Positions 1-64,000 of a stretch of 64,000 nt of DNA are shown here, piece by piece. Source of the DNA: Albugo candida (taxonomy: Eukaryota); the NCBI GenBank assembly GCA_040437565.1, contig JBDOQK010000012.1, positions 372,001 to 436,000 of the forward strand, written 5' to 3'. Below the pieces are notes generated by a model that was not told the origin of the DNA, searched no databases, and was given only the letters and a program-made list of their open reading frames with translations. Every line of letters starts with the position of its first letter. The first letter of the stretch is position 1. The position numbers were made by a program, and so were the translations under genes.

Positions 1-126
1 CCCGCCACCGCTTCCAATCCTGACTTCTGTTTCCCGGTCGTAGCTCAAACTCGTCGCGTAGACAGGTCCGACATAAAAAGCGCCATTTCCGTGAGGAGGC
101 AGCTCATGGGATGCATGCTGACCCAT
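1..126 (-). CDS. 5' end of a gene running off the window edge; N-terminus MGQHASHELPPHGNGAFYVGPVY, possibly N-myristoylated
   Basis: ATG at 126 on the minus strand opens a stop-free frame to base 1; MGxxxS pattern. Not in the ORF track because it is truncated. Confidence 0.5.
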   Translation of the reverse strand, partial: MGQHASHELPPHGNGAFYVGPVYATSLSYDRETEVRIGSGGG

Positions 127-787
127 TTCGAAAGTGTCAACAAAGTAACCACAATTGATCAACCCTATCGCTTTATAATCCAGACTGATATTTGATTGAG
201 TGCCAGAACCTTTCGACTCTAAACACTTTCTTTTCTCGCTAAGAACGTGTCGCTATCTAGAAGCACGTTCAGTTCTTGTAAAGAGTATGGAGAGTGCCAG
301 CGACGACGCTGCTCTCTTATCGCCGGTATTCACTGTGACTGAATTATTGTAACTTTTTTGTTCGCAATGCTCTCTTGATGGATATTGCTCCGATTGATCG
401 AAAATACACAAGTAAAGCGCTCATTTTTTGAATATGTCGATATTTCAAGATAATGTACATTGGTCAATAATGCTTCCTACAATTTTCGCTGGCAGTCAAA
501 TAGATGATGAAATCCTTGCCATCACTGACGAATAAGAGACACACCGATTGTAGTTTTGACAAACCAACCTACAAGAGAAATCTGACTTGATGCGTATTGA
601 CCTTTTTTCGCAAAGGTAATTTTAGTCAGCAGAAATTTAGAAGATTGACGTTGTACCACCAGGCACTGGTACAATAGATTCACAAGATCGACAATAGCGG
701 GAAAATAGCATGTCCCATGACTTGTGATGACGATCTACTCAAACGTATTACTACGCTTTCTTTCCTCTATTACTCATACTTTACAAA

Positions 788-2059
788 TTAAACTTCCAAG
801 ACTTGTTTTTTGTCTTCTGGTTTTCTCGGTGAGGATGTATCTTGTCCGTTTTTACTGCCATAAATACCTGGATACGTCGGGAACAACTCTTCAGTGTGAT
901 CAATAGCGTCAAAGTGCGGTATATCATCCTTTACGAGCACTAAGGTTTGGTCGTTTTCGAACGAATCCACTTCTGTAAGATGTACCGGACCTCCCAGAAG
1001 AAAACTCTCTTTTCCCTTATGCACATTTCGGTAAGTATGTGACATATGAAACGAGAGGTTTTTCGAGGGCACGCGAGTTGATAAATCGTCATTGGAAATC
1101 TTGATGGGTTGATGACTGTCACAAGACGCTGGAATCCGAAAAATTGCACCATTAACGTCGCCTACACTCCACCCCAATTTGGCTGCTGATTGATTTGGTA
1201 TTTTAGAAGCTGTCCTACTTGTACTTGGTGATGAAGGCTGCAGGAAAAAGCTGGCCAAATTTTTTTTTGCCATTCGGGTGCGACGATAATACATGAAACC
1301 AGCAATAAGAAGCACTACAAATGCGAGACATCCCATTACGATGCCCATAATGGTTCCAATCGATGTGCTTTTGTTGTTGTTACTCGAGTTTACGGTAGCA
1401 GTAGTATAAATCAACATGTCGTATCGTTCACGAGTGATATCTTTGGAGGGAATAATAACATGAGCTAGAACGATATGTTTTCCGGGCTCATCAAATGTTA
1501 TTGTTTGCCAAAAATCGGCGATTCCGTCTGTGAAATTTGACGTTTCCTGGGTCGATACCTTTTTTCTCATTCCGGTTTGAAAAATATCGCACTTTGTATC
1601 AGCCATGCAAATGTGTATATTAGCATGCGCTATTTGCGCTGGCCGACCAGTGAATGGATCTGGCGACGTATATAATTTCTTCACATGAAATGCATTTTTC
1701 AAATTTAGTGTCACTTTGAAATGGTATAGCTCCGGCTTGTCGACGAAAATAATCCCTGATTCTACTTGGTCAATCTGTAGGGTCACAGGACACGCGCTGT
1801 CTAAGCCTGATTCATTAATATACGATGCGTCTGGATTTTCGACTTGTAGACCTTGGTTCAACCAGTAGCAATACGTTGTCTTCCCATCGAGCTGATAATC
1901 TAAAACAACAAAAGATGTAAAGCGTGATGATGGACTTATGCTTCGCGACGTACCGAATACAGATTTGGTAGTCGTGCTGAGGCGTAACAAGATCATGGCA
2001 TGTATCAAGCAAAGAATGCAGCGCCTCTGAATCGTACATAGCGAGAACTTCCTCATCAT
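788..2059 (-). CDS. Single-pass (type I-like) membrane protein of unknown function
   Basis: 423-aa intronless ORF with hydrophobic N-terminus, Cys-containing ectodomain, clear TM helix (IGTIMGIVMGCLAFVVLLIAGFMYY) followed by RRTR, and a Ser-rich tail. Confidence 0.75.
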   Translation of the reverse strand: MMRKFSLCTIQRRCILCLIHAMILLRLSTTTKSVFGTSRSISPSSRFTSFVVLDYQLDGKTTYCYWLNQGLQVENPDASYINESGLDSACPVTLQIDQVESGIIFVDKPELYHFKVTLNLKNAFHVKKLYTSPDPFTGRPAQIAHANIHICMADTKCDIFQTGMRKKVSTQETSNFTDGIADFWQTITFDEPGKHIVLAHVIIPSKDITRERYDMLIYTTATVNSSNNNKSTSIGTIMGIVMGCLAFVVLLIAGFMYYRRTRMAKKNLASFFLQPSSPSTSRTASKIPNQSAAKLGWSVGDVNGAIFRIPASCDSHQPIKISNDDLSTRVPSKNLSFHMSHTYRNVHKGKESFLLGGPVHLTEVDSFENDQTLVLVKDDIPHFDAIDHTEELFPTYPGIYGSKNGQDTSSPRKPEDKKQVLEV

Positions 2060-2757
2060 TATCTATTGCAAATTTTTGAGGACAGTTTCTACGAAAAACG
2101 ATTCGGGTGAATGAGGCCAATCCACGTAAGGCATAGAAGCCTCAGCCACATCAGATGGTTTACCCTCACACCATTTTTCAACTGCGGCGTTCACGAAATC
2201 ATAGCAATTTCGTGTCATGTACGTGTTGAACTTACGTTTTACATACCCTAATCGATCTTATGGCACAGATCAGCTTCACGACATCAGATTATCTGCCTTT
2301 CTCGCAATGCAATTCTTCGCATTTGTCTATATATTTTGTATTAGAAACAGCTTACCAAACGCGTCTGGTAGTCTAACGGTATAAAAATGGACAGATGAAT
2401 TGATTGGGTTGAAAAAGGAGTGTGAGCTTTTTGTCATCTGTATGTACTTTAGGGTTCATTGCAAGCAGCTGTCCTCGGGGTTATATGCTCGCTGTATAAT
2501 CTGAAAGCATGCACGTCTTCTCTAAATGATCTTTACTCTGTCTTGCACGTATATCATAGTCACTTCCATAGGTTAGAAACGTAAATCACAGTCCGTTACA
2601 TAAATATTCAAACTATGCGTGCGGTGTCTCTTGATAAGGCTTTCACCGCAAGCGGAATAGTAGCCGTAGGAAAGAGCTTCGACGCCCGAAATATTAAAAG
2701 GGACATGTACGATGTAACTGTTAGCCATAGCTACTTCCGAGTTATTTAACGCCTAAA

Positions 2758-5355
2758 ATGGATGGCTGCATGCGGCTGGGTATTATGCAGCTGTCGCGTT
2801 ATGCAATAAGGCGAAGGTCATCCCGCATTATTCGATCAAACTTGGACCTACATTTCTCGTCGCGATGTTTTTCCAGCATCGCTACGTCAATCCAACAACA
2901 TCGTGAAGCTATGTGGGAACTCGAATGCAAGCGCCAGCAAAAAGAGCGAAAAAATATCTCAGAGGCTATCAGCATCGAAGTACATACTAAACACGGTGTT
3001 CAAAGCGTCTGTGCGGTCGCCAATACCACCACACCACTTGACATTCTGAAGCAAAGTGATGAACGGCAACTTTTGATATGCGAGGACCCGGTTCTTGGGG
3101 CCCAGTATACATACAACAATAACGATGGAACGCTTCATAATACACTACATGATCTGAATCAGCCTTTGTCACATTCAGGCAAGTTGAATTTCTTGAAGTA
3201 TGTCCTGGTTCTTAGGCCATCCACATAATTTGACAGCTTCTCTCCAGTTTTGATAGTGCACAAGGAAAACAAATATTCTGGCATTCATCAGCTCATGTAA
3301 TGGGACAGGTATGATACAGAATTAGGCAGCGATGGACACCCATTGAACAACTATGTAGGCTTTGGAGTCTCGGTACCACGACCAAATTCGATTGTGTGAC
3401 GGTCCGGCCTTGATTGATGGAGGCTTCTTTTACGAAACTTTTTTCGACAATCAATATACAATATCCGAGTCAGATTTCAAAGAGCTGGAAGCCATATGCA
3501 AGCGAATTGTGAAGGAAAGACAACCTTTTGAACGAATGGAAGTGACTCGAGACTTTGCAAGAGAACTTTTTTCTTATTCAGACTTCAAATTGCAGGTGAG
3601 ACGGCTGGCCAAGTAGGACGTAGCACATGGAGACCAATATTTTATATGTAGATGCTACAGAACATCCCTTCCAACGAAGTAATATCGCTGTATCGTTGCG
3701 GTCGCTTAATCGATCTTTGTCGAGGTCCACACGTTCCCCACACAGGTAAACGAATTTCCACCAACAGTGGACTCAGTAGGCGAGCTGCAGAAATTGCGAA
3801 CAACCGTTCCTGTTGATTTTCTTGCAAGCCTTCTCACAGTCCGATAGAAATTGTCAATTACTGAACAACCCGTCAAATCTCACAAGGATTGATCATCTGG
3901 GCTACACTTTGACAAACATATTTTGAAAGCTTTGACGTCTACTAAGCCGACCATCTTTCTGTAGGTTTATTGAAGGCATTTCGGATTACTCGATGCGGGG
4001 CCTCACATTGGAAAAATCAAGCTCTCTTACAACGAATTTACGGGGTATCATTCCCAACAAAAGCTGAAATGAAATCCTGGCAACATTTTCAGGTCGAAGC
4101 TGCAAAACGAGATCACAGAATTATTGGTAAACAGCAACAACTTTTCTTTTTCCACCCTTATAGCCCAGGGTCGGCCTTTTTCCTTCCACATGGAGCACGA
4201 ATTTTCAGTAAACTCACAACACTTGTGCGTGAAGAGTACAAACTGTGCGGCTACGAAGAAGTGATAACGCCTCTTATTTTCAAAAAAGAGCTATGGAAGA
4301 CGTCAGGACACTGGGACAATTATAAAGAAAACATGTTTATGATAGCTCATGACCATGCTGTTGATCAGCATCCCGACGCTGCCTCCCTACCCAATAACAT
4401 GGTATCGAGCGAGCAGCTGGGATTGAAACCAATGAACTGTCCTGGACACTGCCTGATTTTCCGAGAAGGCTCCCGATACTCATATCGAGATCTTCCGGTG
4501 CGCTTTGCTGATTTTTCATCCTTACATCGTAATGAAGCAACTGGGGCTTTAACCGGCTTGACTCGGGTTAGACGATTTCATCAAGATGATGCGCACATTT
4601 TCTGTCGAGATGACCAAGTACAGCAGGAAATTGCAGACTGTCTGGCGTTCATCAAGCGGACATACGGTATTTTTGGTTTCAAATTTGAATTGTGCTTATC
4701 AACACGACCAGAAAAGTATTTGGGTGACCTAAGCTTGTGGGAAACAGCAGAGCGACAATTAGAGCAAGCGTTGAACGATTTCAAGCAGCCTTGGACAATC
4801 AAGGAAGGCGACGGTGCATTCTACGGGCCGAAAATCGATCTCATCGTCACTGATGCATTAAAGCGGCAACACCAATGCGGAACTATCCAATTAGATTTCC
4901 AGCTGCCTCGCAAATTCGATCTTGTGTATGATGGAGCTAATGGCCAGACGCACTCTCCAATTATAGTACATCGAGCCGTTCTAGGCTCCATTGAACGCAT
5001 GATGGCAATTCTGATCGAGCATACAGGAGGAAAGTGGCCGCTTTGGATAAATCCACGTCAAGTAGCTATCATCCCGGTTGCAGCGCCATTCGAAAACTAT
5101 GCCAATTCAGTTGCGACTCGACTGCGGAAGGAGTCGATGTTGGAATATGTGGATGTACTTGAATGCAGCAAAACCTTATCAAAAAGAGTACGAGAAGCAC
5201 AATTGGCCCAATATAGTTTTATACTGATTGTCGGGGATAAAGAACAGCAACATGAGGAAATCAATGTCCGCACTCGTGATAATGAACTTTGTGGTGCACA
5301 AAGCATTTTTACTTTCATACAAAACATAAATGCCCTTATTCACCAGAAAAAATAG
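2758..5355 (+). CDS. TARS2: Threonyl-tRNA synthetase, probably mitochondrial; 5 exons (introns 3198-3247, 3309-3358, 3596-3651, 3746-3964)
   Basis: Spliced product has [56 protein letters not shown] and HRAVLGS motifs; Arg/Ser-rich N-terminus resembles a presequence; the GT-AG introns restore frame. Start could be 2758, 2770 or 2785. Confidence 0.95.
3767..3921 (+). ncRNA. Intronic box H/ACA sno/scaRNA; 3' pocket predicted to target U2 snRNA
   Basis: Hairpin 1 closed by GGACT(3769-3773)/AGTCC(3838-3842); H box ATAGAA 3844-3849; hairpin 2 closed by TTGTCAA(3851-3857)/TTGACAA(3909-3915); ACA at 3916-3918 plus 3 nt; 14-nt pocket-to-box spacing in both hairpins; lies in the only long ThrRS intron. 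Confidence 0.8.
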
Positions 5356-5578
5356 ACTATATTTGTAAAACCGTGTTAGTATTCCGCTTCTCGCGTAATA
5401 AAGTTATCTCAAGTGCTGTCNNNNNNNNNNNNNNNNNNNNNNNNNNNNNNNNNNNNNNNNNNNNNNNNNNNNNNNNNNNNNNNNNNNNNNNNNNNNNNNN
5501 NNNNNNNNNNNNNNNNNNNNTCCGCTTCTCGCGTAATAAAGTTATCTCAAGTGCTGTCACATTGTTATCGCTGTCATC

Positions 5579-7512
5579 ATGTCGGTGATTGACACGCTAC
5601 CAGCTTGGGGACGATTAAAGCTTATATCAGGGACTTCTATAGGAGATCAAGATGACAAATATCTCACGGAATCGGAGCATAGAATTGGAAGACTACCAAG
5701 CCGTGCTGATATCGTCCTATCACATGTTTTCATCAGTGGATTGGTGTGAAAAAGCTCAAAGCTTGCTTATAATGATACATGATGCTGATATTTGGTGCTG
5801 TAGCATTGTGTTATCACATTAGAAGAGAATGAAGGACAGCCCGCTCTTTTTCGAATACGTGACTTCAGGTGATGAAGGATGCATCTGCAGTTGGATTAGT
5901 GTCGCTGAATGTTGCCTCCAATACAGCCGAAATGGCGTTTGTGTCAATGAAGAATTTCTTGGTGCAAACGTGGAGAAAATCATTCATGAAAATGATATTA
6001 TTCATTTATCTCGACCAGGCAAAGGTGAGCTTTTGAGGTGCTTATGTGTATTATTCAGCTGCTTACATGAAGCTAATCGGAAGGATATCCGCCCACTATC
6101 TACAGATTTGAGATATTGTAAGTGCACTCTTTTGATTTATTCGGACTTAAGAAATTTGTTGTAGTCCACATGCTTTCGGTCCTGAGCTCGCTTCTGCAAG
6201 AAGATCAACCTTTTTGGCAAAACAGAATACTATGAAAAATGGGTCGAGAAAAAGAAGAGGAGGAGACCCCATCAATAGTATGGCGGTGTCTTCTGTCGAG
6301 AGTGGCCAATTCACAGAATGTCTTCCTGGTACATCACCGAAAAGGATACGTGGAAGCAACAGCAAAAATGCCCCTGACCACGAATGGGCTGTTGCAAAAC
6401 AAGTAGAATCGCTCACAGCAGAATGCGAACGTTTACGTGGAGCTTTAGAGGAAGAGGTGGCAAAAGCTGACACACTCAAGTTTAGAGAAAAGGAGCGAGA
6501 AAGGCAACTTATTGAGAAGGAAAGATGTTTGGAAGAAGCACGCAACGAATGTATTCGGCTAATCGATACAACTGCAGATATGAAAGGCAAGTTACTAAAT
6601 GCTGAGCAGAATCATGCACACCTTAAAGAGGCCATCAGCGAAGCCACAGAGCAAAATCATATGATGTTAGAAGAATTCCATGCAAGCAAGTTGAAAGCTT
6701 ATATAATGAGCCAGCAGGTAAAGCCTAGAAGATTGCAGAACAGCATTTAACTGTGATCGATGCAGGGACGAGCACGGGACCAGCACACCATACACAGCAA
6801 TCGTCCCAATCTGAAACAAGTCGCCAAACAGGTGCAAGTAGCTTGCAAATCCGTTGAATTCGCTATGAGAACACTGAAGAAGATACAAGATGAAATGAAT
6901 TTATCTGATTCCACAAGCATTCAACAAGATATAGACAGCTCGGACTCGAGCAAATATTTACCAAGCCATTTTTCTGAGCCTTCTATAAGCACAAATTACG
7001 GAAACAGTACCGATACAATACAAGGAGAAGATGAAGATAGCCTTACACAAAACCCCGAGGCAGAAGCGACACGAAAAAATGCTCATAGTGAGTCCAATTC
7101 TTCCAATAAATCGAGCCAAGATAAGCAGAAATCAAACTCGAATCAAGATACCGAAGCGGTCACATGTCTAGCCACCGAAAGTCTTGCATGTCAAAAATCG
7201 GCTGAGACTACTTCTGATGATCACATTTCGAAGTTAGAAGCAAGTGCGGATGCTAAAGAATCCTCATCCGAGCCACTGGAATCACACTCTATCAGCCTGT
7301 ACACGACGTGTCGCTGTGAACATTCTGAGATGATTGTCAACCAAGCTGAAGAGGAAGTCGATTTTCAACGTGACGTCAACGAACAGATCAGCGATATTCG
7401 TTGGCTCAAGCTGGATGTTGAAGTCGGATTGTTGAGCCCGCACGCCGATAATGATGGTCATGAGATTCTTGGAAATGATACACAGTTATCAAATGGTGTG
7501 CCCGAACATTAA
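5579..7512 (+). CDS. FHA-domain protein with central coiled coil and acidic/Ser-rich C-terminus; multi-exon
   Basis: Spliced N-terminus gives WGRL...HRIGR...FISGLHC...IRDFSRNGVCVN (FHA GR/SxxH/NG motifs); downstream ORFs 6214-6750 and 6760-7512 are in the same orientation. Confidence 0.75.
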
Positions 7513-7665
7513 TTAGAAAAATATAGTGTTTTGAACACCACGTATAAGGTTCAGCATAAATGACTNNNNNNNNNNNNNNNNNNNNNNNNNNNNNNNNNNN
7601 NNNNNNNNNNNNNNNNNNNNNNNNNNNNNNNNNNNNNNNNNNNNNNNNNNNNNNNNNNNNNNNNN

Positions 7666-8570
7666 GGCAGGGAAATCAAGGCGGATGGGAGTCAGGAGGT
7701 TTACATAGTTGATACATGCATCATAAACCTTGATAGTATCTTATGAGCTATAGGTCAAATCAGTCAGCAATTTTCAGCGCGCGATCTCCCAGGACATACA
7801 AAGCTCAAACTGAGGTATACACTCGCTGCATACTACCTGCTGGTTATGCGTCTAGTATAACCGGATATGTTTCAATCAGGCAAATAGGTCAAGGAACTAC
7901 GAATGAAGTGAATCTGCTCAATCTTCGCGAGGAGCTATACCGAAAAGAGGAGAAGTACGAAAACGAAAAAACACCAACGTCCTTTGATGCAAAAAGTACG
8001 TATAGCGGAAAGAGTAGAGTGATATTTCTGTTCAGTTTGGGATTTTTTTTGTAGACAAATTCAAACGCCTAGAAGTCAATCGTAAATTGTTGCTGCTTGG
8101 CGATACGGAGTCAAATGCCAAAGAAGAAGAGTTGTGTCGAATTGCTAGCAAGTATGATGATGCAGACGATAATAACTCGGATGATACCAGCGATTCAGAT
8201 AGTGAAAGGTATGCCAAACTATATTCTTAGTTGTATTTTGTCCTCATCGGGATGACTTAGTGACGAGGACGAAGAAGCTGAATTGATGAGGGAATTGGAG
8301 AAAATAAAAAAAGAAAGAGAAGAGGAAAGAATTCGTAAAGAAGAGGAAGAACGAAAAATTGCTGCTGAAAAAGCCAAAGTAGAAGTTATACAAGGAAATC
8401 CTCTGACGCAGCAGCATGAAGGAGTAAATGCGAGAATGAAGCGACGCTGGAATGACGATGTAGTGTTCAAAAATCAGTCGCGCAATGAACCAGAACTGAA
8501 GAAACGATTCATCAATGATACAATCCGGAACGATTTTCATCGCCGCTTTTTGCACAAATATATCCAGTAA
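7666..8570 (+). CDS. CWC15: Spliceosomal protein CWC15; 5' end lost in the gap; multi-exon
   Basis: SARDLPGHTKLKLR, YDDADD and C-terminal KRRWNDDVVFKNQ...FINDTIRNDFHRRFLHKYI motifs. Confidence 0.93.
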
Positions 8571-8601
8571 TATTACCTATTCATGCTGCGTTCTTAGCAA
8601 C

Positions 8602-9388
8602 TCAAGGATGTCTAGGAATTGTACCATTAATGCATTTATGATGTACAATCACATCCCCCGAAGCATCAGCCTCAGAAACTTTCACATATTCCGCTTCTAT
8701 CTGCAATCCGCTACGGGATTTTAAGACGCATGGCCCAATTGGTTTACCATTTTCAAATCGTCCGATATACTCTCCTCCATTTTTGAATTTCCACCGACCA
8801 TCAATCAAAGCATTCATAACCCATTTGCCAGTCAACATACTTCGATCTGCTGCGTACTCGTACGTGCCTTGACCTTCTCGAATTCCCTGTTCGAACTCGC
8901 CACTATATATATCGCCATTTGCGTACATAAATGCTCCTTCCCCATGCATCTTATCGTCCTTCCATTCTCCATGATAGATATCTCCATTCGGAAAAATCAT
9001 TTTCCCGATACCTTGCTTCACCCCGTCCAAATAATTTCCATCGTAGGACGCAAATTCTTTTCCTGCACGATAATAGACAGCATCAAAACGAATCTGGGAA
9101 AGTGAAATTATCAAACCTCTGTTATCCTCGTCGGAGGATGGATTTTGCCAGATATATTTTCCATTTCCTTGTTTGAGCAAATTCGAGTCAACGGATCCTA
9201 CAAATGTATCGCCATTTGCGTACACAATCTGGACATCTCCCGCCCTTTTCAAATATTTCTCCTCTTCTTGTTCGCCGTCTTTGTATTGTACCTTGTATTC
9301 CTATACAAATCTCCTCAGCATACGATACAAACAAATGAAAAGCTTCCATCACTTGTTCCATGACGCTTCAAGATCGAATTACCTTCAT
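8602..9388 (-). CDS. MORN-repeat protein, radial spoke head 1-like; 6-nt first coding exon, introns 9301-9382 and probably 9063-9116
   Basis: Repeated YxGxW/FxxGxxxGxG MORN units; ATG AAG|GTAATT...TATAG|GAA joins in frame to the ORF. Confidence 0.85.
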
Positions 9389-9470
9389 GCAACCTCAACA
9401 ATCTGTCGCCCCAATTTGCGACCAATCACTGATATCGCATCCAAAATTCTCCCTCTAAAAAAAGCGTCGA
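9389..9470. promoter_or_regulatory. 82-nt bidirectional promoter region with a CCAAT box (9422-9426)
   Basis: Lies between divergent start codons at 9388 (-) and 9471 (+); CCAAT recurs in other divergent gaps of this window. Confidence 0.55.
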
Positions 9471-12185
9471 ATGCGAGATCGCAGTAAGACATCCACACGT
9501 CCACGTTTCCAATCGAGATCAGCTTCACGCGATTACCGAAATCGAAGAGGGCGGTCTCAGTCAAAGTACTCCTCCCGAAATCGACGAGATCTATCTAGAA
9601 GTAAATCGAGACCACGAAGAAAGTCGCGACCTCGTTTAAGATCCTCCTCAAGTGATTCTTCTGATCATTCGTACAGAAGGAAAAGTAGAAAAAGGAAGGT
9701 TTTGAGCACATCTCGCTCTCGGACGCGTTCCCGCTCACACCACCGTAACTCCAGGCTCGCTTCTCGCTCCAATTCGCGAAATCGATCACGAAAGAGAACT
9801 AGCTCTAATGGGAGAACGAAAAGAAAATCTGCATCGCCAAAGCGTCATGGGAAAGAAACCGAAAGACGAGCAACTGATAAGATCAATGGAAACGGACGAG
9901 ATGGAAGCCAATCAAATCGATCTTTACATGATGATGCAAGTTTGAAAAAATCAAACACAAGAAAGCGAAGACGATCGTTTTCAACGAGCTCTAGTTCCTC
10001 GGAATCAGACGCTACTTCGACTCCCGTGAAAAAGGATAAAAATACTCGATCTCCGGATAAACAAGATCGTAAATTGGCAGGAGCGAAATTTCCATCGAGA
10101 AATGCATCACCAAGAAAAACAGCTTCTGGTATCAATCAAGCGAAGAATTCAAAAGATGAAAAAGCGGCTAAATCTTCAAATAGACCTAGCCGGCGAGATT
10201 CTTCAGCGTCTTCTGACTCTGATTCATCACAGTCTTCTTCTGAATCTTCGTCATCTTCGTCGCATCCTTCAACTGCGAGAAAGGTGTCCAGGACAAATAA
10301 GGAAGATTCAGGTCGTCACGGTAGAAAAAATGAGCAGAAGGCTGATACAACTAAAAAGGGCAATGACTCAGGGGCATCAGATTCAGCGCAGAACGATTTG
10401 AAAAATGCCAAGCCGGCTAGAGCTTCTAACATTTTTTTAAATGACCCTCGAGCTGGAAGAACGGGAGGTGTATACATCCCACCTTTTAAATTGGCTCAGC
10501 TGCGGCAGGAGCAGCACCCTGACAAGACCTCGCAAGAATACCAGAGAATGACATGGGATGCATTGCGAAAGAGTCTAAATGGCCTGATCAACAAGGTGAA
10601 TGTATCCAATACAGCAAATATTATACCCGAACTCTTTCAGGAGAATCTTGTGCGCGGACGCGGTATCCTGACGCGATCGATCATGAAAGCTCAACTTGCT
10701 TCTCCTGGATTTACGCATATTTATGCAGCACTTGTGGCTGTCTTGAACACGAAAATGCCAGAAAATGGAGAATTACTGATAAAACGTGTTGTGTATCGTT
10801 TTCGACGTTCGTTTCAGCGAGGGGATAAGGTTGTTGCCATCGCATTGGTTCGATTCATCGCTCATCTTGTGAACCAGCAAATTGTCCATGAACTACTAGC
10901 TTTGGAAATTCTAACGCTTTTGCTTGCGTCCCCAACGGATGATTCCGTTGAGGTAGCTGTGAACTTTACCAAAGAATGTGGACAAATACTTGCAGAATTG
11001 TGTCCAGAAGGTCTTCGTGCCATTTTCGAACGCTTCCGTGGCATCCTACATGAAGGAGACATTGACAAACGGGTCCAGTACACGATTGAAGGTTTATTTG
11101 CGATTCGTAAGGGTGGCTTTGCCGACTACCCAGCCGTGCATGAACAGCTCGATCTCGTCGAGAGCGGAGATCAGATTACCCATGAAATTGGTCTGGAAGA
11201 TGAAATCGACCCAGAGGATCGACTTGATGTGTTTCGATTCGATCCGGACTACGAGAAGAACGAAGCTATGTGGACAGAGATCAAAAACGAGATTCTTGGA
11301 GAATCTGATTCAGAGAATGATGAAGCGAGCTCAGGCGACGAAAGCGATCACGCCGGTGAGGCTAACGAGCAAGAACAACAGAATTCTCAGCAAAATGCGA
11401 TCCAGGATTGCACCGAGCAAGATCTAGTGAATTTGCGAAGAACAATATATCTGACGATCATGTCTAGCGTTGGACATGAAGAATGTGCCCACAAGCTGCT
11501 CAAAATTCAAATCCGATCAGGGCAGGAAAAAGAGATTTGTTCGATGTTGATAGAATGCTGCAGTCAGGAGCGCACGTATCTTCGTTATTACGGATTACTT
11601 GGACAACGATTTTGCTTGATAAAGCGCGAGTACCAAGATGCGTTTGATGAATGTTTCATGGAACAATATTCTCTCATTCACCGCCTCGAAACCAACAAAC
11701 TTCGCAATGTTGCTAAATTCTTTGCACATTTGCTATTCACAGATGCATTACCGTGGACGATTTTGGAGTACATCCGGCTAAATGAAGAAGAAACAACTTC
11801 AAGCTCCCGAATTTTCATCAAGATGCTTTGTCAGGAATTGGCAGAGCATATGGGCATGAAAACGCTGAAGGAGCGATTGACGGATGAATACATGCAAGAA
11901 ATATTCGCAGGTTTATTTCCAAAAGATCATCCCCGTAACACGCGTTTCGCAATCAATTTTTTCACTTCCATCGGGCTTGGTGGATTGACCACAGAGCTCC
12001 GAGAGTTTTTGAAAAACGCTCCAAAATTGATTATGAACAACACCTCAAAGAATGAGAGCAGGACTTCCAGTAGTGATGACAGTAGCAGTAGCGGAAGCGA
12101 TACTGACTCCAGTAGTAGTAACAGTGATACCTCCAGCAATTCGGATTCCAGTTCCGATTCCTCCGACAGTAGTGATTCCGATTGA
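9471..12185 (+). CDS. CWC22: Pre-mRNA splicing factor CWC22 (RS-rich N-terminus, MIF4G and MA3/MI domains)
   Basis: GGVYIPPFKL, YQRMTWDALRKSLNGLINKVN, LRRTIYLTIMSS and NTRFAINFFTSIGLGGLT motifs; 904-aa intronless ORF. Confidence 0.97.
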   Translation: MRDRSKTSTRPRFQSRSASRDYRNRRGRSQSKYSSRNRRDLSRSKSRPRRKSRPRLRSSSSDSSDHSYRRKSRKRKVLSTSRSRTRSRSHHRNSRLASRSNSRNRSRKRTSSNGRTKRKSASPKRHGKETERRATDKINGNGRDGSQSNRSLHDDASLKKSNTRKRRRSFSTSSSSSESDATSTPVKKDKNTRSPDKQDRKLAGAKFPSRNASPRKTASGINQAKNSKDEKAAKSSNRPSRRDSSASSDSDSSQSSSESSSSSSHPSTARKVSRTNKEDSGRHGRKNEQKADTTKKGNDSGASDSAQNDLKNAKPARASNIFLNDPRAGRTGGVYIPPFKLAQLRQEQHPDKTSQEYQRMTWDALRKSLNGLINKVNVSNTANIIPELFQENLVRGRGILTRSIMKAQLASPGFTHIYAALVAVLNTKMPENGELLIKRVVYRFRRSFQRGDKVVAIALVRFIAHLVNQQIVHELLALEILTLLLASPTDDSVEVAVNFTKECGQILAELCPEGLRAIFERFRGILHEGDIDKRVQYTIEGLFAIRKGGFADYPAVHEQLDLVESGDQITHEIGLEDEIDPEDRLDVFRFDPDYEKNEAMWTEIKNEILGESDSENDEASSGDESDHAGEANEQEQQNSQQNAIQDCTEQDLVNLRRTIYLTIMSSVGHEECAHKLLKIQIRSGQEKEICSMLIECCSQERTYLRYYGLLGQRFCLIKREYQDAFDECFMEQYSLIHRLETNKLRNVAKFFAHLLFTDALPWTILEYIRLNEEETTSSSRIFIKMLCQELAEHMGMKTLKERLTDEYMQEIFAGLFPKDHPRNTRFAINFFTSIGLGGLTTELREFLKNAPKLIMNNTSKNESRTSSSDDSSSSGSDTDSSSSNSDTSSNSDSSSDSSDSSDSD

Positions 12186-12255
12186 TTCCACCAAATACAA
12201 TACTGCGTTATTTTTAATTCCAGATCGCTTGTATTCGCTCGAACCCAAATACAGC

Positions 12256-14448
12256 ATGGACAAGAATATTGCGGAAGCTGCGGATTTGGAGCGCATTCTG
12301 CAGCAGCAAAATGCTGTTCGAGACGTTCTCATTAAAACACCCGAAGCCCGAGACCCATGGGATATTGATCTTCTCCACGAATTTGTGATGCGCAATAGTA
12401 ATACGTATCGACTGTTTCAAGGAGCACAAGAAATTATCTGCAAGACAATCTGTCGGGAACTCACACTATTGGAGCTTCCAAGGAATGCACTGGTTTGCAA
12501 GCAAGGCGAATTCGGCGATACATTTTATATAATCTTTTCGGGGCGCGTGTCGATCTATGTCGAGACGCGTTGTCGATTATCATGTGATGAAGATGGCACA
12601 TGGCAATCAGGAAATTTTCAGACGTTGGATATTGATGACTCGGCTAGAATGGATGTTTTGTGTAAAAAATTCGGCGCGTGGAAGAACACAATTGAGCGTG
12701 GAGGAACATTCGGTGAGGTTGCAGTCTCCGATCCAACAGCAAAGCGAACTGGTACGGTGATATGTGATACTCCTGTAGCTTTGATTTGCTTGAAACGAGG
12801 TGCATATCAACGTCTTCTCCGTATCACCAACTCATCCGAGCTCAAATTCACTGAGGTTGAGTTCCTGAAAACCTTATTTCTTTTCCGGAATTGGCCGCAC
12901 GCTGGTCTCACGCGCTTGTCACGTCAACTCAAGCGCACAAATTTCCCGGCTGCCACATTTCTCACACGTGTTGGTGCTGAAGCAAGCGTCTTGTACTTTA
13001 TATATGATGGACTTGTTCAAGAATCAGTCCCGGTCGTTCATTATTGCGATGCAAACGGACTGATTAAAAAGTGTATGACGACCGAAGATTACTCGAAGAA
13101 GCAATCGGGGCTACAGGTTCTTCCACATTCGTTGGATATGAGTCGTTATCGCAAAGCCCATTTAGAACTGACTCTCTACCAAGAACACGATATTTGTGCA
13201 GAGCTGCCATTTTACCTCAATAAGACTACACATCAGACCAATTTACTTGCCATGAATCATGTCAAAGCATTGGCAATGGATGTATGTTGCTAGCTGATGC
13301 TTTTTTCACGTTGTTGACAGTTGCATTCACTTTAGCGTCAAACGTGGAAAGAGCTTTTTCAGTTCCGTGGATCCCAATACATTCGCGACGCGTATCAATT
13401 GATTCGATCCCTTGCCGAGACAAGAGAAGATTGGCGGCAAACTCGACTCAAGCTTGCATTAGCCAACCCAAGGCTCACTCTTACCATGTAAGTGACCGTA
13501 TGCAATGTTGATAGAGAATGAGACTATCAGTATCATAGCTCCACAATGGACATGATGCAGGATGGACACTGTGTCTGCGGATGGTGTGGAAGTCAAGATC
13601 ACTCGACGGGAAATTCTCGCTGCATGGTTATGCAGGAGTCAAAGCGTAAGGAAGCTGGTCGAGCCCAAATACAGTACAATAAGTTAATCGAAAATGCTCA
13701 GTTTCAGTCCTCCGTAAATCGATCAGCCTCACTGAGTTTTGCCAAAGGAGCTCAACTAGTGAGCACCTGGATGCGTCTCAATTCGAGGGTGCCATCTACC
13801 CTGGATGACCATACAAGCGATAAACCAAATAGCAATTCCATAACAACTCTTCCAAATGTGACACTCCCATCTCAGCAGCCTCTCATTTATGAACGGAGTA
13901 GTCCTCTGCAAGAAGTGGATCAGAAAAAGCACGATGACACTCTGGCTGAGCTTGAGGCTCTGACAGCGACTTCGAAACCACACTCGACACCATCAAATGA
14001 GAGAAGAATAGTTGATCGATCAGACCAAAATTCGTCTTTATCGACATCTCTCACCGAAGTAGTTGATGCTCAAACGGAGGAGATTCGTGTGGGGACTTTC
14101 ACAGAGGGTATTGCAGCAGAATATCGATCTGTAATGCTTAAAAAAATGAAAAGAGTAACATCTATGGAACAGTATCTCAAAACACGCCGCGATATGCTAG
14201 CCGTGATAAGTCAGAATTCAAATGCGCCAGAATTCGAGCGACGCTTTGAGGCAAAGTTGAAGCTGATGCCAAGCAAACCGAAAATTCCGCGCCAAACTCG
14301 ACGATTTATATCGAAGACGTCGCGGGATCCAGGTCCAAACCGCTTTAATCGAAAGATCAATCGGATGCTTCGTAAAATACAAGGCAATGGTCATGCAGCT
14401 CCCACAATTGAGGAGTCTTTACAAGACATAGCGTCATATTCCGCTTGA
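12256..14448 (+). CDS. Cyclic-nucleotide-binding-domain protein (two cNMP domains, Cys/His knuckle, low-complexity tail); multi-exon
   Basis: VCKQGEFGDTFYIIFSGRVSI and GGTFGEVA...KRTGTV motifs; second degenerate domain (LYFIYDGLV); introns near 13282-13320 and 13488-13538. Confidence 0.8.
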
Positions 14449-14524
14449 CTGCAACGCGTTTGAACCAGTTAACAGTCATACATCATCATAACCAGTTTGT
14501 GCACAGATAGTAATATATGCGAAA

Positions 14525-16161
14525 ATGGCGAACGAATCGCCGATTGCGCTTTATGACGCATTACGACGCACAAAGAGACGAAAACTAGTAGGTAAAGGAC
14601 AATACTACTTTGTTGGTATGGCTGGATATGATGTTTTTGCATACTGTTCTTTAGTTTCACTTTCGTCATCCGAGGAGGACAGTGATGGAGACAAAACGCC
14701 TGTGCCTTCTCGTCGAACACGCAAGCAGGGTTGACATTTTTTTACAGTGGACTAAATGAATTGAGCGAGAAGCCTTAACATTTTCTTACCAGCAGGAAAA
14801 GAGACCGTAGAAAGCTCGAGTAAAGAACACATTCGAGAAACATTTGATCAAGATGATCACTTCTCGAAAGAAATCAATCGGGAATTAGATAACGACATAG
14901 TGCTGCAGAAAACGCGCGCTTTGATAGAGTATATAGTGAAGGGTGGATTGTCGCCGTACTGACTAGGAATGTGCTTGGTCTGTGCTAGTAAGGTTGCATC
15001 CAGTCGAAATGGCCTCAAAAATCGTTTGGATAGTGCTGCGGTTTCTTCGCTTCGCGATGAAATCATAGTGATAGACTTGGCAGATGAAAATGAAAAGCAG
15101 ACAGGTATTCGACATAGCACCAAACATACCAATTCATCCACACGAAGTGCTGCAAGCTCTCTGGATATCACATTGGAAGTTCATTCAAATGAAAATCGAA
15201 TCGATTACGTTACTATTCCAAAGGTGAAATCTGCTGCATACCCGCAGCGTAAATATGTAATCAGTATTTGATAATTGGAAGTAGCTTGCGACATCTTTGA
15301 ATGCTCTGTATGCAACTTATGGTGGCCTCCATGGTCTCTTGGATGAAGAGCTGGAATTCACATTCAAAGGAATAGAGCTTTCTGTTGAACAGTCTCCATC
15401 CATGCTGAACATGAGGTCGGGAGATGTGGTTAAAGCTGTTATTCGAGCAAAACCTTTCAAACAAGGCTCAAATAAACGTCACGTACATCTGTGGGTGTCA
15501 GTAAATGGAGCGAGCGATGAAGAGTTCCACATACAAGCAGTACGCTCCACTCTAAATATTAACAAACTTTACCTTTTCATAGTTATCATCCAACAGGATC
15601 TACCGCTCAAATCGCTGCAAGGAACTATATGCGAGAAACATAACATCCTCAACCGCGAGTCGATAGTAATGGTCATTGACGGTGCCGTTCTGGATATGTC
15701 AGAGTCTGCCGAAGTAAGCATTTTGATAACGATTAAGCACTTCATGATCGTCTTGATTTGGTAGTTTTATGGGCTCATGAATGAAGATCGGATCAATGTG
15801 GTCTTGAAAGATTTCTCGGATCCTCGGGCTGTAACGATACAGTTGCGATTCCAAAATGGCGATATTGAATCTGCATCTATAGTTCCCGTAAGGCTCACAT
15901 TTACCACCTGAAAAGCGCTCTTGTTTGAACGATCAGATGATGTATAGATTAATAAAGTGACAACTTTGATTCAGCAAATTACAAAAAAGAAAAGCTGCAA
16001 GACGACCACTTTTGCATTACGTATCGACGGTGAAACAATGCATGGAGATCGCTGCTTCCTCGTAAGATATCTGCACTATATGTGAGATGAAACAATAACT
16101 ACATTTCTTGTAGGATTATGACATCGAAGGAGGTGAACTAATCGAGGTCTGCACAATTTAA
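14525..16161 (+). CDS. SUMO-like-domain protein (Rad60/Esc2/Nip45-like); multi-exon
   Basis: Basic/acidic N-terminus, SIM-like EIIVIDLADE, three ubiquitin-like C-terminal strand patterns (FTFKG...GDVV, VIDG...EDRI, RIDG...GELIEV) and no terminal diglycine. Confidence 0.65.
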
Positions 16162-17156
16162 TCCAAGAATATCTCATTTATTCGCACTCTCTCTTCCTCT
16201 ATCGAATCGCCATCTACCTTGACGACCAAAGCTCGCGAAGTTGCGCGATACTTTGATCGCAAGCGTGAAGCTAGGTAAACAAGCATGAATGTCGCCAAAT
16301 GACTCAACAATAGCCCCGCATACCACAATGGCGATAGTGGAGTGTCTACTTTCATGAAAGGATACGGCCAGAACTCGTGCTTGATTATTTCGTGCATGAA
16401 CCAAATAAATATTGTATACATTGTCGGCCACAAAAGTAAGAACGGAATGGCGTTCAGCGATATAACATGCTGCGTGCATGTGAAGTCAGCGATGAGCCAT
16501 AAGATATTAACTCCATGTTCAAAAAAGCTGATGATATTTACGACTTTTCCTGCTTTGTGATCTCTCACAGCTTCAGGATACAAGATGCTCCAAACCACCA
16601 CCGCCACCAATATAGATGTCGCAAGGCAAACATCGAAAATGAGTTCGAGCCGCAACCAACTTCGTCTCCATTGTCGGGTTGCCATCATATTATCGCCTAT
16701 GGAGTCAAACGAAGTCTCTGCTCTACCCTCTAGAGCGACATATAGCGCTTCTTCGTGTATCTTGCGTTTCTGGATGAGATCATACGTTCTCCAAGTAGAC
16801 GCGAGAAAGTAGATACTTTGCAGCATCATGTTCCAAGTAGTATACATGACTATACATTTCGCATGGGTTCGTATAATATTGATGAACAGAATGCTAACGA
16901 AAAATGCTGTGCCAAGCACACGAAATGAGAGCAGTTGATGTATTGAACACCATGCGGCCGGGGAATACAATGGAGAATACAAAGCACTATCTTCAAAGTT
17001 TGACAGAACAAGATGATCCTGATTATATTTACGATGTAGCAACCACAATGCTGCTGAAAGAACCAAAAGAAGCTCAAACAGGTCAACATACGTCTCCCAA
17101 GGAACTAATGAGACCGTATTGATATAAGACGTAATGGAGTTCATCGCAAAATGCAC
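16158..17156 (-). CDS. Multi-pass membrane protein, FAR-17a/AIG1 or rolling-stone-like
   Basis: About 7 hydrophobic segments with YTTWN, EHGVN and WPYPF motifs; the true ATG is likely at 17142. Confidence 0.7.
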   Translation of the reverse strand: MHFAMNSITSYINTVSLVPWETYVDLFELLLVLSAALWLLHRKYNQDHLVLSNFEDSALYSPLYSPAAWCSIHQLLSFRVLGTAFFVSILFINIIRTHAKCIVMYTTWNMMLQSIYFLASTWRTYDLIQKRKIHEEALYVALEGRAETSFDSIGDNMMATRQWRRSWLRLELIFDVCLATSILVAVVVWSILYPEAVRDHKAGKVVNIISFFEHGVNILWLIADFTCTQHVISLNAIPFLLLWPTMYTIFIWFMHEIIKHEFWPYPFMKVDTPLSPLWYAGLLLSHLATFMLVYLASRLRSKYRATSRALVVKVDGDSIEEERVRINEIFLD

Positions 17157-17240
17157 AAATTAGAAGTGCCAAAATGACAAGCTGAGATTTTAGAATGTTC
17201 GCATCAGCAGGATATTGTTATTGGACAAAATACCACAGGA

Positions 17241-18551
17241 ATGCGCCGGATTTTAAGCATTGTTTCGGGCGTATTAGTCATGGTAGCGCTTGGTTCCAAT
17301 CACGCGATCTCAGTTTGGAATGCCGATCTGAAGGAAACTTTGCATTATACACAATCACAAATATCTTCGGTATGCGCATTGGCTTCTTTGGGTGTTTATT
17401 TCTCCATCAGTACTGGTTATTTGTTTGATCGAATGGGTGCGCATAAGAGCGTATTATGCAGCGCTTTACTGCTATCTGGATTTTACTTTTTCTTATCGGC
17501 CGAAGTGGCCACGAAAAAGTATATCCCGGCGTCATTTGTCGGCATTTTGTTTGTTTTGATTGGGCAGAGCTCGAATTTTGGTGTGTTTGCATCACTGGCA
17601 TGCAATGAGGGACTTTACGGAAGTGTAAATCGCGGCAAGATAATTTCTCTGCAATTGGCATCATATAGCGCTGGTGCAGCCGTATTTTCGACCATGTACC
17701 GCAAGTATTTTACGCATAATGTGCAACTTTACTTTCGATTTTTAGGGTTTACCATGCTATTCGTGCTGTTGTTGGCATATTTCGCGCTTTATCGCGAGAA
17801 AAACGAAAAGGGAACAGAAAAGTCGTCGCAAAGTACTTTTGGAAACGAAAAGATCGATTCGGTGGACATAAGTGATTTAGCGTTACTCAAAGACTCTAGA
17901 TTCTGGCTTTTGTTCCTCATCGTTCTGGTTTTGGTCGGAGGCTCTTTGTTTGTTATGGCAAACATCTCATTTATTGTCGAATCTTTACAGGGACCAGTTA
18001 ATCAGGTTTCTTACATGGTTGCTATGTTCTCATTAGGAAATTGTGCAGGTCGTATCGTCACTGGAGTTTTGTCAGATCACCTGGTAGCACGGATTCCTCG
18101 AATACATTACATTACATTTGCAGCAGCTTTGACTGCGCTGAACCAGCTTCTTTTTCTCCTTATCTCGCCGAATTGGCTCATTCTACCAATTTCCATCGCA
18201 GGAATATCAGATGGGATGGTCTTTTCGACTTTTCCGGTCTTGGTGCGGGAATGCTTTGGAAGTCGGCATTTCGGGAAGAATTTTGGGTACATTAGCTTGG
18301 CGAATGCAATTGGATTTCCTCTCTTCCTCAGTCCAATAGCTTCGTGGGTGTATAGCCATTATGCAACTATATCTGGTGCGAACAACGTCGAAACATGTGC
18401 TGGATCACACTGCTTCCAAGCAATTTTCTATTTGATAAGTTTTCTGAGCTTGGTGGTGCTTGCAGCCTGCGTGCGATTTGCACAAATCGAATCCGTTACT
18501 GAATCCGTCAAAGTAGGAGATAATGAAATTACTCCTTTACTTCCTGTTTAA
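17241..18551 (+). CDS. Major facilitator superfamily transporter (nodulin-like/Mch1 type)
   Basis: About 12 TM segments; GYLFDRMG and GRIVTGVLSD MFS loop motifs; FGSRHFGKNFG. Confidence 0.9.
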   Translation: MRRILSIVSGVLVMVALGSNHAISVWNADLKETLHYTQSQISSVCALASLGVYFSISTGYLFDRMGAHKSVLCSALLLSGFYFFLSAEVATKKYIPASFVGILFVLIGQSSNFGVFASLACNEGLYGSVNRGKIISLQLASYSAGAAVFSTMYRKYFTHNVQLYFRFLGFTMLFVLLLAYFALYREKNEKGTEKSSQSTFGNEKIDSVDISDLALLKDSRFWLLFLIVLVLVGGSLFVMANISFIVESLQGPVNQVSYMVAMFSLGNCAGRIVTGVLSDHLVARIPRIHYITFAAALTALNQLLFLLISPNWLILPISIAGISDGMVFSTFPVLVRECFGSRHFGKNFGYISLANAIGFPLFLSPIASWVYSHYATISGANNVETCAGSHCFQAIFYLISFLSLVVLAACVRFAQIESVTESVKVGDNEITPLLPV

Positions 18552-18727
18552 TGCGCTGGTCTCTCACCTTTCTCCCATTTTGCAAAGTGTGAATTGCTCA
18601 TGTTCAAAAACAAAAAAAATATGATCGNNNNNNNNNNNNNNNNNNNNNNNNNNNNNNNNNNNNNNNNNNNNNNNNNNNNNNNNNNNNNNNNNNNNNNNNN
18701 NNNNNNNNNNNNNNNNNNNNNNNNNNN

Positions 18728-19266
18728 ACGGATTCCTCGAATACATTACATTACATTTGCAGCAGCTTTGACTGCGCTGAACCAGCTTCTTTTCCTCCTT
18801 ATCTCGCCGAATTGGCTCATTCTACCAATTTCCATCGCAGGAATATCAGATGGGATGGTCTTTTCGACTTTTCCGGTCTTGGTGCGGGAATGCTTTGGAA
18901 GTCGGCATTTCGGGAAGAATTTTGGGTACATTAGCTTGGCGAATGCAATTGGATTTCCTCTCTTCCTCAGTCCAATAGCTTCGTGGGTGTATAGCCATTA
19001 TGCAACTATATCTGGTGCGAACAACGTCGAAACATGTGCTGGATCACACTGCTTCCAAGCAATTTTCTATTTGATAAGTTTTCTGAGCTTGGTGGTGCTT
19101 GCAGCCTGCGTGCGATTTGCACAAATCGAATCCGTTACTGAATCCGTCAAAGTAGGAGATAATGAAATTACTCCTTTACTTCCTGTTTAATGCGCTGGTC
19201 TCTCACCTTTCTCCCATTTTGCAAAGTGTGAATTGCTCATGTTCAAAAACAAAAAAAATATGATCG
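18728..19266 (+). repeat. Second copy of 18089-18627 (MFS 3' end) across a 100-N gap; probable assembly overlap
   Basis: 539-nt direct duplicate abutting the gap, with one visible difference (T18155 vs C18794). Confidence 0.9.
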
Positions 19267-19485
19267 TGTAGACCGATACGAGTAACCTTGGAGGATTTCG
19301 TCTTGTGACAGAGGAGAAGTCAATACGCGGATTAGCTGGAACGATATAGAGGTAAGAAGAGAGTCTGGGCCATGTTCGATGCGATACGGCGACAATATAA
19401 ATGCAAAATATATTCAGAGATTTGAGCAAAATCGACTCGAAGGGTGTTGCGTTTAAGTCGCTTACCGATGATCAGGTGCCGTCTA

Positions 19486-20121
19486 CTAGTGCTGATGAAT
19501 CGGGCAAACATGATCGTCCGCAAGTAGTAAAAGGTTACTGATGTAATCGAGAAGTGATGCATGCTTTTTCCCCATCTCTTTGCGCAAAAGAACCAGTCCT
19601 GGATAGATGATATGCTTCATAATTCTTTTGTGCCACCAACACCATTCAAAAGTTGTGGAAACAGAGAGTTTCATATTGTATGCTCTCTCGAGAGGCTTTT
19701 GTAATAATTTTTCGTTTTCTCTCAGAGCGTCCATACATTTGTATCCCCATTGATTGACAGCGTCTTTGTACTCTTTGTAGTCTCGTGATGCAGCTATATC
19801 CTCATCCTCCTTTAGAATGTTGTCCACAAACGTAGCCAACGCTTCTTTTGTTCGGCGCTGCAAATTATAGACGATATCTCGTAGTGGCAAATACCGTTTA
19901 CGCGACTTGTAATAGCGAATCTTATACTCGAGATACTTTCGCTGATACCAGCGCAGATTACTGAAGCTAAACTCAGTATTTTCGTCAAGTGTTAGCAGAG
20001 AAGGAACTGTAAAAGATGATTCCAAGGCCACGTATGTTGATTCTGGTTCAAGGGCGTATTGGTGGTGTGAAAGAATCGGGGCAATAGCTGATAAGCAAAG
20101 TAACGTGCGTCCTGTAAACAT
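19486..20121 (-). CDS. Small intronless putative secreted protein (211 aa)
   Basis: ATG at 20121 followed by signal-peptide-like MFTGRTLLCLSAIAPILS; helical charged body; no domain I recognise. Confidence 0.6.
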   Translation of the reverse strand: MFTGRTLLCLSAIAPILSHHQYALEPESTYVALESSFTVPSLLTLDENTEFSFSNLRWYQRKYLEYKIRYYKSRKRYLPLRDIVYNLQRRTKEALATFVDNILKEDEDIAASRDYKEYKDAVNQWGYKCMDALRENEKLLQKPLERAYNMKLSVSTTFEWCWWHKRIMKHIIYPGLVLLRKEMGKKHASLLDYISNLLLLADDHVCPIHQH

Positions 20122-21559
20122 TTTTTCTTCGGTGCAAAATGTCAATATGTGGCTATAATGAATACAACTTTCAAATTGTTCATGCAGAATAGAAACACTT
20201 CCCCGTATCAAAAGTAAAAAAAAGAAAAAGTCATACATAAATGTAGGGTAACTCATGTGGTGTCGTACAGTTTTTCGAAATGAGAGATCAGGTTCAATGG
20301 GACACGTGACGCCTATGTAAGAAAGAAACTTGTATTGTCGAGCTAAGACTATGAGATTCAAATGTGAAATTAGAATTTGAAGTCAACAACATTATCTTCT
20401 GAAAGAACGCATGAAATTGTTAGACATTCCGAAATGTAAGTACGACCGAAGGCAACGCAAAGGCGAGCCCTTAGAGCCTGCTTTCGCATTATTCTAGCAT
20501 CTGAAGACGTAAGACACTCTTATGCGATATTAGACACTTCTGTGAAAGACTGAAAGACTACCTGACCAATTAACGCTTCTTGAAGAAATAGGCTAGACGG
20601 TGAATGTACCCAGTATTCAGTGCAAGTTTATTTGGCGCAAGTGTCGCTCGCCAGGAGCATTCTTTCAAGGGTATTGATTATGCTGGCTTTGAGTTCTATG
20701 TCATAGTATGGTTGAATGCTTGAGCATTGAAGCGTGTTTGCGGATCTTTTTGCTATTTGATTTATGCTTCCTTCAATCAATTGTACGAAGAGCAAATAGC
20801 GTAGAATTTATTCCTCTTGAGCAGAGCATAGACTCTAACTTGCTGTGAAGGGCTATATAAAGTGTGATGATTGTGCAAGATGCCAGTGTGATTGATATTG
20901 GACCCTGATGGTGCTGTTATCCCTATTTCGCTAAGCATGAAAGTCGATCGCCAATTGTATAAAAGTCGTCGAGCGGTAGTTCTAATGGATCTGGGTAACC
21001 CAGCATTAATCAAATCACTAAATCGATTATTCTGGCCCTATTGCGTCATCGACTTGGTTTTGGTCGAGGCTTCGCACTTGTTGTGGCAGACCTTGCCTTC
21101 ATTGTCGTATATTTACAGCGCCCATGTTGGAAATCGTGGCGTCGTGACGAAAGTGAACTTTCAATATTTGATAGCATACTTTTTTCGAGTACATTACATC
21201 CCATTTGCATCAGATTTGGCCGTATAAAAAAATTGTCCTTCCAATTGCCACTAAAGCGATTTATAACTTGGGCCTCCCCGTTAAAAAGCAACAGACGACA
21301 TGCGATCGCATTCACTCGATCGATTCCTCTCTATTTTGATCTGCAGGCCGTCTCTAGTGACAACATCGTACTATTGGATCCGACTTGATGTCTGGATGCA
21401 ATTTACACCGAATGGAGTCTCACGCTGTAATCTCAAAATTCCGTCAAGTACTAAGAATCAAACTGATCAAGCTGCTATTCAACTCTATCTGCATATGCTC
21501 GTTTTCCAACTTTCGATTCCCGATCTTCCCAGCTAATCCACGTCATATTGTTCAAGATT

Positions 21560-22429
21560 TCACAAAAGGTTTTGAAAAGCTTTTGACAGATTCGTCAACT
21601 TCTTGGCTCCAAGACCAGGACAAACCGCCATTTCTTCCGGGGAGGCATTCATCAAGTTTTTAATCGTTCCAAACGTCGATAATAGAGTAATAATGTCGGT
21701 CTTGTTGATGGATCGGATGCCACCTAATAGATTATTTGCCTGAGATATGAAATCGGTTTCCACTCGTTCCTGAATGAGTGAAGCTGGTTTCTGCTCGTAG
21801 CTTTTCAAAGTCTCGATGTATCTTGCCCCTTCTTGCCAACTCCACGACAGAATTAGCGTGAATTGACTCAACAGCGTGACACGATTGATTTCGAGTAACG
21901 AAACCACGTAATCTTCAATGTCGACAAAACATATAACTATTTTATTCCGGTACGATGTGACATCATCACGTTGTATTCTGCCTATACGCTCCTCGAGGTA
22001 GCTACCGTGCAACAGATGGAATCGTATGCTCAAAAACAGAATACACGTATTGGTGTTTTCGTTCGCATTAAATAGCACGTAATCAGGAACCAGTCCATCG
22101 CGAAACTCGCATACGACATTTTGCATATACTGAAGCAAAGGATTTCCAGTTTGACATCGATTTACTTGAACTGTGACAGAAGCATCTAACGTGGAAATGG
22201 TGGGAGCGTCGGAAATCGCGGAATTATTCGAATTTGACAATTTGTATGATGGTGTGCGTTTTAGATTGGCAAAGCTCTCACCGAAAGTTAGGTAACGCGG
22301 TAAGGAATCAGTGGATTTCTCTCCAGTATTATGTAATTTACGCGAGTCAACAATGGAGTCCTTCGATTCCTTGGCGTCTTTCTTCTCCTCCATATCAGAC
22401 TCATTCGCGATCTTAGTGTCTTTATCCAT
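21560..22429 (-). CDS. ERCC1: DNA excision repair protein ERCC1/Rad10
   Basis: QTGNPLL, PDYVL, LFLSIRFHLLH, WSWQEGARYIETLK motifs and a C-terminal HhH2 (INKTD...CPGLGAKK). Confidence 0.95.
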   Translation of the reverse strand: MDKDTKIANESDMEEKKDAKESKDSIVDSRKLHNTGEKSTDSLPRYLTFGESFANLKRTPSYKLSNSNNSAISDAPTISTLDASVTVQVNRCQTGNPLLQYMQNVVCEFRDGLVPDYVLFNANENTNTCILFLSIRFHLLHGSYLEERIGRIQRDDVTSYRNKIVICFVDIEDYVVSLLEINRVTLLSQFTLILSWSWQEGARYIETLKSYEQKPASLIQERVETDFISQANNLLGGIRSINKTDIITLLSTFGTIKNLMNASPEEMAVCPGLGAKKLTNLSKAFQNLL

Positions 22430-22636
22430 TCGCAATACTTATAATTACACGATGGTGTTTCAGCCAATCCAATTCAAAATCGCATTCATTGGGTAAGAAG
22501 TGATGGCCAAGCACTCTAAGCGTCAGNNNNNNNNNNNNNNNNNNNNNNNNNNNNNNNNNNNNNNNNNNNNNNNNNNNNNNNNNNNNNNNNNNNNNNNNNN
22601 NNNNNNNNNNNNNNNNNNNNNNNNNNGTAAGAAGTG

Positions 22637-23876
22637 ATGGCCAAGCACTCTAAGCGTCAGCGTAAAGAGACCAGTATAGACGAAGAAAACTCCGACATGA
22701 CAAATAAAGGATGCAAAAATGCACATTTAGAGTTGGAAAGTGATTCTTCCAATTCTTCGAGTGATGAAGAGACCGAAAAGACATTATTTCGTCCTTCCAG
22801 CGCGCAAAATCCTTCAGATGCAGAGATTATTCGCGATCAGGACCACCAGCGTGATGTTCGCTCTACAAAGGTAGAAAGGAAAAAAGTCAAGAAAACAAAG
22901 TCAGTAAAAGATGACGACACTGTAGAAGATCAGGATTTATTAGTCGAAGAAGTTGCTCAGAAGGTTGAGGCCACGATATACGTCGAAGGCATCCCTTATG
23001 ATTGTGACGAAGGAGACATCGTGACTCATTTTTCTCCTTGTGGTATCGTTAAGGAAGTTCGACTTCCACGTTATCAGGATTCTGGTAGACCTCGTGGATA
23101 TGCACACGTATTATTCGAATCTGCTTCTTCAATTCCCGGAGCTCTGAAAATGGATAAAAAGTATCTAAAGCGGCGATATCTGTCCGTGAGGAAAGCTGAA
23201 AAGCCTCGTAGTGTGGAGTTAGCATTGGAGCAGCAAAAGCAAGCTAACATCAGTGTAAATAAAATTAAAGGATGTCGAACAGTTTTTATAAAACAGTTAC
23301 CTTACGATATCGAGGAAGNNNNNNNNNNNNNNNNNNNNNNNNNNNNNNNNNNNNNNNNNNNNNNNNNNNNNNNNNNNNNNNNNNNNNNNNNNNNNNNNNN
23401 NNNNNNNNNNNNNNNNNNCTGAAAAGCCTCGTAGTGTGGAGTTAGCATTGGAGCAGCAAAAGCAAGCTAACATCAGTGTAAATAAAATTAAAGGATGTCG
23501 AACAGTTTTTATAAAACAGTTACCTTACGATATCGAGGAAGTTCAAGTAAAACAAGCTCTCCAGAATTGTGGAAACATAGTAAGCGTGCGACTACCATTA
23601 TGGAATGATACGAAAAAGCTCAAAGGTTTTGGCTATGTCGAGTTTGAGAAGGAAGAATCTGCTTTGCAAGCAGTCAAAAAAAGCGGCATGAAAATAGGGA
23701 ATCGTATGGCTCTAATACAACTGGAAACAACTCATTCTGGACCCAAAGCGAGTTTCCGTAAGCGAGACGGGCAATATTGGATAAAGGGAGAAGAGAGTAA
23801 AAAATTGCTTGGCAAACGCCTCGCGGAAAAATCACGACACAAAGTGCGAAAAGTAGCTTCGTCAAAGAGACCATAA
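22637..23876 (+). CDS. Two-RRM nucleolin-like RNA-binding protein, split by a gap with a 123-nt overlap
   Basis: RNP2/RNP1 pairs IYVEGIP/RGYAHV and VFIKQLP/KGFGYVEF; acidic and Lys-rich N-terminus; 23196-23318 recurs from 23419. Confidence 0.9.
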
Positions 23877-24653
23877 GCGCGAGTCATTGCGTAGAGTCTG
23901 CGTTGGCATGATTGTCTCCAAAATAGAGAGCAGACTTACTTTTCATCATATTACCCTAGTGTACCAGCTAACGATCACGTCACTTTCTGATCGAGTTCTG
24001 CATTGATATTTTATCAAAATGTGCAGCACTGTACAATAGTCTGATCAATATTCGTCGCCAGAATGGGATTCAAATATTACTTCTGTGACTAGTTTATTCC
24101 CATTGCATGACCAATTTTAGCATCTCTGGCACCCTCTCTCAGTCGACCGGAATAATTATCATTATGTATACTTTAGCGTCTCCTGTAGCCGCAACGGTGC
24201 CGTCAGTAGAGAAAATGATAAATTGCATGACGTTAAGTCTCACAAAGATGCTTCTTTGTATGCATTATACGGTAAGACAGAGAGACTCATCTCACTCACA
24301 TTGCAAAGTTTCGGGATGAACGCTGGATCCTTTAACACCAAGTTATCTATGCTAAGGGGTTCGAATGACATTGGATGGCGGTCCACTAAAACAGGCCGCC
24401 ACAAATGAATAAAATTGGTTTAGCGTTCGAGACAAGCTAGTCAAAAAGCGAATTTTGCCCTCTGAGTATACATCATTGCTCGATGCAGCACAGTTTGATA
24501 GAATGATAGGTCTATGTAAGCAAGTCGCGCTCATGGTCGCAGACCCGACATAGCAGAGCTATCTCGTGTCATTTTATAGCTGTCTCTTGGAACTACGCGA
24601 CATGACCTGCTAGAGCTGCACACTGCTTATCTAAATATAAGACCCGTAGCCAA

Positions 24654-25581
24654 ATGGATGCTTTGCTTTCTCGTTCTGGCGTTCGGCAAGGACTCACTGC
24701 ACTTACACGAGTGAAACAAGTAAATAAATTGCAAGTATCCCTACGGTCCTATTCAGATGTGAAGAAGGATGCGGAAAATGACGCTCTGATGGAACAACTA
24801 CGCCAGCAGCATCTTGAAGAGGAAGAACGAACAAGTATGAGCGCACTAATCATCGAGGCTTCTTTTAAATGTGTCTGATGAAGTATTACCGTATCATGCT
24901 TCTGAGCACGTCTTACCCTCGATAAATAAAGTTGGCATTCCATTTCCTGAAGAAGTATCTGTTGTTTCGGGTGTGAGCCATTGGTCAGCAGGACGGAAGG
25001 TTCCATTGATCGCTCTCTTGACTTTGACTTCTCTCACTATACTTTTAGGTTCAAATCTTCAAACCTGCGCGACATCAAATGCAAAGCGGAACGTACAACA
25101 CGCGTCATTGGGAAATTCGCTTCGAATCGCCAAGTTAGTGGGAAGTTTTTCTTTCGAAGAGGGCTCTAATTGTATCGTGAGTCTAGAAACCTGGGAAAAT
25201 CCATTGATGAAATGGACGAGCACTGATGATCCTTTCCATTCAGTCGTTCTCAAATTCGATACCAAAGAGGAAGCACTGATGTTTGCTCGAAAGCAAAGTA
25301 TGTTAATATTTAGCAAGAGTTTGTTTGGCTAAAAATGTCGCCTCCATGTAGGATGGGAATTTGAGATTGAAGAACCAAGTCCAACAGGCAATTTTGATGG
25401 GGAGCTTTCCTACTCACACAATTTCTTGCCTCTGGATCTAGAGAACAAGATCAAACGAGAAGGTAAAAAATCACACGTGCATTTCCGCCACCCAACTGGA
25501 CGACAAAGTAATTGGGTCAAGACACTAAAGTATCACGGTCAAGGCGAAGTCGAGCAACACGGAGGCGAGAAACCTGAATGA
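24654..25581 (+). CDS. NDUFS4: NADH:ubiquinone oxidoreductase 18-kDa subunit (Fe-S protein 4); multi-exon
   Basis: Spliced [16 protein letters not shown]...WEIRFE and [14 protein letters not shown]...[13 protein letters not shown]; presequence-like N-terminus. Confidence 0.92.
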
Positions 25582-25650
25582 TATCTCATTTTTCCAATAT
25601 GAAATGATACACTTGCATTGAGAATGAAAATTCTTTTCAAAAATGTCAAT

Positions 25651-26629
25651 TTACAACTTCTTCGAAAAAGTTGGGCTCTCCAATGTTTTGCTCCATCCTA
25701 ATGACATTACACCATTATGTGTCCAGCACTTGATGCTGATGTGGTCGATGACTGATTCGGGTTGTAGCGAATCTCCGGGCCTCGCTGAGTCGAATCAGAT
25801 GAATCCATATTTGTCATGTGCGATTGATACGCGGGGTGCTACAATCGGCGATTAATGCAATAGGCGTATCACAGAACATTTTTTTCTTACCTTGTGAATC
25901 AGAAAGAAATTAAAAAGAGCAAGTGCGAGGAATAAAAATCCAATAATGCTTCCTATCCATCCCAAAGAAAAGGCCAATAATGCGATTCTACACACCCAGA
26001 TTCAGTCCACGTCTAAAGACATCCGAAATAAAGCTCACGTACACCAATACATAGCAACTTCGTCCAGGTGCTGTGAATATGAATCCAAAGTTTTTCTTAA
26101 TCTTTTCGGCCAATGATGGAAAGCTCTCATGGTTTTCGCATACAACCAGCCCCGCGGCCAGCACCCTTTCAATGACTCGTTATACGTGAATCCTGCATAA
26201 GACCAATTGACTTACATGATGCAAACATAAACAAGAAGCTGCTCATAATTCTCGAGTCGTGTCAGCGCGACGAAAGAAGTAAGAACCAAAGTGCCAGCGC
26301 CGAACAGATTTGCAAGGCGAAGGTATCCATTGATACGCGCAATGTCCATTCTCGTGATTCGTTCCGCGAGCTCTCCTGCCGGCTCACCGATTGCCCGGGG
26401 AAGGTGAAATTGACTCGCGACAGGTTGTGCTACCGGTACATTTGCAGGCAATTGAGAAGGCATTGGCATTGGAAGAGTGGCTGAAGAGCTGGACGATGTG
26501 GATTTTAGCGTTGAGGACGTAGCGGTCGATGAAGTAGAGGATCCTTCTGTTTGGGAAAGAAATTGCGTGAGTTCAACGCGACATCAACGCATCAACTGAC
26601 GTACGCGGCATGGTCGTTGGTGCCATCAT
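25651..26629 (-). CDS. Golgi COPI-associated (TVP15-like) membrane protein; multi-exon
   Basis: Ser/Thr-rich N-terminus, four hydrophobic segments, NFGFIFTAPGRSCY motif and HPAY after the last TM. Confidence 0.7.
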
Positions 26630-26846
26630 GATAAATTCTTTGTAGTACCTGTCATTACTTATTAGTGCGCGGTATAGAGCAGATATTTGGCAAAATATTT
26701 GATTGACAGAATCAATTGACTCGAAAAAAGTTATGCGATTGAAATACTTTAATGGCTACTTTTGATGCAAATCGTAACAAGCCAATCTATCATAAAGTGG
26801 ATTGGGTCCTTATATCATTTGAAAATCTTACAGACTCAAATTGGCT

Positions 26847-28115
26847 ATGATTCAGTCCTATCAAACTGCCGATTGCCCAGGAGTAAGGCTTCTTGAGCAA
26901 AATGATGTGGAAAAGAGTCAGATTGAGGAGACAGAAAGCGTCACTAGTAGCTCCATGGAAAGCAGTTCTCTATCCATTTCGAGCGAAAGTGACGAACATT
27001 GGAAAGCACTTTCTTGGGCGCAGGAATGGGAATCGATATGGCGGTTCATTGCCAGCGAGCCAATTTGTGTACTTTTAATTTTGATACCTTTTGGCATTTG
27101 GTGTGGTGTTGCGAAATGGAATGATACAGTCACTTTCACAATTAATTTTCTGATTATGATTCCGTTGGCAAAGTTATTGAGCGAGTCAACAGAGGTCATA
27201 GCATGTCACACCGGGGACGTATGTGGCGGATTAGTGAATGCGACATTCGGAAATGCTGTAGAATTAGTTATGGCGATGTTGGCATTGCGGAAGGGTGAAT
27301 TTGCAGTGGTGCAGTCATCATTGATTGGCTCGGTGCTGTCAAATATGTTGTTCGTGCTCGGCAGTAGCTTCCTTGCCGGTGGAATTCGGAGCAGCGAAAC
27401 CACATTCAGCTCCGTTGTAGCAAGCGCAAATTTGTCTTTACTGATGCTCGCAAATTTTGCCATGCTTCTCTCCTCTTATGTATATTTCTATATGGATTTC
27501 AAGTCAGAAGGCGATAAAATGAAAACAACGTTGACATTGTCACGTATTTCGGCTTTGGTTTTACTGTTTCTATATATGCAGTTTCTGGTCTTTCAACTTT
27601 GGACACATTTTCAGTTTTTTCGGGACGAACAAGTGGAAAATGTGAACGTGCGACTCTCATTGCGGGCCAGTGGAGTAGTTCTCCTTGGCTTGACCATTTT
27701 GGTGAGTGTTATTTCCAACTTTTTGGTGTCCTCTATTGATGGATACACAAAGAGCATGCACATCAGTAAGACTTTTGTCGGTATTGTACTTTTACCAATA
27801 GTGGGGAATGCTGTTGAGCACCTGACTGCTATCAAAGTGGCGATGAATGGTAAAATGGAGTTGGCTGTGGGTGTGGCGATTGGCTCAGCCACACAAGTGG
27901 CGCTGTTTATCGTGCCGATAGTTGTCTTAGTTGGCGGAATATTGGGTCAACCGTTGACGCTTGCGTTCCCAAAACTCGACACACTCATTTATTTGATGGC
28001 TGTAGTAATTGTTTATATGGCTGTTGCTGATGGAAAGTCCAATTGGCTTGAAGGTGCGATGCTTTTAACGGCGTATGTGCTCATTGCAATCGCTTTGTTA
28101 TGCGTCCCGTCCTAA
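26847..28115 (+). CDS. Ca2+/H+ antiporter (CAX, CaCA family)
   Basis: Alpha-repeats NATFGNAVE and PIVGNAVEH, plus GSVLSNMLFVLG and SNWLEG. Confidence 0.95.
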   Translation: MIQSYQTADCPGVRLLEQNDVEKSQIEETESVTSSSMESSSLSISSESDEHWKALSWAQEWESIWRFIASEPICVLLILIPFGIWCGVAKWNDTVTFTINFLIMIPLAKLLSESTEVIACHTGDVCGGLVNATFGNAVELVMAMLALRKGEFAVVQSSLIGSVLSNMLFVLGSSFLAGGIRSSETTFSSVVASANLSLLMLANFAMLLSSYVYFYMDFKSEGDKMKTTLTLSRISALVLLFLYMQFLVFQLWTHFQFFRDEQVENVNVRLSLRASGVVLLGLTILVSVISNFLVSSIDGYTKSMHISKTFVGIVLLPIVGNAVEHLTAIKVAMNGKMELAVGVAIGSATQVALFIVPIVVLVGGILGQPLTLAFPKLDTLIYLMAVVIVYMAVADGKSNWLEGAMLLTAYVLIAIALLCVPS

Positions 28116-28235
28116 AATAGAGGAAAGGATGTNNNNNNNNNNNNNNNNNNNNNNNNNNNNNNNNNNNNNNNNNNNNNNNNNNNNNNNNNNNNNNNNNNNN
28201 NNNNNNNNNNNNNNNNNNNNNNNNNNNNNNNNCAT

Positions 28236-31064
28236 GTGCAATGTATAGCAATGTACAAATTCTGGGTACGCCCACGATTACGAATTCCTGGCGCCACATA
28301 TGCCATTAGGAGATGCATTCCATCATTTGCTGCTACTCATAACCGCACGATTATACATTCGCGAATTAGTTTTTTAAAATTTCGAGCTGAACAGGAAAAT
28401 CACGGTGCTGTATCTAAGACAGGAATCAGTTCTACTCTATTTGACCAAATGAAGCAATTCTTGTCAAATCTGGATCCTGCACAACATGAAACGATGAAGC
28501 GTATTATTGACACGATGCTTCATCATCACGTATATGCCACAATGCGTGGGGAAGAAGCTTCTGTTATGGTCATGGTAACCCATGCCATGCAAGAGTATGA
28601 TTCTGTAATCTCTGTATACCAGTCCCTGCGAGATCATAACGTGCCTCCATCACCGATAACGTTGGAACTCGTATCGGATGCTTGTGCTCGAATAGGAAAG
28701 CATGCCACCGCATTAGAGATTGTGGAGCGGATGCATGATGAAGGCGACACCATGCTTCCACTGGGGAAAATATATGAAAATGCTATTCGAGCGTGCCATC
28801 GAGATGGAAAATGGATCAAATCGATGCATTTGTTTGATGAAATGGCGTCTTATGACCTACAAACCCCACCTGAATTATATGTGGAGTGCCTGACGTTGTG
28901 CACGCAAAACAAAGAACCCAATGCAACTCGGAAATTACTGGCAAAGGTTCAAAATACTTCCTCAAATGAAGAATTGAAAACTTTATTGCTCTCACTGCTC
29001 AAAATTGTGCTGAAAGAAGGAAATCTTGAAAATGCATTTTTATTGATAGATGAGCTGAGGGAGAAGGTCAAATGGCGAATCACAAAAGACATTCTTGCGA
29101 AAATGATGGAAGTTTGCGCAAGCGAGCGCGCTTGGGATCGCGCTGAATCTTTGTTGACTCAATACACAGGAGATTCTTCCTTTGGTCAACCCATTGTATA
29201 CCCGTCCAAGTCGTATACGTCCAATATTCGAGCCATGATGATCGCCATGAAAGACCATCAAATTCCGATGACACTAGACCTTTATAATGCGGCATTACGC
29301 GAGTACGGTCGACATCGATTGGAGAAAGAAGCAATAAAACTTTTCCAAGAGATCATCCAAGCTGGTTTGATACCAAATGAAGTGTCTTATAACGCTGTCA
29401 TGCAATCACTTGATCGAAATATTGGCCAAGTGAAGGTATGGTTTTCGCGCCTAAAGGCACAAAACCACTTGAATCCAACTCGAGACACGTATCTGATTCT
29501 TATGAAAGCTCTCAGTCGAGCCAATTCTTGGCAGGAAGTGATCAATACTTTCGAAGACGTATCTCAGCGACATTCCATTGATAGAGATCATCGCATCATG
29601 TCGATCGTAACGGTGGCGCATGCGCGCTTGCGCAATTATGAAAAATTACTCCAGCTATTTTGTGACATGAAAATGCGAGGATTGGATTTGCCTATTCATT
29701 TGCATGGTGAAGCAATGTTTGCGTATATTTACACGGAGCAATGGCAAAATGCTTTATTGCTATTTCAACACGTAACCGAAAGCGGCCAATTTGACACCAA
29801 TCAGCTGGCTCAATGTGCAATTATGTGGGACGCAGTGATTTTCGCGTGTGTGCGCGGAAAGCAACACAAGCAAATGGAGCGATATTATACCGAAATGACT
29901 CATTATCAGGTGCGTCCCAGTGTAAAAACAGTTATTCAAGTTATCAAACATCTTGATAACGTACAACTTGAATCGATATGGAATATATTTGGAAGTGACT
30001 ACCGACATGTGGGAATTGTAAATGAAACACTGCAGCGCGCAATGGAACACAGCAAGCCTGAGTTTGTGCAGCTTGTGTTGTCTGATGCAGAAGCGATGAG
30101 AGAAGCTGGTTGCATTCATTACAATTCCATGACATACTCATTATTTCTGCGATATTTTGCAATGAAAAATGATGTTGCAAACTTCACAAAGATTTGCAAG
30201 CAAATGAATCAAGACGATAAAGTGACGGTGACGGTCTTTACTTATCGCGCAATCTTGCAACTTATACAAAACTTGGCCAGGGATATTGGGACAGAAGATG
30301 TCACAAAAGATTGGCAGCCCATATTTGATCTGATTGGAGTAGATCCAGGTGAGATAGATGGCACTTTTGAAGGTACTGCAAAACGGGTTTTAATGCATGC
30401 CGAAGATCAAGGATATTTGTGTGACCCAGTTTGCTTGCGGTACTATGTTGGAATGTGTCACAATGTGGAAGACGCAGAAGTGGTACTAAGACAACTTGAA
30501 AATGGCTTTCGGTCCGCAAACTCATTTGTATTGACATCTGCTGTATTGGACGCTATTATAGTGCTGTTTGGAGACTATGATGAGCAGCCAGACCGTATTT
30601 GCGACTTAATGGTGCGGGTTTTTAAAACGCAGTCTTGCACCGAATTGAAATGTTCCGCATTAAGTGCGTTCTGTAGCGTGAATTCGCCTCAGAATGTAGT
30701 GCGATTATTTGAATCGTTATGTAGCAGCCTGGCAAGATCCAATTTATTACAAAAAGATCAAGTCGTTTATTTTATCGCACGTTTGGTGCAACCGGATGCG
30801 CCTTTGGAACAGCTGGATACGTTGCTCCGCATAGCTTCCAAGAGTGACCTTGCACCACTACCGCCATCCTCCGTGGCATTAATCGTGGAAGGGATTGCAG
30901 AGAAACGATTTCGAGAAAATATTTCCCCGAGGGACCAACACTCGCTCATCCGATTGGCTTGTTCAGGTTACACGAATGATCAAATTCGTACATTTCTCAA
31001 AGTTTTAGGAGCGAGTCCAGAATTAAAAGATGTAGTAGCAGTGTTTGAGGAAGAGGATTATTAA
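28236..31064 (+). CDS. Pentatricopeptide-repeat protein, probably mitochondrial
   Basis: PPR units such as YNAALREYGR...AIKLFQEIIQAGLIPNEVSYNAVM; basic N-terminus; start at 28236 or 28251. Confidence 0.88.
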   Translation: MQCIAMYKFWVRPRLRIPGATYAIRRCIPSFAATHNRTIIHSRISFLKFRAEQENHGAVSKTGISSTLFDQMKQFLSNLDPAQHETMKRIIDTMLHHHVYATMRGEEASVMVMVTHAMQEYDSVISVYQSLRDHNVPPSPITLELVSDACARIGKHATALEIVERMHDEGDTMLPLGKIYENAIRACHRDGKWIKSMHLFDEMASYDLQTPPELYVECLTLCTQNKEPNATRKLLAKVQNTSSNEELKTLLLSLLKIVLKEGNLENAFLLIDELREKVKWRITKDILAKMMEVCASERAWDRAESLLTQYTGDSSFGQPIVYPSKSYTSNIRAMMIAMKDHQIPMTLDLYNAALREYGRHRLEKEAIKLFQEIIQAGLIPNEVSYNAVMQSLDRNIGQVKVWFSRLKAQNHLNPTRDTYLILMKALSRANSWQEVINTFEDVSQRHSIDRDHRIMSIVTVAHARLRNYEKLLQLFCDMKMRGLDLPIHLHGEAMFAYIYTEQWQNALLLFQHVTESGQFDTNQLAQCAIMWDAVIFACVRGKQHKQMERYYTEMTHYQVRPSVKTVIQVIKHLDNVQLESIWNIFGSDYRHVGIVNETLQRAMEHSKPEFVQLVLSDAEAMREAGCIHYNSMTYSLFLRYFAMKNDVANFTKICKQMNQDDKVTVTVFTYRAILQLIQNLARDIGTEDVTKDWQPIFDLIGVDPGEIDGTFEGTAKRVLMHAEDQGYLCDPVCLRYYVGMCHNVEDAEVVLRQLENGFRSANSFVLTSAVLDAIIVLFGDYDEQPDRICDLMVRVFKTQSCTELKCSALSAFCSVNSPQNVVRLFESLCSSLARSNLLQKDQVVYFIARLVQPDAPLEQLDTLLRIASKSDLAPLPPSSVALIVEGIAEKRFRENISPRDQHSLIRLACSGYTNDQIRTFLKVLGASPELKDVVAVFEEEDY

Positions 31065-31167
31065 TTTTAACAATGTCAGCTATTTTGATATCGTAAAGGC
31101 GTTTCTTATATTTTTGCCGGATTCAAGTCTGAGGAAAGCATAAAAGTCGACTTGTCCATAAGTGAAA

Positions 31168-32562
31168 ATGGGCTGCACCAACTCGAAACAAGTACGAGCA
31201 CGAGAATAAATCGATTGTATGGACCTCATCTAAATGTCTGTGTAGGAAGGCGTCGTTAACTCGGACCAACTGAATGCGAATGGCGTGGAGAAGAAGCACT
31301 CGACGGAGGCAACAGACACGATAAAGCCTAAACTACGTGATTCAACGGATGAGGGCTCACATGACGGAAAAGCTGCTCAAAGCGCATTCAATCGTTTTGA
31401 CAGCCAGTATGACCTCGGAAAAACGATTGGGTCAGGAACGTTTTCAATTGTTCGTGAAGGTATTCATAAACCAACAAAGCAAAAGTATGCGATCAAATGC
31501 ATCAAGCGCGACGGTCTCACCGTCGAAGACATTGAAGCTCTCACAACAGAAGTAGCCATTTTGAAACAGGTGTGTTTTGTTTGCCAACTTTAGAAACAGC
31601 GCTGACTTCAGTTGCCTTGCAGATGAATCACCCAAACATCATGATTCTATACGACTTTTTTGCCGAAGATAAATATTACTATCTCGTGACCGAATTCATG
31701 GAAGGTGGCGAGCTTTTTGATCGCATTGTCGAGAAGGTATCATTCTATCTTATTGTGGAGGAACATATAAACTTATATTATATCATAGTCATACTATAGC
31801 GAGCGAGAAGCACGCGATCTTGTCAAACTTTTGCTGGAAGCCGTGAAATATTGCCACGATTTTGATATAGTGCATCGCGATCTGAAACCAGAAAATCTAT
31901 TACTCACTAGCAAAGACGACGATGCGTCCATCAAACTGGCCGACTTTGGATTTGCCAAGAAGATTGATGTCGATAGTTACGGGCTGACAACGGCATGTGG
32001 AACGCCAGGCTATGTCGCTCCAGAGATACTGGAAGGTCATCCATACGGAAAAGCAGTCGATATATGGAGTGTTGGTGTGATCACGTATATTCTACTGTGT
32101 GGTTATCCTCCATTCCATGACGAAAACCATAATGCGCTTTTCAAGAAAATCAAACGAGGAAAATTCCAATTTGATTCGCCGTACTGGGATCATGTATCCG
32201 ATGATGCCAAAGATCTAATCACAAAGATGCTGGTTACAAACCCAAATGATCGGTATGCTTGATTTTCACTTGAAACCGGGAGTTTCGATTGACTTTTTTG
32301 TATGCATAGAGAAACAGCATCGCAAGTACTGCAACACAAATGGGTCACAGGAAGCGATGTCGCCACTGTTCAATTGACAAGTGCCTTGGAAGAATTACGC
32401 CGATTCAATGCGCGTCGGAAATTCAAGGCTGCTGTCAGCACCGTTCAGGCAACTATCTCGCTTTCCCGAAACTTTTCTAATCGGTCAGCAAATGCAGCGG
32501 AGATTGAGACGAACAAGGTCGAAAATGTTAATGCTGAAATCGAAGCAAGCGGAAAAGAATGA
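31168..32562 (+). CDS. Ca2+/calmodulin-dependent (CaMKI-like) Ser/Thr kinase; 5 exons
   Basis: GSGTFS, AIK, HRDLKPEN, DFG and CGTPGYVAPE motifs; CaM-binding-like LRRFNARRKFKAAV; first exon encodes MGCTNSKQ. Confidence 0.95.
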
Positions 32563-32661
32563 ATGTGCTGACAATGATACTTTATATCTTAACAGATAGG
32601 GCTAGTGCACGATAACTTGTTAGGTTCTTTTCAACAGATATTCCTAAAATAACATTGGATC

Positions 32662-33542
32662 ATGGAGTATGAGCAATTGTTGCGTCAACGACAACATCAG
32701 CTGAGAATATTACAAATCTTCCCACCCCATTTGGATGATGGTGAGCTTTCGCACAAAGAATGGACATATTTCGCACTTGAAATCGCGCGAATTGGCGTTA
32801 TTCTCATTGCGCCTTGTTGCGTGTTATATCATCTTGAGGTTATAAGACTCGACTCGGTTCTATGTAACATCACTGTTGCGCTCTGTATTATGCAGCTGTT
32901 CATTTCAGCGGTAGATGTCACCACTGGAGTTGCTACAACTCTAGATCACATTTCGCATTTTAGAATCGTCATTTCATATTATACCCTGAAGGCAGAACAA
33001 AAAGGCTGCAATATTGGCATCAGGTGAGATGTTGACGCAATTTCAAGTTGATTTACGCATTGATAACTGTTATGTAAAGCTCGGTATGTCGGATAAATTG
33101 AAAATGCTGGAATTCTACCATCGCGCATCAAGCAAGTTTTTGTGCCGATTTCCAGCGACCGTATCAACGAAAGAAGTTCGAAGATTTTATAGAAAGCAGA
33201 ATGCGATTCTATTCACGCTTTTCGTGGATTTGTATGTCCTTTGCATGGTACTTCTAATCGTCTGTTACTTGAAAATGAAGCCACTTTATATCTGGCTCCT
33301 CTATTTTGCAAGCGTATTGAGTGGTGTGTTGATTGTACATATTGGCAAACGACATTTACTCGAGCTTGATGAGATTCTTATATTGCGGAAAAGCCCAGAG
33401 GTACGAGTTAGAGCATTTCAAAGTTATATCGTGTTGATGATTGTCTACGTAGCTTGCAATCGGCCTCACGCGGCAAGTTTCGGCAAAAGAGAGTTCCGCG
33501 CTGCGAACTTGTGTGTCAAGTTATCACACTGGAGTGATATAA
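32662..33542 (+). CDS. Four-TM membrane protein of unknown function; 4 exons
   Basis: Three GT-AG introns (near 32911, 33023 and 33401) join the ORF fragments in frame to TAA at 33540-33542. Confidence 0.6.
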
Positions 33543-33573
33543 AGTATTTTAATACCTGTTGAATATTAATAAA

Positions 33574-34893
33574 ATGAAGCGTTGGTATCGTGCAATTAAT
33601 CCAGTCTGGGAGCAATCGCAGCGTGAGGTCTTTGACAGGACATTCCACAATTCGATAATTCCATCTTCAGAATCATCAGATGCAGATGCTTGGGAAGGTT
33701 TTCTCGCCGCAAAATTTCTTCAAACGGATTTAGCGCTATGTAGCCTTCCTGTCTTGCCTGATGTCACAAGCATGCATAATGATACACTGCAAGGATGCTA
33801 CATTGTCCAGGTATTATCTCTTGCATTATATAAATACGCACAGGATATACATCTATCACATCTATCATTTATACAAGGTTGCCACGATCACCAACATTGG
33901 CGCTAACTACAAACTTCGGACAGAAAACAGCAATTTTCCGAATCGCACGCTCAAAATCGGCTTTACAGATGGGACGCTGATGGCGTATGGATTTGAGTGG
34001 GTCGCCACGCTGTTCCTCACACGCAAAGATTCACATTTTTCTGTAGATATCGGCATCTTCCACAATTCTCAATCAGACTTTCAACGGGAAGTAAAGTGAT
34101 ACTGCGGGATGTGGATATCCGACACGGATTACTACTTTTGACGCCGCAAAATTGCCACATACTCGATATTCATCACACAATTCCATCAATACCGAATGAG
34201 AGCGAACATCGGGTCACCAGTCCATTTCAAGAGACTTCTTCTAGGCGGACTGGAAATGGTCAAAAATCGAACGGAATTACTACCACAAGCTCTGATGAAG
34301 TGTCCAAACAGTGTTTGATGGACTCCTCTGTGAATGTATCGCCACACACGACTCAAAGTGTCGACGGACAAATGCCAAAGTTTTCAAGAAAGCGCTTGCG
34401 ATCAGATGAAATCATTGACGTGGAACCGACCGATGATACCAATAATGATCGTCTCCCTTTTCAATATTTTTCATCGAGAAATCCAATTTACTCGATACAA
34501 ATGACGAAAATGGAGCGGACAGAATATCAAATAAAAGCCTGTATCAAATCGGTAGCAGCATTTGACTTTCAAGATGGTACGTACAAGCTTCATGTTGTCA
34601 TTGAAGATGGAACGTCACCGACCACAGCCCGAGTGGACCCAGCATTTGTTGAGGAGATGATGGGTGTATCTTGCGCGGAATTTACAACAATGTTGGAACA
34701 TGAGCCCCAAGTCGCACATCAATGGGCAGCAAATATGCAATTCGCTTTGATGATTCTGGAAGGAATTATGACATTCCGATTTGAATCGACAGAAAGTGAA
34801 CCAGTGCTCATGTCATGTCGTGCCGTACAGTCAAGTGATTTGGACCAGCTGCTCTGTCGAATCGAGTGCGATCAAAGCGCTTCAAACGGTTGA
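33574..34893 (+). CDS. RMI1: RecQ-mediated genome instability protein 1 (two OB folds); 3 exons
   Basis: LQTDL, RTLKIGFTDG...GFEY and GSKVIL...IRHGLLLLTPQNC (N-terminal OB); IKACIKS...IEDGT (C-terminal OB). Confidence 0.85.
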
Positions 34894-34902
34894 TTGTGAG
34901 CC

Positions 34903-37441
34903 TTAAAGCGCTTTCTTTTGCGGTATCAGGACGTTGGCTTCATTGAGCTGCTGTATGATATGTTTGGACAGCTCATTTGAAGAGAAAGCGAGAGCTTTGA
35001 TAGCTCGACGCCGATCGTATGAAATGCCAATTCGATGCAAAAAGCCATTCACCTCATCAAACTCCAGCTACATGAGATGTCAACAGTGGTATCGGAAACA
35101 ATGAATATCGATGATCTACCTCAATTTCTGGCGCTCTGCCGCCCCATTCCGCTTTCTCGACCTCTTTCCAGCGAATTTTCGTGATCTGAACAGAATCAGA
35201 GCACTTTTTTGTTTCTTCCTACAAACGAAAAAGTTGAGATGCAAATCGATCGAAAAAAGTCTCTTTATTTACATCAATGATCTTGCTATGGATAAATGTT
35301 CTCAAATTGGGAACGTGAATTGGCATCCGTTCTTCCAAACTGATTCGAATGATTCCTTTCGATCTGTACGAAAGCCACAGAAGCAGCATCGCGATACAGC
35401 CGATGATACTCGCCCACGTAATCAGGCTAATGAAAAACCATAATCCAGGGTTATTATGAAGCATGGTGGATACGAAATCCTCCATCCACTTTGTGTCCAT
35501 CACCGTCCATTCTCCAGTCAATCGATCAAGCAATCCGAAAGCCAACAAACCGCTACTCAAAACTTGCAAAGCCCACAAATTTGCAGTCAACTCGGAATCA
35601 TTGGCTGCTTCCATACGTCGACTCGACTGCATTCGAGCCAATTTATCCTCATATTGGCGTCGCTTATCCGCACGTAACATACAAAGTTTCTCCAGATTGA
35701 CCAATTCTTTACGAGCTTGAGTTGCTACTATATCGAGGTCTTTCACAGAAAGTTCCAATCGTTCTTTCAAACTTCCCAGTTCCAATCGCTCATACAAATT
35801 CCGTCCTGCTTGCTCAGGTGGCTCCGATGGTATATGCATCCCTTCTAGCGAATCCTTGAGGTACATTGGAACCTCTTCCACCAGCACAATCTCATGGGTG
35901 AATTCGACGCTGCGAAACCAAACGGTCTCGGAACTCTGTGGGTCTTTGGTCGCATTTTCCATCACTTCAGCCTGCATCCTTTTTAGCTCATTGATAAAAC
36001 TGGACGTCCTCCCGAAGAAATTTTGTATGAACAAACGGATGGCTTCCAACTGTACAAAACAGCAGAAAAGAGGCTCATAATGCCGACACTTTGGACCGGC
36101 AATAAAGAGCCCATTAGAGCCCAAAAGGAGCGTATCGTGGTCGGTGATGTCGTAGGCTGCTCGAACATGACCGATGATCTGCTTGAATTCATTCTCAAAG
36201 TCACCTCTGTCCATATATTCTCGTGCCGAAAGATGAGGTCTGATCTGATTCGCGATTATCAGATTCATTTTGTTCCGACTCAGAGCTTGGTCTGAGTATA
36301 TAAATTGCATTATTGCTCGTTGATGATTGGATAAAACAGAATCGAGGATCGTCGATGAATCCATGTGAACGTCGACCAATAGGCGAGATAAATGATCCAA
36401 TGAAACGTGATCGCGTACGTGATTCATAATTGCCTCAATCTGCATTCCATAGAAGCAAGACCCAGTGGCTAGGACACTACATCCGAATGCTTCAATCTGG
36501 AGGATTCCTGCAGCTTCTGGGAAATGGATATCCGCTTCGAAATTCACGTACGATGACGACTGATAATCTAGGACGGTTATGGAGGTCAAACCAGGTCGAA
36601 CCGCAACTCGTGTGTCACTGATATTAATATCGGCAGATGTCGTGAAGAACCCACCTTGAATGCGGTCTATGGATCCTAATGTTGTGTTCAGCTGTACCAT
36701 TTGATTCAGACCAAACGGAACATACTCTGCCACCGAAATAGAAACCGAACCAAGTGCAATGATTTCATCCAATTCGTCCTTGATGGTGGAAGCGCCAATC
36801 GCACATTCATACGCTCGATGTGCATTGCTCAATGTCGGTCTGCCACCATGCCGAAAGTGTTGTGGAATATACGCGCTAGAAACGTATGAGACATCTTCAA
36901 TATCAGTTATCGAAGACTCGCGAGCATTATCGTGCTGGGCATCAACAAGCCAGAACTTGTCGTCTTTCCACTCTACTGTTAGTAACCGGGATGTTCCCGG
37001 AACGTGTACTACTTTATCGACCGACAGCTTATCCAATGTTTCAATCTGATCCAGTTTCCCGGTACCTCGGTTCGATATCTGATAACATGTGACAGGTTCG
37101 GATCTACTCACACTAAGCCTTAAACTATGGAGAAAACCGTTCTCGCATAAATAATCGAGATCCGACGTGCCTTCATGTGAAGTGTTAATGTAATGTCGTT
37201 TATTATCGATCAACTCTGAAGATGGAGCATAATCATAATCCAGTGCTTTTGAAATGATTGCTTCGTACAGAAATACATGCAAAGCTGATTTAGGAATCCA
37301 TTCTTCAGCGTCTGTAGCTTGCAGAGCAGCTTTAGAGTATAACGAGATCAAATACAGCAATCGGGTCTGATTATGAGATAATCGTGCATCCTCGTCGTCT
37401 TCCCCATCGTCACTCGAGTGACGTAATTTGCCGTCAGTCAT
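34903..37441 (-). CDS. Large uncharacterised protein with C-terminal coiled coil and two TM helices; two small 3' exons
   Basis: 740-aa ORF plus spliced exons (ITKIRWKE...; LEFDEVNGFL...) ending at TAA 34903-34905. Confidence 0.8.
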
Positions 37442-38163
37442 GCGTCGCTTCGACCAAAATCACACGATGAAGCACTAATAGAAGCCGCACACTCGACACC
37501 TTCATTTTTGCTGAAAGAGCTGTCAAACCATTCCAAACGGACTCAAAAACGCTCGATTGCGTTCAAGTTTAACCGCGTCAAAGAAAAAAAGGGGCGGTTA
37601 AAACGACAGGATAGCTGGCAGCGCGATGACACCGTGTGCAGTTGAGCTAGTATAGCATTGCCACCTATTCCAGCTATCACAAGATCGCTGTAGAATACAA
37701 ACTCGACCGGCATCACTTCATTGTATTTTCACGAGCATACAAAAGCTTCGTGAGAAGGTAGAACACGTGTTTTTTTGGTCACGGTACCCTCTACTTCATC
37801 CTTCTATAAAAAATCAAGACACGTGGACGAGTGTGACTTGATATATCACACTATTTTTGTTGGATTGCGACAAAGTGTCTGGAGTTGGCAGGTGCGATTA
37901 CGCTTTGCAAGGTAGCGATAGGGTTATAGTGTTGCTACTTGCATCTTTAGCTTTCTTGCTTTAAGTATAAAAAGTGATACAGTAGTCCTCGACAGTGGGT
38001 TTCAACAGGTCCTTAGTACCTTCTAAGCTTAATTTATTGCTTGCACCTGGAGCCGCAACCTCATCATTTTCATAAAAGAGAAGAAACAGACAACAGTCTA
38101 CTGTTGATCTACCTAAGCTTACTAGCTTGTACAAACAATAACCAATCATTTCGACAGAATATT

Positions 38164-39255
38164 ATGGCCAGACCAATCCGTGTTGGTAACAGGATTCCTA
38201 AAGTACTGCCTACGCTCGGCACGCGATCGTTTGCGAAAACCGATGGAACTCATCCACAAGCCTTCCACCCTCTGATAGGATTACTTTTTGTGGTACTCGT
38301 CTCGTTGGCCTTGTACATCCAATATCGATTTTGGATGATCACTTTTGGGCTCGTTGTGATGATTCTCAGTGTTGCTTTTGTGTGGCTGGAACTCTCTGTT
38401 AAGTACACTGGAAATATGATCAGTATCAATCAATGGCAATTGATCCCTCAAAATCTGGTTGAAACACTACTCAAATCTCAACTTTGGCATTCGATTCGTC
38501 GACTCGGAAGTGTGGCCACAAATAAAGCAACAGTCCGATTGAGTAAAAACACTCGAAAAGTACCCAGGATTGGTCGAAATTCGATCTCTCAGAAAAGCAC
38601 TACTTTGTATGGCCGTAAAGGTCGCTATTGCGGATCGCCAAATGAACTCAAAGTTGCCAAGAATAAGGACGTGCGTCCGGTTGAAGCCGCCGATAAAGTC
38701 ACTGCTACGCAATGCGGAACAATCATTGAAAAACGTGGAAATAAAGGAATGCTGATTCCACATAATTTAAGTGCGGACACCATGGCTCAGTATATTTCTC
38801 AATCTTTTGAACCATTCTCAGCAACGAATATGACGAATGCCAGCAATAGACAGAGCTGGATCATACCATTTGCACTCGACAAATCTGTTATCGATGCAGA
38901 TGCAGTCCGAGTCGGCCAAATTGTCGAGTTCTCGATACTGAAAGACTCCAAACTCGGGAACAATACTGCTATCGATGTCCGACCTGTGCGATCTGCAGCC
39001 GATGTGAACGAAGAGATTCTCAAGACCCGAAAAGCTTTGCTGACGTGTAAGCAAGCACGTGAGGAATCATTTGTCAGAGCTATGGAAGGTGTCAAGGTGA
39101 TTTCACCGCGTAATGAACCCGTCATCCATCATTTAGATCTGATCGAGTATGCCGCTAATTTGGACCAGCAAGGAGACCTTTACACAGGGCGTTTGGCTGA
39201 GAAAGAATCTCTGTTTGCGATTTTACGGAAGAAACTATTTGCTCTGAAATTTTGA
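38164..39255 (+). CDS. Two-TM protein with a putative cold-shock/OB-fold cytosolic domain
   Basis: Two hydrophobic helices; GTIIEKRGNKGMLI...VRVGQIVEFSI...TAIDVRPV resembles cold-shock-domain strands. Confidence 0.65.
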   Translation: MARPIRVGNRIPKVLPTLGTRSFAKTDGTHPQAFHPLIGLLFVVLVSLALYIQYRFWMITFGLVVMILSVAFVWLELSVKYTGNMISINQWQLIPQNLVETLLKSQLWHSIRRLGSVATNKATVRLSKNTRKVPRIGRNSISQKSTTLYGRKGRYCGSPNELKVAKNKDVRPVEAADKVTATQCGTIIEKRGNKGMLIPHNLSADTMAQYISQSFEPFSATNMTNASNRQSWIIPFALDKSVIDADAVRVGQIVEFSILKDSKLGNNTAIDVRPVRSAADVNEEILKTRKALLTCKQAREESFVRAMEGVKVISPRNEPVIHHLDLIEYAANLDQQGDLYTGRLAEKESLFAILRKKLFALKF

Positions 39256-39975
39256 TAAAATCTCAGCCTTTTTATCTATGAGTTTTAGTTACTTGATTTT
39301 AATTGTGACGTAGCAAGTAGTGGTGCTTCCATACAACCCAAACATGTTACTGATCCCTCTTCGTATAAAGGTCCTTGTACCACGTCTGTCTGGGCGACGA
39401 AGATGGTGTTACGCAGAGCTCGTGCTTTTGTGTTGGTGGTGGGAGCGACCACAAAATATGGTTTGATGCTAGCGAGACCTAGCAACTGTGACTGTATGCG
39501 CATGACCCGTTTTTGACGCAGGTTTAGTGTAGATCACTGTGATGCGATACATTGGGGCAATCTGTTTTTCATAGTATAGGAATCACGAATCACTCGAGAG
39601 TAAAATACGTGCGGATTAAGGCCACCACTCTGTACGCCTCATCACTATAGTGGACGCTTTGATTCAATCAGTATACGAATTTACAAACGTTCCCATTATC
39701 GACTCTCGTGCATTTTTGCATAGGATGCTATTGGAATATCTGCTTAGTTTCTCTATAGAAACGTAGTATCGATTTGGAGCACGATGCCTTCCGATACNNN
39801 NNNNNNNNNNNNNNNNNNNNNNNNNNNNNNNNNNNNNNNNNNNNNNNNNNNNNNNNNNNNNNNNNNNNNNNNNNNNNNNNNNNNNNNNNNNNNNNNNCTC
39901 AAATCGTATACTATACATGACAAACTACCATTTCCTTTTCAACACTAGACCCAGCAACCGAATCGTTTGAACAAA

Positions 39976-42900
39976 ATGGCTGTCACTGCACAAGAGAGCC
40001 AAAATCTTGTTCCTATTGATCCCTTCACAGAGCTCAAAGCAGATATCGACGAAATGGCTACAAAGAAATCAAATATTCAATGTCTTTGGGTCAGTTCGAT
40101 TCCATGGGGTCAATTGACGCCTCTTCTGTTCTTGGGAACTACCGATTCTACGCTGCACGCTTATGTACCGACAGAAATCGGAACTCCTCCGTCATCTGTA
40201 AACGACCAAAGTGACACAATTCCGAATTCTTCGACTCTCACCTTTAACCATTACATGTCTTATAAACACGTACACCATACCTTCGCTCAACTCTTAGAGT
40301 CTTGGGGAATGTATCTGACGTTATCTGATACAAAATTGATTCTGTACACACTACCGCTTTTAACAAACAGTGAAATCGCTCAATCCGATGAAATCCATCA
40401 AAGTAAACATAAAAATGTAAAGGTATCCACGCACAACAGAATGTTTATAGTTTCTGATACAAAACAGACCTTGTTATTTAATGCATTTGAACCAGGAAAT
40501 ACAATTGTGTGTGTGAATAAACAGAACATTCTCAAGGTTTTCGATCGTATCAGCGAGATGACTCTCCAGTTACGAACACAATACGATTTAACAATACTTT
40601 TGAGGGACAAGAAAAATAGCCTCAAACTCTCAATGATGGTCCTGCCTCTGAAGAATCTCATCGTCATTGGAGATGATCACGCTCTATTGGTCTTCAGGAA
40701 AGGATGGGGTCTATTGGAGCTCTCTACTGGCGAATTCGTCAATCTAAATGATGACGTATATGATGAATTGGGGACCGAGATTGGCGCTTGCGTGCTTGTG
40801 ATGGATACATTGCACAATAGAAGCGATAATCTATGCAGGTTTCAAGGTGTTTTTATAGCTGGGAAGCAAAAAAGCTGTATCCTCACATTTGAGGAACAGG
40901 AAGTTTGTACGAAAGAAATGAGTCCGGGGATATCTGATAAGAGGCGATGGACACTGTATGAGGACAGCTGGGTGACGTATAACGCAACTCCAAAAGCGGT
41001 TCACTGTGCTTTTCCATACCTACTTTTGGATTTTCAAGAAAATGTCAAAGTGTATCAAATTGGGTCGAGTGATTACGTGCAAGAATTACCGATCCGATCA
41101 CTACAGAGTGGTTTTGTATGGGATTCAAAACAGCTTCCATCTCTATCACTGTCGAATTCCACGTACTTTATTGGTGCTACTGCAGGAATTAAATTACAGC
41201 TTTGGAAGCGGACATCGGTGAAAGATCAAATTCAGTCATGTTTGAGTCTTAAAAATTGGAAACAAGCAGCAGCACTCATAGAGCTGTGTCCGGAAGCTTG
41301 CGAAATTAGTCAAGAAGAGCGAAAAAAGGTATTTAAGAAGCTGGGATTCTCGACATTTTACAATCACGAACCCGATGAAAATGATCTCTCGCGAGAAAAA
41401 AGGCTCAGAACGGCTATGGAGTACTTCTTTCAGGCTCATTTGAGTGTATTGGACGTACTTTGTCTATTCCCTCGTGAATTGCTGCCTCAATCTGATCAAT
41501 CGACTGCGAGCAATCCGCAGGTTGACGACACAATACTATTTACGGGGAAAAACGACCTCATCATGGTTCAGAAAATCGTGGCGTTGATACATTATCTCAA
41601 TAAAAGTCGAAAAAGACTCGAAATCGAAGGCAGTCAAGTCGATGCTTTAGTTCGGGTGGATACTGTTTGGATGAAAACACTCGTGTTTCTCTCAAAAATT
41701 GATAAGTATCAAGATCAAGCGCTCAAAGATCTCACAAAACTCTTCCAAAACGACAATTACTGCGACGCTAATGAGGTCGAATGGTACCTGAGGACATACG
41801 AACTTCGACAGAGTCTTTTACTGTTTTTCACGAAGAAAAGTCTACATCGAAATGCCCTCGAATTGATGGAAGAACTGGAGGATGAAGATCACGCTGGGGG
41901 AGCGGAGATGCTACTTCCAGCGAAGAGTGTCCACAATACTGGATCCTATCTCGAGAAAATCGCAATGTACCTTCAAGAACTGAATTTCGAGAACGAGAAA
42001 CTTTTCTTCGAGTATGCGGGTCGAGTGATAGATCGCAATCCTCGACTCGGGCTTCAAATTCTCATCAACAGATCGATTGAGAAGCTACCGGAAAATGACG
42101 TGGATCCATTGACGTTCAAAGACTATCTTTTATCTCTCAAACCGCAAAACCTTGGATCCGAAACCTCGTCACAAATCGACGCTTCCAACTGTGATTTATT
42201 ACTGGAAGACAGTGTGGTCCTTCCAATGAAAAATGGACGATTCATGGCCATTGAGTATCTCGTACGACTGATCTACGCTCGTTCTCGTCCCATAGACGTC
42301 CGAATACACGATGAGGTTGTTACTCTTCTCATTGAATCGATCGAATTGGAGCTTTGCGAGAACGAACAGATAATTGATTCGTCGGTGGAAATAGGCGTAC
42401 TCGGTCTCCTTCGTCGAAGACTCACTCATTTTCTGCAGCATCCAAAAGCAAAGTACCATCCCGAGCGCTTACTGAGCCGATTCCGCAAAGAAATGATTGA
42501 TGAGCGAGTGACGTGTCTATCGGTGCTTGGTCGACACAAACAAGTGCTGCAGCTTTACATCCAGGAACTGAGAGACTTTGCGTCGGCGGAATCGTACTGT
42601 GACAAGTGCTACAAATCACACAAAGATCTTTCCATTTACACGTCGCTACTCAAGATCATCCTTCTCTGCCGATCCGATTCAGAAGAAAAAAAGACGCTCA
42701 AGACTTTGGACGGAATCGACGATCGAAATGTCTCTGAAATCGCTTCAGTTGGAATGGCTATCAAATTACTAAACAAGTTTCCAGAACGCATGGAGGCTCC
42801 AACAGCACTCAATCTGCTTCCAAGTGATGTTCTAATCACATTCTTGGCGCCATTTCTTTGCTGTACATTTGACGTTCAAGTGGAACGACATCGAAATGGA

Positions 42901-43104
42901 CAAGTACAGACCCAACTTGCGAAAATGGAAAACTTTAAAGTCCGTGAGCTCTTATCAATGCGACGTAAGGCTTCCGTAACGATTTGGGCGTCTCAATGCT
43001 GTCAGATGTGCGAATGTAAGCTCGGCCTCGGCACAACAGTGCGAATGCCTGGTGGATCCCTGGTGCATTATGGCTGTCATTTAGCGCAAATTGGCGCAAA
43101 ATGA
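39976..43104 (+). CDS. VPS39: Vps39/Vam6 (TGFBRAP1-like) HOPS/CORVET subunit
   Basis: CNH-like N-terminus, HRNALEL, LGRHKQVLQLY...AESYC and C-terminal CQMCECKLG...VHYGC zinc ribbon. Confidence 0.88.
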   Translation: MAVTAQESQNLVPIDPFTELKADIDEMATKKSNIQCLWVSSIPWGQLTPLLFLGTTDSTLHAYVPTEIGTPPSSVNDQSDTIPNSSTLTFNHYMSYKHVHHTFAQLLESWGMYLTLSDTKLILYTLPLLTNSEIAQSDEIHQSKHKNVKVSTHNRMFIVSDTKQTLLFNAFEPGNTIVCVNKQNILKVFDRISEMTLQLRTQYDLTILLRDKKNSLKLSMMVLPLKNLIVIGDDHALLVFRKGWGLLELSTGEFVNLNDDVYDELGTEIGACVLVMDTLHNRSDNLCRFQGVFIAGKQKSCILTFEEQEVCTKEMSPGISDKRRWTLYEDSWVTYNATPKAVHCAFPYLLLDFQENVKVYQIGSSDYVQELPIRSLQSGFVWDSKQLPSLSLSNSTYFIGATAGIKLQLWKRTSVKDQIQSCLSLKNWKQAAALIELCPEACEISQEERKKVFKKLGFSTFYNHEPDENDLSREKRLRTAMEYFFQAHLSVLDVLCLFPRELLPQSDQSTASNPQVDDTILFTGKNDLIMVQKIVALIHYLNKSRKRLEIEGSQVDALVRVDTVWMKTLVFLSKIDKYQDQALKDLTKLFQNDNYCDANEVEWYLRTYELRQSLLLFFTKKSLHRNALELMEELEDEDHAGGAEMLLPAKSVHNTGSYLEKIAMYLQELNFENEKLFFEYAGRVIDRNPRLGLQILINRSIEKLPENDVDPLTFKDYLLSLKPQNLGSETSSQIDASNCDLLLEDSVVLPMKNGRFMAIEYLVRLIYARSRPIDVRIHDEVVTLLIESIELELCENEQIIDSSVEIGVLGLLRRRLTHFLQHPKAKYHPERLLSRFRKEMIDERVTCLSVLGRHKQVLQLYIQELRDFASAESYCDKCYKSHKDLSIYTSLLKIILLCRSDSEEKKTLKTLDGIDDRNVSEIASVGMAIKLLNKFPERMEAPTALNLLPSDVLITFLAPFLCCTFDVQVERHRNGQVQTQLAKMENFKVRELLSMRRKASVTIWASQCCQMCECKLGLGTTVRMPGGSLVHYGCHLAQIGAK

Positions 43105-43138
43105 GCGATTGACACTTCTCGAGGTCGAGAATGTCGGC

Positions 43139-45142
43139 TTATATGTCGAAACGCTCAATGGGTAAATCGCGAGATCTCAGCAGAATTGGTTTGTGCCAAG
43201 ACGAAGTTTTATTCAGACGATCGTAAAAGTAAGGACTTTGGGTTTTTGGATCGATGATTTTCCAATATCGTTCCATTAGAAGCGAATAGAGCTTTTGACG
43301 CGCCAGAAAACGGCGTACAAGCGCTTGGATAGCTATTCCTGCCGTTTGGATTGTATCGGTTTTGGTGCCGTTCTCTTCGACACGTAGCTCAGTGAGGATA
43401 GCTTTATGGTCCGATACAGCGTTTGCTCGCTTTCCATGCAGCTTTTTCTCGTGGAAGCATTGACGACAGAATGAAAGGTGATCGATGGATGGACGAAACC
43501 CATCGCATTGCGAGCAAACGCGACATTTCGGATGAAGAAACAAATACAATTTTCGCTCCTCATCGACTTCCTCGTCATCTATCGCTCCTTCCTGACGCTC
43601 CATATCGTCTGGAGGCTTCTTGCCATCGCATACTTTATCCTCTGAAGAATTCGATGTCTTCTTATGCTCGTCACCTGACGCGAATCTCACACTGAATGCG
43701 GTGAATGTACGACCACACGTCAAACTGCTTACTTTTCTACTTTTGATCAAAGCCTTCAGCTGAATGTCACGCGGCACAAACGAATTGGCAGCGTGTTTTT
43801 TGCTGCGGCTTCCCCACGTAAACAGCGCATTCCTTCCTGTGAGCACTGCTGTGTGATACATTCCACATGCGAGTTGGTCGATGTCCTCGATATGCTCTCC
43901 ACATCGAAGCGCTACGAGACTTGGCTCATTCGATATCACCCGTTCTGGACCGAGACCGAGCTGCCCAAACACTCCCGTTCCCCACGTAAACACTCGCCCA
44001 TGACCACGATCCCCAGTCTTGATTGCGATACAAGCACTATGCCAAGTACCACAGGCGATCATCACAACGAGAGAGGATTCCAAGAGACCAGCTATCTGTC
44101 GGGGTCCCGTACGTGCTTCAGACTGTTCTACAGCGGATCTCCCATGACCCAAACGACCACCATCAGAACATCCCCATGAGAAAAGCTTCCCGTCATGTGA
44201 GATTGCCAGCGCATGCATCGCACCACAAGCAACTTTCGTGATGTGATGTTCTCGTAATCCTTTCACAGAATGCAAAGCCATACACGAGGACGTTGTTGGA
44301 GGTGTCTGTTGTCCGTAAGCACCACTCAGAGGATGTGAATACTTTCCCCAACTAACGACTTCATTGACCTCTCCGCCTTTGTGGCCATACACAGCAACGA
44401 CATAATGCTTTCCAACAGAGATATCGATTGCGTGGCCAAAAGGCGATGGCGATACACGACAAGGACGTGATGTTGCATTGGATCCCCACGTGAAAAGAAA
44501 TCCTTCACTCGTACGTGCAACTCCATCGGTAGTGGAAATGCATATGTCCTGAATCCTCTCGCCATCAAACACATCCAACGCAATCGGAGGATCGGATATC
44601 GCCCCCTGAGACGCACTTACACAGAGCCACGCAACGCCAAAATCAGAGTTTATCGCATACAATGAATCGCTATCGGAGCCTGCGGCGAGTTTGGTCACTT
44701 TCTTGCCACAAAACCATTGGATCTCCACTGGGAAGTGATCTTCCGCTCCATACACAAAGACTTGGCCGATATTTTTATCGGAGAGGTCTCTTCCCTTTGC
44801 GGCTGCTGAGGCTGAGATCTCTGCCCAAATTGTCTCTTTATTTCGCCAATTTTCGATCCGTTCGATGATTTGAGACCTCTTACCAATGCGAGGGAGGTCG
44901 AGGTACATGGCTGCCTTCTCCAGTCTCTCGCGGGAGAGCGATTCGAGATCTAGGGCTCGCCAGTACGTTTTAGACGATAATCTGTGGTACTTTTTCAAAG
45001 CCGTAAATGAGACGTTTAAGAGGTCGTATCTCTCTTTTTCTTTCTTCCATGCTATAAAATGGCGAAAACGGTGCTGGATTATTCTGGCAGCGACATGTCT
45101 CCCGATTTTCTTTTGACGTAAATAAACATGAAAGAGTTCCAT
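43139..45142 (-). CDS. RCC1-repeat protein with IQ, SAP-like, Cys/His-finger and WW motifs
   Basis: VACGAMHAL...SWG, IACGTWHS...TWG..GQLG and LACGMYHT repeats; IQALVRRFLARQ; WKIIDP...YFY...SSWHKP. Confidence 0.85.
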   Translation of the reverse strand: MELFHVYLRQKKIGRHVAARIIQHRFRHFIAWKKEKERYDLLNVSFTALKKYHRLSSKTYWRALDLESLSRERLEKAAMYLDLPRIGKRSQIIERIENWRNKETIWAEISASAAAKGRDLSDKNIGQVFVYGAEDHFPVEIQWFCGKKVTKLAAGSDSDSLYAINSDFGVAWLCVSASQGAISDPPIALDVFDGERIQDICISTTDGVARTSEGFLFTWGSNATSRPCRVSPSPFGHAIDISVGKHYVVAVYGHKGGEVNEVVSWGKYSHPLSGAYGQQTPPTTSSCMALHSVKGLREHHITKVACGAMHALAISHDGKLFSWGCSDGGRLGHGRSAVEQSEARTGPRQIAGLLESSLVVMIACGTWHSACIAIKTGDRGHGRVFTWGTGVFGQLGLGPERVISNEPSLVALRCGEHIEDIDQLACGMYHTAVLTGRNALFTWGSRSKKHAANSFVPRDIQLKALIKSRKVSSLTCGRTFTAFSVRFASGDEHKKTSNSSEDKVCDGKKPPDDMERQEGAIDDEEVDEERKLYLFLHPKCRVCSQCDGFRPSIDHLSFCRQCFHEKKLHGKRANAVSDHKAILTELRVEENGTKTDTIQTAGIAIQALVRRFLARQKLYSLLMERYWKIIDPKTQSPYFYDRLNKTSSWHKPILLRSRDLPIERFDI

Positions 45143-45246
45143 TTCGGGAACGATGCTTCCGATTGCCCATGATATTGTTCGCGCTATCTATTGGATGAAA
45201 CTGTGTATGCAATAGACGAGTTTCTACCAATCAACACGCGTATCGT

Positions 45247-45735
45247 ATGGATCATGTGCTCGAAGGCGTAAAGCGCGGAATTCGCGGCCAATACAGCCAT
45301 TTAATGCTTCGTTGGTACGAAGCAGTTGATTGGAGAGAACCCCTTATAATCGGGACAATCACCAGTCATCTGGTGCTCCTTATATTGGTATACATTACGC
45401 GTAAGAAATACGCATTTCAAGTGATTTGGTTCATTGCGATCATTACGCTATTGATACTATCGGAACGCGTCAACGCGTGGGGCCACCAAAACTGGAAATT
45501 GATTGCGACACAAAACTATTTCGATTCTCGTGGCGTTTTCATTGGAATTTTCTATGCAGCGCCGCTTTTATTCATTGGTTTTGTTCAGTCGGTGAGCTAA
45601 TATTTCATCACAATCGCTTACTAAGTATACAATTTATAGACACTCAATATGAAGCGAATGATTGATTTGATGGTAGAAATCAAACAAATTCAAGCGAACA
45701 AGCAAACGCTCCGAAAACAAATGAAAAAGGACTAA
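45247..45735 (+). CDS. TMEM18: Transmembrane protein 18; 2 exons
   Basis: AVDWREP, SERVN and ATQNYFDSRGVFI...APLL motifs; intron near 45592-45639; basic C-terminus. Confidence 0.9.
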
Positions 45736-46754
45736 CGAAATGACAAAGGCGACAGCGCGTAACGTATCTCAACGGTAAGAGCTGTATTTCCAACCAAATG
45801 AAATTTACATATTGGAAAACGCACACATTTGCAGCCGATAGTTTACAATGTGCGTTTTCATTCTGTCGCTTCAGTCGTATAAGATATTTCTTCGATGCTT
45901 TCTTCTGTATCGACTTTTGACTCCTCTGCGGTTTGTTTTATTGTCTCTGCTTCATCGGTGGTGGTTGAAGGCCACGGATTCTCTTCAAAGTTGGCCCAAT
46001 TGCTATCGACGTCTTCGTTCAAATTCGGTGTCTCTCCATCTGTCTCTACTTTGTGGTCATCGTCCGATGGTAAACGATGGGGCTGCAGAAAATCGTCATC
46101 ATCTTCGCTGCTACTGCTATCGTTCAAAATCTCTGGAAGCATGGACGCCTCACCCGAGTCTTTGAGACCATAGTCGTCTTCATAATTGTCTTCTTTTGTA
46201 ATGTACTCACTGTTACTGAGCATTTCTGCAAATTGTGCTCTCATCTGATCTTCCTGAGTGTATTCCAAAGAATTGTACGAAGCTTCCACAGTCTCAAATG
46301 ACAATGGAACTCCACCAAGCGGATGTCTCTCTTCTTCGTACAGTATCTCGAGTTTTGTGGCTGCTAAAGTATCCCAAGCTTTCCACACTGGAACATCTTC
46401 TTCCAATAAATCAGCCACACTATCTGCATGAGTCATATCATTGAGTGTCGTGCTGCCTTCATTAGAGCCATTTCGAATCGCATTCATGAGCGATAGTAAA
46501 ACGCGGCAAATACGATGAATATGGCCCATACATCCCAGCGCGAATGGTTTTGGTTCCTTCAACTTTTGTTCATTATCTGTAAAAGCTTGCAACAACCGAG
46601 GCAGAAGCCTCCCTTCTCGTATCAGAGCGATCAAAAGATCCTTACTACCTCCGTNNNNNNNNNNNNNNNNNNNNNNNNNNNNNNNNNNNNNNNNNNNNNN
46701 NNNNNNNNNNNNNNNNNNNNNNNNNNNNNNNNNNNNNNNNNNNNNNNNNNNNNN

Positions 46755-48093
46755 TACGAAGCAGTTGATTGGAGAGAACCCCTTATAATCGGGACAATCA
46801 CCAGTCATCTGGTGCTCCTTATATTGGTATACATTACGCGTAAGAAATACGCATTTCAAGTGATTTGGTTCATTGCGATCATTACGCTATTGATACTATC
46901 GGAACGCGTCAACGCGTGGGGCCACCAAAACTGGAAATTGATTGCGACACAAAACTATTTCGATTCTCGTGGCGTTTTCATTGGAATTTTCTATGCAGCG
47001 CCGCTTTTATTCATTGGTTTTGTTCAGTCGGTGAGCTAATATTTCATCACAATCGCTTACTAAGTATACAATTTATAGACACTCAATATGAAGCGAATGA
47101 TTGATTTGATGGTAGAAATCAAACAAATTCAAGCGAACAAGCAAACGCTCCGAAAACAAATGAAAAAGGACTAACGAAATGACAAAGGCGACAGCGCGTA
47201 ACGTATCTCAACGGTAAGAGCTGTATTTCCAACCAAATGAAATTTACATATTGGAAAACGCACACATTTGCAGCCGATAGTTTACAATGTGCGTTTTCAT
47301 TCTGTCGCTTCAGTCGTATAAGATATTTCTTCGATGCTTTCTTCTGTATCGACTTTTGACTCCTCTGCGGTTTGTTTTATTGTCTCTGCTTCATCGGTGG
47401 TGGTTGAAGGCCACGGATTCTCTTCAAAGTTGGCCCAATTGCTATCGACGTCTTCGTTCAAATTCGGTGTCTCTCCATCTGTCTCTACTTTGTGGTCATC
47501 GTCCGATGGTAAACGATGGGGCTGCAGAAAATCGTCATCATCTTCGCTGCTACTGCTATCGTTCAAAATCTCTGGAAGCATGGACGCCTCACCCGAGTCT
47601 TTGAGACCATAGTCGTCTTCATAATTGTCTTCTTTTGTAATGTACTCACTGTTACTGAGCATTTCTGCAAATTGTGCTCTCATCTGATCTTCCTGAGTGT
47701 ATTCCAAAGAATTGTACGAAGCTTCCACAGTCTCAAATGACAATGGAACTCCACCAAGCGGATGTCTCTCTTCTTCGTACAGTATCTCGAGTTTTGTGGC
47801 TGCTAAAGTATCCCAAGCTTTCCACACTGGAACATCTTCTTCCAATAAATCAGCCACACTATCTGCATGAGTCATATCATTGAGTGTCGTGCTGCCTTCA
47901 TTAGAGCCATTTCGAATCGCATTCATGAGCGATAGTAAAACGCGGCAAATACGATGAATATGGCCCATACATCCCAGCGCGAATGGTTTTGGTTCCTTCA
48001 ACTTTTGTTCATTATCTGTAAAAGCTTGCAACAACCGAGGCAGAAGCCTCCCTTCTCGTATCAGAGCGATCAAAAGATCCTTACTACCTCCGT
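46755..48093. repeat. Second copy of 45316-46654 (TMEM18 3' part plus PP6R 3' end) across a 100-N gap; probable assembly overlap
   Basis: 1339-nt direct duplicate abutting the gap; identical ORF translations at offset 1439. Confidence 0.9.
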
Positions 48094-49714
48094 CCAAAAT
48101 CCCCACAACCATATTCTCCACATCGCTCTGAAGTATATTCACCGATTCGAATGCGAAAAAAAGATCCAAACAAGCTTCGACCGCTTTCTACAGAGCAAAA
48201 AATGTATCCAAATCGAAAGTCCCAACCAAGCACGTTGTAATTACCTCTTTGAGCAGCGCCGCATCGACCTGATAAAACTTGGTCTGCGTCAATAACACCA
48301 ATAATCCCACTAATCGAAGCCGACCAAGACCCAGTCGAGGGACCTTCTCATGCCTTTGATTGTAAATAAAGCCGGGCTCATACATTTCACCGCGAAGTGT
48401 AGCACATATCTGCGGTAATCGATTCAGAATTGCTTCCAATACGATCGGCAGCGGTTTTCCATTTGTGTATCGAGCGTTGGTGTGAAATGAGAGAAGTGCG
48501 CTCAGTACAGAAAGAGATGCTGTCATGGACGAAGTCGCAGTGATTGACAATGTTTCGGTCGGAATTGCATAACTGATAATCTTTTCTACGATTTCTTCAC
48601 TTTCGAGATATTCCATAAGCGTTGAGGTGCTCTGTCCTCCAGCGTCGGAGGTTGGTGAGGATGGATCATTCAGTTGACTACGTGCTACAAAGTGCGTGAG
48701 ATCCACAAGAATATCCGCCGTATGCTTATGAGCATCCGAATCGAATGGAGTGCCATCAGCAGCCAGAGGTGCTAAATTCGACACCAATAGATCAATAACG
48801 GTGGTATCTTGATGCCATACAAGCGCTTTCGATGAAGCAGTTGGTGTGCCAACCGATCCATCTTCCTCATCAAGACTTGAATACCAAGGTATAGTGCTCG
48901 AGGCTCCCATCGGAAATCCAGAATATTCCATTGAGTCATCTACAAAGTCTACAAACAAAAGTCAGCCATTTGAAAAAGAGATACCAATACTGCATTTCCG
49001 ACCCATATGGAATGGCTGTAATAGTCGTTTGAAGATCTCAGCGACTGAATAGGATCGAACATGAGTGATAAAGCCTTGTAGTACAAATTGAGCATTTTGA
49101 TTGATCAGCTTGGTTATCTCCTGAGGCTTTCGAACCATCAACATGGAGAAAATCTGACCAGAGAGAGGTTAGTGATGCATCCCCATTCAAAGCGCTTTTC
49201 CATTCAGCGTCACCTTTTCGAAATACCCACAAAGTCGTGGATTCAGCGGGGCAGGCAGATCCAGAAACTCCAAGAATACACTGACAATTTTCCCGTCTGA
49301 TGCAGTTGCCAGTATATCTGTGATGCTCATGATATCACAGCATAGAACTTCGCACGAGACGTATGGATACTTGAGCACTTGGATGTCGTCTTGAGGATTT
49401 TGCGCTGGTTTTNNNNNNNNNNNNNNNNNNNNNNNNNNNNNNNNNNNNNNNNNNNNNNNNNNNNNNNNNNNNNNNNNNNNNNNNNNNNNNNNNNNNNNNN
49501 NNNNNNNNNNNNGGATGATATCATCTTGTTGTAAAAGTTGCTCTAATGTGAATTGATTACTGTCTAATAAATCATTGAGCCGACTATAGAGGAGGAAATG
49601 TACAGATTGATTGTAAATACATGTGCCTCATTCTCCTCACCTCGTCGTGTTGAATAGCGAGGATCCTTTTGCCCAGACACTTGCTTCATCATGGAAACCT
49701 GAAAAAATGGACAT
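47297..49714 (-). CDS. PPP6R: Protein phosphatase 6 regulatory subunit (SAPS/SIT4-associated); multi-exon, crosses a gap
   Basis: LNDLLD...FTLEQLLQQDDII, KYPYVSCEVL, LNPRLCGYFEK, LGLGRL, NILQSDVE and GCMGHIHRI motifs; acidic tail. Confidence 0.9.
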
Positions 49715-50732
49715 TCGTTCGCTATGAATGCAGGTATTTTCTCAAGTGCGCAATGAGCTAAACAGATTTCTGCGTCTTCCGTGGATAATGACACGATCTG
49801 CTTCAAAATCAGTTTGATTAAGGAATCTGTCGAATCACCTTTTCTTTTGTCAATCACAATTGATATCTTTCAGAGACTATCTGCATCAATGCCCTCCGCC
49901 AATGTATTAATTTCTTCTAAACGGTCGTACTTTTACGAATACTCTCAAATAGTGTACGTGTACGAAAACTCTTAAATAGAGGCCAAGTTCGAAAAGCAGC
50001 AAGATAGAAAAAGGTTATGTCACTGACCACAACCGTTGCGCAGAAAGTCTGTGCCACTAAGGACGAATTTAAGAGGACCTTTTGGATCTCAATAGATAAC
50101 TGTATTTTCTCCTGCAACACCGATGATCCTTCTGTGAGTTTTAATACAAGCTGGCGACTTGATATAAGAATCAAATGCTTCAATGATAAACACACCTGTG
50201 ACGATTGTTCACTTGATTGAGAGACCTGTATCAATTCGTATCTGATAGCAACGAGCTCTCCACATCCGGGATAGAGTAGCTTATAGCATTGAGCGACACG
50301 TGTAGGACCGAGTGTTTTGATGGCAGTATGTTACACACAAGTCTATCGAGCTCGTAGTTGTAGTCAAGAAGAGTCGATATGACGGATACTGATGCACGTT
50401 CATGCACACAAGAGCCACTATTCATCGCTTAAGCTAATTAATGTGTGACTTTTCTGCCATTCTCAGTAGCAGCAGTGATAAAGCGATCTACACCGCCCTG
50501 TTAAATCTTATATGCATGCACATCAGAGAATATATTGCGGTATTACAACACAATACGTCCCGCTGTCAGCTCAATTACTCGTAAAAGACGATCGATTTGG
50601 AGCGTACTTAACGAAATGACGAAAAGAAGCACTTACGACACTCAGAACGAGATTCTAAAACGTACTAGTTTATCGATAAATGAAGTTATTACGTGACAAT
50701 GTGCGTCGCTTATAGAAAAGTATCAATTAAGC

Positions 50733-51918
50733 ATGGTCAAATGGATGCGAGACATCCCTGGTCCACTCAATGCCATCATGAAAGCAGACACTAGAGCTAT
50801 CTCTCATGGTCATAACGACTCTGATAGTGCTGATCAGGACGCATCCAGGATAACCAGTTGTTTTGATCACGGACCGTGGGTCGATATGTGCAGGTACATC
50901 AATATCGACGCGAAGTATGGCGAGCTGTATGGTAAGTCAAATATTGCCTCACAAGGAATTGCTCTTAATTACAAGAGTAGGAGGTATTAAGCTCAGTAAA
51001 TTGGAACACACTATTTCAGGCTCTTTGGAGTCAGACGATGCTAGCACTAAGATACAGCAAGTATGTCTTGTGTTCTCAGTGAAGGCATCTACTTGACTCC
51101 ACCTGTGGCTAGCTTATGGTACTGATCAAGTCCATCAGTTACACAGACGAAGAAGTTGTCGCTCGATTTCATGTGCGTCCTTTCCTTTATCAACAGCTAT
51201 AAGGAGACTGATACTTTGATACTGCCAGGATCCAACAGGAGAAGCGTGCGGCTACTTCCATCGAGATTCGGTCAGGCTTCTTAAGCCTGCCCTTAAAGTA
51301 GGCACAGGTCTTTTGCTTGAGCACGTATCGGTACTGGACACATCAATGACAAAGAGACGATTGCTTTCCACGCGTGCGACTCATTGTTATTTGAATATCA
51401 TGTCCCACAACATCAAGCGGGTGTTTGCGTCGTACTCTGACATGGACGGTGCTGATAGAAGTGAAGCGGATCTTGCCATTACTCAATTTCATGAAAGCAT
51501 CAACTCTTCGAGTACTAGTGGTAGAGTAGAAGAATGCAATTCTTTTCAAGGTGAAGTAGAGGTGCTGATCCGGTCGGAGATGGTACAAGATACGATGCGA
51601 GAAATATCATTTCTCTCTCAACGGCAAGTAATCCAGCCAAATCCTCCAGTGCGATCTACTACAGCAATCAGCCAGCCCTCAAAATCAGATAAAGTTCAAT
51701 GGACTTGGACCACTTTGACCAAAAAGCCCCCAGTTCTAAACATCAATGATGAAAAGCATCAAAAGAAACCGCAAATTCGTCCGATTGAAGACATCGTAAC
51801 GCCAATGAACCCGTCGGCGGAGAACGCCAAGAGATTCCGAATATCATCAGAGATTCAGCCTTCGCAGACAGACGCATTGGCACTTCTGAATGAAGAATTA
51901 GAACGTGATGACTGGTGA
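50733..51918 (+). CDS. HROB: Homologous recombination OB-fold protein (HROB/C17orf53/DUF4539); multi-exon
   Basis: IPGP, FDHGPW, LMVLIKSI, DPTGEACGYFH, VGTGLLLEHVSV and YLNIMSHNIKRVF motifs. Confidence 0.8.
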
Positions 51919-51993
51919 GCATCGAGCCTCATACTTTTTGAATTTTACATAATGCATACGGTACCGTCGATATAACTCGAAAAATAAGCAAAA

Positions 51994-52329
51994 ATGGGCA
52001 AAACGGACTCGGCACCCGATACGTTGGGCAAACTTTTGGAAAGCTGGAAAGCCGAAGAACAAGTTTTGAAAGAGCAGGAACGCCGCATCTATGAATTGGA
52101 GGATTCATATCTGAAAGAAACGATCGTTGAAGGAAATGTGTGGACAGGATGGGGAGAAAGTCGTTCGGCTCCGATACGCTTTCGAAATGCAAACATTCGG
52201 CGGCGGAAACGGCAACGCGAGCAATTACCGATCGTTCTCAGCAAAGAAGAGCAAGAAAAAGTCACTCATTCTCGTTTTGCTTCATTTTCATCCATCACTT
52301 CTCCCGCAGAATATAAAGACACTAAGTGA
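51994..52329 (+). CDS. EAF6: NuA4 histone acetyltransferase subunit Eaf6-like
   Basis: ERRIYELEDSYLKET...GNVWTGW and C-terminal R..SFSSITSP. Confidence 0.8.
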   Translation: MGKTDSAPDTLGKLLESWKAEEQVLKEQERRIYELEDSYLKETIVEGNVWTGWGESRSAPIRFRNANIRRRKRQREQLPIVLSKEEQEKVTHSRFASFSSITSPAEYKDTK

Positions 52330-52586
52330 TGAAATGTAGTACGAAAGTATACGAACGGAGCGGCAGGAGAAGCCAAATTTTTTGCTTTTGCCGTTCGCTT
52401 TGTAATTGACATCCGCGAAGAAGACTTCTCTTCGTTCCTATTACTAACCACTCGTATCCGCGTATTTATTTGAAAGTCGTCAATTTATCCAATCACAACA
52501 TCCGATGCGACTTCTACAGAGTACAACGCTCTAATCTATTCTTGAGATTTGGCTTTCTCTTTCTTGTGGATAACGGACAAAGGATC

Positions 52587-55500
52587 ATGCCCGCGAGCAA
52601 GAAAAGAGTGCAGAACGCACGCGGTACATCTGGAGGACAATATCGTCAGTCTGTCCCTGCAGCGCTTCGAAAATGGGCTCACATTTGGCATGGAGTACGC
52701 ATCGCCGGAGATGACACTTTTATGACGGCCCATATGCCAATAGAGCCCTCAAGCCCATCAAATGAGGTCTCACCGTCCTTCAGCTACACAAATGCCAACC
52801 TCTCACCTCAACTTGTCGATACGCAGACGCCAATGATCCTCAAACGGGTCTCAATTTGGCTTCGATATATCACAAAAAGTCTTGCATGTAAACGTGACGA
52901 CGAGCCTTTATGCACATTCGGCCAAAACAACGGACCGAGGAGCTACCAAAATGTGAAAGACCCAAGCAGTGCAAACAGCAGACGCGCGTTTTTTCGGAGT
53001 AAGGTTGTGCACACATCTAAGCAGTCCTTATTCCCGTCATTACAAACGATTGAGAACCCGAGGAAACGATATAAAGACTCATTGTATGTGCTTTTGAATA
53101 TGCGGTGGCCACTTTTGACGACAGTTTTAAGCGGTGTCTTTATCGTCACAATTATATTCTTTACGTTAATTTTTCAAGTGGTGTGTGGTGAGCCCTCCGG
53201 ATTCTTGGAAGCATTTGATCTCACGTATCAGACGTTTAGCACTGTTGGATTCGGCGTTGTCTCGCCGTTGAAAACGTGTGCAAATATGATGAGCGTCGTT
53301 GTATCATTCTGGTCCATGTTGATCACATCGGCGATCACTGGTCTTGTATTCGCCAAATTCGCCAAACCAAAGGCGAAAGTAGCTTTCAGTCGAGTTTGCG
53401 TCGTCCAACCATACGGCAAGAAATACCTCGCTTTGGTTGTGCGTGTTGCAAACGCTACGCAGTCTCGAGATATCACTCATGATGTGATAATGGAAGCCAA
53501 TTTCAAGCTCAATTTACTTCGTATCGAAAAGAGTAGTGCTGTCGATCCCAAGGTCGAGGATCATTCTGCCGCGGTCGACCGCTTGTGCTCTTACAATTTG
53601 CGATTGTTACAAAACAATTTCGTCACATTTCGAATGGGCGTCGCAGTGGTTCATATCGTTGATGAGCAAAGTCCGTTATACGGAATGACTCGCTCAGATC
53701 TGCTTCAGTCGGATATGATCTTNNNNNNNNNNNNNNNNNNNNNNNNNNNNNNNNNNNNNNNNNNNNNNNNNNNNNNNNNNNNNNNNNNNNNNNNNNNNNN
53801 NNNNNNNNNNNNNNNNNNNNNNGTGATAATGGAAGCCAATTTCAAGCTCAATTTACTTCGTATCGAAAAGAGTAGTGCTGTCGATCCCAAGGTCGAGGAT
53901 CATTCTGCCGCGGTCGACCGCTTGTGCTCTTACAATTTGCGATTGTTACAAAACAATTTCGTCACATTTCGAATGGGCGTCGCAGTGGTTCATATCGTTG
54001 ATGAGCAAAGTCCGTTATACGGAATGACTCGCTCAGATCTGCTTCAGTCGGATATGATCTTGGAAGTTGGGATGGCAGGAGTTGACTCCACTTTGCAAGA
54101 TACCGTCACCGAAAGACATGTGTACACCGCAAGAGATGTCAGGTGGGGATATCGATTTTCAGAATTACTTGATTTTGACGAAGTGAATGCCGAAGTTGTG
54201 ATGGATTTTGAGAAATTGAGTAAGACATATCTCGCTCCAATCGAAGAAAGTCGATATGTTACAAAGAAGTCACAACGTTCATCAAAAGCGAATGGAGACC
54301 CGAATATTTCTCAAAGCGCTGGAGAACCGATAAACGGATCAACACGTGGCGACTTTCCCATCGGTGGGATTGATGTTGAAAGTAGAGGACGGAGCGCCAT
54401 CAAACCACGAAGAGCGAGTGTATGTCGGACCAAATATGAAGGTGGCGATCAAATTGACTCAGGCAGTTGTCATCCTTATTACAATTCAGTCGTGCTCCGT
54501 CGATATTCTCGATCCGCTTCTCTTGGCTCTAGTGTCGTAGACACACCCATACAAGTTCGCAAACAATCAAAATGTTCTTTTGCAATGGAGCCACTTTTTG
54601 AATCGCTTCTTAAACCATCAGTTGGGACGCAACGGCTACCGAAAATGGAAGGAGTTGAAGACAGTTCACAAAGAACTCATCGAAATACTCCTACAATCGC
54701 TTGTTCTGGGCGTATCCGGCAAGAGAATAGCGCTACGGACGATACGTTTCTGGCACCATCACAACGTCAAAAGAAGAAACTACAATCTCAATTGGCTGGA
54801 GATGCCACTAGTGATGATGAAGAAGATCAAGACGATGATGNNNNNNNNNNNNNNNNNNNNNNNNNNNNNNNNNNNNNNNNNNNNNNNNNNNNNNNNNNNN
54901 NNNNNNNNNNNNNNNNNNNNNNNNNNNNNNNNNNNNNNNNTTCACAAAGAACTCATCGAAATACTCCTACAATCGCTTGTTCTGGGCGTATCCGGCAAGA
55001 GAATAGCGCTACGGACGATACGTTTCTGGCACCATCACAACGTCAAAAGAAGAAACTACAATCTCAATTGGCTGGAGATGCCACTAGTGATGATGAAGAA
55101 GATCAAGACGATGATGAGGATGATGAAAATGATGCTGAGAGCACCGGTGATATTCAGGACAGCCCCGCGAATAAACAGGTCAACTTGAGTCGCACTTCAT
55201 CAAAAGCTATACTCAAGTTCTCTTCGGAGCGAGGCCACAGCCATTCTGTGTTTCCTCCTGAATTACCAAAGCGAGAATCTCCACAAATTACCCGATCTCG
55301 TGCAATCAATTACTCCAATGTCTCCGTCGACGTCCAAGATACTCCACGATTTGTTCGCATTCGTCCAATTCGTATTCCGAAATCGTACAGCTTTATGCGN
55401 NNNNNNNNNNNNNNNNNNNNNNNNNNNNNNNNNNNNNNNNNNNNNNNNNNNNNNNNNNNNNNNNNNNNNNNNNNNNNNNNNNNNNNNNNNNNNNNNNNNG

Positions 55501-56982
55501 GATGATGAAAATGATGCTGAGAGCACCGGTGATATTCAGGACAGCCCCGCGAATAAACAGGTCAACTTGAGTCGCACTTCATCAAAAGCTATACTCAAGT
55601 TCTCTTCGGAGCGAGGCCACAGCCATTCTGTGTTTCCTCCTGAATTACCAAAGCGAGAATCTCCACAAATTACCCGATCTCGTGCAATCAATTACTCCAA
55701 TGTCTCCGTCGACGTCCAAGATACTCCACGATTTGTTCGCATTCGTCCAATTCGTATTCCGAAATCGTACAGCTTTATGCGTTTGTATCACAGCGCACTG
55801 TATGAGCGGTGGCCTCGCATTATCGTCATTATGATTATCTGCTTTCTCGGCATCAATACAGTATTTGCCATTCTCTACTGGCTTGATCGGGATGCTTTTG
55901 AGGTCAGTGATGCCCTTCAAGTCACGTCGTTCGAAAAGGCTTTCTACATGAGCGTTCACACGTTGTCGACTGTCGGGTACGGTTCTGTCGCACCAACAGC
56001 GAAATCGGTGTATCTCAATCTTTGCGTAATGATGGAATCTGTAGTAGGATTAATTACAGTCACAATCATCACAGGAATCGCTTGGTCCAAATTTGCGCGT
56101 CCGAGAGCACATATTCATTTCTCCTCCAATATTATCATTTCAACGTTTTACGGGCATCGCTGTTTGATGTTTCGTGCTGCAAACACTCGACATAGCGGTG
56201 ATGTTCACGAGAACTTTTTCCGCATCGGTGTCATCCTTACAAACCGAAAGACAGGCTTACGCCAAGTGTATGACGTCCCGCTAGTGACGCCAGAGTGGCC
56301 ATCGATCAAGCTTCCAGCCACATTGATCCACATAATCGACATACATTCTCCGTTTTATCGGTTTAATTCGACAGAAGACTTGTCGAGTGCTCGGGTCGCG
56401 CTGATTGCGCTCATGACAGGTCTCGATACGACATTTGCCGAAAATGTATATGCTCGAAAAATGTATTTTTGGGATGATTTTGCATTCGATCAGCAATTTG
56501 CAGACTTTGCGACCATATCAAGCGAGGGAATTCATGTNNNNNNNNNNNNNNNNNNNNNNNNNNNNNNNNNNNNNNNNNNNNNNNNNNNNNNNNNNNNNNN
56601 NNNNNNNNNNNNNNNNNNNNNNNNNNNNNNNNNNNNNCCATCGATCAAGCTTCCAGCCACATTGATCCACATAATCGACATACATTCTCCGTTTTATCGG
56701 TTTAATTCGACAGAAGACTTGTCGAGTGCTCGGGTCGCGCTGATTGCGCTCATGACAGGTCTCGATACGACATTTGCCGAAAATGTATATGCTCGAAAAA
56801 TGTATTTTTGGGATGATTTTGCATTCGATCAGCAATTTGCAGACTTTGCGACCATATCAAGCGAGGGAATTCATGTGAATTTCAGGTATTTTGATCAGCT
56901 TGTACCCTTTACCTGGCAAGAACAAGACGAGCACGAGCAAAAAGGAGAGCTAGGGCAAAAGTTGGGCTGGCAATTCCTTTGA
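52587..56982 (+). CDS. Tandem (two-domain) inward-rectifier K+ channel; 1019 aa after collapsing four gap overlaps
   Basis: Unit 1: YQTFSTVGFG, GLVFAKFAKP, LVVRVAN, HIVDEQSPLYG, WGYRF. Unit 2: VHTLSTVGYG, GIAWSKFARP, LMFRAANTR, HIIDIHSPFY, FDQQF. Confidence 0.9.
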
Positions 56983-57087
56983 TCCGGAAGCTCAAGGAAC
57001 CAATCAGTATGTAATATACGTAAAAGCACTGTTGTGATTGGCGGAATCTGTCTTATCAAGTCTACTTGGGCTCGCAGTATTTTGTAA

Positions 57088-59036
57088 ATGCGCTCCATCA
57101 TCGACTGGAGTGACGCGCTTGCGTTTACAATCTGTATGCTTCATATAGCTGTGTGCCCCTATACAAAAGTCGAAGAGAGTTTCAATCTTCAAGCTACGCA
57201 CGATTTCCTGCTGAATGGACTCACTGCCCCTTTGAATGCGACCAATTTTGATCATATCACCTTTCCTGGTGTTGTTCCACGCACGTTTATCGGTGCCATT
57301 TTCCTGACCATCCTGTCCTATCCGATCAAATACGTGCTGTATGACATGATACAGTGCTGCTCGATCTGGTCGATTCAAATCATTGTACGCTGCATGCTCG
57401 CATTCGCCGGCTGGATTGCATTGTGCGCCTTGAAACGCAGCATTTCGAGTCGATTTGGGAAGGTAGACATCTGCTGAGGCGATAGGTATCAACTGCTTTT
57501 GACCGTATTGTAGGACACTGCTACTTGTTTCATACTTATTTGCTCGAGTCAATTCCATCTCTTTTACTATTTGGGAAGAACACTACCAAATATGTTTGCT
57601 TTTGTATGCAAAGTTTGTATGTAATTGAATGAATTTATTTGAAATGTTGTATAGATATTGATACTATTTGGCTATTCTGCGTGGCTCAAAGTACGTTTTC
57701 CGTCATGTTCCTCGGGTTCCAATAGCTTTATCCAACTCGTAGAATGATCCGAAATCCGTCATTTGGCTGTTTGTATTCACTACGATCATTTTTCGGAGCG
57801 ACACGAGCTTTTTATTTGCTCCAATTCTTCTCAATTTGCTCGTGACGAACGCAATCTCATTCTGGAAGACCATTCAGCACGGCCTTATCGCATCGTTTAT
57901 TGCGCTTTTCGTTACAATCTCAGTGGATTCTTACTATTGGTACGCTACAGGTAGATCTCTCTTTCTATGCATTGACGACTACTGTCAAGGAATCGATGGG
58001 TATGGCCGGAAGGCGAGGTTTTGTGGTACAATACTGTTCAGAACAAGAGTCACGAGTGGGGAACAATGCCATTTCTGTGGTATTTCTACTCCGCATTACC
58101 TCGTACACTCCTTACAACGGTATGCCTCCTGCCATTTGGTGTGAGGTAAGACACGCGCGTCACAAAACTTCCACTAACTCTTCATGTATTAGTCCTCTTC
58201 TCAGCGCTGCTGTCTCTTGCAGATCCTACCAACAGCTCAGAGAGCTGTTTTCAGTCTTTCCCCTTTTCGACTGGACGTGTGTGGGCATCCTTGGACCAGT
58301 TCTCTTGTATATCGCTCTGTACTCATTCCTTCCTCACAAGGAAACGCGATTCATTTTCAGTACGATCCCAATCTTCAACTTGGTATCGGCGATTGTATGT
58401 GATTGAATGCGTGTCTATGCACTCGTGTTTTCATTTCGATACTCTTAGGGAATGACGAGGATATATCGTCGTCGCATCAAGGTACCGCACACATTGCCCA
58501 CGAGCATTGACTTATGACGCCAACACTGCAGCGTCAATGGCCTTTCATCGTTGCAGTCACATTGCTGGCGATCGCATCTTTTGGCGTCATCATATTTATC
58601 GCTATATCGCGAGTCAACTATCCAGGTGAGCAGCAGACGTGGTCGAATTCCCCACCGTTTGATGACATTGGCTTTAGGCGGACGAGCGCTTGCCTGGCTG
58701 CATGAAGTTGCATCACATGAGAGCTCTTCTCTAAAAAGTGTGTATATCGATACTGCAGCGGCGATAAACGGTGTTAGCCGCTTTGGAGAAATATATCGTC
58801 CAAATTGGACATACGTCAAAGATGAAGACGTCGATTTGGATCGGGATTGGTTTGCATTCGATTATATCATTTCCATCAAATCTCTCGGTAAAATTCCAGC
58901 AAATAAAAAGCGGTCGATCGTGAAAATGGGCTCATCTTCAGGCCTCAATGAAAACGATATAGGATGGTGGTATTTGAGGTTTTTGGTGAAAGCGCCAGAG
59001 CTTCTCGTCTACAATGTCACGCAAAAAAATGGCTAA
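57088..59036 (+). CDS. ALG12: Dol-P-Man alpha-1,6-mannosyltransferase (GT22); multi-exon
   Basis: [41 protein letters not shown] and GVSRF motifs. Confidence 0.92.
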
Positions 59037-59151
59037 AGGAGAGGGCGCAAGCGGGCCAGGTCGATTGAATGCACTGATATTGCCTCTCTTTATTGCTCGT
59101 TCGCTACAATTTTCGCTGTCTTGGGAGTACTCTCCTACATGCTTCGCTCGC

Positions 59152-60096
59152 TCAAGGCTTGGGAACATCCGGTGGATCGATGATGGATCGCACGTTATAT
59201 CGCTTGTGCTGGTGGTAAGTCGTTACTACACTCATACCAAATGTGGTCTTCATATAATATCGTCAGTATGCAATTACTTGTGGTCTTGTCAAATGTCAAT
59301 TCAGCACTGTACCCGGAATATCTCAATCATGATAACGACTGAGGGCTTTGTCAGATTCACTTTGTGGAGCGGATCCATTTCCGACACACACGCATTGATC
59401 ACGTCCATCGACTTGATATGAGTGCAATTTCTTCGTTTTACTTCCACGCAATACTCAATCGGGGAGGCTGATTTGTGATACCCACGCTTTTGAATAAGCT
59501 CTTTGGCGGTTTGCTGAATCTCATTGATGCTCGCATGTCCGATCTTCTCCAAAGGAATTAAACGATTGATAAATCGCGAAGGAATCTCTTTACTTTCTTC
59601 CAATTCTTCAAAAAATCGGATTATGAGCGCTTCCACCGAAACAGTTGTATCCACGCATTTCAGGAGAATAACACCTTTCACACCAGTGTCCAGCGGTGTA
59701 AAACGACCTGTAACTCTCTTTTTGGCATTCGATCGAAGCTCCTGAACCTCTGCGTCGAGTGTCGCCTGTACAGAAGACAAAGGAGACGCAGTGGAAGTGC
59801 ACTCAGTGCTCTCTTTGGACCCAAAGTATCTATCTGCAGCCTCATTGAGGAGATTCAGTGCATCTCGGATTGTTTGCTTTTCTTTGGATCGATCACATGT
59901 GAGCAAGACGCCTTGTGATCCTTTTGCGGCCGACGCATTGGCATTATAGCTTGTATTTCGATTCTATTGCATCGTTCAGTTATAAGGTACGCATTTTTGG
60001 GATTGCATGCGCCGCAATGCTTACTTTTGCGTCCACAGCACCGGTCTTCCATTGCTTCTTACGCTTTACTCGGACGTCATTGGCATCCTTCGACAT
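59152..60096 (-). CDS. THUMPD1: THUMP-domain protein 1 (Tan1); 3 exons
   Basis: LLTCD, LDAEVQELR, RFINRLIP, KVNLTKPSVVIMIEIF and FGMSVV..Y..HKRYNV motifs. Confidence 0.87.
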
Positions 60097-60167
60097 CCTA
60101 TCAATTAATACGTTCTGTACATTGGCTATCCGAATACTAGCCGTACCTCTTCCGACCCGAATTCCAA
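60097..60167. promoter_or_regulatory. 71-nt bidirectional promoter region with ATTGG (reverse CCAAT, 60121-60125)
   Basis: Lies between divergent ATGs of THUMPD1 and the FKBP15-like gene. Confidence 0.5.
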
Positions 60168-62889
60168 ATGGATGCGAACCCAAGCAAACGATTATCGTCT
60201 TTATTCCAGCATGACGCTCGCACGACTGCACCTCAAACACAAGGAAATGACGTATTGAGATACACTGCCCCTCAGGAACCCCCAAATAGCTCCATTTTCA
60301 CGTCGCCAGCGACTGTAAATCCATCAAATGCTCCGGTTTCCATCATCTACAGCACAACGATAACGTTATATCAATATAATAAAGCCTCAGGAAAGTATAT
60401 CTCCATAGGCGATAGTGTCTCAAACGCGCCATCTATCGGATGTGTGATTCTTGGCTCTGTCACTGCATACAATCTCTTACTTTACACGGCAACAAAGCAA
60501 CATATCGCACAGCTTCCCCTTCATTTTACCACATTTAAGCCCACTTTACAACCCAAATTGTATATAAACTTCTATGATCCATCCGGTGTGAATTGGAGCA
60601 TGCGATTCGCTTCTGAAACCCAATTAATGGAGTTTACAACGTGCTGCTTTCTCGTCAAAATACATTGTGAAATATGGGGAAAAGACCGACTTTTGTATAC
60701 AAAATCGGGCACTTTGGCTCTTGAGGTGCTTCAAGAAGATCTGATTCACGTCAATGAGAAACAGAATACGGTCCAAGCGGGCGATACGGTAGCTGTCTCG
60801 TTTCAGTGCTGGCGAATGGTTGGAGACGCGACTGTGAATCCTATGGAAATTATCAAAAAGTATCCGCCAACATTTGAGAAGAGCGGAGAAAAATATTATA
60901 AATTTCGAGTCGGTGATAAAACGGCTCATAATGACGCTGTTTCTTCACTGGTCGATGAGACTGTGCATGGAATGCGCAAAGGAGGTCGACGGATGCTGTT
61001 AGCGCCGCCAAAAAAGACCAACGGAGAAGATTGGTACCTTTTGCAAGTCTCAGTGATAAAAGTAAAAGCAAAGACGAAAGAAAGTAAACTGAAAAGTATC
61101 GATGCAAAAGAGAAAAAGGTCGTGCTCAAAGACGAGATCGAAGCTTTTGAAGAGAAACCTGTCAAGCACAGCTCGTTTTCTTCTCAGCAAGAGCGAAGAA
61201 AAGAAGGTTTAGAGGATGAGTTGGAGATAAGAGAATACAAGCTATTACGTCGTGAGAAGGAATTCCAGCAAGCACTAAGTGCCCAAGAACAGCAGCAGCG
61301 TCTTCCCCTGGGCGCCTCAGCGCTGTATGGGGTCGGAACGCTCAATGCTTCTCACTACACTTCCGGAAAGCCCATCGACACGCTGATGATGGAAGTGCAT
61401 GCAAAATTGGATCATATCATTCGCTCAATGCCCGTTCATGCGAATCGCTCGGCCACGATCAGTTTTGGAACTCCGACGAAAGTGACTTCCATTCTCGACG
61501 GCGTGGAACGTTTAGCGCATGAAAATGAACGTCTGCTACTTCAAATCAATACACAACACGAATCCTTCCAATCGTACGAGAAGCGATGTGAAGAAATGAT
61601 GTATCAGCTTCAGAAAACGCAGGAGGAAAAGCGATTTACTGATGTGAAGTATCAGCAAATGATGACGCAACACGCAAATTGGCAGCAAGAAGTAGCGACG
61701 CTAACAAGTGCTCGAGACACAGCCATCACCCAAACCAATCGCTTACACGGCGAATACCAGCAGCTATTAAATGCTTTCTATCAGAAGCAGCAAGTATCAT
61801 GTACGCTATCTCGTTCGTCTCCTTGTTGCGTGGCTGAGTGTCTGTGATTGTTCTATAGCCGACGCTGAAGAGCGAGCGGAAGAGCTCATGTTTGAGCGGA
61901 AGACCCGAACACGACTCGAAAAAGAGCTGGCAACACAGGCACAGAGTGCCTCCCTCATGGAGCAAGAGCTCGTTTTACTTCGCAAACAATTGGAAATCGC
62001 TCAAAAACTGAGAGAATCAGAAGCTTTATCACAAGCTTCCGATTTTGAAAATCAATTGTTGGCGCAAAAACAGATTTTGAAGCAAACAGAGCAGAAAATG
62101 CACAAAATGGAACAGGAGATGGATAATAGTCATCGTGTCAACCAGCAGGAGAAGGATGAAGAGGTCCAGAACGTCGTTACCGAATGGAAGATGAAGTTGG
62201 GGCAAGTTGAGATGGAATCGAGTCGCTTGGAGGATGAAAACCAGGCTCTGAAAACGCAGATTGAACATCTTCGTGTGGAGATGGGTCGAGGCGACGAATC
62301 CAACAGTGCTGTTGTAACTGAAGCTTCTCTATTTGGTGAAGATTCAGGCGCCGATTTTGAGAATTCCCAGAGGCTTTTTGACCGAATTGAGCTGTTACAG
62401 CAACGTGTACATGAATTGGAACAAGAGAAATTCGCTCGTGTGCAACAAGAACTCGAAGGAACGGGCATTTCTGATTTTCATCGCGGGAACAATATCGGTC
62501 ACGATGAAAAAGCGACTGAATTGGAGAAAGAGCTTGCCGATCAACGAGCTCTAGTGAGGTCGCTAACAGATCAATTGGCTCAAGCGAGCTTACCGAATTC
62601 GAATGAGGATACACGACGCTTTGTTTTATTGTACAAAGACGTTGTCAATGACATGTTTTTCCGGATCCAAGATGCAATCGAAACTAGTCGAACAGATAGT
62701 GAGATGGACGATGATACGAGCCAGCAGATATCTGCTCGGATACGCAAAGTGATGAAGCAAAGCACTCGAGAATTGATGCAGCGACTCGAATCTAAAGTTG
62801 TTCCCGAGCCTTCTGATACGAAAGTATCGGATGGTTCATTGAACGTCAGACACGGAGCCGAGAACTTGGACATCAATGATGGAAGCTAG
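60168..62889 (+). CDS. FKBP15/WAFL-like protein (WH1-like domain, degenerate FKBP domain, long coiled coil); 2 exons
   Basis: RLSSLF, LRYTAPQEP, FYD...NWSMRF, VQAGDTV and GMRKGGRRMLLAPP motifs; Gln/Glu-rich coiled coil; intron near 61794-61858. Confidence 0.75.
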
Positions 62890-63001
62890 AAGCCTTCAAA
62901 GCGTTTGGAATGCGTTATATAACCGCTGAACATCGTGTTTGCTGGCTAGTGTGTGTATTACGATACAAGTACAACAAGATTGATCTCATTGAGCTCATAT
63001 C

Positions 63002-63843
63002 TCACTCTTCTTTGTACTCATCGCCCATGGTTTCCTCTATCGTTCCCTTCAATTCGAGCCTATAGAACCCAAAGTATGAGAAGCGCTTTCATCGGACTTA
63101 TTCAAGCTGACCCCACCGGATTTCTGTGACGTCGTCACCTTGAAGCACATCTTTGAGAAATCTAGCTTCTACCCGCATTTGAACCATTTCCAAAGCTCCA
63201 CGTAAAACACCACAGAGAATATTAGAGTACCAAAGCTCTCCATAAGCGCTGGGAGGCAATTCCACAAATTCTAAGTACACTTTTAGATCCCGCCAATGCT
63301 CACATTTGATGAAAACCTGTCAATGGATTGTCGTGAATCAATAAACTGCACACACTGTTCTCACTGTTCCAATTGGACACTTCGGTCGTTATGCCCAAAA
63401 ACATTTTAAATGCAACTTTTGAAATGACATCTGCGGTTTCTTTAAAATCGGTGCATGAAGTAACGCCGGATTTTGCGAGGAATTCATCGATGAGGCGAAT
63501 GCCGATGTTATATCCCCTGTAGAAGGCATTAGAAGGTTTTTGACAAAAGATATGAATTGGATTTGACTTTACATTTGATCAAGCTGCTGATTGACAGCTT
63601 TGAGATCTTCGTAGTCTTTTATGAGCTGTGGAAATACGCCTAAAGTTCAATTGTGGCGAGCGTAAATCTTTCCGTTGTACCTGTGTGACCATTGCGCCAT
63701 AAGTGAGCGCGAAAAATTCACCATTCTACTTTGATGATCATGAGGAAGATATTTGGTAGGTGAGTGTAGTGGAAACGCACCACTTTGGCTGCTTTATTCC
63801 ACGCGAGCTCGCCAATTCGCTGTATTGGCTTTGCATTTGACAT
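63002..63843 (-). CDS. BET3: TRAPP complex subunit 3 (BET3); multi-exon
   Basis: EFFALTYGAMV, GYNIGIRLIDEFLAK, NPL.EFVELP and LWYSNILCGVLRGALEMVQ motifs. Confidence 0.96.
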
Positions 63844-64000
63844 CGATTCCACTTACTGCATTTCGCAATAGTTTACATCTCTTTGGTTAGGATTGCATGA
63901 ATAGACTCTCATGTTTGTTTATTTACGAATGGATGCAAGTGCTCGTGCGAAGTTCTTTTCGAGGCAGCATCTCAAATAAAACGCTGAAGAGGCTCAAGTA

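Follow-up and report, generated by a model that had tools for sequence, protein, structure and literature searches.

The closest described counterparts of the RNA considered here are guides of U2 snRNA: SCARNA15/ACA45 of vertebrates, known as scaRNA:PsiU2-38.40.42 in Drosophila and C50C3.14 in C. elegans, and snR81 of yeast, whose 5' pocket serves U2 Ψ42. The former is a two-hairpin box H/ACA RNA; the latter is an H/ACA guide for the U2 branch-site recognition region that has no CAB box, and it is not known to be intronic. CAB boxes are known as a metazoan feature. According to Deryusheva and Gall (PMC5733568), the 3' pocket of SCARNA15 from human, frog, and worm places U2 Ψ39 and additionally Ψ37, the latter via a configuration with three unpaired nucleotides; the pocket thus addresses U37/U39 in a non-canonical manner, with more than two unpaired nucleotides, and those authors also show that its spacing from ACA has to be exact. 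De Zoysa et al. (PMC6049503) showed in yeast that 8 bp of pairing with the target are required and suffice, that as many as four nucleotides may stay unpaired at the stem base, as was seen with the pocket of snR81, and that modification falls on the 5'-most uridine left unpaired. Two guides with rRNA targets offer further precedents (Jady et al., PMC8763049). The four-nucleotide pocket of Haloferax volcanii sR-h45 faces UAUG in 23S rRNA and yields two pseudouridines, and the upstream antisense stem of human SNORA53 pairs with one target residue bulged out; each of these RNAs modifies two uridines two positions apart.

Here, we analyzed a 64,000-nucleotide window of the Albugo candida genome and examined the fourth intron of a threonine-tRNA ligase (ThrRS) gene within it, which very probably encodes a genuine box H/ACA RNA. 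This reading is well supported by the architecture of the intron, its context in the host gene, the lack of polymorphism in the predicted RNA body, and the retention of intron 4 sequence in RNA contigs. That the same RNA also guides pseudouridylation of U2 at the equivalent of U37 is a less certain proposal, which we nonetheless favor from the complementarity of its 3' pocket. All features below lie on the plus strand and are numbered by position in the window.

The host gene (2911 to 5355) was delineated by five exon blocks (2911-3201, 3246-3308, 3359-3598, 3640-3747, and 3961-5352) that align collinearly to the annotated 689-amino-acid A. candida protein. Its large exon (3967-5352) matches the annotated A. 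candida threonine-tRNA ligase (P0001) at 98% identity, with the next relatives being other oomycetes at no more than 66% identity, and a protein atlas assigned the gene to the ThrRS family. A search of metagenomes with the large exon returned 80 loci, the best of them 53% identical, with no oomycete relative among them.

A contig of run X7 joins position 3743 to 3963, skipping 219 nucleotides, and a shift of 2 gives GT..AG ends and an intron spanning 3746 to 3964. An exon junction in the aligned A. candida protein spans the same interval; hence the intron boundaries given by the first-pass annotation hold by both a spliced RNA contig and the collinear protein alignment. Because X7 contigs are spliced, we treat this run as cDNA. 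The remaining three introns of the gene measure 50, 56, and 69 nucleotides by X7 joints, the last having GC..AG ends and being 51 nucleotides long in the annotated protein model. The earlier description of intron 4 as about four times longer than neighbors of 50 to 56 nucleotides therefore comes close: its exceptional length is confirmed, at 3- to 4-fold. A likely branch site, UACUAAG, can be read at 3942 to 3948, 17 nucleotides before the 3' splice site. We counted this host context in favor of an H/ACA RNA, as intron 4 is the lone long intron (219 versus 50 to 69 nucleotides) of a translation-related gene.

Within the intron, the predicted mature RNA comprises 155 nucleotides (3767 to 3921), its ends being predicted rather than mapped, and its minimum free energy (MFE) fold has the hairpin-hinge-hairpin-tail structure expected of RNAs of about 120 to 160 nucleotides, namely two hairpins, a 7-nucleotide hinge, and a 6-nucleotide tail. 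The 5' hairpin (3768-3843) is closed by a 6-bp lower stem, UGGACU/AGUCCG, formed by 3768-3773 with 3838-3843, and the best candidate for its upper-stem base is G3784-C3829; in the MFE fold, the pocket strands between these stems, CAGUAGGCGA (3774-3783) and CUUCUCAC (3830-3837), pair in part with one another. The H box AUAGAA (3844-3849) fits ANANNA and lies in a single-stranded hinge that is unpaired in both the MFE and centroid folds. In the 3' hairpin (3851-3915), the lower stem, UUGUCAA/UUGACAA, is perfect over 7 bp, 3851-3857 pairing with 3909-3915; the distal stem (3869-3901), made of CCC/GGG, GUCAA/UUGAU, and UCU/GGA with a 5-nucleotide bulge, is weak at -5.2 kcal/mol when folded alone. 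With the distal stem closed by CCC/GGG, the loop strands of the 3' pocket are 11 and 7 nucleotides long. They hold an upstream antisense element, GAACA(A) (3863-3868), and a downstream antisense element, CUACACU(U) (3902-3909), i.e., CUACACUU, which lies 14 nucleotides upstream of ACA. The ACA box (3916-3918) directly follows the 3' hairpin and is itself followed by UAU (3919-3921), placing it 3 nucleotides from the predicted 3' end.

The distance from the upper-stem base to the box, judged against a range taken from PMC8763049, is 14 nucleotides in both hairpins (3902-3915 to ACA and 3830-3843 to the H box). The fold and the coordinates thus bear out the architecture, the 14-nucleotide spacings, and the positions of the 3' pocket strands that had been given in the first-pass annotation. 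As also stated there, no UGAG was found in 3767-3921, where the sole NGAG is a CGAG at 3781 within a stem. Membership in the metazoan scaRNA class, which is defined by a CAB box (UGAG in terminal loops), was rejected on this ground.

It must be asked whether such an arrangement could be a chance look-alike, i.e., whether the intron merely happens to be long, perhaps after some insertion in the past, with a coincidental fold and U2 match and no stable RNA. Fold energy does nothing to dispel this explanation: the z-score is -0.6 for the RNA body, with 54 of 200 shuffles folding at least as well, and +0.5 for the intron, values by which we ruled out thermodynamic stability as evidence for an H/ACA RNA. 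The canonical fold with open pockets lies 8.5 kcal/mol above the MFE (-25.0 versus -33.5), mostly because the strands of the 5' pocket pair with each other.

We then scanned the window for the architecture itself with strict requirements, namely an ACA and, abutting it, a hairpin whose lower stem has 6 bp or more and whose distal stem lies 13 to 15 nucleotides from the box; ANANNA within 2 nucleotides; and a second abutting hairpin. On both strands of the 64 kb, the site at 3767-3921 was the one match. In 30 windows simulated by a first-order Markov model, the mean was 0.37 matches and at least one match occurred in 10, so a strict match somewhere in the window is unremarkable, as the look-alike explanation would have it. 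Scans with looser stems gave 3 and 5 real matches against 3.0 and 10.0 simulated, i.e., no excess. The expectation for a strict match on the sense strand of this particular 219-nucleotide intron is far lower, approximately 6.5e-4; since the scan criteria were fixed after the candidate had been seen, these chance figures are optimistic and the true value is somewhat larger.

The Rfam search to which the first-pass annotation had looked for corroboration on 3746-3964 provided none, and this too is what a look-alike would give. At gathering thresholds, no family matched anywhere in the window, H/ACA snoRNA and scaRNA families included, and at E ≤ 10 on 3600-4100 the only match was a spurious one to a lncRNA on the minus strand (E = 3.5).

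Independent evidence against coincidence came from strain variation. A 1201-nucleotide stretch containing the intron is spanned in full by DNA contigs from runs X13 and X6, which represent two other strains and together differ from the window at seven places. Two are in exons (3572 and 4216), and five are in intron 4, at 3751, 3765, 3956, and 3959 and as a one-base deletion in the T-run 3921-3924, which leaves ACA-UAU and the predicted RNA sequence unchanged. Few as these variants from two strains are, all five intronic ones fall in the 64 flanking nucleotides and none in the 155-nucleotide body. With uniform placement, the probability of this outcome is (64/219)^5 = 0.002, or 0.007 if the indel is left aside. 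The test is a fair one because the RNA boundaries had been predicted before the variant data were seen. The nearest variants bracket the predicted ends, one lying 2 nucleotides upstream of the 5' end and the T-run coming right after the 3' end; the variant-free zone ends at 3921-3924, which fits a 3' end 3 nucleotides after ACA.

RNA contigs were examined for traces of the intron. In run X7, an unspliced contig of 275 nucleotides (3718-3992, depth 16) keeps intron 4 across both splice sites, where the spliced joint has a depth of 34.9; the unspliced contig thus accounts for about one-third of the local depth, and the other three ThrRS introns are represented in this run by joints only. Contig depths are a poor measure of abundance, and contigs show neither the ends nor the levels of an RNA. 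Persistence of intron 4 sequence in RNA fits a stable intron-derived RNA, and a long structured intron that is spliced slowly would explain it just as well. One further contig, of 170 nucleotides and depth 3.4, comes from run X20, a run whose library type is not on record. It covers 3807-3937 between adapter-like ends, which we take to be Illumina adapter sequence, and is the sole piece of the 1201-nucleotide stretch in that run. Since the fragment starts within the 5' hairpin and ends 16 nucleotides past the predicted 3' end, its termini mismatch those predicted for the mature RNA; we accordingly do not regard it as that RNA and gave it no weight, and it may derive from a precursor or from DNA. 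The mismatched ends of this fragment, and the lack of any RNA of mature size among the contigs, count on the side of a look-alike. Such a look-alike would nevertheless need three independent coincidences, namely the architecture in this very intron, the placement of the variants, and the U2 complementarity presented below (P of approximately 0.002 to 0.01), and we consider it quite improbable.

The retained intron and its variant-free body also suit an alternative in which the sequence is conserved for some other role within the intron, for instance as a structure that regulates ThrRS splicing or intron retention, rather than as part of an H/ACA RNP. The share of the local depth held by the unspliced contig speaks for such a regulator, and a stop codon is met in frame when intron 4 is read through, so that a transcript retaining it would be unproductive or serve regulation. 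No sequence feature calls for such a role, however, and it is H/ACA guides in particular that have these boxes, these spacings, and a bipartite antisense match. The fold of 3767-3921, as we read it, displays no loop resembling the anticodon loop of tRNA-Thr, and the intron contains no C box, the feature on which a C/D snoRNA reading was likewise rejected. An intronic regulator in place of an H/ACA RNA therefore seems to us very improbable.

We searched for potential targets of both pockets among 16 sequences, amounting to 2,213 nonredundant nucleotides with each RNA type counted once: U1, U2, U3, U4, U5, U6, 5S, and SRP RNAs and a partial SSU rRNA. The rRNA pieces were obtained by primer and motif scans of viral contigs with Rfam checks; the 912-nucleotide SSU piece represents rRNA in the scan, LSU pieces of 103 nucleotides (5' end) and 381 nucleotides (3' end) having been left out. 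A search for eukaryotic rRNA in eukaryote-contaminated metagenome-assembled genomes (MAGs) yielded bacterial LSU or none.

The best site for the 3' pocket was U2 U37, with 8+5 bp, in the Rfam consensus and in U2 of eukaryotes other than Albugo. In this predicted pairing (human numbering), CUACACUU pairs with U2 A29-G36 and GAACA with U41-C45, leaving unpaired the target nucleotides U37-A38-U39-C40 (UAUC) and guide nucleotide A3868; for the eighth pair of the downstream duplex to form, the lower stem must open at its top pair. Against the U2 consensus, the pocket therefore offers at least 8 bp and an unpaired U at the stem base, as demanded by the antisense rule given in PMC6049503. The Rfam consensus carries GAUCAAGUGUAGUAUCUGUUCU in capitals, i.e., as near-invariant positions, and a U2-guiding role would presuppose the AAGUGUAGUAUCUGUUC segment in the U2 of Albugo. 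U2 genes recovered from eukaryote-contaminated MAG contigs carry the segment, but the motif itself was the bait by which they were found, and they therefore say nothing independent about how conserved it is.

Among 3,000 shuffled 3' pockets, 7 scored as high on any site in the set, and we estimate the chance of such a match at about 1% after allowing for some 5.5 kb of rRNA outside the scan. A chance origin of the apparent U2 complementarity is thus unlikely. The 5' pocket behaved differently: none of its matches in the set rose above background, its best score of 9 being reached by 466 of 3,000 shuffles of the 3' pocket letters, an indirect control, and it gave no match to U2 U41.

The earlier proposal for this pocket had paired the same elements with U2 and bulged C40 to place U37. 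The pairing exists in comparison with the Rfam consensus and does put U37 in place; the bulge turned out to be unnecessary. Both predicted variants, one with A3868 paired to U39 and C40 bulged and the other with four nucleotides unpaired, put U37 at the canonical place, and since a yeast guide can leave four nucleotides unpaired and then modifies the 5'-most U (PMC6049503), U37 would be favored without a bulged C40. U39 is plausible as a second site.

These data also bear on whether U2 is the physiological substrate at all, since a genuine intron-encoded H/ACA RNA might instead be a guide for rRNA or another RNA, or an orphan. The U2 pairing is non-canonical, with four target nucleotides unpaired and one guide A skipped, or a bulge in their stead, and the RNA has no CAB box; a canonical rRNA site may exist, given that the 912-nucleotide SSU piece is the only rRNA scanned. 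Moreover, according to PMC8522698, a large number of snoRNAs that could pair with a given target leave it unmodified in vivo. On the other hand, few shuffled pockets match the snRNA set as well, the matched region is guide modified in animals (PMC5733568), and the geometry with four unpaired nucleotides works in yeast (PMC6049503). Weighing these points, we regard a substrate other than U2 as unlikely. The missing CAB box weighs little here, CAB boxes being known as a metazoan feature.

A U2 guide within intron 4, the reading we retain, would operate as follows, where we infer the processing, the protein binding, the mature ends, and the modification itself. After splicing and debranching, exonucleases would trim the intron back to the bound complex of dyskerin (Cbf5), Nop10, Nhp2, and Gar1 and so release the RNA. 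Its 3' pocket would then pair with U2 snRNA through CUACACU(U) with A29/A30-G36 and GAACA with U41-C45, and the U37 equivalent would be modified, with U39 as a possible second site.

Placed beside the described guides, the Albugo RNA resembles SCARNA15 in its two-hairpin form and in the uridines that its 3' pocket is predicted to address. It differs in leaving four nucleotides unpaired, as opposed to two or three in SCARNA15, in having a 5' pocket without a U2 U41 match, in the absence of a CAB box, and in belonging to the oomycete lineage; sequence or covariance similarity between the two is not detectable, and homology is neither shown nor excluded. The absence of both an Rfam family and a CAB box makes it less likely to be a homologue of SCARNA15 or a scaRNA; the proposal that it functions like one is unaffected. 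With snR81 it shares the predicted target region and the lack of a CAB box, and its pairing would use the four-nucleotide tolerance shown for that guide; it differs in its predicted target uridine and shows no sequence similarity. The UAUC that its pocket would face corresponds to the U-A-U-N of sR-h45, and the variant with C40 bulged recalls SNORA53, with the difference that both of those RNAs act on rRNA and the Albugo RNA is predicted to act on U2. One may further speculate that guidance of U2 positions 37 and 39 by an H/ACA pocket is ancient and common to animals and stramenopiles, with a single UAUC pocket in Albugo making both Ψ37 and Ψ39 independently of a CAB-box/Cajal-body signal; this extension is tentative, and we hold it to be doubtful.

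In a full-text search, no paper on box H/ACA RNAs of oomycetes or stramenopiles came up. The predicted RNA of intron 4 is of an ordinary kind, although hardly any such RNA has been described from its group, and the mechanism of H/ACA RNPs as known is left unchanged by it. The H/ACA reading accounts for intron 4 being three to four times the length of its neighbors and flags an unannotated gene. If confirmed, the RNA would be a naturally occurring case of a pseudouridylation pocket with four nucleotides and a first reference point for guides of snRNA modification in the oomycete/stramenopile lineage, and it would indicate that the heavily modified branch-site recognition region of U2 is guide modified there, as it is in animals.

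On its plus strand, the 64-kb window has just two copies of the 8-mer GAACAACC, at 3798-3805 and 3863-3870; both, with a spacing of 65 nt, lie within the candidate box H/ACA RNA of intron 4 (3767-3921), one in each predicted hairpin. This repeat may be the trace of a hairpin duplication, or else a coincidence. When DNA contigs from two other strains were used as the source of variants, the 64 nt of intron 4 flanking the predicted RNA (3746-3766 and 3922-3964) were found to carry five, a very high density, compared with two in roughly 800 nt of ThrRS exon and none in the three short ThrRS introns. In addition, sequencing run X20, which bears a different organism code and has no recorded library type, holds a 131-nt piece of intron 4 (3807-3937) bounded by adapter-like ends, and this piece is the only sequence of the ThrRS gene in that run.

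Elsewhere in the host gene, a spliced RNA contig from run X7 skips 69 nt of the window at 3175-3248; shifting this gap by 3 nt yields a GC..AG intron at 3179-3247. Alignment of the annotated Albugo candida protein implies instead a 51-nt GT..AG intron at about 3197-3247. Because the RNA-based and protein-implied introns differ by 18 nt in frame, the discrepancy reflects either the use of an alternative 5' splice site or a donor that was annotated wrongly.

The window contains 13 scaffold gaps of exactly 100 N each, the first at 5421-5520. Since identical translated sequence flanks both sides of this first gap, the repeat suggests that the gap edge was duplicated in assembly. Contigs L148, L134, L109, and L177 are assigned to bacterial MAGs and harbor eukaryotic small-RNA genes: L148 (1-2453) packs five tRNAs, SRP RNA, U5, U2, U6, U4, and 5S within 2.4 kb, while L134 and others carry U2-U1-5S tandem arrays. 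They represent eukaryotic contamination of the MAG bins.
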